From contig CAVPIE010000002.1 of NCBI GenBank assembly GCA_963704865.1, forward strand, positions 395,415-459,414: a DNA stretch of 64,000 nucleotides, read 5' to 3'. The notes under the pieces are model-generated. The model saw only the letters and a program-made list of their open reading frames with translations. It did no database searches and was not told where the DNA came from. This document shows, piece after piece, positions 1-64,000 of the stretch; within the stretch, counting starts at the first letter, position 1, and the number at the start of each line of letters is the position of its first letter. Origin of the DNA: an uncultured delta proteobacterium. Its GTDB lineage: Bacteria; Myxococcota_A; Polyangia; Polyangiales; Houyiibacteriaceae. A program made the position numbers and the translations under genes.

Positions 1-477
1 CGCCAGGCTCATCGCCTCGTGAAAGCCGCCGATGTTGGTCGAGCCATCGCCGAAGAAGCAGACCGTGACGCTGTCTTCGCCTGCGTATTTGGACTTGAAA
101 GCAGTGCCTGCGGCTAGCGCCAAGTGGCCTCCGACGATCGCCCAACCGCCGAGAAAGCCCCGCTCGACGTCAAAGAAGTGCATCGAGCCGCCAAACCCTC
201 GCGAACAACCGGTGTCTTTGCCGAAGAGCTCCGCCATCGCTGCCTTCGCTGGCATTCCGCGTGCAAGCGCAATCCCGTGATCGCGATAGGTTTGAAAGAT
301 GTAGTCGTGTTCTTCGAGAACTTCGGCAGCAGCCACCGCAATTGCTTCTTGCCCGATGTACAAATGAAGAAACCCGCCGATCTTGCCTTTGGCGTAGTTG
401 CGCGCTGCCTCTTCTTCGAAGCGCCGCATCACCATCATCATTCGATACTGTCGAAGAAGGTCGTCCTTGTTCTGCAA
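1..477 (-). CDS. 2-oxoacid (pyruvate/acetoin/branched-chain) dehydrogenase E1 component alpha subunit, TPP-dependent. Only the N-terminal part is present; the gene runs off the window's left edge.
   Basis: The minus-strand frame stays open to position 1, so it is absent from the ORF track. My translation reads ..QYRMMMVMRRFEEEAARNYAKGKIGGFLHLYIGQEAIAVAAAEVLEEHDY...CFFGDGSTNIGGFHEAMSLA, which carries the classic E1-alpha signatures. An in-frame TAG lies just upstream. The start is TTG at 477 or ATG at 441. Confidence 0.8.
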   Translation of the reverse strand, partial: MQNKDDLLRQYRMMMVMRRFEEEAARNYAKGKIGGFLHLYIGQEAIAVAAAEVLEEHDYIFQTYRDHGIALARGMPAKAAMAELFGKDTGCSRGFGGSMHFFDVERGFLGGWAIVGGHLALAAGTAFKSKYAGEDSVTVCFFGDGSTNIGGFHEAMSLA

Positions 478-709
478 TCGAACCCCCGAGAGGAGATTCT
501 AGTGCAAGCGCGGGACGCAGCCATCCGAAGAACTCGTGTTTTTGCGAGTATTTTCCGGATCTGCGGCCCACATAACAGCAAGGCGGAGGCCTGGGTTGGC
601 TTATGGTGGCCGCACTGCTTACGATTTGACTGTGCAGATTCACACCTTGAGGGGGGTAAAACTCGAGGATTCCGTTCTCGGGGCGTCGAGCTCGCGGGCA
701 CGGCCTGTC

Positions 710-1687
710 ATGCGTGTGCTCGAGGAAGGGCTCGCGGCGGCGGCGCTTGCCATTCGGGCAAACGCGGGGGCGCTCTACGTCGGGCAGACGGTCGAGTCGC
801 TTCGCTGCATCGCCGCATCCGGGCCGGGCGCAAAGCTTCTGCTCGAGCGTGGAGCCCCGCTTGATCCAGGACTGGCGAAGCGCGCGTTTGGAAGACGGAC
901 CCCTTTCGTCGTCACCTCGCTTTCGTCCGATCCGCAGTTCTCGGCTCGCTCATCACACGTGACTCGGGTGGCCTTGCTCGCACCCTTGCACGACGGAGCG
1001 CGGCCGGTCGGAATCCTGCAGCTGGTAAACCCGGCCTCGCCCGCGCGTTTCACCAGCCGTGACAAGAAGGTCGTCGCAGGGCTGTCCAGCTACATCACGA
1101 CAGCGCTCATCCAAACCTCGTCGCTTCGGAGGCAGGCAGGGCTCGCCGCCCATGATCCACTAACCGGTCTTCGAAATGTAAGGAAGCTCAATAGCGAGCT
1201 GACCAAGGCCGTGAGCGCCGCGCGAAGAGGCGAACGCGACATGGCGATCATGTTCGTCGACGTCGACCACTTAAAGCGGGTGAACAGCAAGTTCGGGCAC
1301 GCTGCCGGGAGCGAAGCGCTGAAGCGAACGGGCAAGGCGCTGGACGAAGCCGCCGCCGGCGTGGGCGCCGTGTTCCGGTTCGGCGGCGACGAGTTCATCG
1401 TCGTGCAAAAGCGCGCGTCAAAAGAAAGCGCACGTGCGCTCGCAAACCATTTGCGAAGTCACGTCGCCGAGAGCACTGCAGGTTCAATGCGCCCCGGTGG
1501 GATGCTTCCGACGATTACAGTTTCGGTTGGAGTCGCGATGCTCAATGGCCTGCGTCATCTCAATGGTCAGCCGTCGAGTGACCTGAAGTCGCGCCTGATG
1601 ACGGCGGCCGACCGCGCGCTGTTCCGCGCAAAGGCTGCGGGCCGTAACCGCGTCGTCCTGGCAACGGGACGCGACGACCGGCTCTGA
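710..1687 (+). CDS. GAF domain-containing diguanylate cyclase (GGDEF)
   Basis: The C-terminus has MFVDVDHLKRVNSKFGHAAGSEALK and RFGGDEFIVV (intact GGDEF). The N-terminal ~150 aa look GAF-like. I chose ATG 710 (MRVLEEG...) because the 536 start extends into the divergent promoter region. I saw no RxxD I-site five residues upstream of GGDEF. Confidence 0.8.
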   Translation: MRVLEEGLAAAALAIRANAGALYVGQTVESLRCIAASGPGAKLLLERGAPLDPGLAKRAFGRRTPFVVTSLSSDPQFSARSSHVTRVALLAPLHDGARPVGILQLVNPASPARFTSRDKKVVAGLSSYITTALIQTSSLRRQAGLAAHDPLTGLRNVRKLNSELTKAVSAARRGERDMAIMFVDVDHLKRVNSKFGHAAGSEALKRTGKALDEAAAGVGAVFRFGGDEFIVVQKRASKESARALANHLRSHVAESTAGSMRPGGMLPTITVSVGVAMLNGLRHLNGQPSSDLKSRLMTAADRALFRAKAAGRNRVVLATGRDDRL

Positions 1688-1696
1688 ATCGACCGG

Positions 1697-4501
1697 CTAG
1701 GCCACCACAGACAGATACTGCTCGGTGTTCGACTCGATGCGAGCCCTGACCAGCGCAGCATCTTGTTCGACGAACTTCTCGTCGGGCGTGACCTTGAACA
1801 GCGGCTGGCCCTTGGACACGATCGTCCCGTTGGTCTCGACGAGAATCTTGTCTACGGTCCCAGCAAACGGCGCGTACACCTTGTTGAACATTTTCATGAC
1901 TTCGACGATGTAGAGCGGGTCGCCAATCTCGAAGTGTTGCCCCTCTTCGATGAAGCAGGGCATGCCTGGCGCTTCTTGCGCGTAGTACATGCCGCCGCTC
2001 ACGGCGACGATTTCATCCGCCCTGTTGACCGGAGGCGGGACGAGCACCTTCTTCATCTTCGTCTGGTGTTCGCGGTCGAAGAGCCGCGGAGGAATGCTGA
2101 TCGTCAGGTCCTCGTTCACGCGGAGGTCGAAGAAGCCTACCTTGTGCCCGATCAGAGGCAGCAGGCTGTAGAGCTCCATGCCGAGCTGAAAGCCGAGATG
2201 CGCTTCTCTAATTTGCTTCCATTGCTGTGCGTCGAAGCCCTTCGGGGCCTTCTTTACCTTGAGAGCATCGTCGAGCTTCGGCCAACTGGAGAGGCCCAGG
2301 CGTTCCTGCGCGGTTGCGTAGAACGCAGCCCCCTCCCGAAGCACCGCCTGATCCTGCTCCCAGATGCGATGGGCTGCCGGCAGCTTCACCCCGGCGTCCA
2401 TGTGGAGCAGATTGTACGTGTCAGAGAGGACCAGCAGTGGGTTCTTCAGCCAAGTCACGCGGCCGTTCTTGACTTCGAAGTTGCTCTTGTTCGAGCTGAG
2501 CCAGGCTGAAAACAGATGTGGTTGCCTCAAAATGCGGCCGAGCGGACGTCCAAGCAGGGTCTTTTTCAGAATGCACAGGTCGTTGGTGGCCTTTGCGGCG
2601 ACCGAATCGGTCGAAGCGGCCTTCAAGTACTGGCCGGCCAGGCGCTCGTAGGCATAGTCCGGGTCGATTTCGTTGGCCTCGTTCAAGAGCTCGCCGACCA
2701 AGGTCAGGTAGGGAACCACAAATCGAGTCGTCGGCTTTGCGTCGACCCCGTTCGCGAGGAACCAGTGCACGAGCCCGTAATGGAACTGCAGGTTGGTCTG
2801 AAGGTCGGGGCCCCGAAGGACCGTGCAACGAAGCACCTCACGCAGGCGTTCGTAGCTGCCACGGCGATCTTCGCCGGTCGTGACCAGAAGCGCGATGTTG
2901 CTGTCGTACGCGCCGGCCAGACGGTAGCGCATGAAAAGATCGGTATCGGGGTTCTTGAAGCAGATGCCCTGATCGTCGCGAACCTCACCTTCGATCGGGT
3001 CCGACCAAGACATGATCTCGCCTCCCGCATGCGGGGAGAGCGATTGATCGGTCGCATTGAGGCGCGCCTCCACCGCCGCCGCGTCGCGTTGAACGCGCTC
3101 TGGCCGGGGGAGCCGGGCTTTGTGTTTGGCGAGCAGGGCCATCGCCTCGACGATCGAGTGCACGTCGAAGAAATCCTCGGCGTCGTCCGGATTGCGGAAG
3201 CGGAGCGCGTAGCAAAGCTCGGAAACCCGATGCTCGACCTGAATGCGCGTGTTCACTTCCATGAAGTAGTGCCGCGGCCCATCGACGATGCATTCGAAGG
3301 TCGATGCCGAGTCGAGCTTGACCGCCTCGCCGAAGCGCTCGGCTTCCTCCTCCATGCGCCGGAGAATTTCGAGGTCCTGCTCAATCGCGTTGGCCTGAGC
3401 CTCATTGCCGGCGGCCCGCTCCCGCGCGACCGCAGCGGCGAGCGTCTCCTGCGTGATCGAAACCTCGAGGAGCTTCTGCTCGTGCATCTGAAGGGAGCAA
3501 TCGCGCCCTCCGAGTGAAACCGTCCATTCGCCGTTGCCGAGAAGCTGGATCTCGTTGTGGCGCGTCGTCTCGATGTTGAGCTCTACGAGGATGTTCTTGT
3601 TGTCACCGACGCCGAGCGCCTTCACTTCGCTCAGAATTTCTCGAACCATGGCTGGGGCCTGCTCGGCGCGGTCGACGATGCGTTGCCCTTTACCACCGCC
3701 TCCACCGATCGCCTTGAGACGAATGCGGCTGCCCTGGTTCTCTTCGAGGATATTCGCAACTTCGATTTTGATCTGCTCGGCGAGCTCGTCGACTGCATAA
3801 AGGTCGATGTGGGCATCGTAGGAAGCCCCAAGCAGCGCGTCGGCCAGAGCTTCTAGATTTACCGCATCGTCGCCGAGCTCGGGCACCTCGAGGCCATGCT
3901 TCTTGGCGAGCTTGCTGAGGGCCTTGCGGTCCGGATGGTTTTTGAGAATCAGCCGCGCCGTGGCATTGTTGATGCCAGGGGTCACGCTGACGTCGACACG
4001 CTCGGCGGTGCGCTTGGCCTCGTCCTTGAAACCGGCTGCCTGCACGGTGTAGGAGCAGGGGCCGATGAAGCGAAGGCCAGCCTCTTCAAGCGAGCGAACG
4101 AACTGTTCGTCCTCCGCCATGAAACCATAGCCAGCAAAAACGTAATCGTAACCGTTGACCTTCGCGATCTCGATGATCTGCTGGATGCGCTCCGCGCGCT
4201 CTTCCTTGCTCGCGCCGGTGTAGTCCGAAACCGAGTGAACGCGGGACGGGTCCAAGCGCCGAAGCTCGGGGGCCAGCGCTCGCGGGTAGACGATCGAGTC
4301 CTTTTCCGAAAGCAGGATCCCTACCCGGGTCATCCCCATCTCCTCGAAGATGTCGAGCGCCTCTCGCCGAATCGGTCCTCGGCAGACGATGAGGACGGTC
4401 ATGTCCTCGCACTCGAACGAACGCACCCACTCGGACTCGGAGCTTCCGAGGCGGCGGTCCCGATGAATCAGCGGGTTGTGCATGTAGCTGGTCGACGACA
4501 T
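1697..4501 (-). CDS. Biotin carboxylase fused to biotin carboxyl carrier domain (acyl-CoA carboxylase alpha chain), atypically long at 934 aa
   Basis: It has the ATP-grasp glycine loop KAIGGGGGKGQRIV and the catalytic block YFMEVNTRIQVEHRVSE. The C-terminal biotinyl-lysine motif is IVEVMKMFNKV. Its ATG directly abuts the upstream gene's stop (TAG-ATG junction at 4499-4504). Confidence 0.85.
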   Translation of the reverse strand: MSSTSYMHNPLIHRDRRLGSSESEWVRSFECEDMTVLIVCRGPIRREALDIFEEMGMTRVGILLSEKDSIVYPRALAPELRRLDPSRVHSVSDYTGASKEERAERIQQIIEIAKVNGYDYVFAGYGFMAEDEQFVRSLEEAGLRFIGPCSYTVQAAGFKDEAKRTAERVDVSVTPGINNATARLILKNHPDRKALSKLAKKHGLEVPELGDDAVNLEALADALLGASYDAHIDLYAVDELAEQIKIEVANILEENQGSRIRLKAIGGGGGKGQRIVDRAEQAPAMVREILSEVKALGVGDNKNILVELNIETTRHNEIQLLGNGEWTVSLGGRDCSLQMHEQKLLEVSITQETLAAAVARERAAGNEAQANAIEQDLEILRRMEEEAERFGEAVKLDSASTFECIVDGPRHYFMEVNTRIQVEHRVSELCYALRFRNPDDAEDFFDVHSIVEAMALLAKHKARLPRPERVQRDAAAVEARLNATDQSLSPHAGGEIMSWSDPIEGEVRDDQGICFKNPDTDLFMRYRLAGAYDSNIALLVTTGEDRRGSYERLREVLRCTVLRGPDLQTNLQFHYGLVHWFLANGVDAKPTTRFVVPYLTLVGELLNEANEIDPDYAYERLAGQYLKAASTDSVAAKATNDLCILKKTLLGRPLGRILRQPHLFSAWLSSNKSNFEVKNGRVTWLKNPLLVLSDTYNLLHMDAGVKLPAAHRIWEQDQAVLREGAAFYATAQERLGLSSWPKLDDALKVKKAPKGFDAQQWKQIREAHLGFQLGMELYSLLPLIGHKVGFFDLRVNEDLTISIPPRLFDREHQTKMKKVLVPPPVNRADEIVAVSGGMYYAQEAPGMPCFIEEGQHFEIGDPLYIVEVMKMFNKVYAPFAGTVDKILVETNGTIVSKGQPLFKVTPDEKFVEQDAALVRARIESNTEQYLSVVA

Positions 4502-6205
4502 CTAATGAAACTCACGCTGGACCGCTTGCAATGGCCCTGGGGTGTAGTGGGACAAATAAAAATCGAGGTTTTTAGCCAGCGCTGCCCTCACATTCGTCGG
4601 AGGAACGATCTCCGAAATCGAGCCGAGGCTGAGCGCTTCCTTCGGGTTCATCAACTCTCTTTCGTACCGAGCGTTGAACGCAGCCTCCTGCGCCTTGACC
4701 CATTCAGCCACCTCTGCGTCGGCGTCCTGTTTGCTCGCACCGGCGTCGAGCGCTTTCTGCAGTCGCGCCCGTGCGCTATTTCGCATGTCGCGCATCTCTT
4801 TTTTGTAGACGAACTCTTTGCCCGCCGGCCCCATCACGGCAACGCGCGTCGTTGGAAGCGCCATCACGTGGTCGGCGCCGGTCGCGTAGCAGTTGAATGC
4901 CGCATACGCGCCACCGAAGGCATTCCTGATGATCAGCAGAAGACGCGGCGTCCGGAGATCGATGATCGAGTCGAGCATCGCTCGCCCTGCTTGGACGATT
5001 CCGCGACTCTCCTGATCGCGCCCGGGCAAAAATCCCGTCGTGTCCTCCATGAAGATCACCGGAATGTTGTAGAGGTTGCAAAAGCGAATGAATCGCGAAT
5101 TTTTGTATGCCGCGTCGACGTCGATCTGCCCCGATGCAACCGCGCTGTTGTTGCAAACGAAGCCGACGACGTGCCCGCCAAGGCGCCCGAATGCCGTGAT
5201 CGTGTTACGCGCTCGCTGCGGCTGGAGCTCGAAGTAGTCCCCGTGGTCGCAGATCTGCTGAAGAATGATGCTCACGTCGATCGGCGTATTGAAGCCGGTC
5301 GGCGAGTTGAACGCCTTGCGGAGAAGCGTGTGGATCTCGCCCGTCGGCCGGTCGAGTGGGTCAGAGGTCTCCTGATAGGGAGCAAATTCGTGATTATTCC
5401 CCGGCAGGTAGCTCAGTAAGCGTCGCGCGGTTCTGAGGGCGCCAACCTCGTCCCGCACCGTGAGGTCTGCGACCCCGCTCTGCCCGTGAACGCCAGGGCC
5501 GCCGAGCTCGTCCGCCGTCACATCTTCGCCGAGCACGGACTTGACCACGCCGGGTCCGGTCAGCCCGAAGAAAGTGTGGGCTGGCTGAATCATGAAGCTG
5601 CCCTGCCGCGGCAGGTACGAACCGCCGCCCGCGTTGTATCCGAACATGCACATGATGCTCGGAACCACCCCGCTGATTTTGCGAAGGGCCGTGAATGCCT
5701 CGGCGTAGCCGTCCAAACCGCCGATGCCCGCGGGCACGAACGCGCCTGCGCTGTCGTTCATCCCGACGAGCGGCATACCCTGCCGGCCGGCCAAGCGGAT
5801 GACATTGGCCAGCTTGGTGCCGTTGGTCGCATCCATCGACCCCGCACGGAGCGTGAAATCGTGGCCGTAGACGGCGACCTCGCGACCGTCGATTTCGACG
5901 ACAGCAGTCACGATCGATGCGCCATCGAGATTCGGACCCCAGTTCTGGTACAGGATCGTCGGCTCGGTCCCCGGATCGCGGAGCACGTCGAGACGCTCCC
6001 AGACCGTCATGCGGCGCTTGGCGTGCTGCCGGCCGATCTGAACAGGACCGGCCGCGGTTCGCGGGCGCGCACGAAGCAGCTCGCCCTCCCGAACCGCTTT
6101 GTCGTACGGCCCGCCTTCGTTCGCCAAAGCGGTGGACGAACCGGTTTCGCCATCCATTTCAAACGGATTGCGGATGCTTGGCGTCAGAGGGTCCTTGTCG
6201 GGCAT
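4502..6205 (-). CDS. Acyl-CoA carboxylase carboxyltransferase (beta) subunit, PccB/MmdA family
   Basis: The 567-aa product shows the typical carboxyl-transferase N and C halves (..[17 protein letters not shown].., ..[10 protein letters not shown].., ..[12 protein letters not shown].., ..[10 protein letters not shown]..). It sits immediately upstream of, and adjacent to, the BC-BCCP gene. Confidence 0.85.
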
Positions 6206-6346
6206 AACTACATTTGCCTACATCAGTTGGTGCCCAGGGCACGGGCGTCGCAGCGCACGGCCTTGTACGGGTTTTGGGGTCGAAATGCCAGCGAACACCC
6301 CCCAGGCGTGCAGATGCGGATGGCGCCATTCCAGAAATCCGCGAAA

Positions 6347-7168
6347 ATGCAGGGCTTCATGCCGTTTCAAGAAGATTCCCGGCGCGCCCTGGATGTCGCC
6401 GAGCGCGCGGCGCTGCGAGCCGGGGAGCTCGTGATGGGAGGTTGGCGGGTCGGCACGGAGATCGCGCGTAAGGGGCGCTTCGACTTGCTGACCAAATACG
6501 ACCTCGAGAGTGAGAATCTCATTCGGGAGGCGCTGTTGTGCGAGTTCCCCGGTCATCGGTTCGTCGGCGAGGAGGGCGCGGAGACCGGTGCGGGCGAGCT
6601 GGTCTGGTACGTCGACCCGATCGACGGCACGACCAACTACGCCCATGGGCACTTCTTTTTTGCGGTTTCGATCGCGTTGTATCGCGGCCGAGAAGGGCTT
6701 GTGGGCGTCGTGCATGCGCCAGCGCTCGGGGTGACCTGGAAAGCCGCCAAGGGCATGGGTGCGTTTCGCAACGGAAAACCCTGCTCCGTGTCCGCCCGCA
6801 AACAACTCGAAGAAGCCGTCTGCGCGACCGGCTTTCCCTACGACCGCAGGTCGAACGGCGACAACAATCTCGCGGAGCTCGCGCTCTTTTTGCAGCGCGC
6901 CAGAGGCATCCGGCGGTGCGGTGCAGCGTCGGTCGATCTCTGTCTAGTCGCCGACGGCACGTACGACATCTATTGGGAGAAGTCGCTCAATGCGTGGGAC
7001 CTGTGTGCCGGCGCGCTGATCGTGAAGGAAGCGGGCGGCCAGCTTTCGACCTACGAAGGCGACGAGGCTGACCCGCGCAGTGGCAAGCTGGTCGCGTCCA
7101 ATGGCCTGCTTCATGAGGCCGCCGTCCGCGCGATTGGTGAGGCACGTCACAATCTGACACCCGACTAA
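6347..7168 (+). CDS. suhB: Inositol monophosphatase family protein (SuhB-like)
   Basis: Motifs FVGEEG, WYVDPIDGTTNYAHG and the C-terminal WDLCAG are present. The listed ORF start at 5486 is an artefactual extension antisense to the carboxyltransferase gene. Plausible starts are ATG 6347 or 6359. Confidence 0.8.
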   Translation: MQGFMPFQEDSRRALDVAERAALRAGELVMGGWRVGTEIARKGRFDLLTKYDLESENLIREALLCEFPGHRFVGEEGAETGAGELVWYVDPIDGTTNYAHGHFFFAVSIALYRGREGLVGVVHAPALGVTWKAAKGMGAFRNGKPCSVSARKQLEEAVCATGFPYDRRSNGDNNLAELALFLQRARGIRRCGAASVDLCLVADGTYDIYWEKSLNAWDLCAGALIVKEAGGQLSTYEGDEADPRSGKLVASNGLLHEAAVRAIGEARHNLTPD

Positions 7169-7170
7169 TC

Positions 7171-9354
7171 GTGAATCGGGCCGGTCCGGCCGGTACACTG
7201 AACGCGATGGGGATCGAACCGGAGGTGGAGCAGGCCTGGGAACCAGGATCTGCGTGCTCGGCGGAAACGTTGGCAGCGCGGGTGCCCTTGAGCGCCGAGG
7301 AGCGCCGCTCGATGATGAGCTCACTCGGCCGACGCTACTTGGCGACGATGCTGATCTGCGCGGGGGTCGCCTACGAGGCGCTTGCGCTCGGCCACTGGTC
7401 GACCGGCGCCAATCAAACCGAGCTGAAGTTGATGACGATCTATGGGCTCGCTGGAATCGCGATGATTGCGCTCGGCTGGCGCGCCCATCATCAACCGCCG
7501 CGGCTCGCCTGGTCACTACACATCGGCGGATTGGCATTCCTCGTCGTCACCGCGACCGTCACGCTGGCGTACGCCCTGGGCGGGGATCCCTCGGATTTCT
7601 ACGTTTACTTGCTGATTCAGCTTGCAGCAGGGGCACTGGTTCACGACTGGCGGTGGCTCGCCGTGATCATGATCGCCGGGTACCTCGGCTGGGGGCTTAC
7701 TTCGCTTTGGGTGCCAGACGTCAACTGGATGAAGAGCTCTGGATACTTGTTCGGCTTCTCTGCGATCACGATCGGGATCCACCACGCGAGAAGCCGCGCA
7801 CTGATTCAAATGGAAGAGCTCCGGCTCGCGGCGGAGCGAGCCTCCCAGGCGAAGACGGATCTGCTCGCCAACGTGAGCCACGAGGTTCGCACGCCAATGA
7901 ACGGCGTCCTTGGTCTCAGCGCACTGCTTCTCGATACTGATCTCGATGAAAAGCAGAAGAAGATGATCGCCGCGATCCGGGAGTCCGCAGACGCGCTGGT
8001 CGGCATAGTCGACGAGATCCTCGACTTCTCACATCTTCAAAAGGGGCAGGTCGAGCTCGACACCGCTCCCTTCGACATGCGGGTGCTCATCGACGGCGTC
8101 GTCGAGCTCATGCAACCACGTGCTGACGCGAAGGGCATTCGCCTCGAATCGAAAACTCCGGGAATTACGAGCCAGCGGTTCCTGGGAGACAGCGGCCGCA
8201 TCCGCCAGGTGCTGCTCAACTTGGTGAACAACGCGATCAAGTTCACCGATGCGGGCTCTGTGCAGGTTCGGGGCGAGGTTGTGGACCGTTCCGAAAAGGC
8301 TCGAATTCGCCTTTCGGTCCGCGATACCGGTGTCGGGATTCCAGAGCATTTGCTCGATGGAATCTTTACCCGCTGTCGGCGGAGTAATAGCGGTTCGAAC
8401 CGAAGCACGGCGGGCAACGGTTTGGGCTTGGCGATCAGCAAACAGCTGGTCGAGCTCATGGGTGGGGAGCTCGGAGTCAGCAGCACGGTCGACGAGGGGA
8501 CTTGCTTTTGGGCCGAGTTCGATCTGGGATTCGGCCAAGACACCACCCTGCGCGTGATCGATACCGACGGCCGGAGCCAAGTGTTGATACGCGAGGGCGC
8601 GCTGGTGCTGGTCGCTGAAGACGACCCGACTAGCCGCATGGTGACCGAAGCGCTCTTGAGAAAGCTCTCGTGCGAGGTGGACATCGCGATCGACGGTCGA
8701 CAGGCACTCGAGAAAGCGAAAGCCAACGACTACGACATCGTTTTCATGGATTGCCACATGCCACTCATCGACGGCTACCAAGCCACGAAGCGCATTCGGC
8801 AGTCGCCGGACAAAAAAGAGCTGCCGATCGTCGCCCTCACCGCGAGCGTCGCCGAAAAAGACCGAGTGCGCTGCCTCGACGCAGGCATGAACGACGTGGT
8901 CTGCAAGCCGGTCCGGACCTCGATGCTCGCCAAGGCCTTGGAACGCTGGGTGCCTCTCTCTGGCGAACGCCCGACGAAGTCGGTGTCTACGCTTCCACCC
9001 CCGCCTGCGCTCGACCTCCGCATGGTTGGACAGCTCATCTCGCTCGACGGCGAAGATGACGAGTTCATCGAGGATGTCCTGCTGGGCTACGTCGATCAGC
9101 TCCGGGCGTGCGTGACGCAGATGAGAGGAGCTCTGGACGACGGTGACATGAATGCCGCACGCCTGAGCGCCCACACGGTCAAGGGAGCGAGCAAGCAAAT
9201 CGGTGCAACCCGCGTTGGCGAGCTTCTTGACGGAATCGAGGGCGAAACCAGCATCGACGCGGCGCGAAATCTCCTCGAGGTCGTCGAGCAGGAGCTCCCT
9301 CGCGTCGAAGAAGCAATTCGAGCGCTGCTGAGTCGATCGCGCCGCGCAGGCTAG
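7171..9354 (+). CDS. Hybrid sensor histidine kinase (multi-TM sensor, HisKA, HATPase, receiver, Hpt)
   Basis: The H-box is LANVSHEVRTPMNGV. ATPase boxes are LVNNAIKFT, DTGVGI and GNGLGLAI. The receiver has VLVAEDDP...DIVFMDCHMPLIDG...ALTASV, and the Hpt domain has SAHTVKGASKQIGA. Several hydrophobic helices lie at the N-terminus. The start is GTG 7171 or ATG 7207. Confidence 0.85.
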   Translation: MNRAGPAGTLNAMGIEPEVEQAWEPGSACSAETLAARVPLSAEERRSMMSSLGRRYLATMLICAGVAYEALALGHWSTGANQTELKLMTIYGLAGIAMIALGWRAHHQPPRLAWSLHIGGLAFLVVTATVTLAYALGGDPSDFYVYLLIQLAAGALVHDWRWLAVIMIAGYLGWGLTSLWVPDVNWMKSSGYLFGFSAITIGIHHARSRALIQMEELRLAAERASQAKTDLLANVSHEVRTPMNGVLGLSALLLDTDLDEKQKKMIAAIRESADALVGIVDEILDFSHLQKGQVELDTAPFDMRVLIDGVVELMQPRADAKGIRLESKTPGITSQRFLGDSGRIRQVLLNLVNNAIKFTDAGSVQVRGEVVDRSEKARIRLSVRDTGVGIPEHLLDGIFTRCRRSNSGSNRSTAGNGLGLAISKQLVELMGGELGVSSTVDEGTCFWAEFDLGFGQDTTLRVIDTDGRSQVLIREGALVLVAEDDPTSRMVTEALLRKLSCEVDIAIDGRQALEKAKANDYDIVFMDCHMPLIDGYQATKRIRQSPDKKELPIVALTASVAEKDRVRCLDAGMNDVVCKPVRTSMLAKALERWVPLSGERPTKSVSTLPPPPALDLRMVGQLISLDGEDDEFIEDVLLGYVDQLRACVTQMRGALDDGDMNAARLSAHTVKGASKQIGATRVGELLDGIEGETSIDAARNLLEVVEQELPRVEEAIRALLSRSRRAG

Positions 9355-9372
9355 ATTCCGACTTGAGCACGA

Positions 9373-11886
<2,514 letters not shown>

Positions 11887-11929
11887 CTAAACCATTGATC
11901 TGACAAATGAATTTCTGGGTCCGGGAAGC

Positions 11930-12748
11930 TCAGTCTCCAAGCACTCTCCGGCGCGTCAATCGGACCGAAAGAAGGGTGCACGGAACCAGGAAAAGAGTCG
12001 TCGATGCGAGCAAGCCGAGAAGGTGTGAACCCGGGTTCCCGAGCACCAGAAGGCCGCGCGCGCACTCCGCGAGTTGGTAGACCGGATTGACCTGCATCAG
12101 TGCCTGCAACACTGGGCTCTGCGGCTCGATTGGAAAGAACGTGTTGCTGACCAAGCTCAAGGGCCAGCCGATCAGGAAGACCGGATAGTTCATGTGATCG
12201 ATCGCCGGGACGATCGCGGTGAAGATCAGGGCGAACGACGCAAACGCGCAGCCAGCGATGAACCCCAGCAGGGGCAGGAACACGAGGAACCCGACTTTCA
12301 CGTCGACGAAGCCCAGCAAATCGAAGACCGCGATGACCAGTGAGACGATCGAAACGTTGACCATTCCGCGCACGGCGGCCCAGAGGATTTCGCCCCACAC
12401 CACGCTTGGAAGCTCGACCTGCGTCGCCAGGATGCCGTCCCAAGTCTTCTGGTAGAACATTCGGACATACGCCGAGTAGAGCGCTTCGAAATACGGCGTG
12501 CCAAAAGCCGTATAGGCGATCAGCCCCGGCGCGACGTAGGTCGCGTAGTTGATCATCGTGCCCTGGTAGTTGAGGTCTTCGACGAAGCCGCCGAATCCGA
12601 TGCCGAAGGCCAGGAAGAAGACGACCGGTTCCATCGCTGGAGGGATCACGGCCGTACGCCAGTTCCGCAGAAAAACCAGAGCATTTCTGCGAAAGACGGC
12701 CCAGGAGCGCCAGTTGGCAACGGCCGTGAGGCTCCGCAAGCCGCTCAT
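11930..12748 (-). CDS. ABC-2 type transporter permease
   Basis: The product is a six-helix hydrophobic protein, MSGLRSLTAVANWRSWAVFRRNALVFLRNWR..., typical of the ABC-2/NodJ/DrrB family. Its start at 12748 forms an ATGA overlap with the stop of the ATPase gene. The longer ORF to 12928 overlaps that gene and is rejected. Confidence 0.8.
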   Translation of the reverse strand: MSGLRSLTAVANWRSWAVFRRNALVFLRNWRTAVIPPAMEPVVFFLAFGIGFGGFVEDLNYQGTMINYATYVAPGLIAYTAFGTPYFEALYSAYVRMFYQKTWDGILATQVELPSVVWGEILWAAVRGMVNVSIVSLVIAVFDLLGFVDVKVGFLVFLPLLGFIAGCAFASFALIFTAIVPAIDHMNYPVFLIGWPLSLVSNTFFPIEPQSPVLQALMQVNPVYQLAECARGLLVLGNPGSHLLGLLASTTLFLVPCTLLSVRLTRRRVLGD

Positions 12749-13668
12749 TTGGACCGGCCATTGCGGCGCGCCAGAGCGATGAAGAGGTCGTCCAGGTTGG
12801 GTGGGCGCACCTGCCAAGTTGCCTCGCCGAACTGGGCCGTGAGCGCAGCGAGAACTTCCTTGCTCACCGGAACGCGAAGCTCTCCGAGCACCGTCGCCAC
12901 TTGCTCTGCGCCTCGGTCTCGTAGCCACGCTGCGATCGCCTCACGCGCTGGCTCTGCGCGAGGCACGATGATGACGTGATCTCCGAGGACGCTGTCGATG
13001 ACGCGATACGGTTCGCCATGGACGACGTTCCGGCCTTCGTGCATCACGAGCAGCTCGTCGCTCAATCGCTCGGCTTCGTCCATGTAGTGGGTCGTGAGCA
13101 CGATTGCCAAGCCCTCGGCGCGCATTCCGTCGATCAGCTCCCAGACGTCGAGGCGCGCGCTGGGGTCGAGACCGGTTGTCGGTTCGTCGAGGAACAAGAC
13201 TCTGGGCCGATGCACGATCGAACGCGCAATGAGAAGTCGCCGAACGTATCCTCCCGAGAGCACGTGCGGTGAGGCATCGGCGTAGGGCGCAAGCTCGAAG
13301 CGGTCGAGAAGCTCCGCGACCCGGCCTTTCAGGTCTTCTACCCTCGGGCGAAAGTAGCTCGCGTAGATCAGGAGGTTTTGCGCGACCGTGAAATCGTAGT
13401 CGAGCGAATCGTGTTGGGTACTCACGCCGATGATCCGCTTCGCCCTGGCCCGATTCTCGGAAAACCGCGTCCCTTCGTACAAGATCGTGCCTTCATCGGG
13501 AGGAACGAAGCCATAAAGCATCCGCAGGGTGGTCGTCTTTCCGGCGCCATTGGGACCGAGAAGGCCGAGGACCGTGCCCCGGCGGCAGCACAAGTCGAGA
13601 TGATCGACGACCACGCGGTCTCCGTAGCTTTTGGTCAGATCGCGCGCTTCGAGAATTGCTGTCGTCAT
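12745..13668 (-). CDS. ABC transporter ATP-binding protein (ABC-2 exporter partner)
   Basis: Walker A is GPNGAGKTT, the signature motif is LSGGYVRR, and Walker B is VLFLDEPTTGLD. Confidence 0.9.
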   Translation of the reverse strand: MTTAILEARDLTKSYGDRVVVDHLDLCCRRGTVLGLLGPNGAGKTTTLRMLYGFVPPDEGTILYEGTRFSENRARAKRIIGVSTQHDSLDYDFTVAQNLLIYASYFRPRVEDLKGRVAELLDRFELAPYADASPHVLSGGYVRRLLIARSIVHRPRVLFLDEPTTGLDPSARLDVWELIDGMRAEGLAIVLTTHYMDEAERLSDELLVMHEGRNVVHGEPYRVIDSVLGDHVIIVPRAEPAREAIAAWLRDRGAEQVATVLGELRVPVSKEVLAALTAQFGEATWQVRPPNLDDLFIALARRNGRSK

Positions 13669-13687
13669 GCGGAATTGAACCCAGAAC

Positions 13688-14197
13688 GTGACGGGGCCCG
13701 GCTGGGCATCCTACAATGGGAACGTGATCGCGCACGGCACAAATCCGTGGCGTCGCAAAGCAGCGATGGTGAAGCCAAACAACGAAGAGAATGCGACTCC
13801 TTTGAGCAGCGTGGGGCGGGTTCTGGACAGCCGATGGATGATGGCGTTCGCCGTCCTCTCGGTGCTGGTGGCGATCGCCTGGGCTCTGTTGGAGAGCGAC
13901 CCACGCGCACGACCGATCCCTGGCTCCGCGGCGATGCAGCCCATGGCAACCGTCGAGCTGCTTGGCGTGCCGCCCGAGGCGGAGGTCCTTCTCGATGGGA
14001 GAAAGATCGACAACAGCTTGTTCGGAGTTACGCCAGGGACGCGACACGAATTGGAGGTCAGAGACGCGCAGGGACGGACCTGGCGGCAGGTATTTTTGGC
14101 AGAAGGTTCGCTCACGCTCATCGTCGAGCTTCGAACGCAGTTCGTCGAAGTGGAAGTCGAAGTCGCGCCTAAGGGCGCGGCGAAGAAGTCGGACTGA
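13688..14197 (+). CDS. Membrane-anchored PEGA-like domain protein (hypothetical)
   Basis: A single TM helix (WMMAFAVLSVLVAIAWALL) is followed by VELLGVPPEAEVLLDGRKI, which resembles a PEGA domain. The start is uncertain: GTG 13688 or ATG 13766. Confidence 0.55.
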   Translation: MTGPGWASYNGNVIAHGTNPWRRKAAMVKPNNEENATPLSSVGRVLDSRWMMAFAVLSVLVAIAWALLESDPRARPIPGSAAMQPMATVELLGVPPEAEVLLDGRKIDNSLFGVTPGTRHELEVRDAQGRTWRQVFLAEGSLTLIVELRTQFVEVEVEVAPKGAAKKSD

Positions 14198-14753
14198 CCT
14201 CGTAACCGCGGAGCTTGGCGGACACCGTCAGCACGCGATCGCTCACGTTCGAACGCATGGTCGACTCGACCGACACCGGGCCCACCCTCGGACAGTACAC
14301 CGTGCGCACCTCCAGCTCGAGCTTCCCGCCGGTTTCGGAGACCAGCACGCATCCATCGAACGCGCCCGCGCGCGTCTCCACACGCAGCCCCATGGAGACC
14401 AAGCGAGCGGTACGGCCTCCACGGCCCGGCCAAGTCGCACCTTCTTCGAACGGCGCGCGCAGGACCCATTCGTCTCGCGACGGCACCCGAATCCCTTTGG
14501 GGAGCACCTCGTAGCGGAGCAGCGTCTGTGCAGTGCGAACTTCAGCGATCCGTCCGTCAAACGTTTCGACCCGGGACACGGCCAGAGTGGTCGAAGGCTC
14601 GCCCGTGTCGACGTCGTAGGACCAGGCATTGCCGGTTTGCAACGGGTAGAGGTCACTCGGTTCGATCGCTTTCGGTGCCGCAGGGGGCATCGTCGAGGCA
14701 CAGGCCGCCGTGATGAGCGTGGCTGCAGCACCAAGACGAACGGCGGGAGTCAT
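14169..14753 (-). CDS. Hypothetical lipoprotein
   Basis: It has a signal peptide with a lipobox (LITAACAS). Its 3' end overlaps the convergent PEGA-like gene by 29 nt. I recognised no domain. Confidence 0.6.
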   Translation of the reverse strand: MTPAVRLGAAATLITAACASTMPPAAPKAIEPSDLYPLQTGNAWSYDVDTGEPSTTLAVSRVETFDGRIAEVRTAQTLLRYEVLPKGIRVPSRDEWVLRAPFEEGATWPGRGGRTARLVSMGLRVETRAGAFDGCVLVSETGGKLELEVRTVYCPRVGPVSVESTMRSNVSDRVLTVSAKLRGYEVSPTSSPRP

Positions 14754-14830
14754 ACAGGTGAGCCTAGCAGCTCTAATGTAGGCAGCGCGCGCATATTCGC
14801 GATGGGCGACGGGCCTGATAGGATGGATCT

Positions 14831-15220
14831 GTGGCCGAGAAGAAGATGATCCTCGTGCTCGACGACGACCCCTCGGTGAGGCGCATGCTTCAGGTCCTGC
14901 TGGAGCAGGACGGGCACACGGTCGTCGCCGCGGGAGACGTTCGCTCAGCGCTCGCGCAATGCGCTGTGCAGTTGCCGGACTTGATGGTCGTCGATCTCAT
15001 GCTGCCCATCGAAGACGGCGAGATGTTTCTGCGTGAGTTCCGTCGCCGCTGGAGACATCGCGAGGTGCCCGTCGTTCTGCTGAGCGCCAGCACCGCGCGA
15101 AACGACATCGCGCGCCGCCTCGACGTCGAAGCAACCCTTGCAAAGCCGTTTTTCGCGGAGGATCTACGCGAGCTGGTGGCCTCGCTGACGAAGGATCGCG
15201 AGTCCGTCGTGGCAAGCTGA
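14831..15220 (+). CDS. Single-domain response regulator (receiver only)
   Basis: ILVLDDDPSVRRML...DLMVVDLMLPIEDG...VVLLSAS...AKPF matches the canonical CheY-like D-D-T/S-K pattern. Confidence 0.85.
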   Translation: MAEKKMILVLDDDPSVRRMLQVLLEQDGHTVVAAGDVRSALAQCAVQLPDLMVVDLMLPIEDGEMFLREFRRRWRHREVPVVLLSASTARNDIARRLDVEATLAKPFFAEDLRELVASLTKDRESVVAS

Positions 15221-15252
15221 ACCTCGAATCGTCCGATCTCGCCTCGCATGGT

Positions 15253-16095
15253 ATGAGGCGCGAGATGGACCAACTGTACGTGGACGGCTTGTTCTCTGAC
15301 GAAGTCGTTCTAATCACTGGCGGTGGAACGGGCATCGGCCTCGTTGCCGCGACGGAGATGGGCCTGCTGGGCGCCAAGGTTGCGATCTGCGGGAGGCGCC
15401 CAGAGCCCTTAAGGGACGCCGTTGCTGCGCTGGAGTCCAAAGGAATCGAAGCGTTTGGCGCGCCGTGTGACATCCGCGAGCCTGAAGCGATTGCCTCTTA
15501 TGTCGACTCGGTCATCGAACGCTTTGGTCGCATCGACGTCCTGATCAACAATGCGGGCGGTCAGTTCCCGACGACCGCTGAAACACTGTCGCCAAAAGGC
15601 TTTGCGGCAGTCGTTCGCAACAACCTGATCGGCACCTGGTCCATGACGCACGCCGTCGCCAACAAGGCGATGATTCCTCAGAAGCGGGGACGAATCGTCA
15701 ACGTCATCGCGCAAATCATCCGCGGCTTTCCTGGAATGGTGCACACTGGAGCGGCGCGTGCAGGTGTGGACAACATGACGAAGACGCTTGCGGTCGAATG
15801 GGCGCTTCACGGGATTCGGGTCAACGCGGTTGCACCGGGGGTGATCGTCACGAGCGGCACGAAGCAGTATCCACCGGAGCTCCTGGACAGCGCCGAGAAG
15901 GCCAACCCCTTGAAGCGGCTCGGCACCGCGGAGGAAGTCTCCCACCTCATCACCTATTTGGCGTCGCGTTATGCGGATTTCATCGCAGGTCAGACCTTCT
16001 ACATCGACGGAGGCGCCAGCATCTGGGGTGACCAATGGTTTCTCCCCGAAGACGTGCCGAAGTACCCGCCCTACCCGGTGCCCGAGCGGGGCTAG
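15253..16095 (+). CDS. SDR family oxidoreductase (enoyl/dienoyl-CoA reductase-like)
   Basis: The Rossmann motif VVLITGGGTGIG is present, along with NNAGG and later SDR blocks. The product is 280 aa. Confidence 0.8.
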   Translation: MRREMDQLYVDGLFSDEVVLITGGGTGIGLVAATEMGLLGAKVAICGRRPEPLRDAVAALESKGIEAFGAPCDIREPEAIASYVDSVIERFGRIDVLINNAGGQFPTTAETLSPKGFAAVVRNNLIGTWSMTHAVANKAMIPQKRGRIVNVIAQIIRGFPGMVHTGAARAGVDNMTKTLAVEWALHGIRVNAVAPGVIVTSGTKQYPPELLDSAEKANPLKRLGTAEEVSHLITYLASRYADFIAGQTFYIDGGASIWGDQWFLPEDVPKYPPYPVPERG

Positions 16096-16892
16096 GGGCG
16101 CGGCTTCTTCTGGAAGACACTGATCAGATACGCGCAGCCCACTCCGACGAAGTAGAGCAGAATGAGCGGGATGAGCATCATCACCATCGTGTAGACATCC
16201 TGCGGTGTCAGCAGCATCGAGATGAATGCCGCGCAGACGATCCACCAGCGCGAAAATCTCAAGAGCTGCTGCCAGGTCACGATGCCTGCACCAGCGAGGA
16301 AGGTTACGATGACCGGAACCTCGAAGACGATGCCGAAGGCCAGCAGCATCCGGCGGAAGAACGGCATGTAGTCTTTGACGAAGAGCGTCGCGACCAGGGT
16401 TTCGTCGCTGAAGCCTAGCAAGACGGTGAACGCCTCGGGAAAGACGAGCTTGTAGCCAAAAATCGCTCCTCCGGTGAAACAGAGGGTCGACGCGATGATG
16501 AACGGAACGGCTAACGCTTTTTCCTTTTTGTACAGACCCGGCGCGATGAACATCCAGAGCTGCCAGAAGATCCACGGGGAAGCGAGGAGCACGCCCGCGA
16601 TGAGCGAGTTCTTCATGTACATCATGAAGGCGTCCGCGGGCCCGGCGAATCGGAGCACGGCCTCACCCGGTAGATTCAGCTTTTCCCAGGCGGGCTGAAG
16701 CGGCGCGATGAGGAAGTCTTTGATCTCTTTCTTGAAGATCCAACCCACCGCGACGGCTGGAATCAAACCTAGGATGGACCGCAGCAAACGAGACCGGAGC
16801 TCGTTGAGATGCTGAAAGAAGGTCATCTCCTGATCCTCTTCGGGAACGCGCGCCTGCTCGGGCTCCGGGATTTGGATCTCCGCGGATGTCAT
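16092..16892 (-). CDS. tatC: Twin-arginine translocase subunit TatC
   Basis: MTFFQHLNELRSRLLRSILG is followed by a six-TM profile typical of TatC. There is an ATGA overlap with the upstream tatA/B gene. Confidence 0.9.
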   Translation of the reverse strand: MTSAEIQIPEPEQARVPEEDQEMTFFQHLNELRSRLLRSILGLIPAVAVGWIFKKEIKDFLIAPLQPAWEKLNLPGEAVLRFAGPADAFMMYMKNSLIAGVLLASPWIFWQLWMFIAPGLYKKEKALAVPFIIASTLCFTGGAIFGYKLVFPEAFTVLLGFSDETLVATLFVKDYMPFFRRMLLAFGIVFEVPVIVTFLAGAGIVTWQQLLRFSRWWIVCAAFISMLLTPQDVYTMVMMLIPLILLYFVGVGCAYLISVFQKKPRP

Positions 16893-17263
16893 GGACGCTT
16901 CGCCTCGACCGGTGCAGTTGCCTCGTCGGCGGGCTCGGGCTCATCAGCGAGCGCAGCGGCGGGAGGAGGCGGAGGAAGCCGGCTGGGCGTTTCACCCGCG
17001 ACGGGCGTCGGTGAGTCCGCCTTCTCTTCCTCGACGGGAACGGGTCGGGCTTTCGGCGGGCGAACGGGAGGCGCACGGAACGGGTCGCCTTCGCGCATCA
17101 GCTCGTCGAGCCCGATCGCTTCTTTGAACTCACGGCTGGCATTTCGTACCTGGCGGAGGCCCTTGCCGACGGTGCGCATGAACGTCGGCAGCCGATCCGG
17201 CCCAACCGCCAGCAGGACGATCACGAGGAAGAAGGCTAGCTCCGTCGGGCCGATGCCAAACAT
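16889..17263 (-). CDS. tatA: Twin-arginine translocase TatA/TatB family protein
   Basis: MFGIGPTELAFFLVIVLLAVGPDRLP is followed by an amphipathic helix and a Pro/Ala-rich tail. Confidence 0.85.
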   Translation of the reverse strand: MFGIGPTELAFFLVIVLLAVGPDRLPTFMRTVGKGLRQVRNASREFKEAIGLDELMREGDPFRAPPVRPPKARPVPVEEEKADSPTPVAGETPSRLPPPPPAAALADEPEPADEATAPVEAKRP

Positions 17264-17354
17264 GCGCTCCTAAGATGAATCCTTGCCCCCCCGGATGGCA
17301 ACCAGATGCAAGCTGCAGGTAGTCCGAGGAACCACCAGCCCGTCATGGCGGGAG

Positions 17355-18884
17355 TCACGACTCCAATCGAATCCGGCGGAGGCGATCGACGGCCCGGTGC
17401 ATGATTCGCACCCGATTCTCGTAGTCGCGCGTCAGCTCCTGAATGCGGTTCGCCGCCACCAAAGTCTGCTCGGAGCTGTCCGAATGCTTCCGATGAGACT
17501 GATGGAGCTGCAGGACCATGTCGGAAATGTTTTCGATGGAGCCGCTCATTTGGCGGCCACCTTCGGCCTGCTCCTGGCTGCTTCGCTCCATCTGCTGGGT
17601 GATGAGGCGCATGTTGTCCGCGCTCTTCATGATCAGCTCGGAGCCTCTCGCCTGCTCGGCCGTGGCCGCAGCGATCTGCTGCACCGTCTCGGCGATGCGC
17701 CCGATGGCATCGGTTACCTGCTTCGAGCCCCTGGCCTGCTCGACGGTCGCCTGCGCAATTCCCCGCACCATCGTCGTCGACTGCTTGGAAGATTCGAGGA
17801 TCTTCTTGAGCGCACGTTCGGCCTCTGCGCTCACCGTCACGCCTCGGTCGACGGTGCTGGCGCCACGCTCGACGGCTTCAATCGCGTTCTTGGTTTCTAC
17901 CTGAATCGTCTTGATCAGCTCGGCGATTTCCTTCGTGGAAGCTCCGGCACGCTCGGCGAGGTCCTTGATTTCGTCCGCTACGACGGCAAAGCCCTTGCCG
18001 TGCTCGCCGGCCTGTGCAGCGATGATCGCAGCGTTCAGCGCGAGCAGGTTCGTTTGCTCCGCGACCTCGTCGATCACGTTCAAAATGTCGCCGATCGCCT
18101 CGATGCGGTCGCCGAGGTTGGCAATCGTGCTCACCGCCTCGAGCGAAGAGGACTTGATTCGATTGATCTCGTCGGTGATCTTGAGAATCGAGTCGGCGCC
18201 GGTTTCCGCGTCGGCCGCGACCTCGGCCGACAGGCGCGCCGTCTCGTTGGCGCTCGACTGCACCTGGTCGATCGACACATCCATTTCGTTCATCGACGAC
18301 GCTGTCTCGTCGGCGGTCTGCGCCAGTGCATCCACGTTCCGCGCGACTTCCTTGATGCTGTAGGTCATTTCCTCAATCGACGATGCCGTCTCTCGAACGC
18401 TCGAGCCGAGGTTGCCCATGTTTTCGGCGACCTCGTGGTTGGTCGCGTTCATTTGCAGGACGCTCGAGGCACTCTCTTCGGTGCATGACGACAGTGCTTC
18501 GACCCGATCGCTAATCGACTGCAGGGAGATCGCCATCGACTTGATCGCCCGCGCGGTTTCCTCGACTGCGACTATTTGCTCTCCGAGCCCGCTCGAAAGC
18601 TCCTTGACGTTCTCGCCAATGACGCCTTCGACCTCTTCGATTTCGCTATTGATTGCGCGAATTTGGGCATCGACGGCTTCGACCTCGATCGAAGCGGGCA
18701 GGCCGGAGACGATGATCATGAATCCGACGAATCCAAGAACCGCAGAGACCACGCCCGCGATCGAGGCTGCGTACGGCCCATGCAGCGCGCCCAGGGCGAC
18801 CCCGACCGGACCGGCGACGACCGCGAGCGCAAAGCACATGAAGCCCGGAACTAGATATCGACTCTTGGCGATTGCCCGAAACAT
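17355..18884 (-). CDS. Methyl-accepting chemotaxis protein
   Basis: The conserved signalling hairpin [33 protein letters not shown] is present. Two N-terminal TM helices lie close together, so there is no large periplasmic domain. The cytoplasmic region is a long heptad-repeat. Confidence 0.9.
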
Positions 18885-18976
18885 AACCCCCCGTTACCGA
18901 CGTTCAGAGTATCGAACCCGGGGAGTCACCGGCAAGTTCCCCAGCTCGGGCCTTCGACCGACCAGGGATCGTCCGT

Positions 18977-19612
18977 TCAGAGTGGATTGGTGAGCAGCTG
19001 CATCGCGATCTGGAGCGCAAGGGAGTAATCCCCCTCCATCTTGAGCTTGCCGCCGAGGAATAGCTCCTGAGCCGTGAGCTCTCCGCGCTGGACCAGCTCC
19101 AAATCCGAAAACTGCAGCTCCGTCGTGAAACCTGGCTCTACAGGGGGCTCGAGCACGTTGAAGCCTAGGCGAACTTTGACGTCCCCAAGCTCAGGCACCC
19201 CGTGGAGCGTGACGTGGCAGGTGAGTGGCTGGCCTGCCAGGGCGTCCTCGAATCGCTTGGAAGCCGTCTGAGCGGCCCCGATCGCCACCTCTTCATCGTC
19301 GAGAGCCCCCGATTTGGCTGCTTCTCCGAGGAGAAGGCTCGCTGCTCGACCTGGAAGCGCCGCGGCGATCCTGATCGGGACTCCCTCGGCCGGGGCTGCG
19401 CCCGAGCTGAGCGCTCCGTCCTTCGCCGAGAGCACGACGGGCGGCTCGTCGTCGATTTGGAGGCTCGCGGCGCCGGTCACCCCCTTCACGTCATCCAAGA
19501 TGCGCTGAGCGCGCTCGTCCCCACCCGCGGCGCGGCTCTGAAGGACTGTCACCCCCCGGTCGAAGAGCTTGGGAAAGCTCTCCCGAAGGAACTCAATTGC
19601 TGATGTTGTCAT
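18977..19612 (-). CDS. SCP2 sterol-binding domain protein
   Basis: The C-terminus has LFLGGKLKMEGDYSLALQI, typical of the SCP-2 fold. I chose the ATG at 19612 (MTTSAIEFL...). Confidence 0.6.
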   Translation of the reverse strand: MTTSAIEFLRESFPKLFDRGVTVLQSRAAGGDERAQRILDDVKGVTGAASLQIDDEPPVVLSAKDGALSSGAAPAEGVPIRIAAALPGRAASLLLGEAAKSGALDDEEVAIGAAQTASKRFEDALAGQPLTCHVTLHGVPELGDVKVRLGFNVLEPPVEPGFTTELQFSDLELVQRGELTAQELFLGGKLKMEGDYSLALQIAMQLLTNPL

Positions 19613-19684
19613 GCGGCGCGGAGCATAGCGAACGATCACCTCACCTCAAGCTGGCGAAATCTCCCAGAATCGGCCACCATCTCG

Positions 19685-22387
19685 ATGATGCCGGATCAGG
19701 AGCACCGGCCTACCATCTTGATGGTGGGCCAGGGCGAGCCGATGCAGACCGCGTTGGGGGAAGCGCTTCGGCGCCATGGGATTTCCGTCGCTGCGTCTGC
19801 AACTGCGGAGCTCGAACAAGCCGTTCGCGTGTATGCGCCGGACATGGTTGTACTTATCGGCGATGCGGCCATCCGTGGAGGCGAGAGCGTCGTGCGACGC
19901 ATGGCAGAGAATCGGGCGACCGACGTCCTGCCCGTCGCCGTCGTGTCGAACGACGCGGTCCTCAAAGACGAAGCTCGGGATTTTCGATCAGGTGCCGTGG
20001 CGGTGGTTTCGCGCGGCGCGGGCGCGGACAGCATCGCGCGCCAACTGGCGGAGCTCGCCGACGAGGTTCCCCGTCGACCCGGGTTCGTGGCCGGCGCGTT
20101 GGACGAGAGCAATCTCCAAGAGCTGCTCGATCTGGTCTCCGACGAAAGCAAGACGGGCATTCTGAGTGTTCGCTCGCCGAATGGCATGCTCGACGGCATG
20201 CCGTTCGTCATCGAGACCGAGCGCAGCTCCGCACATCATACGCAGAAGATCCTCGATTGCCTGCGTGAGGCGGTCGCCGACGCGAAGCCCCTCGAGTACG
20301 AGTTCCACGAAACGACCGGAGGAAGGCTTTCGACGTTGCCATCCGCTGCGCCGCCGCGGAACGTCGACTTGAAGGCACTGCATGGCTCGCGGGTCGTCGT
20401 CCTCGATTCCAACGAGCTTCGCGCCGAGAAACTCGCGACGATGCTCAGCGCCCGGGGCGTTCAGATCGCGGCGGCGGACTTCTCGACCGCGGTGATTCCG
20501 CGGATTCGTGAGGTTGATCCGCAGGTCGTCGTGCTCGACTCTAGCGCCGTCGGTGGCCGCGGTGTCGAGTTCGTGCGCGCCATGCGAAAAGACCCTCAGC
20601 TGCGCTGGGCGTCGATGCTGGTCGTGCGTTGGGAAGACTTCTGGCCGACCTCTGAATCGGATGCGGAGCCCGACCTGCCCCAGCTCGCAGGCCGGCTCCT
20701 TCCGATGATCGATCAAGACGCCGAGCAAGCGCGCCGAGCCGAGAACGAAATCGATTTCGACACCAGGCTCGAGCTGATCGGGCCAGGACGACTGCTCCGC
20801 GCGCTCGGCTCCGTCCCGGGTGTCCGCCGCGTGTCGATTAGCGGAAGTAGACGGAACATCGACGTCGACGTCGCCGACAACTCGATCGTCGGCGCGTACG
20901 CCACGCTGGACGAAGGTACCAAGCAAACCCTTCAAGGCATCCCGGCGCTCCTCGCTCTGTGGGGCCTGAACGCAGGCCGCGTATCGGTGCGCGAACAGGA
21001 CCTGCCCTCCGTAGCGAACATCATGATGCCCGTGGACGAGGCGCTCGGCGTGATCTCGCATGAGCTCGGCTTTGCAGACGGAGATGCTGGCGTCGAAGTC
21101 AATGCCGCGACGATTCCGCCGGGTGTGCCCGACGCCGAAGAGTACGCGACGGAGCCGCCGGAATCTGCGACGCCCAGCTCGTTCAACGAATCGAAAACGA
21201 TGGCGCCCGCGCGCTTTGCACACCTGCAGGCCGCGCGCGGTGAAGCTCCGGCTGGCGCGTTTGCTGGGGAGGAAACCCCAACGAACAAGGTCGGGCGGTT
21301 GCTCGGTCGTGTCGAGACCAGGCAGCGGACCGTTCCGGTTGCCCGAGGGGCGCAAGAGAGCCACGACCACGGCGGGCACGTCGATCACGCACACGCGGGG
21401 CCTCGAAAGCCAAAGGCGACCGAAGTCGGTCTGGCCCCAGCGTTCGAGATGCTGCCGCAGGAGGTCTTCCAGGAACAGAAGACGGTTCGGGTGCCGCGCA
21501 AGCCAACTCCGCCGCCGCCTCCGATCGATAGCCGAGCTCCGACCGGCGAGCCGATGGCCAAGTCGGACTCCATGTTCGAGCCCGAGCTGGCTCAAAAATT
21601 GGAAGGCGCGACGATGCTTGCGCCCGGCCCCGCATCCCGGGGACTGCCCGCCTCGATCCAAGCTCTGCTCTTGACGGCATTGATCGCAGGAGTCGGCGTG
21701 CTCGGCTGGCAGCTTTGGATGCGCAGCAGCTCGGACGCACCGGAGTCGGTGGCAACGGCATCGGACGACGAAGGCCAAAAGCGTCCCATCACCGAACCGC
21801 TCAACGCGGTCGGGGAGGTCAGGGAGGCCGAACCCGAGAGCGACGAAGTCGCCATGGCGTTCGGGGAAGGCGAGGTCGAGCAGCAGCCAGCTGCCGACGT
21901 GAAGATCCCCAAGGCGAAGCCCGAACCGAAAGCGGCAGAAGAAGCCAAGCCCAAATCGAAGGCCCCCGCTGTCGCAGCGGCCAGGCCCGGGGTCCCCACC
22001 CAGAATCTGCCGCGCGATCCGGCGAAGGCCTCGGACGTGCTTGTACATCGCGCAATGCCAATGATTCGGAGCGGCCGGCTGTCCTTGGCCGAAGCGACCC
22101 TGGATCGCGCTTGGGAGCTCGATCCGAAGAACCCGCAGGCGATGGCGGGGTACGCGACCCTGTTCATCGCGAAAAAAGACCCGGGCCGTGCGACCAAATG
22201 GGCCAAGAAAGCCGTTCGAAAGCGGCCGCGCCGGGTCGAGTACCACGTGCTTTACGGCGATGCGCTCCGGCTGGAAGACGACACCGAGGCTGCCCGCAAA
22301 GCCTGGCGGAGAGCCTTGTCGATCGACCCGAACAACCGGGCTGCCAAAGCCCGTCTCGCCGAGACCGGCAGACGCGTCGCCAATTAG
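19685..22387 (+). CDS. Large multidomain protein: two pseudo-receiver modules each followed by a DUF4388/PATAN-like segment, then a Pro-rich linker, one TM helix and C-terminal TPR repeats
   Basis: The receiver-like blocks TILMVGQG...PDMVVLIGD and RVVVLDSNE...PQVVVLDS lack the canonical acidic pocket spacing. Segments LQELLDLVSDESKTGILSV and GRLLRALGSVPGVRRVSI resemble DUF4388. The TM helix is ALLLTALIAGVGVLGWQLW. TPR-like repeats lie at the C-terminus (..YGDALRLEDDTEAARKAWRRALSIDPNN..). Confidence 0.7.
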   Translation: MMPDQEHRPTILMVGQGEPMQTALGEALRRHGISVAASATAELEQAVRVYAPDMVVLIGDAAIRGGESVVRRMAENRATDVLPVAVVSNDAVLKDEARDFRSGAVAVVSRGAGADSIARQLAELADEVPRRPGFVAGALDESNLQELLDLVSDESKTGILSVRSPNGMLDGMPFVIETERSSAHHTQKILDCLREAVADAKPLEYEFHETTGGRLSTLPSAAPPRNVDLKALHGSRVVVLDSNELRAEKLATMLSARGVQIAAADFSTAVIPRIREVDPQVVVLDSSAVGGRGVEFVRAMRKDPQLRWASMLVVRWEDFWPTSESDAEPDLPQLAGRLLPMIDQDAEQARRAENEIDFDTRLELIGPGRLLRALGSVPGVRRVSISGSRRNIDVDVADNSIVGAYATLDEGTKQTLQGIPALLALWGLNAGRVSVREQDLPSVANIMMPVDEALGVISHELGFADGDAGVEVNAATIPPGVPDAEEYATEPPESATPSSFNESKTMAPARFAHLQAARGEAPAGAFAGEETPTNKVGRLLGRVETRQRTVPVARGAQESHDHGGHVDHAHAGPRKPKATEVGLAPAFEMLPQEVFQEQKTVRVPRKPTPPPPPIDSRAPTGEPMAKSDSMFEPELAQKLEGATMLAPGPASRGLPASIQALLLTALIAGVGVLGWQLWMRSSSDAPESVATASDDEGQKRPITEPLNAVGEVREAEPESDEVAMAFGEGEVEQQPAADVKIPKAKPEPKAAEEAKPKSKAPAVAAARPGVPTQNLPRDPAKASDVLVHRAMPMIRSGRLSLAEATLDRAWELDPKNPQAMAGYATLFIAKKDPGRATKWAKKAVRKRPRRVEYHVLYGDALRLEDDTEAARKAWRRALSIDPNNRAAKARLAETGRRVAN

Positions 22388-22423
22388 TTGCCCCGGATGG
22401 AGCCTGGGGCCTAGCGTCGGGCC

Positions 22424-22933
22424 ATGGCGAGACGATTTGGGTGGGCTGCTGTACTGATTGGGATCAGCGGCTGCCTGATACAGAACTTGAGCCCGGAAAC
22501 ACGTATGCGTGATTCGGTGATCGAGCTCAACGAGGGTGCCCGCTGGGGCCGCATGGACGTCGCGAGCGGACACGTCTCACCGCCGTTCCAGACCCAGTAC
22601 AAGCTCTCGCACATGCGATGGGGCCGCGACATTCAAATCGCGGACACCGAGATACTCGGCATGAACCCCGAAACCGATGACGAAGGCCAAGGCGCGTTTT
22701 CGAGGGTCGCGGTTCGTTGGTACGACGAGAGCACGATGGTCTTGGCGGACACCGTGATCCGGCAGACCTGGCAGAAGCACAAGCAGACCTTCGTATTGAC
22801 CAACGAATCGATCGAGAGCGGGCATCCCGGCCTGCTGTCGATTCCCGAAGGCCAGCAGCAGACCCAACCCGCTGCGGAGCCTGAACAATACGATTCGTTC
22901 GAGGACGACTCGCAGTGGAGCAGCGTCTACTGA
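22424..22933 (+). CDS. Hypothetical lipoprotein
   Basis: It has a signal peptide with lipobox LIGISGC. I recognised no domain. Confidence 0.55.
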   Translation: MARRFGWAAVLIGISGCLIQNLSPETRMRDSVIELNEGARWGRMDVASGHVSPPFQTQYKLSHMRWGRDIQIADTEILGMNPETDDEGQGAFSRVAVRWYDESTMVLADTVIRQTWQKHKQTFVLTNESIESGHPGLLSIPEGQQQTQPAAEPEQYDSFEDDSQWSSVY

Positions 22934-22934
22934 C

Positions 22935-23897
22935 TCAGCCGATACCGACTGCGCTGCGCACCCGCTGAATCGTCGCGTGTGCGATCTCGCGCGCTTGGTT
23001 GGCGCCCGCATGAAGGACCGCGTCGAGCTGCGCTTCGTCCGCGCGAATCGATAGGTATGCTTCCCGCTTGGGACCGATCTCCGCCTCGACGGCTTCGAAG
23101 AGCGCCTCTTTGGCATGGCCCCAGCCGTAGCCGCCCGCTTCGAGCTTCCGCTTCATCTCGGAAGCCTCGTCGGGCGCGACCAGCGCGTACAGCTCGTAGA
23201 CCGTCGAGCCCTCGGCGACCTTGGGATCCTCGAGGGACTCCGAGCTGGTCTTGATGCCCATGATGACCTTGCGAAGCTTCTTCGGAGGCTCGAAGAGCGG
23301 GATCCCGTTCCCTTTGCTCTTGCTCATCTTTTCGCCGTCGATGCCTGGGACGAGCGGGGCTTCGCCGATCAAGGCCTCAGGGACGACCAAGGTGCCCTCA
23401 CCATAGGCGTGATTGAGCCGCGTCGCGACGTCGCGCGTGAGCTCGAGGTGCTGTTTTTGGTCCTTGCCGATCGGGACGACGTCGGTGTCGTAGAGCAGGA
23501 TGTCGGCCGCCATGAGCACCGGGTAGTTGAAGATGCCAGCGTTGGGCGACTCCCCACGCGCCACGGCGTCTTTGAACGCATGACCCCGCTCGAGCTGACC
23601 CGTCGCGAGAAGACAGCTCAGGACCCAAGTGAGCTCGAAGACCTCGGGCACATCGGACTGCCGGTAGAGCAAGGTGCGTTTGGGGTCGAGCCCACAGGCC
23701 AGCCAGGTCGCAGCGACGTCTCGAACGTAACCGCGAAGCGCACCCGCGTCACGAACCGTGGTGAGCGCGTGATAGTCGGCGATGAAGTAGAGTGTCTGGT
23801 ACTGGTCGACCAGCGAGAGGGCGGGCCGAATCGCGCCCAAGTAGTTGCCCAAGTGCGGAAGGTGCGTGGGCTTGATGCCGGTGAGCGAGGTCTTCAC
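22935..23897 (-). CDS. trpS: Tryptophan--tRNA ligase
   Basis: [18 protein letters not shown] is the HIGH-type motif, and [10 protein letters not shown] is the KMSKS motif. The 320-aa length is typical of TrpRS. Confidence 0.9.
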
Positions 23898-23968
23898 GGG
23901 GCGAGAGACTGTCCCATGTGGACATGGGCGGCAACCGGGGTATCTTCGACCGTCCGAAGAGAGGAAGC

Positions 23969-24460
23969 ATGACCAGTCGTCCGTTCAAGGTTTTGGGAAT
24001 CCAACAGGTCGCCATGGGTGCGCCCGACAAGAGCGCGCTACGCCGGCTATGGGTGGACACCCTGGGTCTGACACCACACGGGAATTTCAAGAGCGAGAAG
24101 GAAAACGTCGACGAAGACATCGTAACCATGGGCGCAGGGCCATTTACGGTTGAAGTGGATCTGATGCAGCCGATCGACCCCGAGAAGAAGCCCCGGGTCG
24201 ACACGCCGCCCCTCAACCACATTGGTCTTTGGGTGGACGACATCGACGCAGCCGTGCAGTGGCTGGGCGATCGAGGCGTTCGATTCACCCCTGGAGGCGT
24301 TCGCCCGGGCGCCGCGGGCCATCGGGTCTGCTTCATTCATCCCAAGGGGAACGAAGCTGCGCCCATCGGCGGAGAGGGCGTGTTGATCGAGCTGGTCGAG
24401 GCTCCGGCCGATGTCCGGGAGGCGTTCGAGAAGGTCAGTCAGGCTTCCAAGCAAGCCTGA
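23969..24460 (+). CDS. VOC family protein (glyoxalase/dioxygenase fold)
   Basis: [23 protein letters not shown] and the ..[10 protein letters not shown] pattern are present. I chose ATG 23969 because it is preceded by GAGGAAG. Confidence 0.65.
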
Positions 24461-26768
24461 GCTCCGAAACCTGGATGTCCGATTTCTTCGGGCGGACGAT
24501 GACCTCTTCGAGCTCGGGCTCTTCCCGCTCCATCTCCGCGTCGAGGGCGCGGACCTCTTCTTCGGCCTCGGTCTCGAGCGCGCGGAGCTCGTCTTGGAGG
24601 TCTTGCAGGTCGTCTTCGGCGCGGCTCACGTCTTCACGCTCGCGTGCAACTCGGCCTGCGCCACGCGCCGCTGTGGTGGCGCGGCCCATACCTCGGCTTC
24701 CGAAGATCGCGCCCAAGACGGTGGCGCCCATCGAGATCCCAGTCTGCAGCTTTTGCTGATCGTACTGGCTCTTCTCGCGTTCGACCTTGTCCTCGGCCCG
24801 GCCGACGCGGGTCTCCATGCCCTTGACCTTCTTTGCGAATCGCTGCCGAAGCTTCTCGGCTGCCTCATCGCGCTTTTCGCGTCGCGCAAGCTGGAGCCTC
24901 GCCGAGAACTCCGCTTTGGTTTCCCCCGGTTTTGACTGGAGCTTCAACGCCTTGTTTCGCCAGAGAGTCCTGGGGCGGCTCTGATAGAGATGGTCCTTGA
25001 TCTGTTTGCCGTAACTATGGAAGCGAGCCTTGCCGACCGAGCCCGATGGCGGCGCGACGAAGTCGGCTTCGTCCGGCGCGTCGTGATCGTAGTCGAGCGC
25101 GTCCGTGTCAAAGAGCTCCGCCGATTCCCAAGGCGAGTCCTCGTCGAGCGGCGCGAGCATCAAGAGCTCTTCCCATTCGTCGAGACCCTGGGACGCCCGG
25201 GTATAGTGCAGAGAAACGGAGGCCAGCACGTGCGGGCGATATGTGCCCGGCTCATCGCTCAGGAACGCTTCGTCGATACCGGCTGCAACGACGGGTCGAG
25301 CCTCTTTGGCCGACACCCGTTGCTTTGACTTGGCCGCCCCAGCGGGGGCAGGCATGGTTCGGTCCGTTGGAGGACTCAGGAGCTTGATTTGCGTGCGTGT
25401 GAGCGGCCCGCGCAGATACGACATGGCCCAGCGCGTGTGGAACAAGATGTCCCTTTCTTCGTGCGCGTTGTGCAGCAAAAAGACGCGGCTGCGAAGGCCT
25501 GCCAACAAGCGTTCGATCTCGCCCCGGTCGAGCGAGCCCCCCGAAGACGACGAGGCGCCCTCGAGCCCGTCGACGACGCGTGCCACGTCGCGCTCGGTTT
25601 GAAGGCGCCCGAGAAACCAGGTCCCGCAATTCGAAAGGGCTTTGTAGTCGAGGTCGACCGGATTCTGGGTCGCGAGGACGATGCCGAACCCGTACGCCCG
25701 CGCCTGCTTGAGCAGCGTGAGCAGCGGCCGCTTCGACGGGGGCTCGGAGACGGGCGGCAGAAACCCGAAGACTTCATCCATGTAGAGGAGTGCGCGAAGG
25801 CTGGACGTACCGGACTGGCGGCGCACCCAGGACACGACCCGGTTGAGCAATGTGCTCACGAAGAACATGCGCTCGGCCTCGCTCAAGTGCGCGATGGAAA
25901 GAATCGCGATGCGGGGCTTGCCCTCGTCCGTCCATAGCAGTCGCTGAATGTCGAGCGGTTCGCCGTCTAGCCAGGTCGAAAAGCCAGGAGACGCCAGTAG
26001 CCCGTTCATCTGCATGGCAAGCTTCTGCCGGTCCGACGCCGAGTAGAAGGTCTCCAAATCCATGACGCCAATTCGATCGAACGGAGGCTCCGAGATCCGG
26101 CGGACGAGGTCGCCGAGCTGTAGTGACTCCCCATTGGACCAGGCATGCGATAGTAGATTGGACAGCAGGATGTGCTCCTTGCTGTTCACCGGGTCGGGGT
26201 TGATGCCGAGGAGTGCCAGAAGCCCAGAGACCGCCCCCATGATCTGGTCGCGCTGCTCGTCGACATCCGCGTCCTCGCTCGGCGGGTCGAACGACTCCAA
26301 GACGCGAAGTGCGCGGCCCGCAGAGCTCCCCGGCGTATAGATCGCGATGTCGACCGCGTCCCGAAAGCGCGCGATTCGCGCACCGTCCTGCCCCCATTTC
26401 GCAAGACCTTCTCGCCAGAGGCTGGACACCGATTCGGCCTGCTCGGCAACCGTGCGACCTTTTCGTTCGGCTTCGGCCGGGTCGATCCAGGGCTCGAAGT
26501 CGCTCGGGCGAAGCTCAGGGAACGTGAGCAACAGGTTTCCGAGGTCGCCCTTGGGATCAATGCAAAGCGCCGGGATCCCATCGATTGCGGCTTCTTCGAG
26601 GAGCGTCAGGCAGAGCCCGGTCTTGCCGCTTCCTGTCATGCCGACGCAGACGGCATGGGTGGTCAGGTCTTTCGAGTCGTATAGGACCGGCACTTCGCTT
26701 GGCTCGCCGCGCTCCGGGTCGAGCTCTCTGCCGAGATAGAGCTTACCGAGCTTCTCGAAGTCGATCAC
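24435..26768 (-). CDS. HerA/FtsK-like P-loop ATPase (DUF87-type) with a long charged coiled-coil tail
   Basis: Walker A is [10 protein letters not shown], followed by IDPKGDLGN. Walker B-like is [10 protein letters not shown]. The C-terminal ~140 aa are highly charged heptads that flank a Gly/Ala hydrophobic patch, [19 protein letters not shown]. Confidence 0.75.
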
Positions 26769-28882
26769 GGGGCCCGGGCTCCGGCTCGCTTCTCTTCGAG
26801 GAGCAGCTTCCGAGCCATTTCGAACTCGAAAAAGCTGACCATGTTCGTGTCGAGCACCTGTTGGAGCTGCTTTCGCGACCCCTGTTCGTCACCTTCGATG
26901 AAGAGGCGTGTGCCTTCGTAGTAGAGCGCTTCGGTCCGCTCTCCCAGGCTAGAAGCCACGCTCAAGAGGCCCGCATAGTCGAGCTCGCCGGCGCCGAAGC
27001 TCGCAAGCTTACCCCACCAGTTGGAGCCGCCCCCGAGGCTACGTAGAAGCTGGCGGTGTTCTTCCACCGGCGGCTTGCCGGCGCGAGCCGTGATGAACTG
27101 AATCCAAAGTGTGAAGTACACCTTCCACTCGGGCGCGAGGTTGAGATGCAGCTGAGACATTCGCCAGACGGACGACGCGAGCTCGACATCGACCGGCGCC
27201 GAGACGAGGTGAGCGAGGATGCCCGCGTAGACGTCCCGCCATTGCGGCGCGAAAGTCATCGCACTCTGGAACGCATCGACTGCGTCTTCGTGACGACCCA
27301 GTTGATCGAGCAGCACCCCGCGCCGCATTTCGACGATCGCGCCGGTCGCTCCTTCAACCTGGTCGCGAGCCTCCGTCCAGGCCTCGAGCGCAGCTTTGTA
27401 CTGAGATTTCATCTCGCCGATCTTGCCCTGAGCACGGGAGGTGTTGCCTAGGTTCTCCAAGATCTCGGCGCGGCGAACTTCGTCCGCAAGCGTTGCCGAA
27501 GGGCTGAGTGTGAAGGCTCGTCGGAATCGCTCTTCGGCTTCCGCGGGCCGGCCGGTTCGCTCGAGCAAAAGCCCGAGCTGCATCAATGCCTCGATGTTCT
27601 CATCCGCCGCGAGGCTCTTCTCGAAGCGTCGCTGTGCTTCGCTCGCGCGACCGGCGTTCATCTCCAACATGCCGATCAAGAACTCGAGCTGGTTGGGCGC
27701 GATGGGCGGCGTCGAGTCAGGCCATCGCTTCAGTCGTTCAGCCAAAATCGTTTCAGCGCCGCGGGCAAGCGCGCTCGAGCGTTCGGGGTGTGGGTCCGAG
27801 AGCCGGGTCTCGATGAACTCGTCGAGTTGGCCGAGCGCTTCGTCGTAGAGCTCGATCATCTCTGGCGCGAGGTCGATGGCGATCACGTACCAGGCGGTTG
27901 CATCCGCGAATTGCTCCGAATCCGCCGCGACCCGGGCCATGCAAGTCGGGAAACGGTGGTCTGTTGGGAAACGAATGAGTGCCGACTGGCATAGACCTGC
28001 GGCGACGTCCGGCCGCGCCACCCGGTAGCCTTCGACCAGCTCGAAGGTCGCCGCAGCGCCTTGCTCATCGGAGTTTTGGGCAGCGCGCAGCAGATCGAGC
28101 AGGCGAAGTTGAAGCTCGCCCCCCTGACCCATCGATTCGACTTTCGCGACGGCCGATTGGATGTCTCCGTGCGTAAGGTAGACCGCGGCGACGTTCAATG
28201 GCGCAAGCCGGAGCTGACGCTCGCCACCGATGCCAAGCCGCTGACGCGCTTCGGCGGACTCCCCCGCGACTGCATCGCGACCGGCAACGTGCAGATCGGC
28301 AAGCGTGTCGAGAACTTCACGCGCGGGGGTCAAGTCCGCATGATCGGTCCAGACCGAAATCAGGCCCGCGTATTGTTCGGAGACGGTATCGAGGTTCGAG
28401 CGCGCGTCACGTCCCCAGGCTGCGATCTCGTCGTAGCGTTTTTGGTAGATCTTGTCGCCGGTCGAACGCTCGAGGATGAAGTTGGCGGCGAGCACGTATC
28501 CCTCTTCGCCAAGCCGCCCTCCTCGCTCGGTGATGTACTTGGCGATCGGCTCGACCTGTTTCGGAAGAACGCCGGCCGAATAGTCGGACGGGCTCAGAAA
28601 CGACGTCAAGCGACTCATCTCGAGCACGACGCCTTCGTAGTCGCCGACGTCGGCAAGACTCTGCGCTTGGGAGAGTACCGATGCGATGAGGCGATCCCGG
28701 AGCTCGAGGCGCTCCGGCTCGTCGAGAGACATCATGAGAAAACGCCGCGTCTCGTCGGGATACTCGGCGCGCGCAATCGGCTCTGCGCCCTTCACCCGGG
28801 CGCTTCCACCGGTTGACCTCGTGTGCGCGCAGGCGACGCTGAGGCTCAGCAAGCCTAGAATGAACAGGAAGCGAATCCTCAT
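26765..28882 (-). CDS. TPR-repeat lipoprotein
   Basis: The signal peptide and lipobox read MRIRFLFILGLLSLSVAC. Multiple TPR-like helical repeats follow. There is an ATGA overlap (26765-26768) with the downstream ATPase gene. Confidence 0.7.
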   Translation of the reverse strand: MRIRFLFILGLLSLSVACAHTRSTGGSARVKGAEPIARAEYPDETRRFLMMSLDEPERLELRDRLIASVLSQAQSLADVGDYEGVVLEMSRLTSFLSPSDYSAGVLPKQVEPIAKYITERGGRLGEEGYVLAANFILERSTGDKIYQKRYDEIAAWGRDARSNLDTVSEQYAGLISVWTDHADLTPAREVLDTLADLHVAGRDAVAGESAEARQRLGIGGERQLRLAPLNVAAVYLTHGDIQSAVAKVESMGQGGELQLRLLDLLRAAQNSDEQGAAATFELVEGYRVARPDVAAGLCQSALIRFPTDHRFPTCMARVAADSEQFADATAWYVIAIDLAPEMIELYDEALGQLDEFIETRLSDPHPERSSALARGAETILAERLKRWPDSTPPIAPNQLEFLIGMLEMNAGRASEAQRRFEKSLAADENIEALMQLGLLLERTGRPAEAEERFRRAFTLSPSATLADEVRRAEILENLGNTSRAQGKIGEMKSQYKAALEAWTEARDQVEGATGAIVEMRRGVLLDQLGRHEDAVDAFQSAMTFAPQWRDVYAGILAHLVSAPVDVELASSVWRMSQLHLNLAPEWKVYFTLWIQFITARAGKPPVEEHRQLLRSLGGGSNWWGKLASFGAGELDYAGLLSVASSLGERTEALYYEGTRLFIEGDEQGSRKQLQQVLDTNMVSFFEFEMARKLLLEEKRAGARAP

Positions 28883-28972
28883 GCCGGTCCGCAGCTATAG
28901 CAGGGTCCGACGAACAGGGCAGGCTCATATCTTGGCCATCGGCCAGGGGTACGTGGCAGGCTACGCGTTGTC

Positions 28973-29803
28973 TTGGCTGGATATCTGAAAGCGTTGCTCA
29001 TCGCACTGGCGTTCCCCGCCCTGATTCAAGTGTTCATGGCCCTCGCAGGGTTCCTCCAGCTTCGAGCTTGGTCGGTGCCTTGGGCGGAGGCGACCCGGGC
29101 CGCGAGTCAGGCGCCGCTCAACTTGGCCCTGGTTCAGGCGGCCGCCGTCGGGGTCATCTTCATCGTCGCGTTTCCCCACCGAGGGCGCGAGGGCGGCCTA
29201 CTCGAATCGGTTCACGTTCGGCCGCTCGTCGGCTGGGTCGTAGCGCTGTGTTTCCTCGCCGGAGCGTTCTTGCAGCTGCCGCTCGCAGAGCTCGGGAACC
29301 TCGTTCAAGAGGTGTGGCCCCTCAGCTTCGAAGAGTTGTCGCGGCGGTATCGGCTACTCAATCCGACGAGCTGGTGGGCTGGGATGTCGATTCTGATCGC
29401 ACTCGTCATCGTGGCGCCGGTAACCGAAGAGCTTCTATTTCGAGGTTGGCTGCTTCCCGATCTGAAAGAGCAATACGGCAAAGTACCGGCATTGGTTTGG
29501 AGCTCGGTGCTCTTCGGCCTGGTTCACGTCGAACCTTCGGCCATTCTATACGCCACGGTCGGTGGCTTCGTGCTCGGTGCGGTCGCGCTGCGAACGAAGT
29601 CCAGTTTGGCGAGCATTGGGATGCATGCCGGTGTCAACGCCCTGCCCTTGTTGCTTCCCGTGAGCTTGCTTCGGGTCGAAGGCTTCAACACCTTGAGCCA
29701 GCACGTCGAGCACATCAGCTGGTGGCTCGTCCTGCTCGCGCTCGCCGGAGCAGCCGGGGCGCTCTCCATCGTCTGGTGGGCGACGGCTGACCAAAACCGT
29801 TGA
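28973..29803 (+). CDS. CPBP family intramembrane glutamic endopeptidase (CAAX protease-like)
   Basis: Motifs VTEELLFRGWLL and VLFGLVH sit within a polytopic membrane protein. The start is uncertain (TTG 28973). Confidence 0.8.
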   Translation: MAGYLKALLIALAFPALIQVFMALAGFLQLRAWSVPWAEATRAASQAPLNLALVQAAAVGVIFIVAFPHRGREGGLLESVHVRPLVGWVVALCFLAGAFLQLPLAELGNLVQEVWPLSFEELSRRYRLLNPTSWWAGMSILIALVIVAPVTEELLFRGWLLPDLKEQYGKVPALVWSSVLFGLVHVEPSAILYATVGGFVLGAVALRTKSSLASIGMHAGVNALPLLLPVSLLRVEGFNTLSQHVEHISWWLVLLALAGAAGALSIVWWATADQNR

Positions 29804-29821
29804 GCGGTTCGCCTTCGACGG

Positions 29822-31966
29822 CTAAATGCGCTCGACGTCGAGCACGCCTTTGACCTTTGCGACGCCTCGCATGATCTCGCGAAGTCTGTCGATGTCGCCG
29901 ACTCTGAAGTGGAACAGGTTCTCGGCGCGCCCGTCCTTGGACAGGCACGACGCTTCGCTGATGCTGACGCCGTTGGTCGAAAACACCGACGAGACCGATG
30001 CGAGGATTCCCGCACGATCGTCGGTCATGACACGCAGGGAGACCGGCAGGTCGACATCGACGTGGTCCGCCCAGCTCACCTGAACCCGACGCTCGGGGTC
30101 GAGCTCGAGAACGCGAGGGCAGCCTCTCCGATGCACCGAAACCCCGCGGCCGCGTGTGATCCAGCCCGTGACCGGATCCCCCGGCACGGGATTGCAGCAC
30201 TGGGCGAAACGCACGAGCATGTTGTCCATGCCCTGAATACGGATACCGGCTCCTTCGACGTCGCCGGAAACCCGCTGGACCGCCCGCTCGATGAAACCCG
30301 GTCGTAGGCTGTCACGCTCGCCGTCTTCGCTCGGCATCACCTCTTGCATCACGCTGGGGAGCGCGAGCTTTCCAATACCGATTCGGGCGTAGAGGTCATC
30401 TTCGGAACCCGCACGGAAACGCGAAAGCACTTCCTTGGCGCGCTTGCTCTTCAGGAATCGCGAAAGCGACATTGCGTTCTTTCGCATCTCCTTTTCGAGG
30501 AGCTCCTTGCCGAGCTTGACCGCGTGCTTGCGCTCCTCGGCCCGCAGGTAAAGGCGAATACGCGAGCGGGCACGGCTGGTGATGACGAACTCCAGCCAGT
30601 CCTTACTCGGGTGGTGGTTCTTGCTCGTGATGATTTCGATCACGTCACCGTTTTGCAGCTTGTGGCGCAATGGAACGATGGCGCCGTTGACCCGGGCGCC
30701 CGAACAGCGGTGCCCGACCTCGGAGTGAACCGCATAGGCGAAGTCGACCGGCGTCGCGCCGCGCGGGAATGTCATCACATCCCCCTTCGGCGTGAAGACG
30801 TAGACATCCTCTGGGAAGAGGTCGACCTTTACGCTCTCGTAGAACTCCTCGGGGTCGACGACTTCCTTTTGGAACTCCATCAGCTGACGAAGCCAAACGA
30901 ATCGTGCCGCGTCCTTGGGGTCGATGCCGCCGCCGTGCTCTTTGTACTGCCAGTGCGCGGCGATCCCATAGTCGGCCGTCCGGTGCATTTCGTGCGTGCG
31001 GATCTGGATTTCGACACGCCGATTGCCCGGGCCGATCACCGTCGTGTGCAGCGACTGATACATGTTCGACTTCGGTAACGCTACGTAGTCCTTGAAGCGG
31101 CCAGGAACGGGCGTCCACTCGGAGTGAATGACGCCGAGCGTGGCGTAGCAATCGGCAACGCTCTCGGTAATGACCCGGAACGCGACGAAATCGTGCACCT
31201 GCTCGAAACCAATCCCGCTCGACTTCATCTTGCGATGGAGCGAATAGAGATGCTTGCGGCGGCCGCTGACGTTCACGGAGAAGCCGCGATTGAGCAACAT
31301 CTTCTTCAGCTTGCTGGTGACCTCGCCGATGTAGCTGTCGGTGTTCTTCGCGACCGTGCGCACCTGCTCATCGAGGACGGCATAGGCCTCGGGCTCCAGA
31401 AACTTGAAGCTCAGGTCTTCGAGCTCTGCCTTGAGCCATTGGATGCCCAGGCGGCCGGCGAGCGGCGCGTAAATCTCGATCGTTTCGCGGGCGATGCGCT
31501 CTTGCGCGGGCGGCGACATGTGCTCGAGCGTCCTCATGTTGTCCAGGCGGTCGGCGAGCTTGACCAGGAGCACGCGGATGTCCCGCGCCATGGCGACGAG
31601 CATCTTTCGGAAGCTCTCGGCTTGACGATCTTCGCGCGAAGCGAAGTTCACCTTCCCGAGCTTGGTCACCCCATCGACGAGGAACGCAACCTCTTCACCG
31701 AACACCGTCTCGACTTCGGGCAAACTGACTTCGCAATCTTCGACGACGTCGTGCAGCAGGGCTGCGCAAACACTCGAAGCGTCGAGCCGCATGTCGGCGA
31801 TGATGTCGGCCACCGAGACCGGATGCAGGAAGTAGTCGTCACCGGATTTCCGCATCTGCCCGTCGTGCATGCGGGAGGCATAGACGTATGCCTTGTTGAT
31901 CAGATCGGTATCCGCTCGGGGATGGTATCCCTTCACCTTTTCAAGGATATTGGTAAGGCGGACCAT
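29822..31966 (-). CDS. relA: Bifunctional (p)ppGpp synthetase/hydrolase RelA/SpoT family
   Basis: The HD domain has HPVSVADI...LLHDVVEDC. The synthetase block has YQSLHTTVIG..VEIQIRT. The TGS region has VFTPKGDVMTFPRGATPVDFAYAVHSEVG. An ACT-like region lies at the C-terminus. Confidence 0.95.
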   Translation of the reverse strand: MVRLTNILEKVKGYHPRADTDLINKAYVYASRMHDGQMRKSGDDYFLHPVSVADIIADMRLDASSVCAALLHDVVEDCEVSLPEVETVFGEEVAFLVDGVTKLGKVNFASREDRQAESFRKMLVAMARDIRVLLVKLADRLDNMRTLEHMSPPAQERIARETIEIYAPLAGRLGIQWLKAELEDLSFKFLEPEAYAVLDEQVRTVAKNTDSYIGEVTSKLKKMLLNRGFSVNVSGRRKHLYSLHRKMKSSGIGFEQVHDFVAFRVITESVADCYATLGVIHSEWTPVPGRFKDYVALPKSNMYQSLHTTVIGPGNRRVEIQIRTHEMHRTADYGIAAHWQYKEHGGGIDPKDAARFVWLRQLMEFQKEVVDPEEFYESVKVDLFPEDVYVFTPKGDVMTFPRGATPVDFAYAVHSEVGHRCSGARVNGAIVPLRHKLQNGDVIEIITSKNHHPSKDWLEFVITSRARSRIRLYLRAEERKHAVKLGKELLEKEMRKNAMSLSRFLKSKRAKEVLSRFRAGSEDDLYARIGIGKLALPSVMQEVMPSEDGERDSLRPGFIERAVQRVSGDVEGAGIRIQGMDNMLVRFAQCCNPVPGDPVTGWITRGRGVSVHRRGCPRVLELDPERRVQVSWADHVDVDLPVSLRVMTDDRAGILASVSSVFSTNGVSISEASCLSKDGRAENLFHFRVGDIDRLREIMRGVAKVKGVLDVERI

Positions 31967-32060
31967 AATCGGGGACTAACAGGGGAACCTCAATTTAACA
32001 CCGTCTCCAATTGGTGCCAAGGTTGTGGCGCTTCTGCGGGTTTCGGATGAGTTGAGTGGC

Positions 32061-32456
32061 ATGTCGGGCTTGAGAACAATCATAGGGCCATCGTCCACCA
32101 AGCGAAGGATCGCGTTGCTGATCGCCGTCATTGGGCTGCTGGTGGTTGGGAATCACTTGGCGAGTATCTGGCCTCGGGATGTACAGATCGCCTACACGGT
32201 CGACCCCGATGTGACCGGGATCGCCGTGGACTACCTTCAGGAGGGAGACGCGGTCGCAAGCGTTCGATTCAAGCAGCCCGACCCGAAGAGCACCGACGTC
32301 CGGCACACGGTCCGGCTGCAGCCCGGCGACTATGAGGCCCGGATCATCCTCTATTCGTCCGACGGATCGGGGGTCGAGCACCAGCGGCGGCTCCGGGTCC
32401 CGGCGGCCGGCTTGAACCGATTTGATCTAAAAGAAGCGACCAAGCGGTCAGAATGA
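32061..32456 (+). CDS. Small membrane-anchored hypothetical protein
   Basis: A single TM helix (RIALLIAVIGLLVVG) is followed by a ~90-aa beta-rich domain. There is an ATGA overlap with the downstream GT39 gene. The start is ATG 32061 or 32025. Confidence 0.5.
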   Translation: MSGLRTIIGPSSTKRRIALLIAVIGLLVVGNHLASIWPRDVQIAYTVDPDVTGIAVDYLQEGDAVASVRFKQPDPKSTDVRHTVRLQPGDYEARIILYSSDGSGVEHQRRLRVPAAGLNRFDLKEATKRSE

Positions 32457-35062
32457 CGCGGGAAGCGAAGAACCCCATCCGCTTGATCACGGCGCTCGTG
32501 GCGACGCTCGGGATGGTGCTTTGGATGGCCAATCGCGAGCCGTTCCCGTTCGGCCCACTCTGGGGCGCGCTGATCGCGGTGCTGGCCACGACGGCCTGGG
32601 TCGCCTGGCTGGTTCCGGCGACACCGGGGGCGGTCATCCGATGGCGCGAGACGACGCTGGGCCGACAGCCGAACGAGGTCTTGTCGCCAGTTGCTTCGAG
32701 CGCGCTGGCGATTACGGCGCTGATCGTGGGGGCGGCGATCGGAGGATACGAGCGCTTGCCGATCACGATTGTGGTCGCCTTGCTCTGCCTCCTGCCGGCG
32801 AGCCTTCGGCGGCCCGGTCTCTTGGTGATGATCGCGATCTGCGCGATCTATGTGCCGCTGCTCGGCACCACGAGCCTGTGGGACCCTTGGGAGAGCCACT
32901 ATGGAGAAGTCGCTCGCGAAATCCTCGCGCGGAACGACTGGATCAGCTTGTGGTGGGCTCAGGACAAGTGGTTCTGGTCTAAACCCGTTCTGCTCTTCTG
33001 GATGGAAGCCCTGAGCATGGGCTTCCTCGGTGTGGACTTCATGCCCGACGCGAATCCGGCACACCCGGAGTGGGCACTTCGTTTGCCGGCGCTCCTGATG
33101 AGCTTGGCCGCGCTCGGGGCGATCTACGCGACGGTTCGGCGTTCGTTCAGCCCGCGCGCAGGTGTCCTCGCCACCCTGGTGACCGCAACGATGCCGCAGT
33201 TCTTCTTCATTTCCCACCAGGCGATCACCGACCTGCCCCTGGTCGCCGCCATCACGATCGCGGCGTGCTGCCTCCTCGTTGCCATCGACCAAGATCCGGA
33301 GCGCGAAGCGAAGGTGTTTCAGCTCGGGCCTTGGGCGCTTTCCCTTCAGCACCTGGTGCTGTTTGCCATCTTCCTGCTCGTCCTTCCCCAAGCGATGTAC
33401 CTCATTTCTCGCAACATCTCCTGGATCGAGGGCCAGGGACTCGTCGCCCACATCGACCGATTCCTCTACGGCTCGGCCGGCAATGTGGACGTCCCCGGCA
33501 ACCCGGCTGTGCGCGATCAGACCCCAGCCTTCCGTGGCGTCGCCGTTCAGCCGTTTGTGCAGGGCGCCCTGTGGCTCGCGCTGCTTGCCGGTCTGGCGCT
33601 CATCCTTCGCAAGGAGCGGCGTGTCCGGCCTCTCCTGATGTACGGGTTCTACTTCTTCACCGCGATTGCGTTCATGGCCAAAGGCCTTCTCGGGATCGCC
33701 ATCCCGGGGGCGGTCGCACTGTTTTACCTGCTCGCCTCCCGGCGTTGGTCGCTACTCGGCAAGGGCGAGCTTCGTGTCGCCACGGGCGCGCTGATCGTGA
33801 CCACCGTGAGCATGCCCTGGTACCTGGCGATGTACGTCCGGCACGGCCCTGCCTTCACCAATCGTCTCTTGATTCACGACCACATCAACCGGCTTGCGAG
33901 CGGAGTGCACGGCGATCAGGGAACGATCGCGTACTTCGTCGGACAGCTCGGCTACGCCACCTTCCCCTGGATCGCCCTGATCCCGCCGGCGCTCATGCTC
34001 GGCCTTTGGATGCGCTCGCGGTCGGACCGTGATGCCCGAAGCGAAACGCTTCTCTTCTTGGCGATGTGGCTACTGTCCTCGTTCGTCCTCTTCAGCGCGA
34101 TGGTGACCAAGTACCACCACTACATTCTCCCGACGATCGTGCCCGCGGGGATTCTGGTCGGGATCGCCGCGGCACAGTGTTGGGGCCCGAAGACCCCGAG
34201 GGCGACTCTGCTCGCAGCGCTCGCAGCGTGCTGCATGATTGCTGGTTTTGCCTGGCTCGCCGGAGATCCGCGAGGCGTCGTCCCTGCTGGCGCGGTTCCA
34301 ATCGAAGACTGGGTTCTGCATCAGGCACGACCGATCCGAGCCGGCGTGGTGCTCGTTCTCGGAGTCGCGCTCGCGGTGTTCGCCCGCGCGCAGATCGCTC
34401 GCGCCGAGACCAGGCTGGCCCCTCCACGCTGGGGCACCGCCCTGGGCGTCGCCTTGCTCCTTGGAGCCTGTCTCGTTGCGTTCGTGGGGCGTGATCTGAG
34501 CTGGGCGACCTCGGCGAGGCCCCAGGGGAACGAGCGACTGATTCACTTGTTCGTCTATAACTATGGGCGGCTCTGGCCCGAGCACCTGGACTATCGCGCC
34601 ATCCTCACAGGCTTCGCAGTCGCAGCGGGCGTGATCAGCGCCGCGGCGGCCTTTCGATTCTGGCGGCCGGTCGCGACCCGCGCACTCGTCGCGGTGTCGG
34701 TCCTGTTCTGCGCCTGGGGCTTGAATGTCTATATGGTCGACCTCTCGGAGCATTGGGGGATTCGCGATCTGGCGAAGCGCTACTACGCCCTCCGGCAAAG
34801 CCCAGACGAGCCACTGGTCGCCTGGCAAATGAACTGGAAGGGGGAGAACTTCTACACGGGCAATCGCGTCTACGTCTTCGCTGAAACCGACAACAAACGG
34901 ATTCGCGAATGGCTCGAGGAGAACGAGGGCAGGACCGCCTATGTCGTCCTCGAGCACAAGCGGCTCGCGACCTTTCGGAAGCTGGTTCCCGACGGAGAGG
35001 TGCGGGAGCTGTCGACCAAACGGGACTCCAACAAGTTCCTTCTGATCGAGCTTGAGATCTGA
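32453..35062 (+). CDS. Glycosyltransferase family 39 (ArnT/PMT-like) polytopic membrane protein
   Basis: The N-terminal block LWDPWESHYGEVAREILARNDWISLWW.. and more than 12 predicted TM helices are typical of undecaprenyl- or dolichyl-phosphate sugar transferases. The product is 869 aa, with a soluble C-terminal domain. Confidence 0.75.
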   Translation: MTREAKNPIRLITALVATLGMVLWMANREPFPFGPLWGALIAVLATTAWVAWLVPATPGAVIRWRETTLGRQPNEVLSPVASSALAITALIVGAAIGGYERLPITIVVALLCLLPASLRRPGLLVMIAICAIYVPLLGTTSLWDPWESHYGEVAREILARNDWISLWWAQDKWFWSKPVLLFWMEALSMGFLGVDFMPDANPAHPEWALRLPALLMSLAALGAIYATVRRSFSPRAGVLATLVTATMPQFFFISHQAITDLPLVAAITIAACCLLVAIDQDPEREAKVFQLGPWALSLQHLVLFAIFLLVLPQAMYLISRNISWIEGQGLVAHIDRFLYGSAGNVDVPGNPAVRDQTPAFRGVAVQPFVQGALWLALLAGLALILRKERRVRPLLMYGFYFFTAIAFMAKGLLGIAIPGAVALFYLLASRRWSLLGKGELRVATGALIVTTVSMPWYLAMYVRHGPAFTNRLLIHDHINRLASGVHGDQGTIAYFVGQLGYATFPWIALIPPALMLGLWMRSRSDRDARSETLLFLAMWLLSSFVLFSAMVTKYHHYILPTIVPAGILVGIAAAQCWGPKTPRATLLAALAACCMIAGFAWLAGDPRGVVPAGAVPIEDWVLHQARPIRAGVVLVLGVALAVFARAQIARAETRLAPPRWGTALGVALLLGACLVAFVGRDLSWATSARPQGNERLIHLFVYNYGRLWPEHLDYRAILTGFAVAAGVISAAAAFRFWRPVATRALVAVSVLFCAWGLNVYMVDLSEHWGIRDLAKRYYALRQSPDEPLVAWQMNWKGENFYTGNRVYVFAETDNKRIREWLEENEGRTAYVVLEHKRLATFRKLVPDGEVRELSTKRDSNKFLLIELEI

Positions 35063-35151
35063 TCCCAAAACGGGATAGAATTCCAAGACTTGTAGGTTTC
35101 GGACGTACTGAACACCAAAAACTGGACTGATTTTCAGTACTGAGCGATCCT

Positions 35152-35421
35152 GTGGATCCAATGGCAAATCACGATGAAAAACTAGGCTGGTGTCTACTCG
35201 AGACGCTCTACGAGCTCGGCCGCGCCGACATCGACGCAAACCCCGAGGTGCTGGCAACCTGGCTCGATGTTCCCGAAACCCGCGTTCAGGGGCTCTTGGC
35301 GCGGCTCGACGCGCAGGGCCTGGTCGATGGGACACGTTGCCGGCTCTCGATGCAGGGTTTGGTGCTTGCAGTCTCGATGCACGGCGCGCAGAAGCTGTCA
35401 CGGCAGTCCCTCGCCGCTTGA
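35152..35421 (+). CDS. Small winged-helix (MarR/DtxR-like) DNA-binding protein, hypothetical
   Basis: LATWLDVPETRVQGLLARLDAQGLVD is a typical recognition-helix/wing pattern. The start is GTG 35152 or ATG 35161. The ORF is preceded by an AT-richer spacer containing an 8-bp inverted repeat. Confidence 0.5.
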   Translation: MDPMANHDEKLGWCLLETLYELGRADIDANPEVLATWLDVPETRVQGLLARLDAQGLVDGTRCRLSMQGLVLAVSMHGAQKLSRQSLAA

Positions 35422-35427
35422 CCTGCC

Positions 35428-35456
35428 TTGACAGGCTGGGGCCCAACCACTATCCC
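35428..35456 (+). promoter_or_regulatory. Sigma70-type promoter candidate for tRNA-Leu
   Basis: TTGACA (35428-35433) is separated by 17 nt from TATCCC (35451-35456), which ends 12 nt before the mature tRNA 5' end. Confidence 0.5.
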
Positions 35457-35468
35457 GCCCTCTCTTCA

Positions 35469-35552
35469 GCGGAAGTGGCGGAATTGGCAGACGCGCATGA
35501 TTCAGGTTCATGTGTCCGCAAGGACGTGGAGGTTCGAGTCCTCTCTTCCGCA
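35469..35552 (+). tRNA. tRNA-Leu (anticodon CAG), class II with long variable arm
   Basis: I folded the cloverleaf by hand. The acceptor stem is GCGGAAG/CTTCCGC. The anticodon stem CATGA/TCATG carries the loop TTCAGGT, giving anticodon CAG. The variable arm is TGTCCGCAAGGACGT and the T arm is GGAGG-TTCGAGT-CCTCT. The discriminator is A. CCA is not encoded; the next bases are CCC. Confidence 0.9.
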
Positions 35553-36050
35553 CCCGGCGCGTTGTAGGTGCCACTCGTGTATCCACGAGGTCTCGACCTA
35601 CGGTGTACTCGGCACCCTTCGGGCGCCTGCGTACTGCGCCTGGAATGCGCCAGCTCCGTGGACTTCGTCCACTCCGACTTTGCCGTATTCCAGTCGCAAC
35701 CGAGTCCTCTCTTCCGCACCCGGCGCGTTGTAGGTGCCACTCGTGTATCCACGAGGTCTCGACCTACGGTGTGCTCGGCACCCTTCGGGCGCCTGCGTAC
35801 TGCGCCTGGAATGCGCCAGCTCCGTGGACTTCGTCCACTCCGACTTTGCCGTATTCCAGTCGCAACCGAGTCCTCTCTTCCGCACCCGGCGCGTTGTAGG
35901 TGCCACTCGTGTATCCACGAGGTCTCGACCTACGGTGTACTCGGCACCTTTGGGGGCTGCGTACTGTGACTGGAATCTGGCAGCTACGCGGACTGGGGTC
36001 CGCTTCGCTTTGCCATATTCCAGTCACAACCGAGTCCTCTTAAGCCGCGC
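35535..36050 (+). repeat. Tandem array of a 166-nt unit that begins inside the tRNA-Leu T-loop and re-duplicates the tRNA 3' end
   Basis: CGAGTCCTCT recurs at 35535, 35701, 35867 and 36031, giving spacings of 166, 166 and 164. Units 1 and 2 differ at a single base (35607 A versus 35773 G). Unit 3 matches unit 1 (A at the variable site) for about 80 nt and then diverges. The fourth copy is only a stub. Confidence 0.9.
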
Positions 36051-36228
36051 GTGCCTGTTGCTGGGGTTGCTCGCGTCGGGTTCAGGGCGCGTGGGTTGTT
36101 GCTGGGAGGTCCGTGTCGGGGCGCTAGGTCTGCATTCTTTTCATAGGGGGTGCAGGTTGTTTATAGCTGTGATGGTTTGGGGCTGGATGGTTTTGTTTGA
36201 TTTCAGCTAGTTAGCGGGGCTCTCACTT

Positions 36229-36244
36229 CGGTACGGGAGTTGCA
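36229..36244 (+). promoter_or_regulatory. Sigma54 (-24/-12) promoter candidate for the minor-pilin operon
   Basis: cGGtACGggagTTGCA compares with the consensus TGGCACG-N4-TTGCW. GG and GC are at the correct spacing, with two mismatches. The motif ends 12 nt before the GTG at 36257. Confidence 0.45.
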
Positions 36245-36256
36245 TCTATAGCGGAC

Positions 36257-36898
36257 GTGGATGGAAATCATAGAAATCGGCGCGAGGGGCTGACGCTGGT
36301 GGAGCTCATGGTCGTCTTGGTGGTCATGGGCGTGCTGGTGAGCGCTGCCATGCCGAACATCGGCGACGGTTTCGCCGACCGCCGTGTCGCCATGGTGGCT
36401 CGGGACGTGGCGTCGCTGTTCCAGCGCGCTCGCTACATGTCGATGGCCTACGGCCGCGCGCACCAGGTCACCTACGAAAGCGACGGCGGCACGGGCCTCG
36501 CCAACGGCAACCCGTACGCTTTTGAGACCCTGCGCGGCACCAGCGGTGGTTGCGCGCTGACCAGCTTCGAGAATGTGGGCGGCACAGTCCTCGCCGACAT
36601 GGACTGCGGCGCCAACTGGCGCTGCGTCGACAACGTGTACCCCGATACCTACGATTCAGACCCTGGCGACAACGATCTCATTCGGGTGGACGGGCACAAC
36701 TACGCCACGTTTTGCTACGAGGCGGGCTCGAACAACCAGGTGTTCATCGACTCGGTCCTGTTTTCGAACTGGCAGGTCAACCCCGTGCAGTCCGGATTCG
36801 GGTTCCTGGTGTATCGCCAACTCGACGGCCACGCGATCGGCGTCGCGCGAAAGGTTTTGGTTCCGTCGGGGACCGGCACACCACGGATACTGCGATGA
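36257..36898 (+). CDS. fimT: Type IV pilus minor pilin, GspH/FimT(FimU)-like
   Basis: The prepilin leader and cleavage/methylation motif read MDGNHRNRREG|LTLVELMVVLVVMGVL. A GspH-like segment follows (RRVAMVARDVASLFQRAR). Confidence 0.75.
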   Translation: MDGNHRNRREGLTLVELMVVLVVMGVLVSAAMPNIGDGFADRRVAMVARDVASLFQRARYMSMAYGRAHQVTYESDGGTGLANGNPYAFETLRGTSGGCALTSFENVGGTVLADMDCGANWRCVDNVYPDTYDSDPGDNDLIRVDGHNYATFCYEAGSNNQVFIDSVLFSNWQVNPVQSGFGFLVYRQLDGHAIGVARKVLVPSGTGTPRILR

Positions 36899-37527
36899 AA
36901 CATCTCGACAAGAACACACGGGCAGGTTTCACCCTCATCGAGGTCATGATCGCCATCGGCATCATGACCGTGGGCTCGCTCGGGATCCTGGCGATGCACC
37001 AGGGCGTGAGCCAGGCGAACCGGACGGCGCTCGAAATGAACACCGCGTTGGCGATTACCGAACGCTGGGTCGAGCGCGTCGAGCGCGATGCGCTCTCCTG
37101 GACGGAGCAGGGCCTCAACAGCAGCAAACTTTTGGGGACCTACCACCTGTCGGGGCTCGCCGGCACGCCTGTGGCCACCGCCTGGTTCAGGCCGACGCCG
37201 CCGTCCGGAGAATCGTACGATTTCGATCACTTCGGTGGTGACATCGTCACCGGCAATGCGAATCCACCGAAATACTGCACCAACCTGCGCCTTAGTTGGC
37301 TCCGGCAGGGAAGCTCGGCCCGGGTCGACATCCGAACGTTCTGGTATCGCGAGGGCTATGCGCCCGGCGGCGCGACGCACCCGAACTGGGTGAGTGGCTC
37401 CGCGTTTCGAGGCGCGGATTGCGACGCGGCCACCGCGGACGGCTGGGGCCTCAACACGGCATCGCTCCCGCCGAACATCGATGTGGTGTTCGCATCGACC
37501 GTCGTGACCTGGCTGAGGAGGGAATGA
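36895..37527 (+). CDS. pilV: Type IV pilus minor pilin PilV-like
   Basis: The N-terminus reads MKHLDKNTRAG|FTLIEVMIAIGIMTVGSLGILAM. There is an ATGA overlap with the upstream gene. The listed ORF start at 36550 is an upstream extension. Confidence 0.75.
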   Translation: MKHLDKNTRAGFTLIEVMIAIGIMTVGSLGILAMHQGVSQANRTALEMNTALAITERWVERVERDALSWTEQGLNSSKLLGTYHLSGLAGTPVATAWFRPTPPSGESYDFDHFGGDIVTGNANPPKYCTNLRLSWLRQGSSARVDIRTFWYREGYAPGGATHPNWVSGSAFRGADCDAATADGWGLNTASLPPNIDVVFASTVVTWLRRE

Positions 37528-38858
37528 ACGTGAGCAACAGCGGATTTACTCTCATCGAGCTGATGGTCGCGATGGTCGTGGGCCTCACCGCCGTCACCTC
37601 GGTCTACAGCCTTGGGGCGGCGATGAGCGAACAGTTCTACCAAGAGCAACGCACGGCGACCTCGCAAGGCTCCTCGCGCACCGCGATCATGGAGCTCCGC
37701 CGCGATATTTCTCGCGCCGGTCTCTTCGGCTCGCCCAACGCCCAGCGCGAGTCCCGCTGCGAGACAGATTCGGCCCTCGAGCCCGAGCTCCCCAAGCTCG
37801 GCGGCGGCAACATCACCATGGGCGCCTTTCAGTACTACCCGGACACCGACCAAGCCGTGCTCGACCCGGGTGACCTCAACGGCAGCCGGGTACGCGCCGA
37901 CCGCCTTCGCGTGCTCACCAGCCTCTATCTCACCGACCAGCTCCTGGTCGACTCCATCAGCCCCGAAGGGACGACCATCATCTTACAAACCAGCAACCAG
38001 GCGTACCGCCGGACCTTCGCCTGGGGTCAGGCCGCAGGCCCCTTCACCGGCTCCGCGCCGGACTACCTCGACGGCAATCTCGGCTGGGAAACGGCCTGGG
38101 GTGGTGAGACGGCGAGCTGGAAAGGCATCGGCCAAAAAGGAGCGCGCGCGTTCCAGACCGGCTCTGTCCTCCACATCGAATCACCCGAGGGGTATCACTT
38201 CTTTCGAACCGTCTTTGGCAAGGCGGACAACACTCAGAATGAAGTGCGCCTGTCGGTCGCTCCGCAACTGCCGGTCGCCAGCGCGTGTCTTCCGGGAGCA
38301 GGCGCGGGCTCGACCGTCGCTCCGCTGCAATGGGTCGAGTATGCGCTGGTCGACCCGTTCGATGCCGCGTCGGTCGGCGCCAACTTCATGGATTTCGGAG
38401 AACTTTTCTTCTTCGATCTCGAGGGCACGAATCCCTTGATCACGACTGATTTCGAGAACGCTGGCGCAGAGGCGCTTCGGGAGAAGCGCAACGTCATGCT
38501 GGTGCGACGCATCTTGAATCCGGCGGACGGGACGGTGAGGCCCAACACCACGCAGGTGCTCGCCGAGTTCGTCAGCAACTTCGAAGTCTCGTTCCTCATC
38601 GACCGCAACTCCGGAACGACGACTCTGGCGCCGGACCTCGTCCCCGAGACGGATATCAACGACATTCCCGAGCAGGTTCGCTCGGTAATCGTCGACTTGG
38701 GAATTCGCAGCCCGCTCGAAGACCCTTCGATTCCCTACTCGGCGGTGACCAACGCGAACACGCGCTTCGAGGTGGACGCGGACCAAAAGGGCTCTGCGCG
38801 CGTCCGCCACATCCGCATCGAGATTCCGGTGATGAGCGTGGCAAGGAGGAACCTCTGA
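37524..38858 (+). CDS. pilW: Type IV pilus minor pilin PilW-like
   Basis: The N-terminus reads MNVSNSG|FTLIELMVAMVVGLTAVTSVY. There is an ATGA overlap with pilV-like. The product is about 444 aa. Confidence 0.7.
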   Translation: MNVSNSGFTLIELMVAMVVGLTAVTSVYSLGAAMSEQFYQEQRTATSQGSSRTAIMELRRDISRAGLFGSPNAQRESRCETDSALEPELPKLGGGNITMGAFQYYPDTDQAVLDPGDLNGSRVRADRLRVLTSLYLTDQLLVDSISPEGTTIILQTSNQAYRRTFAWGQAAGPFTGSAPDYLDGNLGWETAWGGETASWKGIGQKGARAFQTGSVLHIESPEGYHFFRTVFGKADNTQNEVRLSVAPQLPVASACLPGAGAGSTVAPLQWVEYALVDPFDAASVGANFMDFGELFFFDLEGTNPLITTDFENAGAEALREKRNVMLVRRILNPADGTVRPNTTQVLAEFVSNFEVSFLIDRNSGTTTLAPDLVPETDINDIPEQVRSVIVDLGIRSPLEDPSIPYSAVTNANTRFEVDADQKGSARVRHIRIEIPVMSVARRNL

Positions 38859-39550
38859 TGAAGCATCCTCGCAAACAGGAAGGCGCCGTGCTTTTCGTCG
38901 TCTTGATGATCGTCATGGTCGGCACCGCGAGCGCGCTCTTCTCGGCCACGACGGTGTCGCACGAGGTCCGCGGCACGGGGTTTGCGCGCCAGCAGCTGCA
39001 AACCCGATACGCCGCCCGCTCCGCCTTGATCGGCGCGCTCGAGTGGTTCGACATCTTCGGCCCCGAAGCCGTGCGCGACATCGTGCAGACCCGCGGCGAC
39101 ACCGACGCCAAGCTCTTCGCCTGTGTGGGCGATGGCGTGACCACCCCGAAGAGCTGCTACCCGGAACCCCCCTTGGCCGGCAGCCGCCGGGCCTACCGCC
39201 TTTACGAGCAGCACTTCGGCGCGCTGATCGAGCCCGACGACAGCGGCAACTTCAAAAACCCACCGGTCGACGCCGCCGCCGTCTTCGGTGGCGGCTCTGC
39301 CTACAGCCCCGCATTCGTGGTCGACCTTTATGACGAGCACATCGTGAACAAGCTTCCGCCCGGAGCGGCCGCGCAGGGTGGCACCAAATTCAAGTACATG
39401 CGCACGACCATGACGGCTCGCGGTCGCGCGCAGGTAGGAGACGGGACCGTCGATGCCGCCGACGGCGAGGACGCGGGACGGCAGTGGAACGAGACGGGCG
39501 CGGATATGCGCGCATACATCATCAGCGGGCCATTCATTTCGGGGTCATGA
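38858..39550 (+). CDS. pilX: PilX-like minor pilin
   Basis: The N-terminus reads MKHPRKQEGAVLFVVLMIVMVGTASALF, which is PilX_N-like with a hydrophobic helix and no Glu5. There is a TGATG junction with the upstream gene. Confidence 0.6.
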   Translation: MKHPRKQEGAVLFVVLMIVMVGTASALFSATTVSHEVRGTGFARQQLQTRYAARSALIGALEWFDIFGPEAVRDIVQTRGDTDAKLFACVGDGVTTPKSCYPEPPLAGSRRAYRLYEQHFGALIEPDDSGNFKNPPVDAAAVFGGGSAYSPAFVVDLYDEHIVNKLPPGAAAQGGTKFKYMRTTMTARGRAQVGDGTVDAADGEDAGRQWNETGADMRAYIISGPFISGS

Positions 39551-42500
39551 TGAGATTTTGGCTACACATCACTTTGCTTGGCTTACTCGTAGCTTGCCTC
39601 GGTCCGAGCGCGAAGGTTTCGGCGCAGAGCCCTGACATTCGAAACATTCGACCGCACGTGATGCTCCTGGTCGACACCTCGGGCTCGATGGAGCGAAAAC
39701 CGAATTGCATCTGCTCGACGCCGGCATGCCTCGAGTGCATTCCCGTCTGCGGAGCTGGCACCTACGAGCAGAACCGCTGGTCGGTCGTCGCACAGGCGCT
39801 AACCGGCGAGTTCATTCCGTACGAGTGCAACGCCGACGTCCGAATTGGCGGCATCTACAGCGGCCAGTACGACGAAGGCTACTTCCTGCCGCACATTCAG
39901 CTGCCTCAGGAGCTCCCTGCCTACGGCGGGTCGCAGACCGCAAATGGCGTCCTCGATACCTACATCGAGCGCATCAAGTTCGGATTGATGACCTTCGACT
40001 CGATCGGCACCCTGAGCGACAGACCTCCGCTGGTCAGCCAAGCAGACTTTCTCCTCGCACCGTTTCCGGCCGAGTCGGGTGGAACCAAGGGGATGTACTC
40101 CTACGCGCCGGACAGGCCCTTTTCGTTCCCGGGCGCGCTGACGACCTTCATGCTGAATAGCGGCGCGCGCTCGCCCTCCGCGCCCGAGGGCGGTTTGGTC
40201 TCCGTCGGCGCGGACAGCACCGCATCGATGGCCAACACGAACGCTGCGATTCAGGCGACCGTGCTCGGCGACAGCGGGCTCGGCAAGAATCCTCTGCGTC
40301 CCTACGGCGCCACCCCCACGGCCGGGCTCGTCAGCGACCTCCAGTACTTCCTTCAGACCGACCCCGACATCCTCCAGAAGACGGTCGATCCAGGGCCAGG
40401 CGATCCCTACTACGGCTGTCGCCCGCGGAGCGCCGTACTGATCACCGACGGTTTTCCGAACGGCGACATGCGCGGCAACCCGGTCAACTGCCAAGCCTTG
40501 GGCAACCCGGTGGGCTTGACCGGCTGTCCCTTCGAGGAAGTCGCCGACACGGTTTCGACGATGATCTCGGATGGCGATTTGGACAAGTTTTACGTCATCG
40601 GTTTCGCGCTCGACGGGGACGCCGGAACGGTCGCCGCCGTCGAGGCGCTGCTGAACGACATCGCTTCGGTGGGCGACACGACCCAGGCCTTCCTGGTCGC
40701 CGATCGCGCCGAGCTCGTCACCGCATTGAGCTTCATCTTCAACGAGCAGAACAAGGGCACGACCAGCCGAACCGCACCGGTGCTCACCGGCGCCTCGCCA
40801 GGGCTCATCGAGTCGGAATTCATCTCCGGATTCAATGCGTCCTTGGACTCGACCGACCCCTGGGATGGCGTCTTGGAGCGCAGGCGCATCCTGTGCGTGG
40901 ATGGTTTGCCCGGTCAAGGGAAAATACCCGAGCCCCAAGACGTCGAAGACAAAGACCGCTTCCACAAAGTCCTGAACGCGCAGAGCACGGCCCCGTCGGA
41001 CGTGGAGCCCTGGGGGGGCTCGTCGACGAGGGTGAACTTCACGGGCGGTTTCCCCCGAAACCTCTGGACGGTGCTGCCAGCCAATCCGGCCGACATCAAT
41101 TCACACCTCACTGGCGGCGGGCAGGACAAGCTCACGACGGCTGGCTTGGACGTGCCCGGTGTCGGCTTGGCGCTCATCGACCAACCGGTCGGCGAATTCA
41201 GCCGGGCCATCGATCCCGAGTACCTCTTGGGCGTGGGCAGCACGGACACCGCGCTCAGAGACACCGTGGTCGAATGGGTTCACGGTGCGCCCGGTAGCGG
41301 ACGTGAAAACGAACGCCTCGGCGACATCTACCATTCGACTCCGGCCATCGTGGGCCCGCTGGTCGATGACATCGACGACAGCTCGTTCAACGACTGGCGA
41401 TTGGGCCTGGGCTTCCAGTTGAGCCCCGACCCGCTCGAAGATCTGTCGACCGATGGCTGGCAGCTCAGCGAACGTCCTCGCGTGATCTATGCGTCTTCGA
41501 ACGATGGCGTCATCCATGCGTTCCTCGCTGACGACTACGCGGCCGGCGTGTACACCGCAGGCAACAACCTCGACGAGTTCGCCTGTGCGAACAACAAGGA
41601 CGCAGGCACCGAGCTCTGGGGTTTCATCCCGCCGATGTTCCTCGACGATCTCGACGACATGCTGGCGGGCGGCAGCAAGCAATGGTACGGCGACGGCAGC
41701 ATTCAGGTTCGGAACGTCTATGATGTCCGCGAATTCGCAGCGAATCAGGGCGGTGCGACGAACGTCTGGCGCACCGTTCTCTTCCTGAGCTTCCGAAACG
41801 GTGGCAACGGCATGGTGGCGCTGGATGTCACCAACCCGTGCAAGCCCGAGTTTCTCTGGCAGTTCACCCATCCCAACCTCGGCGACACCTACGGGCAGCC
41901 CACCGCCGCGCAGATCTTCGTCAAAGGTGGCGACGACGGCAGTGGCTCACCGGTTTTCCTGACGGTGCAGTCTCGCGGCGTGGTTCTCCTTCCGGGCGGA
42001 CAGGGCGTCGAGAACAGCAGCTCCATTGCAATTCCCGCGGGCCCCGAGCTCCCCCAAGGCATGGAGGACGCAGGCGGTACCTCGATCAGCCCCCGCGCGA
42101 ATCGACGCGAATGGCGAGACCAGACGACGATTCCAGCACAGGCGAGGCACGGCCGGATGCTCTACTTCATCGACTTGGTGACGGGCTCGCTCATCGAGAC
42201 GCTGGACCAGAACACGTTCCCGGCGCCGCTCACCGGTGCGGTTTCGGTCTACCGGGGCGATACGGCCACGGTGGCAAGCGCCGCGTACACCGTGGACGCC
42301 GACGGGGTGCTGTGGCGGGTTGACTTGTCTTCGACCGAGCCGGCGGACTGGGAGGCCGAGGCGCTCCATGACCTGTACTACGACGAGGCGTCGGACGTGG
42401 CCGAGCCGACATTCTACCCGCTTGCGCTCACCAGCGACCCGAAGGGCAGGGTCGTCATCCTGACCGGAACAGGCAACATCGACGTGCTCGACGATGCCAC

Positions 42501-43107
42501 CGCAATCAACAAGGTGGTCTCGGTGACCGAGATCCTCACCTTCGACGTAGACGGCACGGTCGACACCCTCGAGGGCCGCCTGAACTGGGAAATCGAGCTG
42601 GATCCGGGCGAGCAGATGACCGGGCCGATCGAGCTCTTTGGCGGTCAGGTGTTCTTCGGGTCGTTCAAGTCCGCGAACGGCAGTGCGATCGACGCCTGTC
42701 CGTTCGGCGGGAGCCGCATTTTCGGACTGAACTACTTGGATGATCCGACCAGCGCAGGAACCCCGGTTCCCCTGCTCGTCGATAGCCTCTCGAATCCAAC
42801 GTACGTGCTCGATCAGAACGACCTCCCGGAGCTCGAGAACGCCTTGCTCGTCGGCCTGCAGGTCGCCCAAGCGCCCATCTGCGTCACGACGCAGGACAAC
42901 GTCATCATCGTCGATCCCTTCGACGGCACCTCGGTTTCCCTTGCGATGCCGGTCGCGACCAGTGGTCGCGAGTTCAAGCTGATGGGCCACCTCAGCGGCT
43001 CGGCCGCAATACCGGTCAACCAGCTCTCGATCAACATCCTCGAGCAGGCGATCACGGCGCCGGAAGCCTTTACCGTCGTCTCGGGTATGGCAGACACGCT
43101 GGAATGA
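39547..43107 (+). CDS. pilY1: PilY1-like type IV pilus tip adhesin with N-terminal vWA domain
   Basis: A signal peptide (MMRFWLHITLLGLLVACLGPSAKVSA) is followed by the vWA MIDAS motif VMLLVDTSGSMER. The ~1186-aa product has a beta-propeller-like C-terminal half. Its position after fimT/pilVWX is the canonical gene order. There is an ATGA overlap with the upstream gene. Confidence 0.75.
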   Translation: MMRFWLHITLLGLLVACLGPSAKVSAQSPDIRNIRPHVMLLVDTSGSMERKPNCICSTPACLECIPVCGAGTYEQNRWSVVAQALTGEFIPYECNADVRIGGIYSGQYDEGYFLPHIQLPQELPAYGGSQTANGVLDTYIERIKFGLMTFDSIGTLSDRPPLVSQADFLLAPFPAESGGTKGMYSYAPDRPFSFPGALTTFMLNSGARSPSAPEGGLVSVGADSTASMANTNAAIQATVLGDSGLGKNPLRPYGATPTAGLVSDLQYFLQTDPDILQKTVDPGPGDPYYGCRPRSAVLITDGFPNGDMRGNPVNCQALGNPVGLTGCPFEEVADTVSTMISDGDLDKFYVIGFALDGDAGTVAAVEALLNDIASVGDTTQAFLVADRAELVTALSFIFNEQNKGTTSRTAPVLTGASPGLIESEFISGFNASLDSTDPWDGVLERRRILCVDGLPGQGKIPEPQDVEDKDRFHKVLNAQSTAPSDVEPWGGSSTRVNFTGGFPRNLWTVLPANPADINSHLTGGGQDKLTTAGLDVPGVGLALIDQPVGEFSRAIDPEYLLGVGSTDTALRDTVVEWVHGAPGSGRENERLGDIYHSTPAIVGPLVDDIDDSSFNDWRLGLGFQLSPDPLEDLSTDGWQLSERPRVIYASSNDGVIHAFLADDYAAGVYTAGNNLDEFACANNKDAGTELWGFIPPMFLDDLDDMLAGGSKQWYGDGSIQVRNVYDVREFAANQGGATNVWRTVLFLSFRNGGNGMVALDVTNPCKPEFLWQFTHPNLGDTYGQPTAAQIFVKGGDDGSGSPVFLTVQSRGVVLLPGGQGVENSSSIAIPAGPELPQGMEDAGGTSISPRANRREWRDQTTIPAQARHGRMLYFIDLVTGSLIETLDQNTFPAPLTGAVSVYRGDTATVASAAYTVDADGVLWRVDLSSTEPADWEAEALHDLYYDEASDVAEPTFYPLALTSDPKGRVVILTGTGNIDVLDDATAINKVVSVTEILTFDVDGTVDTLEGRLNWEIELDPGEQMTGPIELFGGQVFFGSFKSANGSAIDACPFGGSRIFGLNYLDDPTSAGTPVPLLVDSLSNPTYVLDQNDLPELENALLVGLQVAQAPICVTTQDNVIIVDPFDGTSVSLAMPVATSGREFKLMGHLSGSAAIPVNQLSINILEQAITAPEAFTVVSGMADTLE

Positions 43108-43673
43108 TCGGTCGCACAGTGATACCTGCTAAATCGATGTACGGCTCACGGCTTCTCATTCTCGCTCTCGTGCTGGGCCTCGCCGGCTGCAACGCGAAGC
43201 CCGAACGGGCGGCGCAGAGCAGCGACGGCCAGTCGTTGCGGGACCAAGAAAAGTCCGAATCCGCGCAGAGCAAGACGAACCCCCGGCCCATCGATGCAGA
43301 GGGACGTCTTCTCCCGTCGGACGACTACATCGTAGGCATCCGCCTTCCGCGAGGCGCCGAGCTCTATCGCGAAGACGGGCTGCTGCACGTGTACCGAATT
43401 CGCGCCCCCATTAACAAGGTGCTTGCCTATATCGGGCCCATGATGGTCACGGGCAGCGTGGAGCGTCGCGGCAATGGTGCGGTTTACAAGCGAGCGAGCG
43501 TTCGCGGCGCAGAGGTCAACCCGACCAAGGTCGACGTTTCGATTCTCGAGGTTGGCAGCAATACGACGCGAATCTCGGTCATGGAGCTTCCGCCACCGGC
43601 TCCGCGCGAGCACGTGCCGAGTGTCGATCGAACCAAGGCCGCGGCCCAAGAGTCGTTTCGCATGCTCGACTGA
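43104..43673 (+). CDS. Hypothetical lipoprotein translationally coupled to pilY1-like gene
   Basis: The lipobox is LVLGLAGC. There is an ATGA overlap (43104-43107) with the pilY1-like stop. Confidence 0.6.
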   Translation: MIGRTVIPAKSMYGSRLLILALVLGLAGCNAKPERAAQSSDGQSLRDQEKSESAQSKTNPRPIDAEGRLLPSDDYIVGIRLPRGAELYREDGLLHVYRIRAPINKVLAYIGPMMVTGSVERRGNGAVYKRASVRGAEVNPTKVDVSILEVGSNTTRISVMELPPPAPREHVPSVDRTKAAAQESFRMLD

Positions 43674-43691
43674 CGGGCGCGTAATCCGTCA
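43671..43691. terminator. Candidate bidirectional terminator hairpin between convergent operons
   Basis: TGACGG (43671-43676) pairs with CCGTCA (43686-43691) across a 9-nt loop. The hairpin contains both convergent stop codons. There is no U-tract. Confidence 0.3.
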
Positions 43692-44705
43692 GGGCTCACG
43701 ATAGGCTGCGAACGTGCACTGGACCGTTCCGTCAGCCAGGGATTCGGTGGCGACCATGCTGGTGGAGACCCGTCCCGAATCGTCCATGCGCGCGAAGCGC
43801 TCGACCAGCTGCGCGACCCGTCGCGCCCAGACCCGGCTGCTCAGCTCCGGCACCGCGACCTGGCAGGCGACGGGACCATGTGGAAACGCCTCCAAAAGCC
43901 CGACGAATCGTCTGACGGTGGCGCTCGACACCTGCCCCTTGTCGGTGAAGAAGCGCTCGGAGCGAATCAGGACGGCGCTCCCGAGTCGATCGGCAGCAAA
44001 GCCGGCGACCGAAGCCGTTTGGACGAGCGCCGTCGCGGCGCCGGGGCGTGGCTCGGGCCAGTCTGCGCGCGCTTGTCCGATCAAGATCTCGCTCTCGAGT
44101 AGGAGAGACTCCGCGACTCTCGCGGCGTCGGGTCGTTTGCTTGCGACGAAATCTGCTCGCTGGCGAAGTGGCCGGAGTTGATCGTCGGTCGCACCGAGTG
44201 CTTCTGCCAACGCGAGGTTGAGGCGCACCCGAGTCAGCACCGCATCGAGCGTCGCGTCGCTCACGGTGGTCACCTCGGTCAACGCCGCGAGTCGCTCCGC
44301 CTCACGGAGCGCGACCGCGTTGGCCTCATGGCGAGAGATGTCGCGGGCGACGGTCTCGGAGGCTTCCTGATCGCGCGCGAGCTGCTTGCCCCAATGTTCC
44401 TCCTCGCGTTGAAGCTCGGCACGACGACGATCCAGTTGCACCCGCTCGCTTTCCGCAACGGCCGCCGTCAACCAGAGCCTCGACTCGGTCCGATAGTCAT
44501 CTGTGGCCTCTTCGTCTTTGCGCCTCTGTGCGTCCGTCGCTTGGGTCCATGCTGACTCGGCTTGGCCGTAAAGATCGGGAGCGTGCTCGCGTGCGAGCTC
44601 CGCTTCCGGCGTGGTGAACAGCACATCTGACGTTCGGGCCCCCTGCGACCCCGCGCAGGCCCCGATCGCGACCGAGAGCAAAACCACGGTCAGGCGCGAC
44701 ATCAT
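43689..44705 (-). CDS. Hypothetical lipoprotein with coiled-coil (DUF4398-like) N-terminal region
   Basis: The lipobox is LLSVAIGAC. A charged helical region follows (AESAWTQATDAQRRKDEE...QLDRRRAELQREEE). The C-terminal ~120 aa are of unknown fold. There is an ATGA overlap with the upstream gene. Confidence 0.6.
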   Translation of the reverse strand: MMSRLTVVLLSVAIGACAGSQGARTSDVLFTTPEAELAREHAPDLYGQAESAWTQATDAQRRKDEEATDDYRTESRLWLTAAVAESERVQLDRRRAELQREEEHWGKQLARDQEASETVARDISRHEANAVALREAERLAALTEVTTVSDATLDAVLTRVRLNLALAEALGATDDQLRPLRQRADFVASKRPDAARVAESLLLESEILIGQARADWPEPRPGAATALVQTASVAGFAADRLGSAVLIRSERFFTDKGQVSSATVRRFVGLLEAFPHGPVACQVAVPELSSRVWARRVAQLVERFARMDDSGRVSTSMVATESLADGTVQCTFAAYREP

Positions 44706-45133
44706 GGACGCTCTCCGCGCCGCGTCAGCGATGCGCGATCTCGCATGAGCGCCTCGAGCGCACGTCGCTGCGCATTGGCGCGTTCACGGATAGCGCTGAG
44801 CCGGCGTTGCGTTGCAAAGAGCTCGGCTTGGGCCCTGCGGCGAGCGAGCTGCCGATCCGCCAAGACCAAGGCCGCATCGGCGATCCTTCGAGCCCTCGCT
44901 GCTGCGTTCGGGTCTTCACGCGAGCTCGAAGCGCTGAGCATGGCCCGCCGGGCTTGCTCGAGCGCGCCTTTGGCGTACTTGGCGTCGTCGCGCGCCTCGA
45001 GCTCGCCGAGTCGTCGTGCGAGCTCTGCGGCCGGCGACTCGGGATTGCCCGCGTCGGCTAGGCCTGATGCGGCGGGAAGGGCGCTGACGAGCCCGAGCAG
45101 AATGAAACCAGCGCACGCGAAGCGCGCGCACAT
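44702..45133 (-). CDS. Secreted helical protein (DUF4398-like), hypothetical
   Basis: MCARFACAGFILLGLVSALPAASG is a signal peptide. It is followed by Ala/Arg-rich helices (AKYAKGALEQARRAMLSA..). I chose the start at 45133, 4 nt after the FHA gene's stop. The longer ORF to 45238 would overlap that gene. Confidence 0.5.
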   Translation of the reverse strand: MCARFACAGFILLGLVSALPAASGLADAGNPESPAAELARRLGELEARDDAKYAKGALEQARRAMLSASSSREDPNAAARARRIADAALVLADRQLARRRAQAELFATQRRLSAIRERANAQRRALEALMRDRASLTRRGERP

Positions 45134-45137
45134 CGCC

Positions 45138-45788
45138 TCATTGATACGAGAAGTGAAACTCGTAATCGCAGATGCGATAGACGTCGCCCTCTTCGATGCG
45201 CTTGGATTCGACACGTTGACCTGCGAACTCGATTCCATTCGTGCTGCCCAAGTCTTTCATGAAGTACGCACCGTCATGGAACACGACCGCCGCATGCTTG
45301 CGAGAAATATTACCATCTCGAATCGCGAGATCGGTAGTTCGCACACCACGCCCGATGATGAACTCGTCCTTGTCGACAGGAATTGACTCGCCGTTGAACC
45401 GAAGCATCAGGACTCGGCGGCTCGCAAGGTCGGACGGTCGGCGACCGGGGAGCGGAGGCGGCACGGTCACCGCTTGAAGTGGATTGATCGCCGGCTGCAC
45501 AGTCGGCCGGCGAGATGGAACCGGAGACAACAACGGCCTCGACCGAGGCTCGTTCGATGGCGTGCCCATCGGTGACGCGCCAGCAAGGGCGGAGTCCAAG
45601 AGCTCCTGAGTTTCTACGCCAACGGAAGTGACCGTCTGCTCACGCGCGCGTGCGTACTCACGCATCGACTCGTTGATCAGATAGTCGATGGAGCACTGAT
45701 GCTCTTTGCTCAGGCGGTCGAAGATCTCGAAAAGATAGTCGCGGCACTGAAAGGCTCGCACCGTTTTTCTGTCGCCTTGATCAGCCAT
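45138..45788 (-). CDS. FHA domain protein with N-terminal ribbon-helix-helix-like segment
   Basis: The C-terminal FHA domain reads FIIGRGVRTTDLAIRDGNISRKHAAVVFHDGAYFMKDLGSTNGIEF. The N-terminus KTVRAFQCRDYLFEIFDRLSKEHQCSIDYLINESMREYAR fits a beta-alpha-alpha RHH pattern. A Pro-rich linker joins them. Confidence 0.75.
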   Translation of the reverse strand: MADQGDRKTVRAFQCRDYLFEIFDRLSKEHQCSIDYLINESMREYARAREQTVTSVGVETQELLDSALAGASPMGTPSNEPRSRPLLSPVPSRRPTVQPAINPLQAVTVPPPLPGRRPSDLASRRVLMLRFNGESIPVDKDEFIIGRGVRTTDLAIRDGNISRKHAAVVFHDGAYFMKDLGSTNGIEFAGQRVESKRIEEGDVYRICDYEFHFSYQ

Positions 45789-45800
45789 CGCTTCGACTAC

Positions 45801-47354
45801 TCACTTTTTGTCACCTTGCTCACGGGTCCGAAGCGCCTTGATGGCCGCGTCGGCAACTTGGCCCACCGTTGTCACGGGTGGATTCAGCTCCGACCAACCC
45901 TCCCCCGTCACTGCGCCATCATCCGACATCAACTGCTGCATCGCGGGGACATCTGCTTCCCCGCCTCTGCGTTCAAGATAGCGCAATGCGACCACACGAT
46001 TCCACCACTGCGGCGAATTGAGCAAAGCCATGACCGTCGATGTAGGCGAAGGTGTCATTTGGCTCATCCTCGTCGCATAGCCTTCGAGCTCTTCCGGCTC
46101 GTATTGAATTCCCGCAGATGACGGTAATCGTTGAGAAAACAGCTCAATCGTCGAGGAGCCGCCGAGCGACAGCACGAGCTCCCCGGCACGCCAACGGAGA
46201 CGCTTGGCGAGCTTGTCCGACGCCGTGCAGGAGCTTGCCGTACATCCCACGCGCTCGACGACGGGCCAAAGCCGGGGGATTGCATCACGGCTCCGGATGT
46301 CTCCGACGCGATCAAAGGCGTAGTCGCGGACTTCGACCGGATTGCTCGAATCGAGCGCGATCGACAGCAAGCGGTTGAGGTGGGCGCGCGTCACATGCCC
46401 TTCGAGCGCCTTGAGCGCGGTGGCTCGCCGTGCATTGAGGCGCTCTACCCAGGCATTGGGATCATCCGCTCCCGCTTTTGTATCGGCGATTGCGAGCAGC
46501 CGGCTCGAAACCAGTGGTTGCTCGCCGAGGTGTTGCATTGCCGGGAGCGCGCCCTGGTTGATGTAGTTCTCCCGATTGTAGATGGCGAGCGACGAGACGC
46601 GCGCTTCGTCCACCTTTTCGCCGGAGGCTTTGAGCGACTCGCGAATCTGAACGGAAAGCCACCTCACGAAGGCGGCCTTCTCCATCTCTTTTTCGATGGT
46701 GACGAGCCGCGCGCCGGCGCGCTTTCTGGTTTGCTCGTCTCCGTCTTCCCCGATAATTTCAGCAATTTTGATCATCGCCTGCGGAGGCATCTTCTCGTGG
46801 AGCGCATCGACCAGCATTCCCGCCGCCTCGGCGCCGAGCGCGCGCGTCACCTGCTCGGCGCTGTAGTCCCCCGCAAGGCTCCGGCCTTCGAAGTCGGCGG
46901 AGTACCAGCCCACCACCGCACGAATGAGCTCGTTCCGGGACCCCTCGGGCGCATAGGGAATCACCATGTAGGCCGCATCCTTCACACGCACCTGCATCGG
47001 GTCAGGAGCTGTGGCCGCCGCGTCGGGCTCGGTCGACAGAACCGCTTGGAGGCGCGGGATCATTCCGCCGACGATCGTTTCGCTGGTCGCCCGGTCCTGG
47101 CGCCGGAGCTCGTCGAACGCCTTGGACAGAATGGACAGCGCGTCGATGTCGTTGCGATCCATCTCGACGATCGCGAGCGCCGCTTCCGTCCGCAGCTCCG
47201 GACTGTACCGGTCGCTGCCGATGACCGCGCGGAGCCTCGTCGGCCCTTTGACGGTTTCTTTCCATTGCTGGACGTCGTCGCTATCTACCTTGCAGCCTGC
47301 CAGCAGGAGGCCGGCGACCGAGCAAAGAACCACCAGCTTTGTCGTCCAACCCAT
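45801..47354 (-). CDS. HEAT/ARM-like repeat lipoprotein, hypothetical
   Basis: MGWTTKLVVLCSVAGLLLAGC carries a lipobox. An all-helical repeat protein follows. I chose the start at 47354 rather than 47510. Confidence 0.6.
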   Translation of the reverse strand: MGWTTKLVVLCSVAGLLLAGCKVDSDDVQQWKETVKGPTRLRAVIGSDRYSPELRTEAALAIVEMDRNDIDALSILSKAFDELRRQDRATSETIVGGMIPRLQAVLSTEPDAAATAPDPMQVRVKDAAYMVIPYAPEGSRNELIRAVVGWYSADFEGRSLAGDYSAEQVTRALGAEAAGMLVDALHEKMPPQAMIKIAEIIGEDGDEQTRKRAGARLVTIEKEMEKAAFVRWLSVQIRESLKASGEKVDEARVSSLAIYNRENYINQGALPAMQHLGEQPLVSSRLLAIADTKAGADDPNAWVERLNARRATALKALEGHVTRAHLNRLLSIALDSSNPVEVRDYAFDRVGDIRSRDAIPRLWPVVERVGCTASSCTASDKLAKRLRWRAGELVLSLGGSSTIELFSQRLPSSAGIQYEPEELEGYATRMSQMTPSPTSTVMALLNSPQWWNRVVALRYLERRGGEADVPAMQQLMSDDGAVTGEGWSELNPPVTTVGQVADAAIKALRTREQGDKK

Positions 47355-47500
47355 CCGACTTGTGAAATCATCCCCCCCGAGCATGCAACCCGGCAAGATA
47401 ATAGAGGATTCCGCCCGGCTTTCAAGACGCCCGAAGGGCCGTGATTTCTTGACCAACCAGGGCGCGCGCGCATAGCCTGCGGGTGTAGGAGGCGTCTTAC

Positions 47501-49852
47501 TTGAGCGCACATGAAACCACCTCTTCGGGCGACCTGGTGGCGCCGGAGGGCAGGCGGCAGGACGTTCTTGCGATCCTGGCCCTTACTGCGACGGTCCTGC
47601 TGACCCTGTCACTCGTGTCCTACGATGCACGAAACGGCGCCGCGAATCTGGTGGGGCCCGTCGGCCACCGATTCGCGCGGGCCGTGATGCTGGCGTTCGG
47701 CCTCGTCGCCTGGATCTTGCCGCTCGAGGGCGGGCTGCTGACCTGGCGTCTGTTTCGCAGGCGCTCCGCCTTGCTCGGTCTTGCCACGATCGCGTCGACG
47801 CTCGTGCTCGTCGTCATCGGTGCAGCCCTCGGGCACCTGCTGATCGAACCGCACGCCGTCTGGGGGGCATCACCGGGAGGAGCGGTGGGGGAGCTCCTCG
47901 GAGAGGTGCTTCGTTCCTTGCTCGGATTCTATGGAACCGTGATCATCGGTTTCGCGATCCTTGGAACTGCGGTCGTTTTGCGAACCCCTTGGACACTCGA
48001 AGAGACCGCTCGAGCGTTTGCTCGCCTCGGCCATGCCGCATGGGCGAAGGTTCGGGGGATCTTCGTTGCGCTGCGCGAGGCCTGGGCCGAGGCGCGCGAA
48101 ATCCACGATGAAGAGATTCGCGCGAGTCAGCCACGCATCATGGGGATGCACTACGACCGCGAGGAAATGGAGCGCGCCCCAGCCCCCACGGTCGTGACGG
48201 CCGCACCGATCCCGAGAGCGGAAAAGCCGAAGCCTAGCCCTGCGGACGGCCCGACGATCGTCGCACCCAAAGAAACCAAGCAGAAGCCTTTGGAGATCTC
48301 GACGCGTCCAAAGCGAAGTCACCGTGACTTCCATCTGCCTCCGACCAGCCTCCTCGACGAGCCGAATGCCTCCGAAATCCACGTCGATGCGGACGCGCTC
48401 CGTGAGAACGCGGAGCTCCTGACCGAAAAGCTTGCCGCGTACGGCGTCCGCGGCCGCGTCGACGAGATCCACCCCGGCCCGGTGGTGACGATGTACGAAT
48501 TCGAGCCGCAGAGTGGCACCAAGGTCTCCAAGATCGCGGGCTTGGCCGATGATCTCGCGATGGCCCTGGCGGCCCAAAAGGTGCGCATCGTGGCGCCGAT
48601 CGCGGGCAAGGCGAGGGTTGGCTTCGAGCTTCCGAACGATTTGCGCCAGACCGTGCACCTGCGTGAAATCGTCGAGGATCGACGCTGGGAGCAGCAGGGG
48701 GGAGCGCTCCCGATGGCGCTCGGCAAGGACATCGCCGGCCAGCCCGTCTACGTCGACCTTGCGCGAATGCCTCACCTGCTCGTCGCCGGTGCAACCGGTT
48801 CAGGTAAGAGCGTGGCGCTCAACGTGATGCTGACCTCGATCCTCGCCAAAAAGACCCCGGAAGAAGTCCGCATGCTGATGATCGACCCGAAGGTGGTCGA
48901 GCTACAGGTCTTCGATGGGATTCCACACATGCTGCTGCCGGTCGTGACCGACATGAAGAAGGCCGCGCTGGCACTTCGTTGGGCGGTCGACGAGATGGAG
49001 CGGCGCTACCAGGTGTTCGCCGATGCGGGCACCCGGAACATCGACACGTACAACCGGCGAGTCGATCGGGTTCTGCGTGGAGAGCTTTCGCTCGAGAAGT
49101 TCATGCCCAAGCGCAAGGGCAAGGTCAGCGCCCAGGACGCGGACGGACGCGAGATTCTCCTCGACCCGACGGACGGCGAGGCAGCGGACGCCGAGAGCTT
49201 CGAGCCCGAGAAATTGCCATCGGTCGTGGTCGTGGTCGACGAGTTTGCCGACCTGATGATGGTCGCAGCCAAGGACGTCGAAGCCTGCATCGCCCGCCTC
49301 GCGCAGAAAGCGAGAGCGGCCGGCATCCATGTGATCCTCGCAACACAGCGACCAAGCGTCGACGTCATTACGGGCATGATCAAGGCCAACTTCCCGGCTC
49401 GAATCGCGTTCAAGGTGGCGCAGCGACAAGACTCGATGACGATCCTCGGCCGCTCCGGGGCGGAGCATTTGCTCGGCATGGGCGACATGCTGATGATCCC
49501 GCCCGGCTCTGGCGATCTGCACCGCGTCCATGCCGCATACGTAAGCGAAGAAGAAGTGAGATCGGTGTGCGACTTCCTGCGCGAGCAGGGCGACCCCGAA
49601 TACCAGGAAGAGATCCTCAAACCACGCGATGACGAGGGCTTCGGCAGCGAGAGCGACGACCCGCTCTACGACAAAGCCGTCGCCGTGGTTGCAAACGCGG
49701 GCTACTGCTCGATCAGTCACGTCCAGCGCCAGTTGAGCGTCGGCTACAACAAGGCCGCGAAGCTCGTCGAACAAATGGAACAGCAAGGCGTCGTCGGGCC
49801 GCCTAGCTCGAAGGCGGGCGGGCGCAGAGAAGTCCTAGTCGGACCGATGTAG
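47501..49852 (+). CDS. ftsK: DNA translocase FtsK/SpoIIIE
   Basis: N-terminal TM helices are present. Walker A is AGATGSGKSVALN and Walker B is VVVVDEFADLM. The gamma wHTH is CSISHVQRQLSVGYNKAAKLVEQME. The start is uncertain (TTG 47501). Confidence 0.9.
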   Translation: MSAHETTSSGDLVAPEGRRQDVLAILALTATVLLTLSLVSYDARNGAANLVGPVGHRFARAVMLAFGLVAWILPLEGGLLTWRLFRRRSALLGLATIASTLVLVVIGAALGHLLIEPHAVWGASPGGAVGELLGEVLRSLLGFYGTVIIGFAILGTAVVLRTPWTLEETARAFARLGHAAWAKVRGIFVALREAWAEAREIHDEEIRASQPRIMGMHYDREEMERAPAPTVVTAAPIPRAEKPKPSPADGPTIVAPKETKQKPLEISTRPKRSHRDFHLPPTSLLDEPNASEIHVDADALRENAELLTEKLAAYGVRGRVDEIHPGPVVTMYEFEPQSGTKVSKIAGLADDLAMALAAQKVRIVAPIAGKARVGFELPNDLRQTVHLREIVEDRRWEQQGGALPMALGKDIAGQPVYVDLARMPHLLVAGATGSGKSVALNVMLTSILAKKTPEEVRMLMIDPKVVELQVFDGIPHMLLPVVTDMKKAALALRWAVDEMERRYQVFADAGTRNIDTYNRRVDRVLRGELSLEKFMPKRKGKVSAQDADGREILLDPTDGEAADAESFEPEKLPSVVVVVDEFADLMMVAAKDVEACIARLAQKARAAGIHVILATQRPSVDVITGMIKANFPARIAFKVAQRQDSMTILGRSGAEHLLGMGDMLMIPPGSGDLHRVHAAYVSEEEVRSVCDFLREQGDPEYQEEILKPRDDEGFGSESDDPLYDKAVAVVANAGYCSISHVQRQLSVGYNKAAKLVEQMEQQGVVGPPSSKAGGRREVLVGPM

Positions 49853-50196
49853 CGCGACCGACCCGGGGCACGGGGACAGGACCAACCACCTCCCCCAACG
49901 GCAGGCGGCAGCGCGAGCCTGAAGGGCGAAGCCCGGCGCGAAGCGCCGGCAAGGCAGAGCGAAGCGATTGCCGCGCCAGGGAGGACTACGGGTGGGGGTG
50001 GGCGGGGCGGTTCAATCAAACCTCAGCACGCAACCAATCCAACGCCCCGCCTCCAAGCGCCCGCGGCAGCGCAAGTTGAACGCTGACGCCCGCCCCTCCG
50101 GCCACATTTGCAAGCCGCCCCGTCCGTCGAACCCCTGCGTGGCGTTCACAGCGCCCCGGTTGGCGCTTCTTCCGAGCGCATCGCAAAGTTCGCCCA

Positions 50197-51498
50197 ATGC
50201 CCACCGACGACGAGCTGATCGCCCTCGATCGGGCGCACCTGTGGCGTCCGTACACTTCGAGTGACGATCACGAAAGGCGTCCGCTCTTCGTCGTGGATCG
50301 GGCCGAGGGGCCCTGGTTGATCGCGGCCGATGGGAGGCGGGTGCTCGACGCGAGTGGCTCTTGGTGGTGCAATAATCTCGGGCACGCGCATCCGCGTCTT
50401 CGCTCGGCGATCGCCCAACAATCCGAGCGGATGATGCACTGCACACTGGCTGCTGTGACCCACGAGCCAGCCGCGCGACTTTCCGCCGAGCTCGTCGCCA
50501 TCGCCCCGAGCGGCCTCGACCGCGTCTTCTACAGCGACAACGGCTCCACCGCGGTCGAGGTCGCGCTCAAGATGGCTTTTCAGTATTGGCAGCAAAACGG
50601 CCGGCCAAAACGCACACGCTTCCTCGGCCTTCCCGGCGCCTATCATGGGGACACCGTCGGAGCGATGAGCGCAGGCGCCGTCGACGAGTTCAGTGCGATA
50701 TTCCGACCGATTCTCTTCGATGTCCGAAGGCCGGCGGATGCGGTCGAGCAGCAATGGGAGCCGGTGTTTGAACAGCTGTTCGAGCTGCTGCGCAAGGACG
50801 CCGATCGAATCGCCGCCGTGATTGTCGAGCCGCTGGTCCAAGGCGCCGCTGGCATGCGGATGTACCCGGCGGAGCTGCTCGCCGAGCTTAGAAGAGAGAC
50901 CGAACGAGCAGACACCTTCCTGATCGCGGACGAGGTTTTCTCCGGCTTTGGCCGAACGGGCCCGATGTGGGCATGCGACCAGGCCGGCATCGCGCCGGAC
51001 CTGCTGTGCACGGCAAAAGGCCTCTCCGGCGGCGTCTTGCCGTTTGCCGCCACGCTCGCGACCGATCGCATCTACGATGGCTTTCGCGGGGACAAGAGCC
51101 GCGCGCTCATGCACGGACACACCTTCTGCGGCAATCCTCTCGGCGCCGCGGTCGCGCGGGAAGTCTTGGCGATTTACCGCGACGAGCAGATTCTCGAAGC
51201 CGCAAAGCCCAAAGCGGCACGGCTTGCCGCTCGCATTCATGAGATGAACGAGGTGGTCGGTGTGTCCTCGCCGCGGGCCTTGGGTATGTGTGCTGCCTTC
51301 GACGTTGGAGCGCGTGGCTATCTGGGTACGGTCGGCTGGGAGATCTCCGAGGCCGCCCTCGAGCTCGGCGCCCATCTCCGCCCCCTCGGCAACACCGTCT
51401 ATCTGGTTCCGCCGCTCAACATCGAGGACGCCGACCTCGAGCGCTTGCTCGGGATCGTGCGCGAATCCACGGAACGCGTGCTACGAAGCGTCCGGTGA
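50197..51498 (+). CDS. bioA: Adenosylmethionine-8-amino-7-oxononanoate aminotransferase
   Basis: This is a class III PLP aminotransferase: LWRPYT.., FYSDNGSTAVEVALKMA, FLIADEVFSGFGRTG, CTAKGLSGG. The length of 433 aa and the N-terminal motif are typical of BioA. Confidence 0.8.
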   Translation: MPTDDELIALDRAHLWRPYTSSDDHERRPLFVVDRAEGPWLIAADGRRVLDASGSWWCNNLGHAHPRLRSAIAQQSERMMHCTLAAVTHEPAARLSAELVAIAPSGLDRVFYSDNGSTAVEVALKMAFQYWQQNGRPKRTRFLGLPGAYHGDTVGAMSAGAVDEFSAIFRPILFDVRRPADAVEQQWEPVFEQLFELLRKDADRIAAVIVEPLVQGAAGMRMYPAELLAELRRETERADTFLIADEVFSGFGRTGPMWACDQAGIAPDLLCTAKGLSGGVLPFAATLATDRIYDGFRGDKSRALMHGHTFCGNPLGAAVAREVLAIYRDEQILEAAKPKAARLAARIHEMNEVVGVSSPRALGMCAAFDVGARGYLGTVGWEISEAALELGAHLRPLGNTVYLVPPLNIEDADLERLLGIVRESTERVLRSVR

Positions 51499-53039
51499 CC
51501 GAGACCAGCTCCAACAAGTCGAGCCCGAGGCCTCGCCACCAGGCGTACGGCCTCGCGACGCTCGGCGGCACGTTTTATTTCCTTGGTTGGGCCGGATTCG
51601 GGTTTTGGCCGCTTTCCCTAGTCTGCTTGGTTCCACTCTGGGGCGCGCTCGAGCTCGGCCTCGGGCTATCCTGGCGACACAGCCTTGCGGTCGCTTGGCT
51701 CTACGGCACCGTGACCTGCGCCGGAGGTTACCACTGGCTCGTCGAGTTTCTCGACGTGTTCTCGGGGTACGGATACGCGGCGAGCGCCCTCTTCTGGTTG
51801 CTGTTTTCTGCCTATCTGGGATTCAACTTCGCGGTCTACGGCCTGGTCTACCGCGCACTTCGAAAGCGTGGTTGGAGCACGAGCTTCATCGCCATCCCGA
51901 CGCTGCTCTTGATCGAGTGGCTCTATCCGTCCCTGTTTCCGACCTATCTCTCCAACAGCCTCTTTGCTCAGACGGTGTTCGTCCAGATCGCAGACCTCGG
52001 CGGTCCGATGCTCGTCACGGTGGTGATGGCCCTGGTGAACCTGTCGATTTACGAAGCTTGGCGTTGGAGGCGAGCGCGCCGGTCCGCACCCAAAGCGCTC
52101 TGGGGCCTGACGGTCGCGGCGATCGCCTTCACGACCATCTACGGCATGGTCCGCATCGCTCAAGTCGAAGCGGAGCTCGAGGAAGCACCGATCCTCCGTA
52201 TCGGAATCGTCCAGGTCAACATGGGCATCTTCGAAAAGCGCAGCGAAGCGAAAGAAGGTCATCGACGCCACCTCGAACAAAGCCGCGAGCTAGAAGCTCA
52301 GGGTGAGCTCGATCTACTGATCTGGCCCGAATCGGCGTTCGTCGACGGCCTTCCGCACAGGGTGCCGTTCTCGGCGGATAGGGTGCGTGAAGACTTGAAA
52401 TCTCCACTCCTCTTCGGAGGCGTCTCGGTGGAGCGAACCGACGGCAAGCGCAGGATCTACAACACGGTCTTTTTGACCGACGACGAAGGCACGGTGCGCT
52501 CGACCTACGACAAGACCTACCTGCTGATGTTTGGCGAGTATCTTCCCTTCGGCGACATCTTCCCAATCCTCTACGACCTCTCGCCAAACAGCGGTCACTT
52601 CAGCGCAGGGACCCACGTTCGTCCGTTGACCTTGGGGCCATGGCGAATCTCCACACCCGTTTGTTACGAAGACGTGCTTGCGCGCTTCACCCGAAAGATG
52701 GTGCGCGAAGCCAAACCTCACGTGCTGGTGAACCTCACCAACGACGCCTGGTTCGGCAACAGCCAAGAGCCTTGGATCCACTTGGTGTTGTCACGGTATC
52801 GCGCAATCGAGCACCGCCGTTACATGGTGCGGTCCACCAACAGCGGCATCAGCGCCGTCATCGATCCCCTTGGCCGCATCGTCGCCCAAACCGGCCTCCT
52901 CACCCGCGAGAACCTTCGATACGACGTTCACATGCTCGAACGGGACACCGTCTACGGGCACATCGGCGACTGGCCGGGATGGTTCGCGCTTGCGGCCATC
53001 TTGGCCATGTTCATTCGTCGACGAGACGAGGCGCGATGA
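51495..53039 (+). CDS. lnt: Apolipoprotein N-acyltransferase
   Basis: A polytopic N-terminal half is followed by a C-N hydrolase domain with LLIWPESA, PVCYEDV and NLTNDAWFG. I chose GTG 51495 (GTGA overlap with the bioA stop). The ORF-track start at 51288 lies inside bioA. Confidence 0.85.
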   Translation: MTETSSNKSSPRPRHQAYGLATLGGTFYFLGWAGFGFWPLSLVCLVPLWGALELGLGLSWRHSLAVAWLYGTVTCAGGYHWLVEFLDVFSGYGYAASALFWLLFSAYLGFNFAVYGLVYRALRKRGWSTSFIAIPTLLLIEWLYPSLFPTYLSNSLFAQTVFVQIADLGGPMLVTVVMALVNLSIYEAWRWRRARRSAPKALWGLTVAAIAFTTIYGMVRIAQVEAELEEAPILRIGIVQVNMGIFEKRSEAKEGHRRHLEQSRELEAQGELDLLIWPESAFVDGLPHRVPFSADRVREDLKSPLLFGGVSVERTDGKRRIYNTVFLTDDEGTVRSTYDKTYLLMFGEYLPFGDIFPILYDLSPNSGHFSAGTHVRPLTLGPWRISTPVCYEDVLARFTRKMVREAKPHVLVNLTNDAWFGNSQEPWIHLVLSRYRAIEHRRYMVRSTNSGISAVIDPLGRIVAQTGLLTRENLRYDVHMLERDTVYGHIGDWPGWFALAAILAMFIRRRDEAR

Positions 53040-54732
53040 GCAGCCGGTAGCTGCCGTCCTCACCCGACACGGCCTCGGCGACCTGGAGAGGACGGGTTCC
53101 ACCGCTGCTTGGATTGAAGACGTAACCGCGCACTAGCGCGTTCGGCACCGGCTCCCTGTCGCTGTTTCGGATGACCCCGTCGACGGCGACCGGGGGCTCC
53201 AAGCGATACTCTCTTCGTAGGTCGCCCTCATCGAGGCTCATCCGCAGCTCCGGCTCGACCAGCCACGCGAAACCGGATTCCGCGGGCAGCTTGACTTGCA
53301 TGTCGTAGACACCCACGTCGACACTCATCGCAAAGTCGCCGAGATCGTCCGACACCACCTCCTGAGACCTGTGAACAGAGCTGGGATCCGCAGCCGGCCG
53401 GGCGCGAGCCAGAACCGTCACCCCCGGCGCCGGCTCATTTCGAAATGTCGACACCGTGCCGGAAAGGTTGATCTGCGAAGGAACGAGCAGAGTGGCGATC
53501 TCCGTCCCCTCTTCACCGACGGCCGCGTCGGCGTAGTGGATGCCCCAATTGTTCGCAATGTCCTTGGGCGGCGTCACGGTGATCGAATAAAAACCGGTCA
53601 ACAGCTCCGCGACAAAGCTGCCGTCCTCGGTCGTCGTCGCAGACCCGCTGAAGGTGCCTTCGAGCCCGAGCTGAACCCCGCCAAAGATCTTCGTCGACAG
53701 AAATCGCACAGTTGCCCCTGGCACGGCCCTGCCGATCTTGTCACGGACGCTGCCAGAGACTTGAACAGGCGCGAGTCGCGGAATGTAAATGAGCTTGTCG
53801 GCTGGGTTGTTCACGAAAAGCAGATCCGGGTCGACGGAGACCGCCGGAAATGGAGCGCGTCCCGCGCTCGACGTGATGCGAATCAAATAGTCGGATGCCT
53901 CATTGCTGACTCGAATGGCGAAACGCCCGTCGGCATCGGTCTCTGCGATCGACGACACGACTCGGTCGGTCTGTTTGTCGATCGCCCGAACTTGCAGTCC
54001 CGCCTCGGGCAGATCGACCTGACCTTCGTTGTCGCGGCTGTAGATCTCTGCGCGAAATGTGCAGCCGATGTCGCGGTTGACCGTGCAGTCGTCGGCAAGT
54101 CCGGCGGGAAAAGCGATGTCGATGCGAAAGGGCTCACTCGGATCTCCTTCCGCGATAGGAAGCAATAGATACAGCGGGGGCAGGCTCCGAATCGCAGGCG
54201 CGGGCTCTTGCGCGGGCACCATGACCATGTCGCTGCTCGGCATCACGACCAGCTCATAGGTTTCGCCAGCAACCAAGACGGTGCTGAAGTCGTTGTCCTC
54301 CGATCCATCTGCGGCCAACGGGTCGCGGATGGTGTCTACCTCGATCGCAATCGGCGCAAGCGGAGCGAGCGCGTCATCCATCCGGCGAACGAAGCGAAGC
54401 GTCGCAGGCACCTGTGAGCCGTTCCAGCGAACGGTTCCGACGACCTGCCGAGTCGCGGGCAAGAGGAGGTCGCGGCCGGTCGAGCCCGATGCTGATTGTG
54501 CAGCAAACGCCCAGCTCGCCGGCGTGACGACTTGGGTTTCTGCCGGTCCGCGCACGACTTCGATCGCGAGGACCACCGAGGCGCCGGAATCATCGAGGCA
54601 GATGTTTCCGTCGCACACGCCCTGTGAGCAGCTCGCGATGCCCGCGCAAGAGTTGTCGATCGTTGCGACTGTGGCTGAATCGAAGCTGCAGCCCACGAGC
54701 ATGACGAGAACCGACAGCGGCCACGGTCTCAT
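53011..54732 (-). CDS. Lipoprotein with repeated carboxypeptidase-regulatory-like (Ig/prealbumin-fold) domains
   Basis: The lipobox is VLVMLVGC. Repeated beta-sandwich signatures are present (DADGRFAIRV, EDGSFVAELLTGFYSITVTP, DLGDFAMSVDVGVYDMQV, GEDGSYRLLIAP). There is an ATGA overlap with the upstream gene. The 3' end overlaps convergent lnt by 29 nt. Confidence 0.65.
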   Translation of the reverse strand: MRPWPLSVLVMLVGCSFDSATVATIDNSCAGIASCSQGVCDGNICLDDSGASVVLAIEVVRGPAETQVVTPASWAFAAQSASGSTGRDLLLPATRQVVGTVRWNGSQVPATLRFVRRMDDALAPLAPIAIEVDTIRDPLAADGSEDNDFSTVLVAGETYELVVMPSSDMVMVPAQEPAPAIRSLPPLYLLLPIAEGDPSEPFRIDIAFPAGLADDCTVNRDIGCTFRAEIYSRDNEGQVDLPEAGLQVRAIDKQTDRVVSSIAETDADGRFAIRVSNEASDYLIRITSSAGRAPFPAVSVDPDLLFVNNPADKLIYIPRLAPVQVSGSVRDKIGRAVPGATVRFLSTKIFGGVQLGLEGTFSGSATTTEDGSFVAELLTGFYSITVTPPKDIANNWGIHYADAAVGEEGTEIATLLVPSQINLSGTVSTFRNEPAPGVTVLARARPAADPSSVHRSQEVVSDDLGDFAMSVDVGVYDMQVKLPAESGFAWLVEPELRMSLDEGDLRREYRLEPPVAVDGVIRNSDREPVPNALVRGYVFNPSSGGTRPLQVAEAVSGEDGSYRLLIAPRLVDE

Positions 54733-55274
54733 CGGCACTCCTGCAGGATGACGGGGTTGTCGGTGTCGGTTACGCGAACCCACCAGGTCACATCGTCGAA
54801 ATCCCCCTCTTCAGCTGGACGGCGTGGTTCGACGAAGCTATCGAACTCCCCCACGACGACCAACTCGATCCGGTGGCATTCGCCTGCGGAGAGCAGATCG
54901 TAGGGAACGAACAACGCGGTCGGGCGCTCGAGGAATCCCGATGGGGGGATCTCGCCGCTGGTAAAGGGAACGTCGGGCGCTGGAGGCGAGTCGAGAAACA
55001 GCCGATAGTCGAGCGTCTGATCGAAGTTAGGGTCCCGAACGACAATCTGGAGGGGCATCTCCGGGGTCTCGATGGCATCGTCGAGGTTGATCTGCCCAAT
55101 TCGGTTGAGCGGAAACTCGGCCGTCGGCTCGCTCACGATCGAGGGGGGGAAGTTCTGCGCGGGGTCGAACTCGACCGGAGTGGTCGCAATGCATCCGCCG
55201 TTCGAGGCGAGGGCGAGGAGCACCACAGATGGAGCAAAGTAAAGCATCCCAGCGAATTTAGAAGCAAAGGCCAT
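54729..55274 (-). CDS. Hypothetical lipoprotein
   Basis: It has a signal peptide and a Cys (LLALASNGGC). I recognised no domain. It is coupled to the downstream repeat lipoprotein. Confidence 0.55.
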   Translation of the reverse strand: MAFASKFAGMLYFAPSVVLLALASNGGCIATTPVEFDPAQNFPPSIVSEPTAEFPLNRIGQINLDDAIETPEMPLQIVVRDPNFDQTLDYRLFLDSPPAPDVPFTSGEIPPSGFLERPTALFVPYDLLSAGECHRIELVVVGEFDSFVEPRRPAEEGDFDDVTWWVRVTDTDNPVILQECR

Positions 55275-55352
55275 GCCGCGGTTCCGAACCCGAAAAACCT
55301 TGGGCTTTCCACAGTGTCACATGAATCTCGGGGCTTACCTATGACATTAATG

Positions 55353-57176
55353 TCAGCCCTCGGCAGCTCCGCCAGGCTCCGGAGCGTCGGGTTCGCGCTC
55401 GAGATATCGGAAGATGGTCCTCGGATCCACGCCCAGATCCCGGGCCGTTCGCGTGCGATTGCCACCGTTTCGCTCGAGGACTTCGAGGATGTACGTTCGT
55501 GTGAACTCCTCCCGGGCTTGCGTGAGCGGAATGACCGCGCGCTGTTGATCGCCACCCAAGTCCAGGTCGTCCGGGCCGATCAGCGTTTTGTCTGCAAGCA
55601 CGATCGCTTTCTTGATGCGGTTCTCCAACTGACGCACGTTCCCGGGCCAGTCGTAGTTGTGCATGGCGTCGAGTGCCTTGGGAGTGAAGCCATTGACCGT
55701 TGCGCCGAATTCCGCAGCGTACTTGTGGAGCAAGAACTTCGCGAGGATGGTGATGTCGTCTCCGCGCTCCCGGAGCGGTGGCAGATGAAGGTTCACGACG
55801 TTCAAGCGATAGTAGAGATCCTCTCGAAACGTCCCTTCTTTGATCGAAGCTTCGAGATCGCGGTTTGTCGCTGCGAGGACCCGAATGTCGACCGCCTGAG
55901 GCTTGGTGTCACCAACTTTGACGACGACGCGTTCCTGAAGGGCGCGCAACAGCTTCACCTGAAGCGCCAGCGGCATCTCGCCGATCTCATCGAGGAAGAG
56001 CGTGCCCCCGTCTGCCGCTTGGAAGCTGCCTTGCCGGGTCGACACCGCACCGGTGAACGCGCCGCGCACGTGACCAAACAGCTCCGACTCCATCAGGTTC
56101 TCGGGAATGGCACCGCAATTCACGACAATGAAAGGGCCTTCGGCACGATTGGAGCGACGATGTAGCTCGCGGGCGAATAGCTCCTTTCCGGTGCCAGTCT
56201 CGCCGGTAATCAGGACGTTGATGTCGGCCGCCGCCACTTTCTCCACGCGGCGAAACACCTCTTGCAGGCTCGGACAGCTGCCGATGATCCCGCCGAACTT
56301 TTGCGACTCGAGCTCCTCGGCGATGCGATCGCGATCGGTGGTCAGCTGATTGAGCAAGATCGCGTTCTGCAAGATGAGCGATGCCTGGCCCGCGAACACC
56401 GTGAGCACCTCGAGGCTCGATTGCTCGAACAGGTTCACCACGTTGTCGTTGCCCACGTAGATCAGTCCCAGCAGCTGACCCTGCGCGATGAGCGGCGCAA
56501 CCATGACGGAGCTAAGCTGCAAGTCCATCACACTTTCACTCGAGTTGAACATGGTGTCATTGACGGCGTCGCTCACGATCAGCGGCTGGCGCGTGTCGAT
56601 GCAGCGGCGAAGAATGCTGTCCGAAAGCTGAGTCACGGCATCTGGAATCGTCTGTCTGTCCACGTTGCGAGCGGCAGCGATCTCCGGGTCTCCGTCGCGA
56701 AGCAAGATGACGAAGCCTTTATTCGCGTGGATGACGTCGATTACCGCATCGAGCAGTGCTTCGATCTGGTCGGGGATGGCTCGTATCTCGAGCAGCCGGC
56801 GATTGAAATCGCTCAGCTTCATCATTCCCTCGATCTCCGAGGTCTGAGAGGCCTTGCCCCCGACGTCCGGATCGCGCGAGCTGCTCTCGTCGTAGAGTGA
56901 GAACACCAGCTCGACGTCTCCGAGAGTCAGCTTGTCGTTGTGAAAGATCTTCGATTTCTTCTTTTTCTTCCCGTTGACTTGGAAGGTTGCGCCGGGGTCG
57001 ACAGGCGCCACGGCGAAATCGCGTCCATCGAACACCAGTTGTGCGTGATGCGCTTCCAAGGCCTCCGAATCGATCGAAATATCGTTGGCCCCGGCCCGTC
57101 CGATCGACGTCACACGCTTGTAGATCCCGAACACACGGGGCCGGCCCTGCTGCACCATCCACTTGAGGCTCGGCAT
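55353..57176 (-). CDS. Sigma54-dependent transcriptional activator with FHA and GAF sensory domains
   Basis: The FHA domain has YKRVTSIGRAGANDISIDSEALEAHHAQLVFDG. A GAF-like region follows. The AAA+ module has GETGTGKELFAR, ESELFGHVRGAFTGA (GAFTGA motif) and TLFLDEIGEM. The C-terminal HTH is NRTRTARDLGVDPRTIFRYL. I chose ATG 57176 because the 48-codon extension to 57320 has visibly lower third-position GC. Confidence 0.85.
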   Translation of the reverse strand: MPSLKWMVQQGRPRVFGIYKRVTSIGRAGANDISIDSEALEAHHAQLVFDGRDFAVAPVDPGATFQVNGKKKKKSKIFHNDKLTLGDVELVFSLYDESSSRDPDVGGKASQTSEIEGMMKLSDFNRRLLEIRAIPDQIEALLDAVIDVIHANKGFVILLRDGDPEIAAARNVDRQTIPDAVTQLSDSILRRCIDTRQPLIVSDAVNDTMFNSSESVMDLQLSSVMVAPLIAQGQLLGLIYVGNDNVVNLFEQSSLEVLTVFAGQASLILQNAILLNQLTTDRDRIAEELESQKFGGIIGSCPSLQEVFRRVEKVAAADINVLITGETGTGKELFARELHRRSNRAEGPFIVVNCGAIPENLMESELFGHVRGAFTGAVSTRQGSFQAADGGTLFLDEIGEMPLALQVKLLRALQERVVVKVGDTKPQAVDIRVLAATNRDLEASIKEGTFREDLYYRLNVVNLHLPPLRERGDDITILAKFLLHKYAAEFGATVNGFTPKALDAMHNYDWPGNVRQLENRIKKAIVLADKTLIGPDDLDLGGDQQRAVIPLTQAREEFTRTYILEVLERNGGNRTRTARDLGVDPRTIFRYLEREPDAPEPGGAAEG

Positions 57177-57389
57177 AGGGCCGGCACTGTACCAGACCCC
57201 AATTTGCGTGTCACCGTTGGGCTTCGATTGCAATGAGCCCAGCGGCTCGCGCGTCCCGTCGACTATACGATCATTCTTCGGGTTGAGGACACTAAAAAAG
57301 TGGAATCCGTGAATCGACATCCAGTCGATCGGTTTATCACCCCTTGCGGACTAGCTTTTCGTCGCGCGGCTCGGCACTCTTAAAGCTAG

Positions 57390-58103
57390 ATGGGGCATGC
57401 AAGGACGCAAAAGGATCGACGCTCGAATCACAGGGTTGACCTGGACGGCCGCGCCATCTTGTTTCAGCGAGGCGACCGCATCGGTCAATACACCCTCGAA
57501 AACATCTCTGCGGGAGGTGCGATGGTGTCGGGCGATCGCAAACTGCGGCCCGGCCACCTGGTGCACCTATTGATCGATCTCAATACCGGCGAGGACACCA
57601 TGAGTCTGACGGGCTCCGTTCGTCGCACGCGCGGCGAGAACGGTGGCGTCGCATTGGCGATCGCTTTCCCCGTCTTGTCAGCGGACCAAGAAGATGCAAT
57701 TCATAACGCGGTCTTGCGTGCGCTCGTGCGGCGCGATGCGATTGCGGCGCAGCTTCCACTGCTTGTGTTCGAACCTCGGCGTCGCGTACGCGAGGAAATC
57801 GAAGCCGAGATCCGAAGCTTTGGCTTTGCCGTCTCGGGTGTCGATTCGCTCGCGGACGCGGTTCGCGAGTTGGAGAGCGAAGAGACCGAGTACGCAGGCC
57901 TGATCATTCACTCCGCGACGCACGATGCCTCGTCGATGGAGGTGATCGAGTTTTTCACGAAGTCCGATGACCTCCGAACGATCATTTTGCCCGAGCCCAA
58001 CGGAGAGCTTCACGAGCGGGCCAAAGGCCTCGCCAGATTGCCACAGGTCCGGGTGCCGCGCGTCTGGAGCCGCTCCGAGCTGCGGCGCGCCCTCACGAAT
58101 TAG
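57390..58103 (+). CDS. PilZ domain protein with C-terminal receiver-like domain
   Basis: The PilZ motifs DRRSNHRV and ENISAGGAMV are present. The C-terminal half, LLVFEPRRRVREEIEAEIRSFGF...GLIIHSA.., is receiver-shaped but lacks an obvious phospho-acceptor context. Confidence 0.7.
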   Translation: MGHARTQKDRRSNHRVDLDGRAILFQRGDRIGQYTLENISAGGAMVSGDRKLRPGHLVHLLIDLNTGEDTMSLTGSVRRTRGENGGVALAIAFPVLSADQEDAIHNAVLRALVRRDAIAAQLPLLVFEPRRRVREEIEAEIRSFGFAVSGVDSLADAVRELESEETEYAGLIIHSATHDASSMEVIEFFTKSDDLRTIILPEPNGELHERAKGLARLPQVRVPRVWSRSELRRALTN

Positions 58104-59374
58104 CCCCGATCGAAAGGAACGACTTCCAGCGACTTCACGCCGGGGAGCCGCTCGAATGCTGCGACTACTTCGTTTGCGGTTGCAACCACGACGATCGTGA
58201 GGTCCCTGGTCGAAATTCGCGCGCGCGTCGCGTCATTGGCTCTTTGCAGGCTGACGCCCGCCACCCGCTCGTCGTACTTCTCGACGTAGCTACGGGGGAT
58301 ACCGAGGAGGTCGACATCCAGGCGGGATTCGAGACGCTTGGAAGGCGTGTCGCGGTCAAAGCAGTGGCTGTTGATCAGCCAGCGCTGCGCGAAGCTGAGC
58401 TGAGCCTTCTTGATTCCGCGATCGACCCACTGCTCGAGCAAGTCCAATTGCAGCGCGGCGCAATCCGCCGAGTACTCCGCCGCGGGCGCCGTCGCCATGT
58501 ACCAGGCCTCTCTTTGCCTTGCGTGTAGCAAGCGGCTGTACGCGGAGTAGCTCCAGCCACGGACTGCGCGAACCTCCTGCATGAGTGGACCGCTGAAGGT
58601 GCCGCCAAACGCGGTGTTGGAGACGAGGAGCGGGAACAGATTGCGGTCGCGCGTGCGCGCGCCGAGAGTGCCGATGAAGAGTTGGGTCTGCGTTCGCTCG
58701 GGCTTGTCGACGATGATCACATGGCGGCCGGGTCGTGCCCTCGTCGCTGGAACGACGGAGTCTTTGTGCTTATGTCGCTTGGTGCTTGGAAAGTACGAAG
58801 TGACCAACGCGCGCGCCTCGGAATCGATCACGTCACCGGCGACTCCGACCAGAAAAGGCCGCTTCACGATGTTTCGCGCGTAAAAGCTCTCGATTTGCTG
58901 GAGGCCGATGCGTGCAAGGCTGTCCGCCGTCCCGCTCTGGGCGCGGGCGTACGGATGCTCGCCGAAAAGCGCCTCACGGAAACAACGGGCGCCAAGGGTC
59001 TGGTCGTCGTCTAGCCTGGCGATCAGCGCCGCCTGGGCTTGCCGTTTGAGCTTGGCGAAGTCGCTGGCGCGAAGGGCTGGCCGCCAGACCAAATCGGCCA
59101 GAAGCCCAAGCAATGGCTCCAAATTTCGGCGAAGCACGGTCGCGCGAATCCGAGTCGAGCGCATCGAGATCTGAACCGACACCCGGGCTCCAAGGCTTGC
59201 GAGCCGATCCTCGAAGCGTTGCTGGGAGAGGCCCTGCGGACCCCGGCGTATGAGGTGCCCCGTGAGCTGGGCCAGGCCCTCTCGACCGGCTGGGTCTTGA
59301 AGGCTGCCTGATGCGAAGGCGATTTCCACGTCGACCAGCGGAAGCACGTCGCTCGATTCGACCAAGATGCTCAT
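58100..59374 (-). CDS. M16 family peptidase subunit, lacking the HxxEH zinc motif (likely non-catalytic partner)
   Basis: Pitrilysin-fold blocks are present (..GLAQLTGHLIRRG..). There is no HxxEH at the N-terminus. There is an ATGA overlap with the upstream M16 gene. Confidence 0.75.
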   Translation of the reverse strand: MSILVESSDVLPLVDVEIAFASGSLQDPAGREGLAQLTGHLIRRGPQGLSQQRFEDRLASLGARVSVQISMRSTRIRATVLRRNLEPLLGLLADLVWRPALRASDFAKLKRQAQAALIARLDDDQTLGARCFREALFGEHPYARAQSGTADSLARIGLQQIESFYARNIVKRPFLVGVAGDVIDSEARALVTSYFPSTKRHKHKDSVVPATRARPGRHVIIVDKPERTQTQLFIGTLGARTRDRNLFPLLVSNTAFGGTFSGPLMQEVRAVRGWSYSAYSRLLHARQREAWYMATAPAAEYSADCAALQLDLLEQWVDRGIKKAQLSFAQRWLINSHCFDRDTPSKRLESRLDVDLLGIPRSYVEKYDERVAGVSLQRANDATRARISTRDLTIVVVATANEVVAAFERLPGVKSLEVVPFDRG

Positions 59375-60717
59375 GACGCTCTTCGCAGAATCTCGATCCG
59401 CGTTCGGCGCGAAGTGCGGAGGTACTTGGCGACCGCCCGCTTCACGTCGCGGGCGGAAACTTCGCGGTAGGCCTCGAGCCGCTCGAACACAGCGGCGCCG
59501 TCATTGGCAACGGTCTCGTAAAACCCGATCTGCTCAGCCTTCCCGCCGGCGGTTTCCATGCTGTGCAGGAACGAAAGCTCCAGCTGACTGATCGCTTTCT
59601 CGAGCTCGGTGGGAGTCGGCCCGTCGGAGCCGAGCCGGCTGATCTCCCGATCGAGCAACGCCAGGGCATCGGCCTTCTCCTTTCCCTCCCGGAGAAGAAT
59701 CCACATCTCGAAGAGGCCGGGGTCGACAAAGGGGGAGATCGAGCCGCGCACCGAGAGTGCGAGCTCTTCATCGAGGCAGAACAGCCGGTGCAACCGGGAG
59801 CTCTGGCCTCCAAACAAGACCTCGTTTGCGACGACGAGAGCCGGGGTGTCGGGGTCCAGGAACGATGGTGCGCGGTAGCCGAGAAGGAGCTTTTCGGTAG
59901 GCGTCGGCGCGGGGAGCTGAAAAATTCGCTCTGCACGCTGCGATGGTTCCTTGGAAAGCCTGCGCCGCTCGACCTTGCGAGCGCCGGACATGCCCCCGTA
60001 GTGCTTCTGAACCAGCGAAAGCGCTCTCGATTCGCTGAAATCGCCGGCTATCACGATGGTTGCGTTGCTCGGCGCATAGTGAGTTCGATAGAACTCGCGG
60101 CAATCCTGCACCGTGAAGCCTCGAATGTCGTCCATCGAACCAATCGTCGGCCAACGATACGGGTGACGAACAAATGCGTTCTCGTAAAGTAGCTCGAGTG
60201 CCTTGCCTTCGACGTCATCGTCGACCCGTAGCTTTCGCTCGTTCGCAACGACCTCTTTTTCGGAGCTGACCTGGGGCATGCGGAGAACGAGATTCGCCAT
60301 GCGGTCCGCTTCGAGCTCGATGAGAAGCGGCAAGGCATTTCGGGGCGCGTTCTCGTAGTAGTACGTCCAATCGGTCCATGTCGCCGCGTTCGCCTCCGCC
60401 CCCGCCCGTTCCATCAGGCGGTCGAACTCGCCAGGCGGATGGTTTCGCGTCGCGTTGAACATCAGGTGCTCGAACAGATGCGCAAGGCCCGTCTTGCCCC
60501 GACGCTCATGCCGCGAGCCCACGCGAAACCAGCTGTGGTAGCTCACGGTGGGCGCGGATCGATCGATGAGCGTCAGCACGGTGAGCCCATTGCCCAGACG
60601 AAAACGGCGAAGCCGGAGCGCGTCGCCAAACGCTACGTCGCGTACGAATGCCCAGCGTGCGTTGCGCTTTCGAACGCCGCGGTTGAGCCGTTCAATCAGG
60701 ACTTCAGGCGTTGCCAT
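59371..60717 (-). CDS. M16 family zinc peptidase (insulinase/pitrilysin-like), catalytic subunit
   Basis: GLAHLFEHLMFNAT contains the inverted zinc-binding motif HxxEH. The product is 448 aa. Confidence 0.85.
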   Translation of the reverse strand: MATPEVLIERLNRGVRKRNARWAFVRDVAFGDALRLRRFRLGNGLTVLTLIDRSAPTVSYHSWFRVGSRHERRGKTGLAHLFEHLMFNATRNHPPGEFDRLMERAGAEANAATWTDWTYYYENAPRNALPLLIELEADRMANLVLRMPQVSSEKEVVANERKLRVDDDVEGKALELLYENAFVRHPYRWPTIGSMDDIRGFTVQDCREFYRTHYAPSNATIVIAGDFSESRALSLVQKHYGGMSGARKVERRRLSKEPSQRAERIFQLPAPTPTEKLLLGYRAPSFLDPDTPALVVANEVLFGGQSSRLHRLFCLDEELALSVRGSISPFVDPGLFEMWILLREGKEKADALALLDREISRLGSDGPTPTELEKAISQLELSFLHSMETAGGKAEQIGFYETVANDGAAVFERLEAYREVSARDVKRAVAKYLRTSRRTRIEILRRAS

Positions 60718-60866
60718 GAACGCGTGAGCGTGATCACCGAGCCCGTTGGGGTCAAGGCGATTCGTTGCACGTCAAATCACTAGCTGGCATTTCGAAGGCT
60801 TAAGGAGTTACCCTCGGCCCTGGGAAATCGGATAGTTCCTAACGAGACCTAGGAGGGGAACCGGAG

Positions 60867-61265
60867 ATGAAGTTCGCGATCGTCGGTGCACGTGTTGTGC
60901 TGGGTTTGATTTTCGTGGTCTTTGGCTTGAACGGCTTCTTCCACTTCATTCCAACCCCGGAAATGTCGGAAGGCGCTGGCTCGCTCATGGGCGCCCTCCT
61001 CGCGACGGGATACTTCATGATGCTGGTGAAGCTGGTCGAGGTCGTGTCAGGCCTGATGATTCTGACGGGACGTTTTCTTCCGCTCGGCTTGATCCTGCTG
61101 GCTCCGGTCTCGGTTCACATCCTGCTATTTCACGTGTTCTTGGACCGAGCGGGCTTGCCCATGGCGATCGTGATCGTCGTCCTGCAACTGTTTCTGGCCT
61201 GGGCGTATCGCGACTCGTTCGGTGGCGTTCTGCAAGCCAATCCGAAGCCCACGGGCCAAAACTAG
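60867..61265 (+). CDS. DoxX-like small membrane protein
   Basis: It is a four-helix hydrophobic protein, RVVLGLIFVVFGLNGFFHF...LVEVVSGLMILTGRFLPLG. A strong RBS, AGGAGGGG, lies upstream. Confidence 0.6.
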   Translation: MKFAIVGARVVLGLIFVVFGLNGFFHFIPTPEMSEGAGSLMGALLATGYFMMLVKLVEVVSGLMILTGRFLPLGLILLAPVSVHILLFHVFLDRAGLPMAIVIVVLQLFLAWAYRDSFGGVLQANPKPTGQN

Positions 61266-61313
61266 CCGCCGCTTCGCTTGACCGAGTCACGGGTGGCAGG
61301 TAGCTCTTCGGCC

Positions 61314-62768
61314 ATGTCCGGAGTTCGCGTTCGCTTCGCCCCGTCGCCCACGGGCTACTTGCACATCGGCGGCGTGCGGACTGCACTCTACAGCTGGCTT
61401 TGGGCGCGCCGAAACGGAGGCAGGTTCATCCTGCGGATCGAGGATACCGATCGAGAGCGCAGCACAGACGAGAGCATCAGGGTCGTGCTCGAGTCGATGC
61501 GCTGGCTCGGCCTCGACTGGGACGAGGGCCCCGAAGTGGGAGGCGATCATGGCCCTTACGTGCAAAGCGAGCGTCTCGACATCTATGCCGCGTACGCGGA
61601 AAAGCTGATTGAATCGGGCCACGCCTATCGCTGCTACGCGACGAAGGAGGAAATCGCCGACGCGCGTGAAGCGCATCGGAAGCGCGGCACGAAGGATGGC
61701 TTCCGCTTTGAAAGCCCCTGGCGCGACCGGAGCGACGCCCCGGCGGACCCGAAGGCGCGTCACGTGATTCGCTTCCGTGCGCCCCACGAAGGAGTCACTA
61801 GCTGGGTCGACGAGGTCAAAGGGAAGATCGAGATTCTCAACTCGACCCTGCAGGACTCGATCTTGCTTCGCCCGGATGGACTGCCGCTCTACAATTTCGG
61901 ATGCGTCGTCGATGACCTGACGATGGAGGTGACACTGGTCGCGCGCGGCGACGACCACGTGATCAACACAGCGCCGCAAATTCTACTCTACGAAGCGCTC
62001 GGCTCTGCCGTTCCCAAGTTTGCGCACATGCCAATGGTCCTTGCGCCCAACGGCGAGAAACTTTCGAAACGCCATGCGGCGGTCGGGGTCCTCGAATACC
62101 GCGAAATGGGTTACCTACCCGACGCTGTGATCAACTACCTGGCGCGCCTAGGCTGGTCACACGGCGACCAGGAGATCTTCACGCGACAAGAGCTGATCGA
62201 TAAGTTCGGCTGGGATCGCGTCGGCTCGACCGCTGGCCGCTACGACGCAAAAAAGTTCCTGCACGTTCAGGCCGAGCACCTCCGAATGCTCTCAGATGAG
62301 GAGATTGCATGCGGGTCGGTGCCGTTTCTCGCGAGAATTGGCATCGACGTGGCTGCAGACGATCCGGTTCTCTTGAAGACGATCCCCTACGTGAAGCCAC
62401 GCGCGGAGACCTTCATCGAAGTGGCCGATGCGGTGGACTACTTCTTTCGAAACGTCGAGTTCGATGCGAAGGGGAAACGAAAGTTCCTCTCGCCTGCTTA
62501 CGCAAACAACCTCCGACGCTTGGCCGACGTGCTTGAAGCGGTGGAGCCCTTCGCGAAAGACCCACTCGAGCACACGGTGAAAGCTTGGCTCGAAGAGAAC
62601 GAGCTTTCGATGAAACTGGTCGCGCAGCCAGCCCGTGTGGCACTGACCGGCCGCACGAAGAGCCCGGGCCTCTTCGAAGTAATGGAAGTCCTCGGCAGAG
62701 AAAAGACACTCGCGCGCCTGCGAGCTGGCGCCGAGATTGCCGCAGCCGCACCGATGCCGTCGGATTGA
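61314..62768 (+). CDS. gltX: Glutamate--tRNA ligase
   Basis: VRFAPSPTGYLHIGGVRTALY is the HIGH motif and GEKLSKRH is the KMSKS-type motif. Class I GluRS blocks are present throughout. I chose ATG 61314. Confidence 0.9.
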   Translation: MSGVRVRFAPSPTGYLHIGGVRTALYSWLWARRNGGRFILRIEDTDRERSTDESIRVVLESMRWLGLDWDEGPEVGGDHGPYVQSERLDIYAAYAEKLIESGHAYRCYATKEEIADAREAHRKRGTKDGFRFESPWRDRSDAPADPKARHVIRFRAPHEGVTSWVDEVKGKIEILNSTLQDSILLRPDGLPLYNFGCVVDDLTMEVTLVARGDDHVINTAPQILLYEALGSAVPKFAHMPMVLAPNGEKLSKRHAAVGVLEYREMGYLPDAVINYLARLGWSHGDQEIFTRQELIDKFGWDRVGSTAGRYDAKKFLHVQAEHLRMLSDEEIACGSVPFLARIGIDVAADDPVLLKTIPYVKPRAETFIEVADAVDYFFRNVEFDAKGKRKFLSPAYANNLRRLADVLEAVEPFAKDPLEHTVKAWLEENELSMKLVAQPARVALTGRTKSPGLFEVMEVLGREKTLARLRAGAEIAAAAPMPSD

Positions 62769-62804
62769 GCTCGCCTCACATATTTCTTTTTCTTGGATTC
62801 TGAT

Positions 62805-64000
62805 TTGCAGACTTTGATCATCATCCTCTACCTGTTCACCCTCGGAGTGCTGGCTCTCTACGGCTTACACCGAAGCGCGCTTCTGTTCGGGTACCGACGC
62901 CACCGTCGTGAGCGGTCCTTGCCCTCGGCCCGATTCGACGAAGCGGACCTACCCCTAGTCACGGTCCAGTTGCCAATGTTCAACGAGATGTTCGTCGCGG
63001 AGCGCTTGATCGACGCGGCGTCTCGAATCGACTACCCGACCGACCGCCTCGAGATTCAAGTTCTGGACGATTCGACCGACGCGACGTCGTCGATCGGTCG
63101 TGCCCGGTGCGAAGCGCTACGCGCAAAGGGACTCGATGTCGTCTATCTTCATCGCGAAGACCGCCACGGCTTCAAGGCAGGAGCGCTCGAGGCCGGCATG
63201 AAGGTCGCGAAAGGCGACTTCATCTTCATCCTGGACGCGGATTTCGTACCGGGGCCGGGAATCGTCCGCGAGCTGATCGACTTCTTCACGGACTCCGCCG
63301 TTGGGATGGTGCAGGCGAGATGGGCCCACCTGAACCGGGATCGGTCTTTGCTCACTCGCTGCCAGGCCATGCTTCTCGACGGGCACTTCGTCATCGAGCA
63401 CAGCGCCCGCAACCGCTCGGGGCGTTTCTTCAACTTCAACGGCACCGCAGGCATGTGGCGGAAATCCGCCATCATCGACGCAGGTGGTTGGCAACACGAT
63501 ACGATCACCGAAGACATGGACCTCAGCTACCGTGCGCAGCTCGCGGGCTGGAAGTTCGTCTATGCGCCGCAGCTGAGCGTGCCCGCAGAGCTGCCCTCCG
63601 AGATGAACAGCTTCAAAGGGCAGCAGTATCGATGGGCCAAAGGCTCGGTTCAAACGGCGCGCAAGCTCCTCGGCACGATCCTGCGCGCCCCGGTGGGCCG
63701 CCAAGTGAAGATCGAAGCCCTTTTTCACCTGACGAACAACTTCGCGTATCTGTTCTTGATGGTGTTGGCGCTGCTACAGCTTCCAAACATGTTGATCCGT
63801 CGCCAGTTGGAACACCCAGAGCTATTGATGCTCGACGTGCCCATGTTTGTGGCTACCTGTGGATCGGTCGCGGCGTTCTACGTGATCGCGCATCAGGATC
63901 TCTACGGTGGCCGCTGGGAGGCCATCAAACGACTGCCTGCCATGATGGCGCTCGGCATCGGCCTATCGGTCAACAACGGGAGGGCGGCGATTGAAGGCTT
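62805..64000 (+). CDS. Family 2 glycosyltransferase, processive CslA/MGlcDG-synthase-like. Only the N-terminal part is present; the gene runs off the window's right edge.
   Basis: My translation gives LPLVTVQLPMFNEMFVAERLIDAASRIDYPTDRLEIQVLDDSTD, FILDADFVP, TEDMDLSYR and QQYRWAKG, which match the D, DxD, D and QxxRW motifs. It is not in the ORF track because it lacks an in-window stop. The start is uncertain, with TTG candidates at 62793 and 62805. Confidence 0.8.
   Translation, partial: MQTLIIILYLFTLGVLALYGLHRSALLFGYRRHRRERSLPSARFDEADLPLVTVQLPMFNEMFVAERLIDAASRIDYPTDRLEIQVLDDSTDATSSIGRARCEALRAKGLDVVYLHREDRHGFKAGALEAGMKVAKGDFIFILDADFVPGPGIVRELIDFFTDSAVGMVQARWAHLNRDRSLLTRCQAMLLDGHFVIEHSARNRSGRFFNFNGTAGMWRKSAIIDAGGWQHDTITEDMDLSYRAQLAGWKFVYAPQLSVPAELPSEMNSFKGQQYRWAKGSVQTARKLLGTILRAPVGRQVKIEALFHLTNNFAYLFLMVLALLQLPNMLIRRQLEHPELLMLDVPMFVATCGSVAAFYVIAHQDLYGGRWEAIKRLPAMMALGIGLSVNNGRAAIEG

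Follow-up and report, generated by a model that had tools for sequence, protein, structure and literature searches.

In the 64,000-nucleotide stretch of DNA analysed here (the window), a tRNA-Leu(CAG) gene is followed by three tandem copies of an element that is probably a conserved trailer of tRNA-Leu, approximately 150 nt long, in an uncultured Polyangiales clade. The three copies would be a local amplification, and the element would be transcribed together with the tRNA as a structured RNA. The parts of this explanation differ in strength. That the element is locally amplified, conserved and structured is held with high confidence. Its identity as a plus-strand RNA co-transcribed with the tRNA is, judging from the sequence data, held with moderate confidence, and confidence is low in the model of how the units might be released from the transcript.

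The array behind tRNA-Leu(CAG)

The tRNA gene was called by both ARAGORN and Rfam, and TRF reported a single array at 35535-36040 with a period of 166 nt, 3.1 copies and 93% matches, in agreement with the first-pass annotation, which had described a tRNA-Leu(CAG) followed by a tandem array of a 166-nt unit. The features of the locus are given below; P2 and P3 are the GC-rich and the long interrupted hairpin of the unit, and the anti-T block is the conserved block complementary to the copied tRNA end.

35428-35456, plus strand: promoter-like site of the tRNA, read from the sequence (-35 TTGACA at 35428-35433, 17-nt spacer, weak -10 TATCCC at 35451-35456)
35469-35554, plus strand: tRNA-Leu(CAG) (ARAGORN; Rfam tRNA, 52.4 bits)
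35535-35700, plus strand: repeat unit 1, from TRF, repeat search, fold and alignment, in a register that opens with the last 18-20 nt of the tRNA; lineage-specific hairpin 1 at 35564-35601, anti-T block GAGGTCTCG at 35587-35595, P2 at 35611-35627, P3 at 35635-35698
35701-35866, plus strand: repeat unit 2, 99% identical to unit 1 (A to G at 35777); tRNA 3' copy at 35701-35720, anti-T block at 35753-35761, P2 at 35777-35793, P3 at 35801-35864
35867-36030, plus strand: repeat unit 3 (164 nt), 5' half the same as in units 1 and 2, P2 degenerate
35965-36028, plus strand: P3 of unit 3, of another, older lineage (GCGGAC/GUCCGC type)
36031-36040, plus strand: terminal partial tRNA 3' copy, CGAGTCCTCT then TAAG, complementary to the anti-T block

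The discriminator base of the tRNA is the A at 35552; CCA is not encoded, and the DNA runs on as CCC. The tRNA-Leu(CAG) sequence was identical across 47 related loci. Its promoter had been described as a good sigma70 promoter, and this held for the perfect -35 hexamer TTGACA only: the -10 hexamer TATCCC is weak, and the site was missed in a consensus promoter scan of the window. The arrangement TTGACA..TATC(C/T)C upstream of the tRNA was kept in the related loci L001-L005.

The 18-mer CGAGTCCTCTCTTCCGCA spans the tRNA from the T-loop through the discriminator base. It was found exactly at 35535, 35701 and 35867 and at no other site in the 64-kb window, and 0 of 100 shuffles gave three matches. 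The reported re-copying of the tRNA 3' end at 166-nt spacing was thus reproduced, as were the truncated fourth copy at 36031 and the single base by which units 1 and 2 differ. Unit 3, said to be the same and then to diverge, was found to split from the others after about 90 nt, with a net deletion of 2 nt. The terminal partial copy at 36031 appears to be the ancestral distal repeat, of the kind seen at the ends of the single units of relatives. No other copies of the unit were found in the 64-kb window.

It is highly improbable that the three copies are an assembly artefact, produced by a short-read assembler that expanded or mis-joined the 166-nt repeat. Such an error would be consistent with the single base that separates units 1 and 2 over 166 nt, which is approximately a read length, and with the contig of one relative (L003), which breaks directly before the same tRNA. 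However, the distinct sequence of unit 3 shows that no fewer than two different units exist; moreover, arrays of 2-3 units recurred in independent assemblies, and identical arrays were found across three metagenomes (L027=L045=L103 and L044=L060=L069).

Fold, covariation and the copied tRNA end

Relatives were collected as two samples of the clade. The first, with one genome per species, was anchored on the tRNA only and gave 24 MAGs; the second was a metagenome scan with the conserved 5' block of the unit, which contains no tRNA sequence, and gave 81 loci, in which GAGGAC is fixed by ascertainment because it was included in the search pattern. Loci L030-L110 came from samples of coastal and marine sediment. 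From these sequences, 75 distinct full-length units were aligned (alignment A2), and a consensus structure was obtained with RNAalifold and manual extension. It consists of a small 5' stem (P1), an invariant block, the GC-rich hairpin P2 and the long interrupted hairpin P3.

In this alignment, 95.2% of the cells were paired, compared with 90.2% in shuffles (0/500 reached the observed value). Two-sided changes were present in 14 pairs against a shuffle mean of 10.5 (1/500 reached the observed value) and in 155 cells against 46 expected (0/500). The covariation score was 0.181, compared with 0.090 in shuffles and 0.03-0.05 when the partners were slid by 1-3 columns, a control that preserves sequence relatedness. 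At the base of P3, there were subgroups with wholly different yet complementary sequences, for example, GGCGTT/AACGCC. Across the 75 units, P2 and P3 covaried far beyond both the shuffle and the slid-partner controls, and P1 showed strong covariation as well. The proposal that selection acts on the structure, made originally from a single stem in the window, was supported.

The stems listed in the first-pass annotation for the units of the window were all present and appeared in the MFE folds, with z = -4.0 and -5.9 relative to dinucleotide shuffles. The inner-stem change from U-A to C-G in unit 3 is real. It is one of three two-sided, pair-preserving changes that distinguish the long 3' hairpin of unit 3 from that of unit 1, the other two being from C-G to U-A, and two mismatches of unit 1 become pairs. 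Diverged sister copies within one array likewise each kept 27-32 of the 33 pairs, and 17 of the differences between them were two-sided and pair-preserving, which indicates that the extra copies are not simply decaying.

The 5' hairpin of the window's units (hairpin 1, GTAGGT/ACCTAC around CTCGTG/CACGAG) is not a shared feature of the family, since it was not conserved in relatives. Comparison with L018, the closest relative for this half of the unit, demonstrated that hairpin 1 depends on substitutions seen only in the units of the window; these include T36C, which lies in an otherwise near-invariant block.

A relation that the first-pass annotation had overlooked was found between the copied tRNA end and the most conserved block of the element. 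The block reads GAGGAC(A)TCG and is reverse-complementary to CGAGTCCTC, the part of the tRNA found at the end of every unit. The element's terminal partial copy of the tRNA T-loop and T-stem, CGAGUCCUC, is accordingly complementary to GAGGAC(A)UCG, and the strands of the putative closing helix, P0, are GAGGACUCG/CGAGUCCUC. In MFE and centroid folds of canonical units, P0 was formed around P2 and P3; it was present in the MFE folds of L018, L009 and L014. Complementarity of at least 8/9 was found in 68 of 74 units, and such a block occurred in 2 of 2000 shuffled units. The MFE fold contained P0 in only 36 of the 74 units, the mean probability of its pairs was 0.52, and both of its sides are near-invariant and do not covary. 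In L005, P3 was lost and both halves of P0 were kept, and short units without the interior of P3 still ended in the tRNA fragment. In the units of the window, P0 has 8/9 pairs with one mismatch (A43T), and hairpin 1 competes with it at 1-2 kcal/mol. The anti-T block might equally form pairs with the T-arm strand of the tRNA itself, approximately 45 nt upstream.

The 3' half of the unit was also compared with tRNA-Leu as a possible degenerate copy of it. In Smith-Waterman alignments for ten species, p ranged from 0.017 to 1.0 relative to dinucleotide shuffles, and this candidate was rejected. A local likeness of the 3' half to the D-arm region (GGAAT..GGCAG..ACGCG) was observed, and it was not significant.

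Linkage to tRNA-Leu, array formation and mobility

In an nhmmer census, 87 of 91 informative array heads lay at the 3' end of a tRNA-Leu, always in the orientation of the tRNA; 13 further heads at contig edges were kept outside the 91. A full tRNA-Leu(CAG) adjoined 47 heads, and 11 adjoined a full second tRNA-Leu, whose anticodon is AAG according to ARAGORN and which has the same acceptor, D and T arms as tRNA-Leu(CAG). Another 27 heads adjoined a displaced 3' fragment of the AAG tRNA, about 50 nt long, 2 adjoined a fragment with only the T-arm and acceptor, and 4 adjoined something else. The link of the unit to the tRNA thus extended to relatives. A generic dispersed repeat, which the earlier annotation had named as the outcome that would contradict it, was not what was found, and a REP/MITE-like dispersed palindrome was rejected on the same census and on the single array in 64 kb.

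The common gene order at syntenic loci was RelA/SpoT, GT39, an 86-aa HTH gene, tRNA-Leu(CAG), pilin-like genes and PilY1. Homologues of the upstream GT39 glycosyltransferase (869 aa) ranged from 95% down to 58% identity, and their sources, where named, were MAGs of Polyangiales or Myxococcales (Myxococcota). The suggestion that the unit is part of the downstream pilin operon was rejected, since units linked to tRNA-Leu(AAG) have other genes downstream; the difference in downstream genes between the CAG and AAG loci indicates that the unit is tied to the tRNA rather than to a neighbouring operon.

Among complete arrays, one copy was found in 60 loci, two in 17 and three in 2, the array of the window being one of the two largest in the census. 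The tandem array is therefore not the conserved state, as most relatives have one unit. The syntenic tRNA-Leu(CAG) genes of relatives were followed by a single spacer copy that already ended in a partial tRNA 3' end (CAACCGAGTCCTCT-TAAG). In L005, the spacer was shorter, without the long hairpin, and L013, L021 and L024 had the same tRNA, no unit and a simple hairpin in its place. The array of the window appears to be a local amplification of an element that is clade-wide and usually single-copy.

The structure of the junctions suggests how such arrays arise. Every internal junction consisted of the hairpin-3 arm, CA(A/C)(C/G), CGAGTCCTCTCTTCCGCACC and the next unit, and the last unit ended in CGAGTCCTCT-TAAG. 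These junctions appear, from their sequence, to be the exact product of unequal crossing-over or slippage between the CGAGTCCTCT of the tRNA and the partial copy at the end of the unit. Such an event would regenerate a full tRNA 3' end ahead of each new unit. The arrays differ in age, sister units being 74% to 99% identical. In the window, all three units have the same 5' half, but their long hairpins differ. The one in units 1 and 2 has 95% identity to the long hairpin of other species and only 78% to the one in unit 3, which in turn has 95% identity to its counterpart in L009. This mosaic of identical 5' halves and two P3 lineages points to recombination or gene conversion among units.

The same data were considered with respect to mobility, because each unit lies between direct repeats of the part of the tRNA that extends from the T-loop to the 3' end, which is a classic integrase target. 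The unit could then be a miniature or decayed integrative element with att-type copies of the tRNA 3' end, its arrays would have been formed by repeated rounds of site-specific integration, and its conserved parts would be arms in the DNA to which a recombinase or accessory proteins bind. The tRNA-Leu(AAG) locus is a hot spot that agrees with this possibility: it carries tandem 50-nt tRNA copies that have the same start in the anticodon loop and are each preceded by related arm sequence, its inserts carry ParE or PIN toxins as toxin-antitoxin cargo, and the left junction of one insert is a 20-nt tRNA copy at a unit end. The mixture of two old P3 lineages in the array of the window would also be compatible with integration. 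The AAG locus is a genuine integration site in the clade.

However, several observations make it improbable that the unit itself is such an element. No integrase was found among the ORFs of the window or in the syntenic loci, as judged from called genes and Pfam families, which agrees with the earlier statement that none is adjacent; next to the displaced fragments of tRNA-Leu(AAG), the pieces examined contained no integrase, only accessory genes and ParE and PIN toxins. The diagnostic block of the unit was found in 0 viral contigs, and blastn against phages and plasmids gave no match to the unit. A 17-mer scan of viral sequences returned 14 loci, in none of which a unit was detected by nhmmer, so these were chance matches. 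At the end of single units, the tRNA sequence spans only 10-13 nt, compared with the 50 nt left behind by genuine insertions. In addition, compensatory stem changes are not expected of double-stranded protein-binding sites, and the junctions are explained by unequal crossing-over, so no recombinase is needed. Compared with tRNA att sites and tandem islets, the array shares the direct repeats of a tRNA 3' segment around the unit and the ability to grow at a tRNA; it differs in that the units carry neither integrase nor cargo, covary as RNAs do and are conserved vertically in synteny. The units therefore seem to be a chromosomal trailer whose copied tRNA ends may serve as targets for recombination.

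Transcription, comparison with RtT and possible roles

Since the first repeat unit begins within the tRNA gene, there is no room for a terminator between the tRNA and the array, in line with the earlier remark that no obvious one was seen. After the array, no clear terminator was seen in the window. A canonical terminator, GGCCCGTCGGACGGGCC then TTTGTTTAT, was found 3-7 nt past the last unit in the 12 loci of one subclade, also after 2-unit arrays, which would place the unit inside the tRNA transcription unit in that subclade.

A wobble-pair test of the strand gave a mixed result. P1, with 38 G-U cells compared with 8 A-C cells, and the pair G111-U139, which is G-U in 60 of 75 units, favoured the plus strand; A-C or C-A cells at the base of P3, at 94:155 (57) and 95:154 (33), and at 110:140 (10) and 116:131 (6) would be G-U on the minus strand. 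These four column pairs are what might be cited in favour of an antisense, minus-strand RNA, or a DNA hairpin or cruciform, as the functional product in place of the plus-strand trailer RNA. This is nevertheless very unlikely: the G-U excess of P1 and G111-U139 fit the plus strand, the unit is always in the orientation of the tRNA, the terminator, where present, is on the plus strand past the unit, and no minus-strand promoter is evident. A coding function was not indicated either. There was no conserved ORF across the 75 units and no frame that was free of stops in more than 44 of them, as indels in the loops break the reading frames; a conserved Tpr-like peptide was rejected, since no frame is open across the family.

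When region 35300-36300 of the window was searched against Rfam 15, only the tRNA was matched, and canonical units from relatives gave the same outcome, which supports the earlier statement that the unit was not recognised as a described RNA family. Nevertheless, the array is not of an undescribed kind; its layout is that of the tyrT/RtT repeats of E. coli, which had been overlooked. RtT has been known since 1991. When the same tools were applied to E. coli, an array with a 178-nt unit and 3.1 copies was found behind tyrT and tyrV, at a locus annotated rttR and tpr. Every unit terminates in the final 19 nt of tRNA-Tyr, and the Rfam family RtT (RF00391) matched every copy at 133-137 bits. In its curated structure, the unit is closed by GGGGAAGGAU paired with AUCCUUCCCC, the copied tRNA fragment.

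The two systems share a tRNA followed by approximately 3.1 same-strand tandem copies of 166-178 nt, each ending in the last 18-20 nt of the tRNA, without a terminator between the tRNA and the repeats. A closing helix with the copied tRNA, GGGGAAGGAU/AUCCUUCCCC in E. coli and the predicted GAGGAC(A)UCG/CGAGUCCUC here, where it does not covary, would be a further common feature. In contrast, their sequences are unrelated and gave no covariance-model match: RF00391 did not match region 35300-36300 of the window or the canonical L018 unit at E<=10, nor any of five related loci at the gathering score (45 bits). The tRNA is tRNA-Tyr in Gammaproteobacteria and tRNA-Leu in Myxococcota. The inner architecture, with P1, P2 and a long P3, is specific to the Polyangiales element, in which, unlike in RtT, there is no tpr-like ORF, CCA is not encoded and one copy is usual. 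From this comparison, the Polyangiales trailer appears to have the RtT architecture and to lie outside the RtT family.

The short trailer RNA 3'ETS-leuZ of the E. coli glyW-cysT-leuZ operon embodies the same concept of an RNA from a tRNA-Leu trailer. It is released when the tRNA 3' end is processed, is single-copy, ends at the operon terminator and acts as an Hfq-dependent sponge. It differs from the Polyangiales unit in having no tRNA 3' copy, in not being repeated and in having no sequence relation to it.

RtT has been observed as a processed RNA, as cited in two reports (PMC3318445, PMC4986893), while the corresponding RNA of the Polyangiales element is a prediction. Published papers state that rtT is freed from the tyrT transcript when the tRNA is processed, link it to the stringent response or amino-acid limitation and call its mode of action unknown. 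No myxobacterial precedent was found in the literature.

The element would be transcribed with the tRNA from the tRNA promoter, and each unit would fold as an independent domain closed by the helix of the anti-T block and the tRNA copy. The units might then be cut apart at the junctions, which repeat the tRNA 3' end and the start of the trailer, where the tRNA itself leaves the trailer. Cutting would yield RNAs of approximately 165 nt, the dose of which would scale with copy number. The junctions are, however, without the 5' halves of the acceptor and T stems, so they would not present a tRNA-like substrate to RNase P or RNase Z. The cellular role could be in cis, in tRNA-Leu maturation, or that of a trans-acting RNA.

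A function only in cis on the expression of tRNA-Leu, through folding, 3'-end formation, termination or insulation and with no stable RNA of its own, is unlikely, with an appreciable residual chance of being correct; the extra copies would in that case be duplications that are neutral or of slight use. In favour of a cis element are the strict linkage of the unit to the 3' ends of tRNA-Leu at two loci, the single copy in most genomes, the classification of RtT as 'Cis-reg' in Rfam and the potential of the anti-T block to pair with the T-arm strand of the tRNA as well as with the downstream copy. However, the tRNA does without the unit in L013, L021 and L024, where a simple hairpin follows it, diverged extra copies keep the fold, and the long P3 with its conserved internal loops exceeds the needs of a terminator. 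A structured trailer RNA co-transcribed with tRNA-Leu is preferred.

The element constitutes a candidate RNA family, with 75 distinct sequences, clear covariation and no match to an Rfam model, and its variants with one, two or three copies or without P3 form a natural series. As an independent second example of the RtT plan, it is not categorically new in design; the recurrence of this unusual plan in a distant phylum, with unrelated sequence, speaks for selection on the plan itself and singles out the pairing of the anti-T block with the tRNA copy as the feature to examine. A more speculative idea, with a small chance of being right, is that the anti-T block and the copied tRNA end form a convergent functional module of tRNA operons in Enterobacteria (RtT) and Myxococcota, in which a released RNA, tunable by copy number, would pair its invariant block GAGGAC(A)UCG..ACGGUGUACUC with the T-arm strand of tRNA-Leu precursors or would engage enzymes that act on the tRNA 3' end. 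If this were true, the supply of tRNA-Leu would be coupled to a regulatory response, and, as a side effect, the copied tRNA ends would serve as decoys that divert integration away from the tRNA gene.

Putative promoter of the pilin-like operon and upstream neighbours of the array

Between the array and the pilin-like operon downstream of it, two elements were found that were kept across the clade, including the species without units (L013, L021 and L024).

36130-36155: palindrome CTGCATTCTTTTCATAGGGGGTGCAG, approximately 75 nt upstream of the sigma54-type motif
36230-36244: sigma54-type -24/-12 motif GGTACGGGAGTTGCA, just 5' of the first pilin-like gene
36257-36898: first pilin-like gene

The palindrome and the motif look like an enhancer and a sigma54 promoter, respectively, serving the pilin-like operon. 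The array of the window enlarged the distance between the tRNA and this putative promoter region by approximately 330 nt.

On the other side, a gene for a RelA/SpoT-family (p)ppGpp synthetase/hydrolase was located close upstream in all loci syntenic with the window.

L001-L005, 3370-5514, - strand: RelA/SpoT-family gene

Judging by synteny, its counterpart in the window would lie approximately 3 kb upstream of the tRNA. A link to the stringent response is reported for RtT, the E. coli tyrT repeat RNA whose layout the unit resembles. The proximity of the RelA/SpoT gene to the RtT-like unit is probably a coincidence.

In L003, a close relative (89% protein identity), the contig stopped at 8721, approximately 110 nt past the GT39 glycosyltransferase gene and right where the tRNA and unit region would begin. 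A repeat array at that place may have caused the assembly to break off.

A second tRNA-Leu and its insertions

A second tRNA-Leu of the clade, with the anticodon AAG (A at position 34), was called by ARAGORN in L047, L049, L051, L055, L062, L081-L083, L086, L099 and L107 (for example, L081:2067-2153:-). Bacterial tRNAs with A34 are unusual, tRNA-Arg excepted. The acceptor, D and T arms were common to tRNA-Leu(AAG) and tRNA-Leu(CAG), and the same trailer unit followed both.

Integration has a hot spot at the tRNA-Leu(AAG) locus, where the 3' part of the tRNA was repeated in tandem as 50-nt copies, as many as three of them, every copy with a related arm sequence in front of it. The inserts encoded a ParE or a PIN toxin.

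L097, ~675-3190 (reverse-strand coordinates): insertion locus
L097:874-1212:-: ParE toxin in the insert
L081, ~1930-2570: insertion locus
L056, 2921-3328: PIN toxin in the insert

One insert began at the 20-nt tRNA copy at the end of a unit, as if the array junction had been used by this insert as a secondary attachment site.

Natural variants of the unit

In the L016 and L029 sublineage, the units ended in CGAGTCCCACCGGCA, and the terminal and inter-unit repeat was CGAGTCCCACCGGCACC, which is 3'-end-like and differs from the tRNA-Leu 3' end; in L029, the array had three copies with a period of 178 nt. This repeat may have come from a different tRNA, as its end, or may be a copy that has decayed.

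Units with deletions also occurred naturally, in L049, L051 and L068 (short units) and in L005/L017, L019, L080, L092 and L106. In some, the interior of P3, the long interrupted 3' hairpin, was gone between two CGTATT repeats, and others stopped after the P2 hairpin. These natural variants could constitute a ready-made deletion series.
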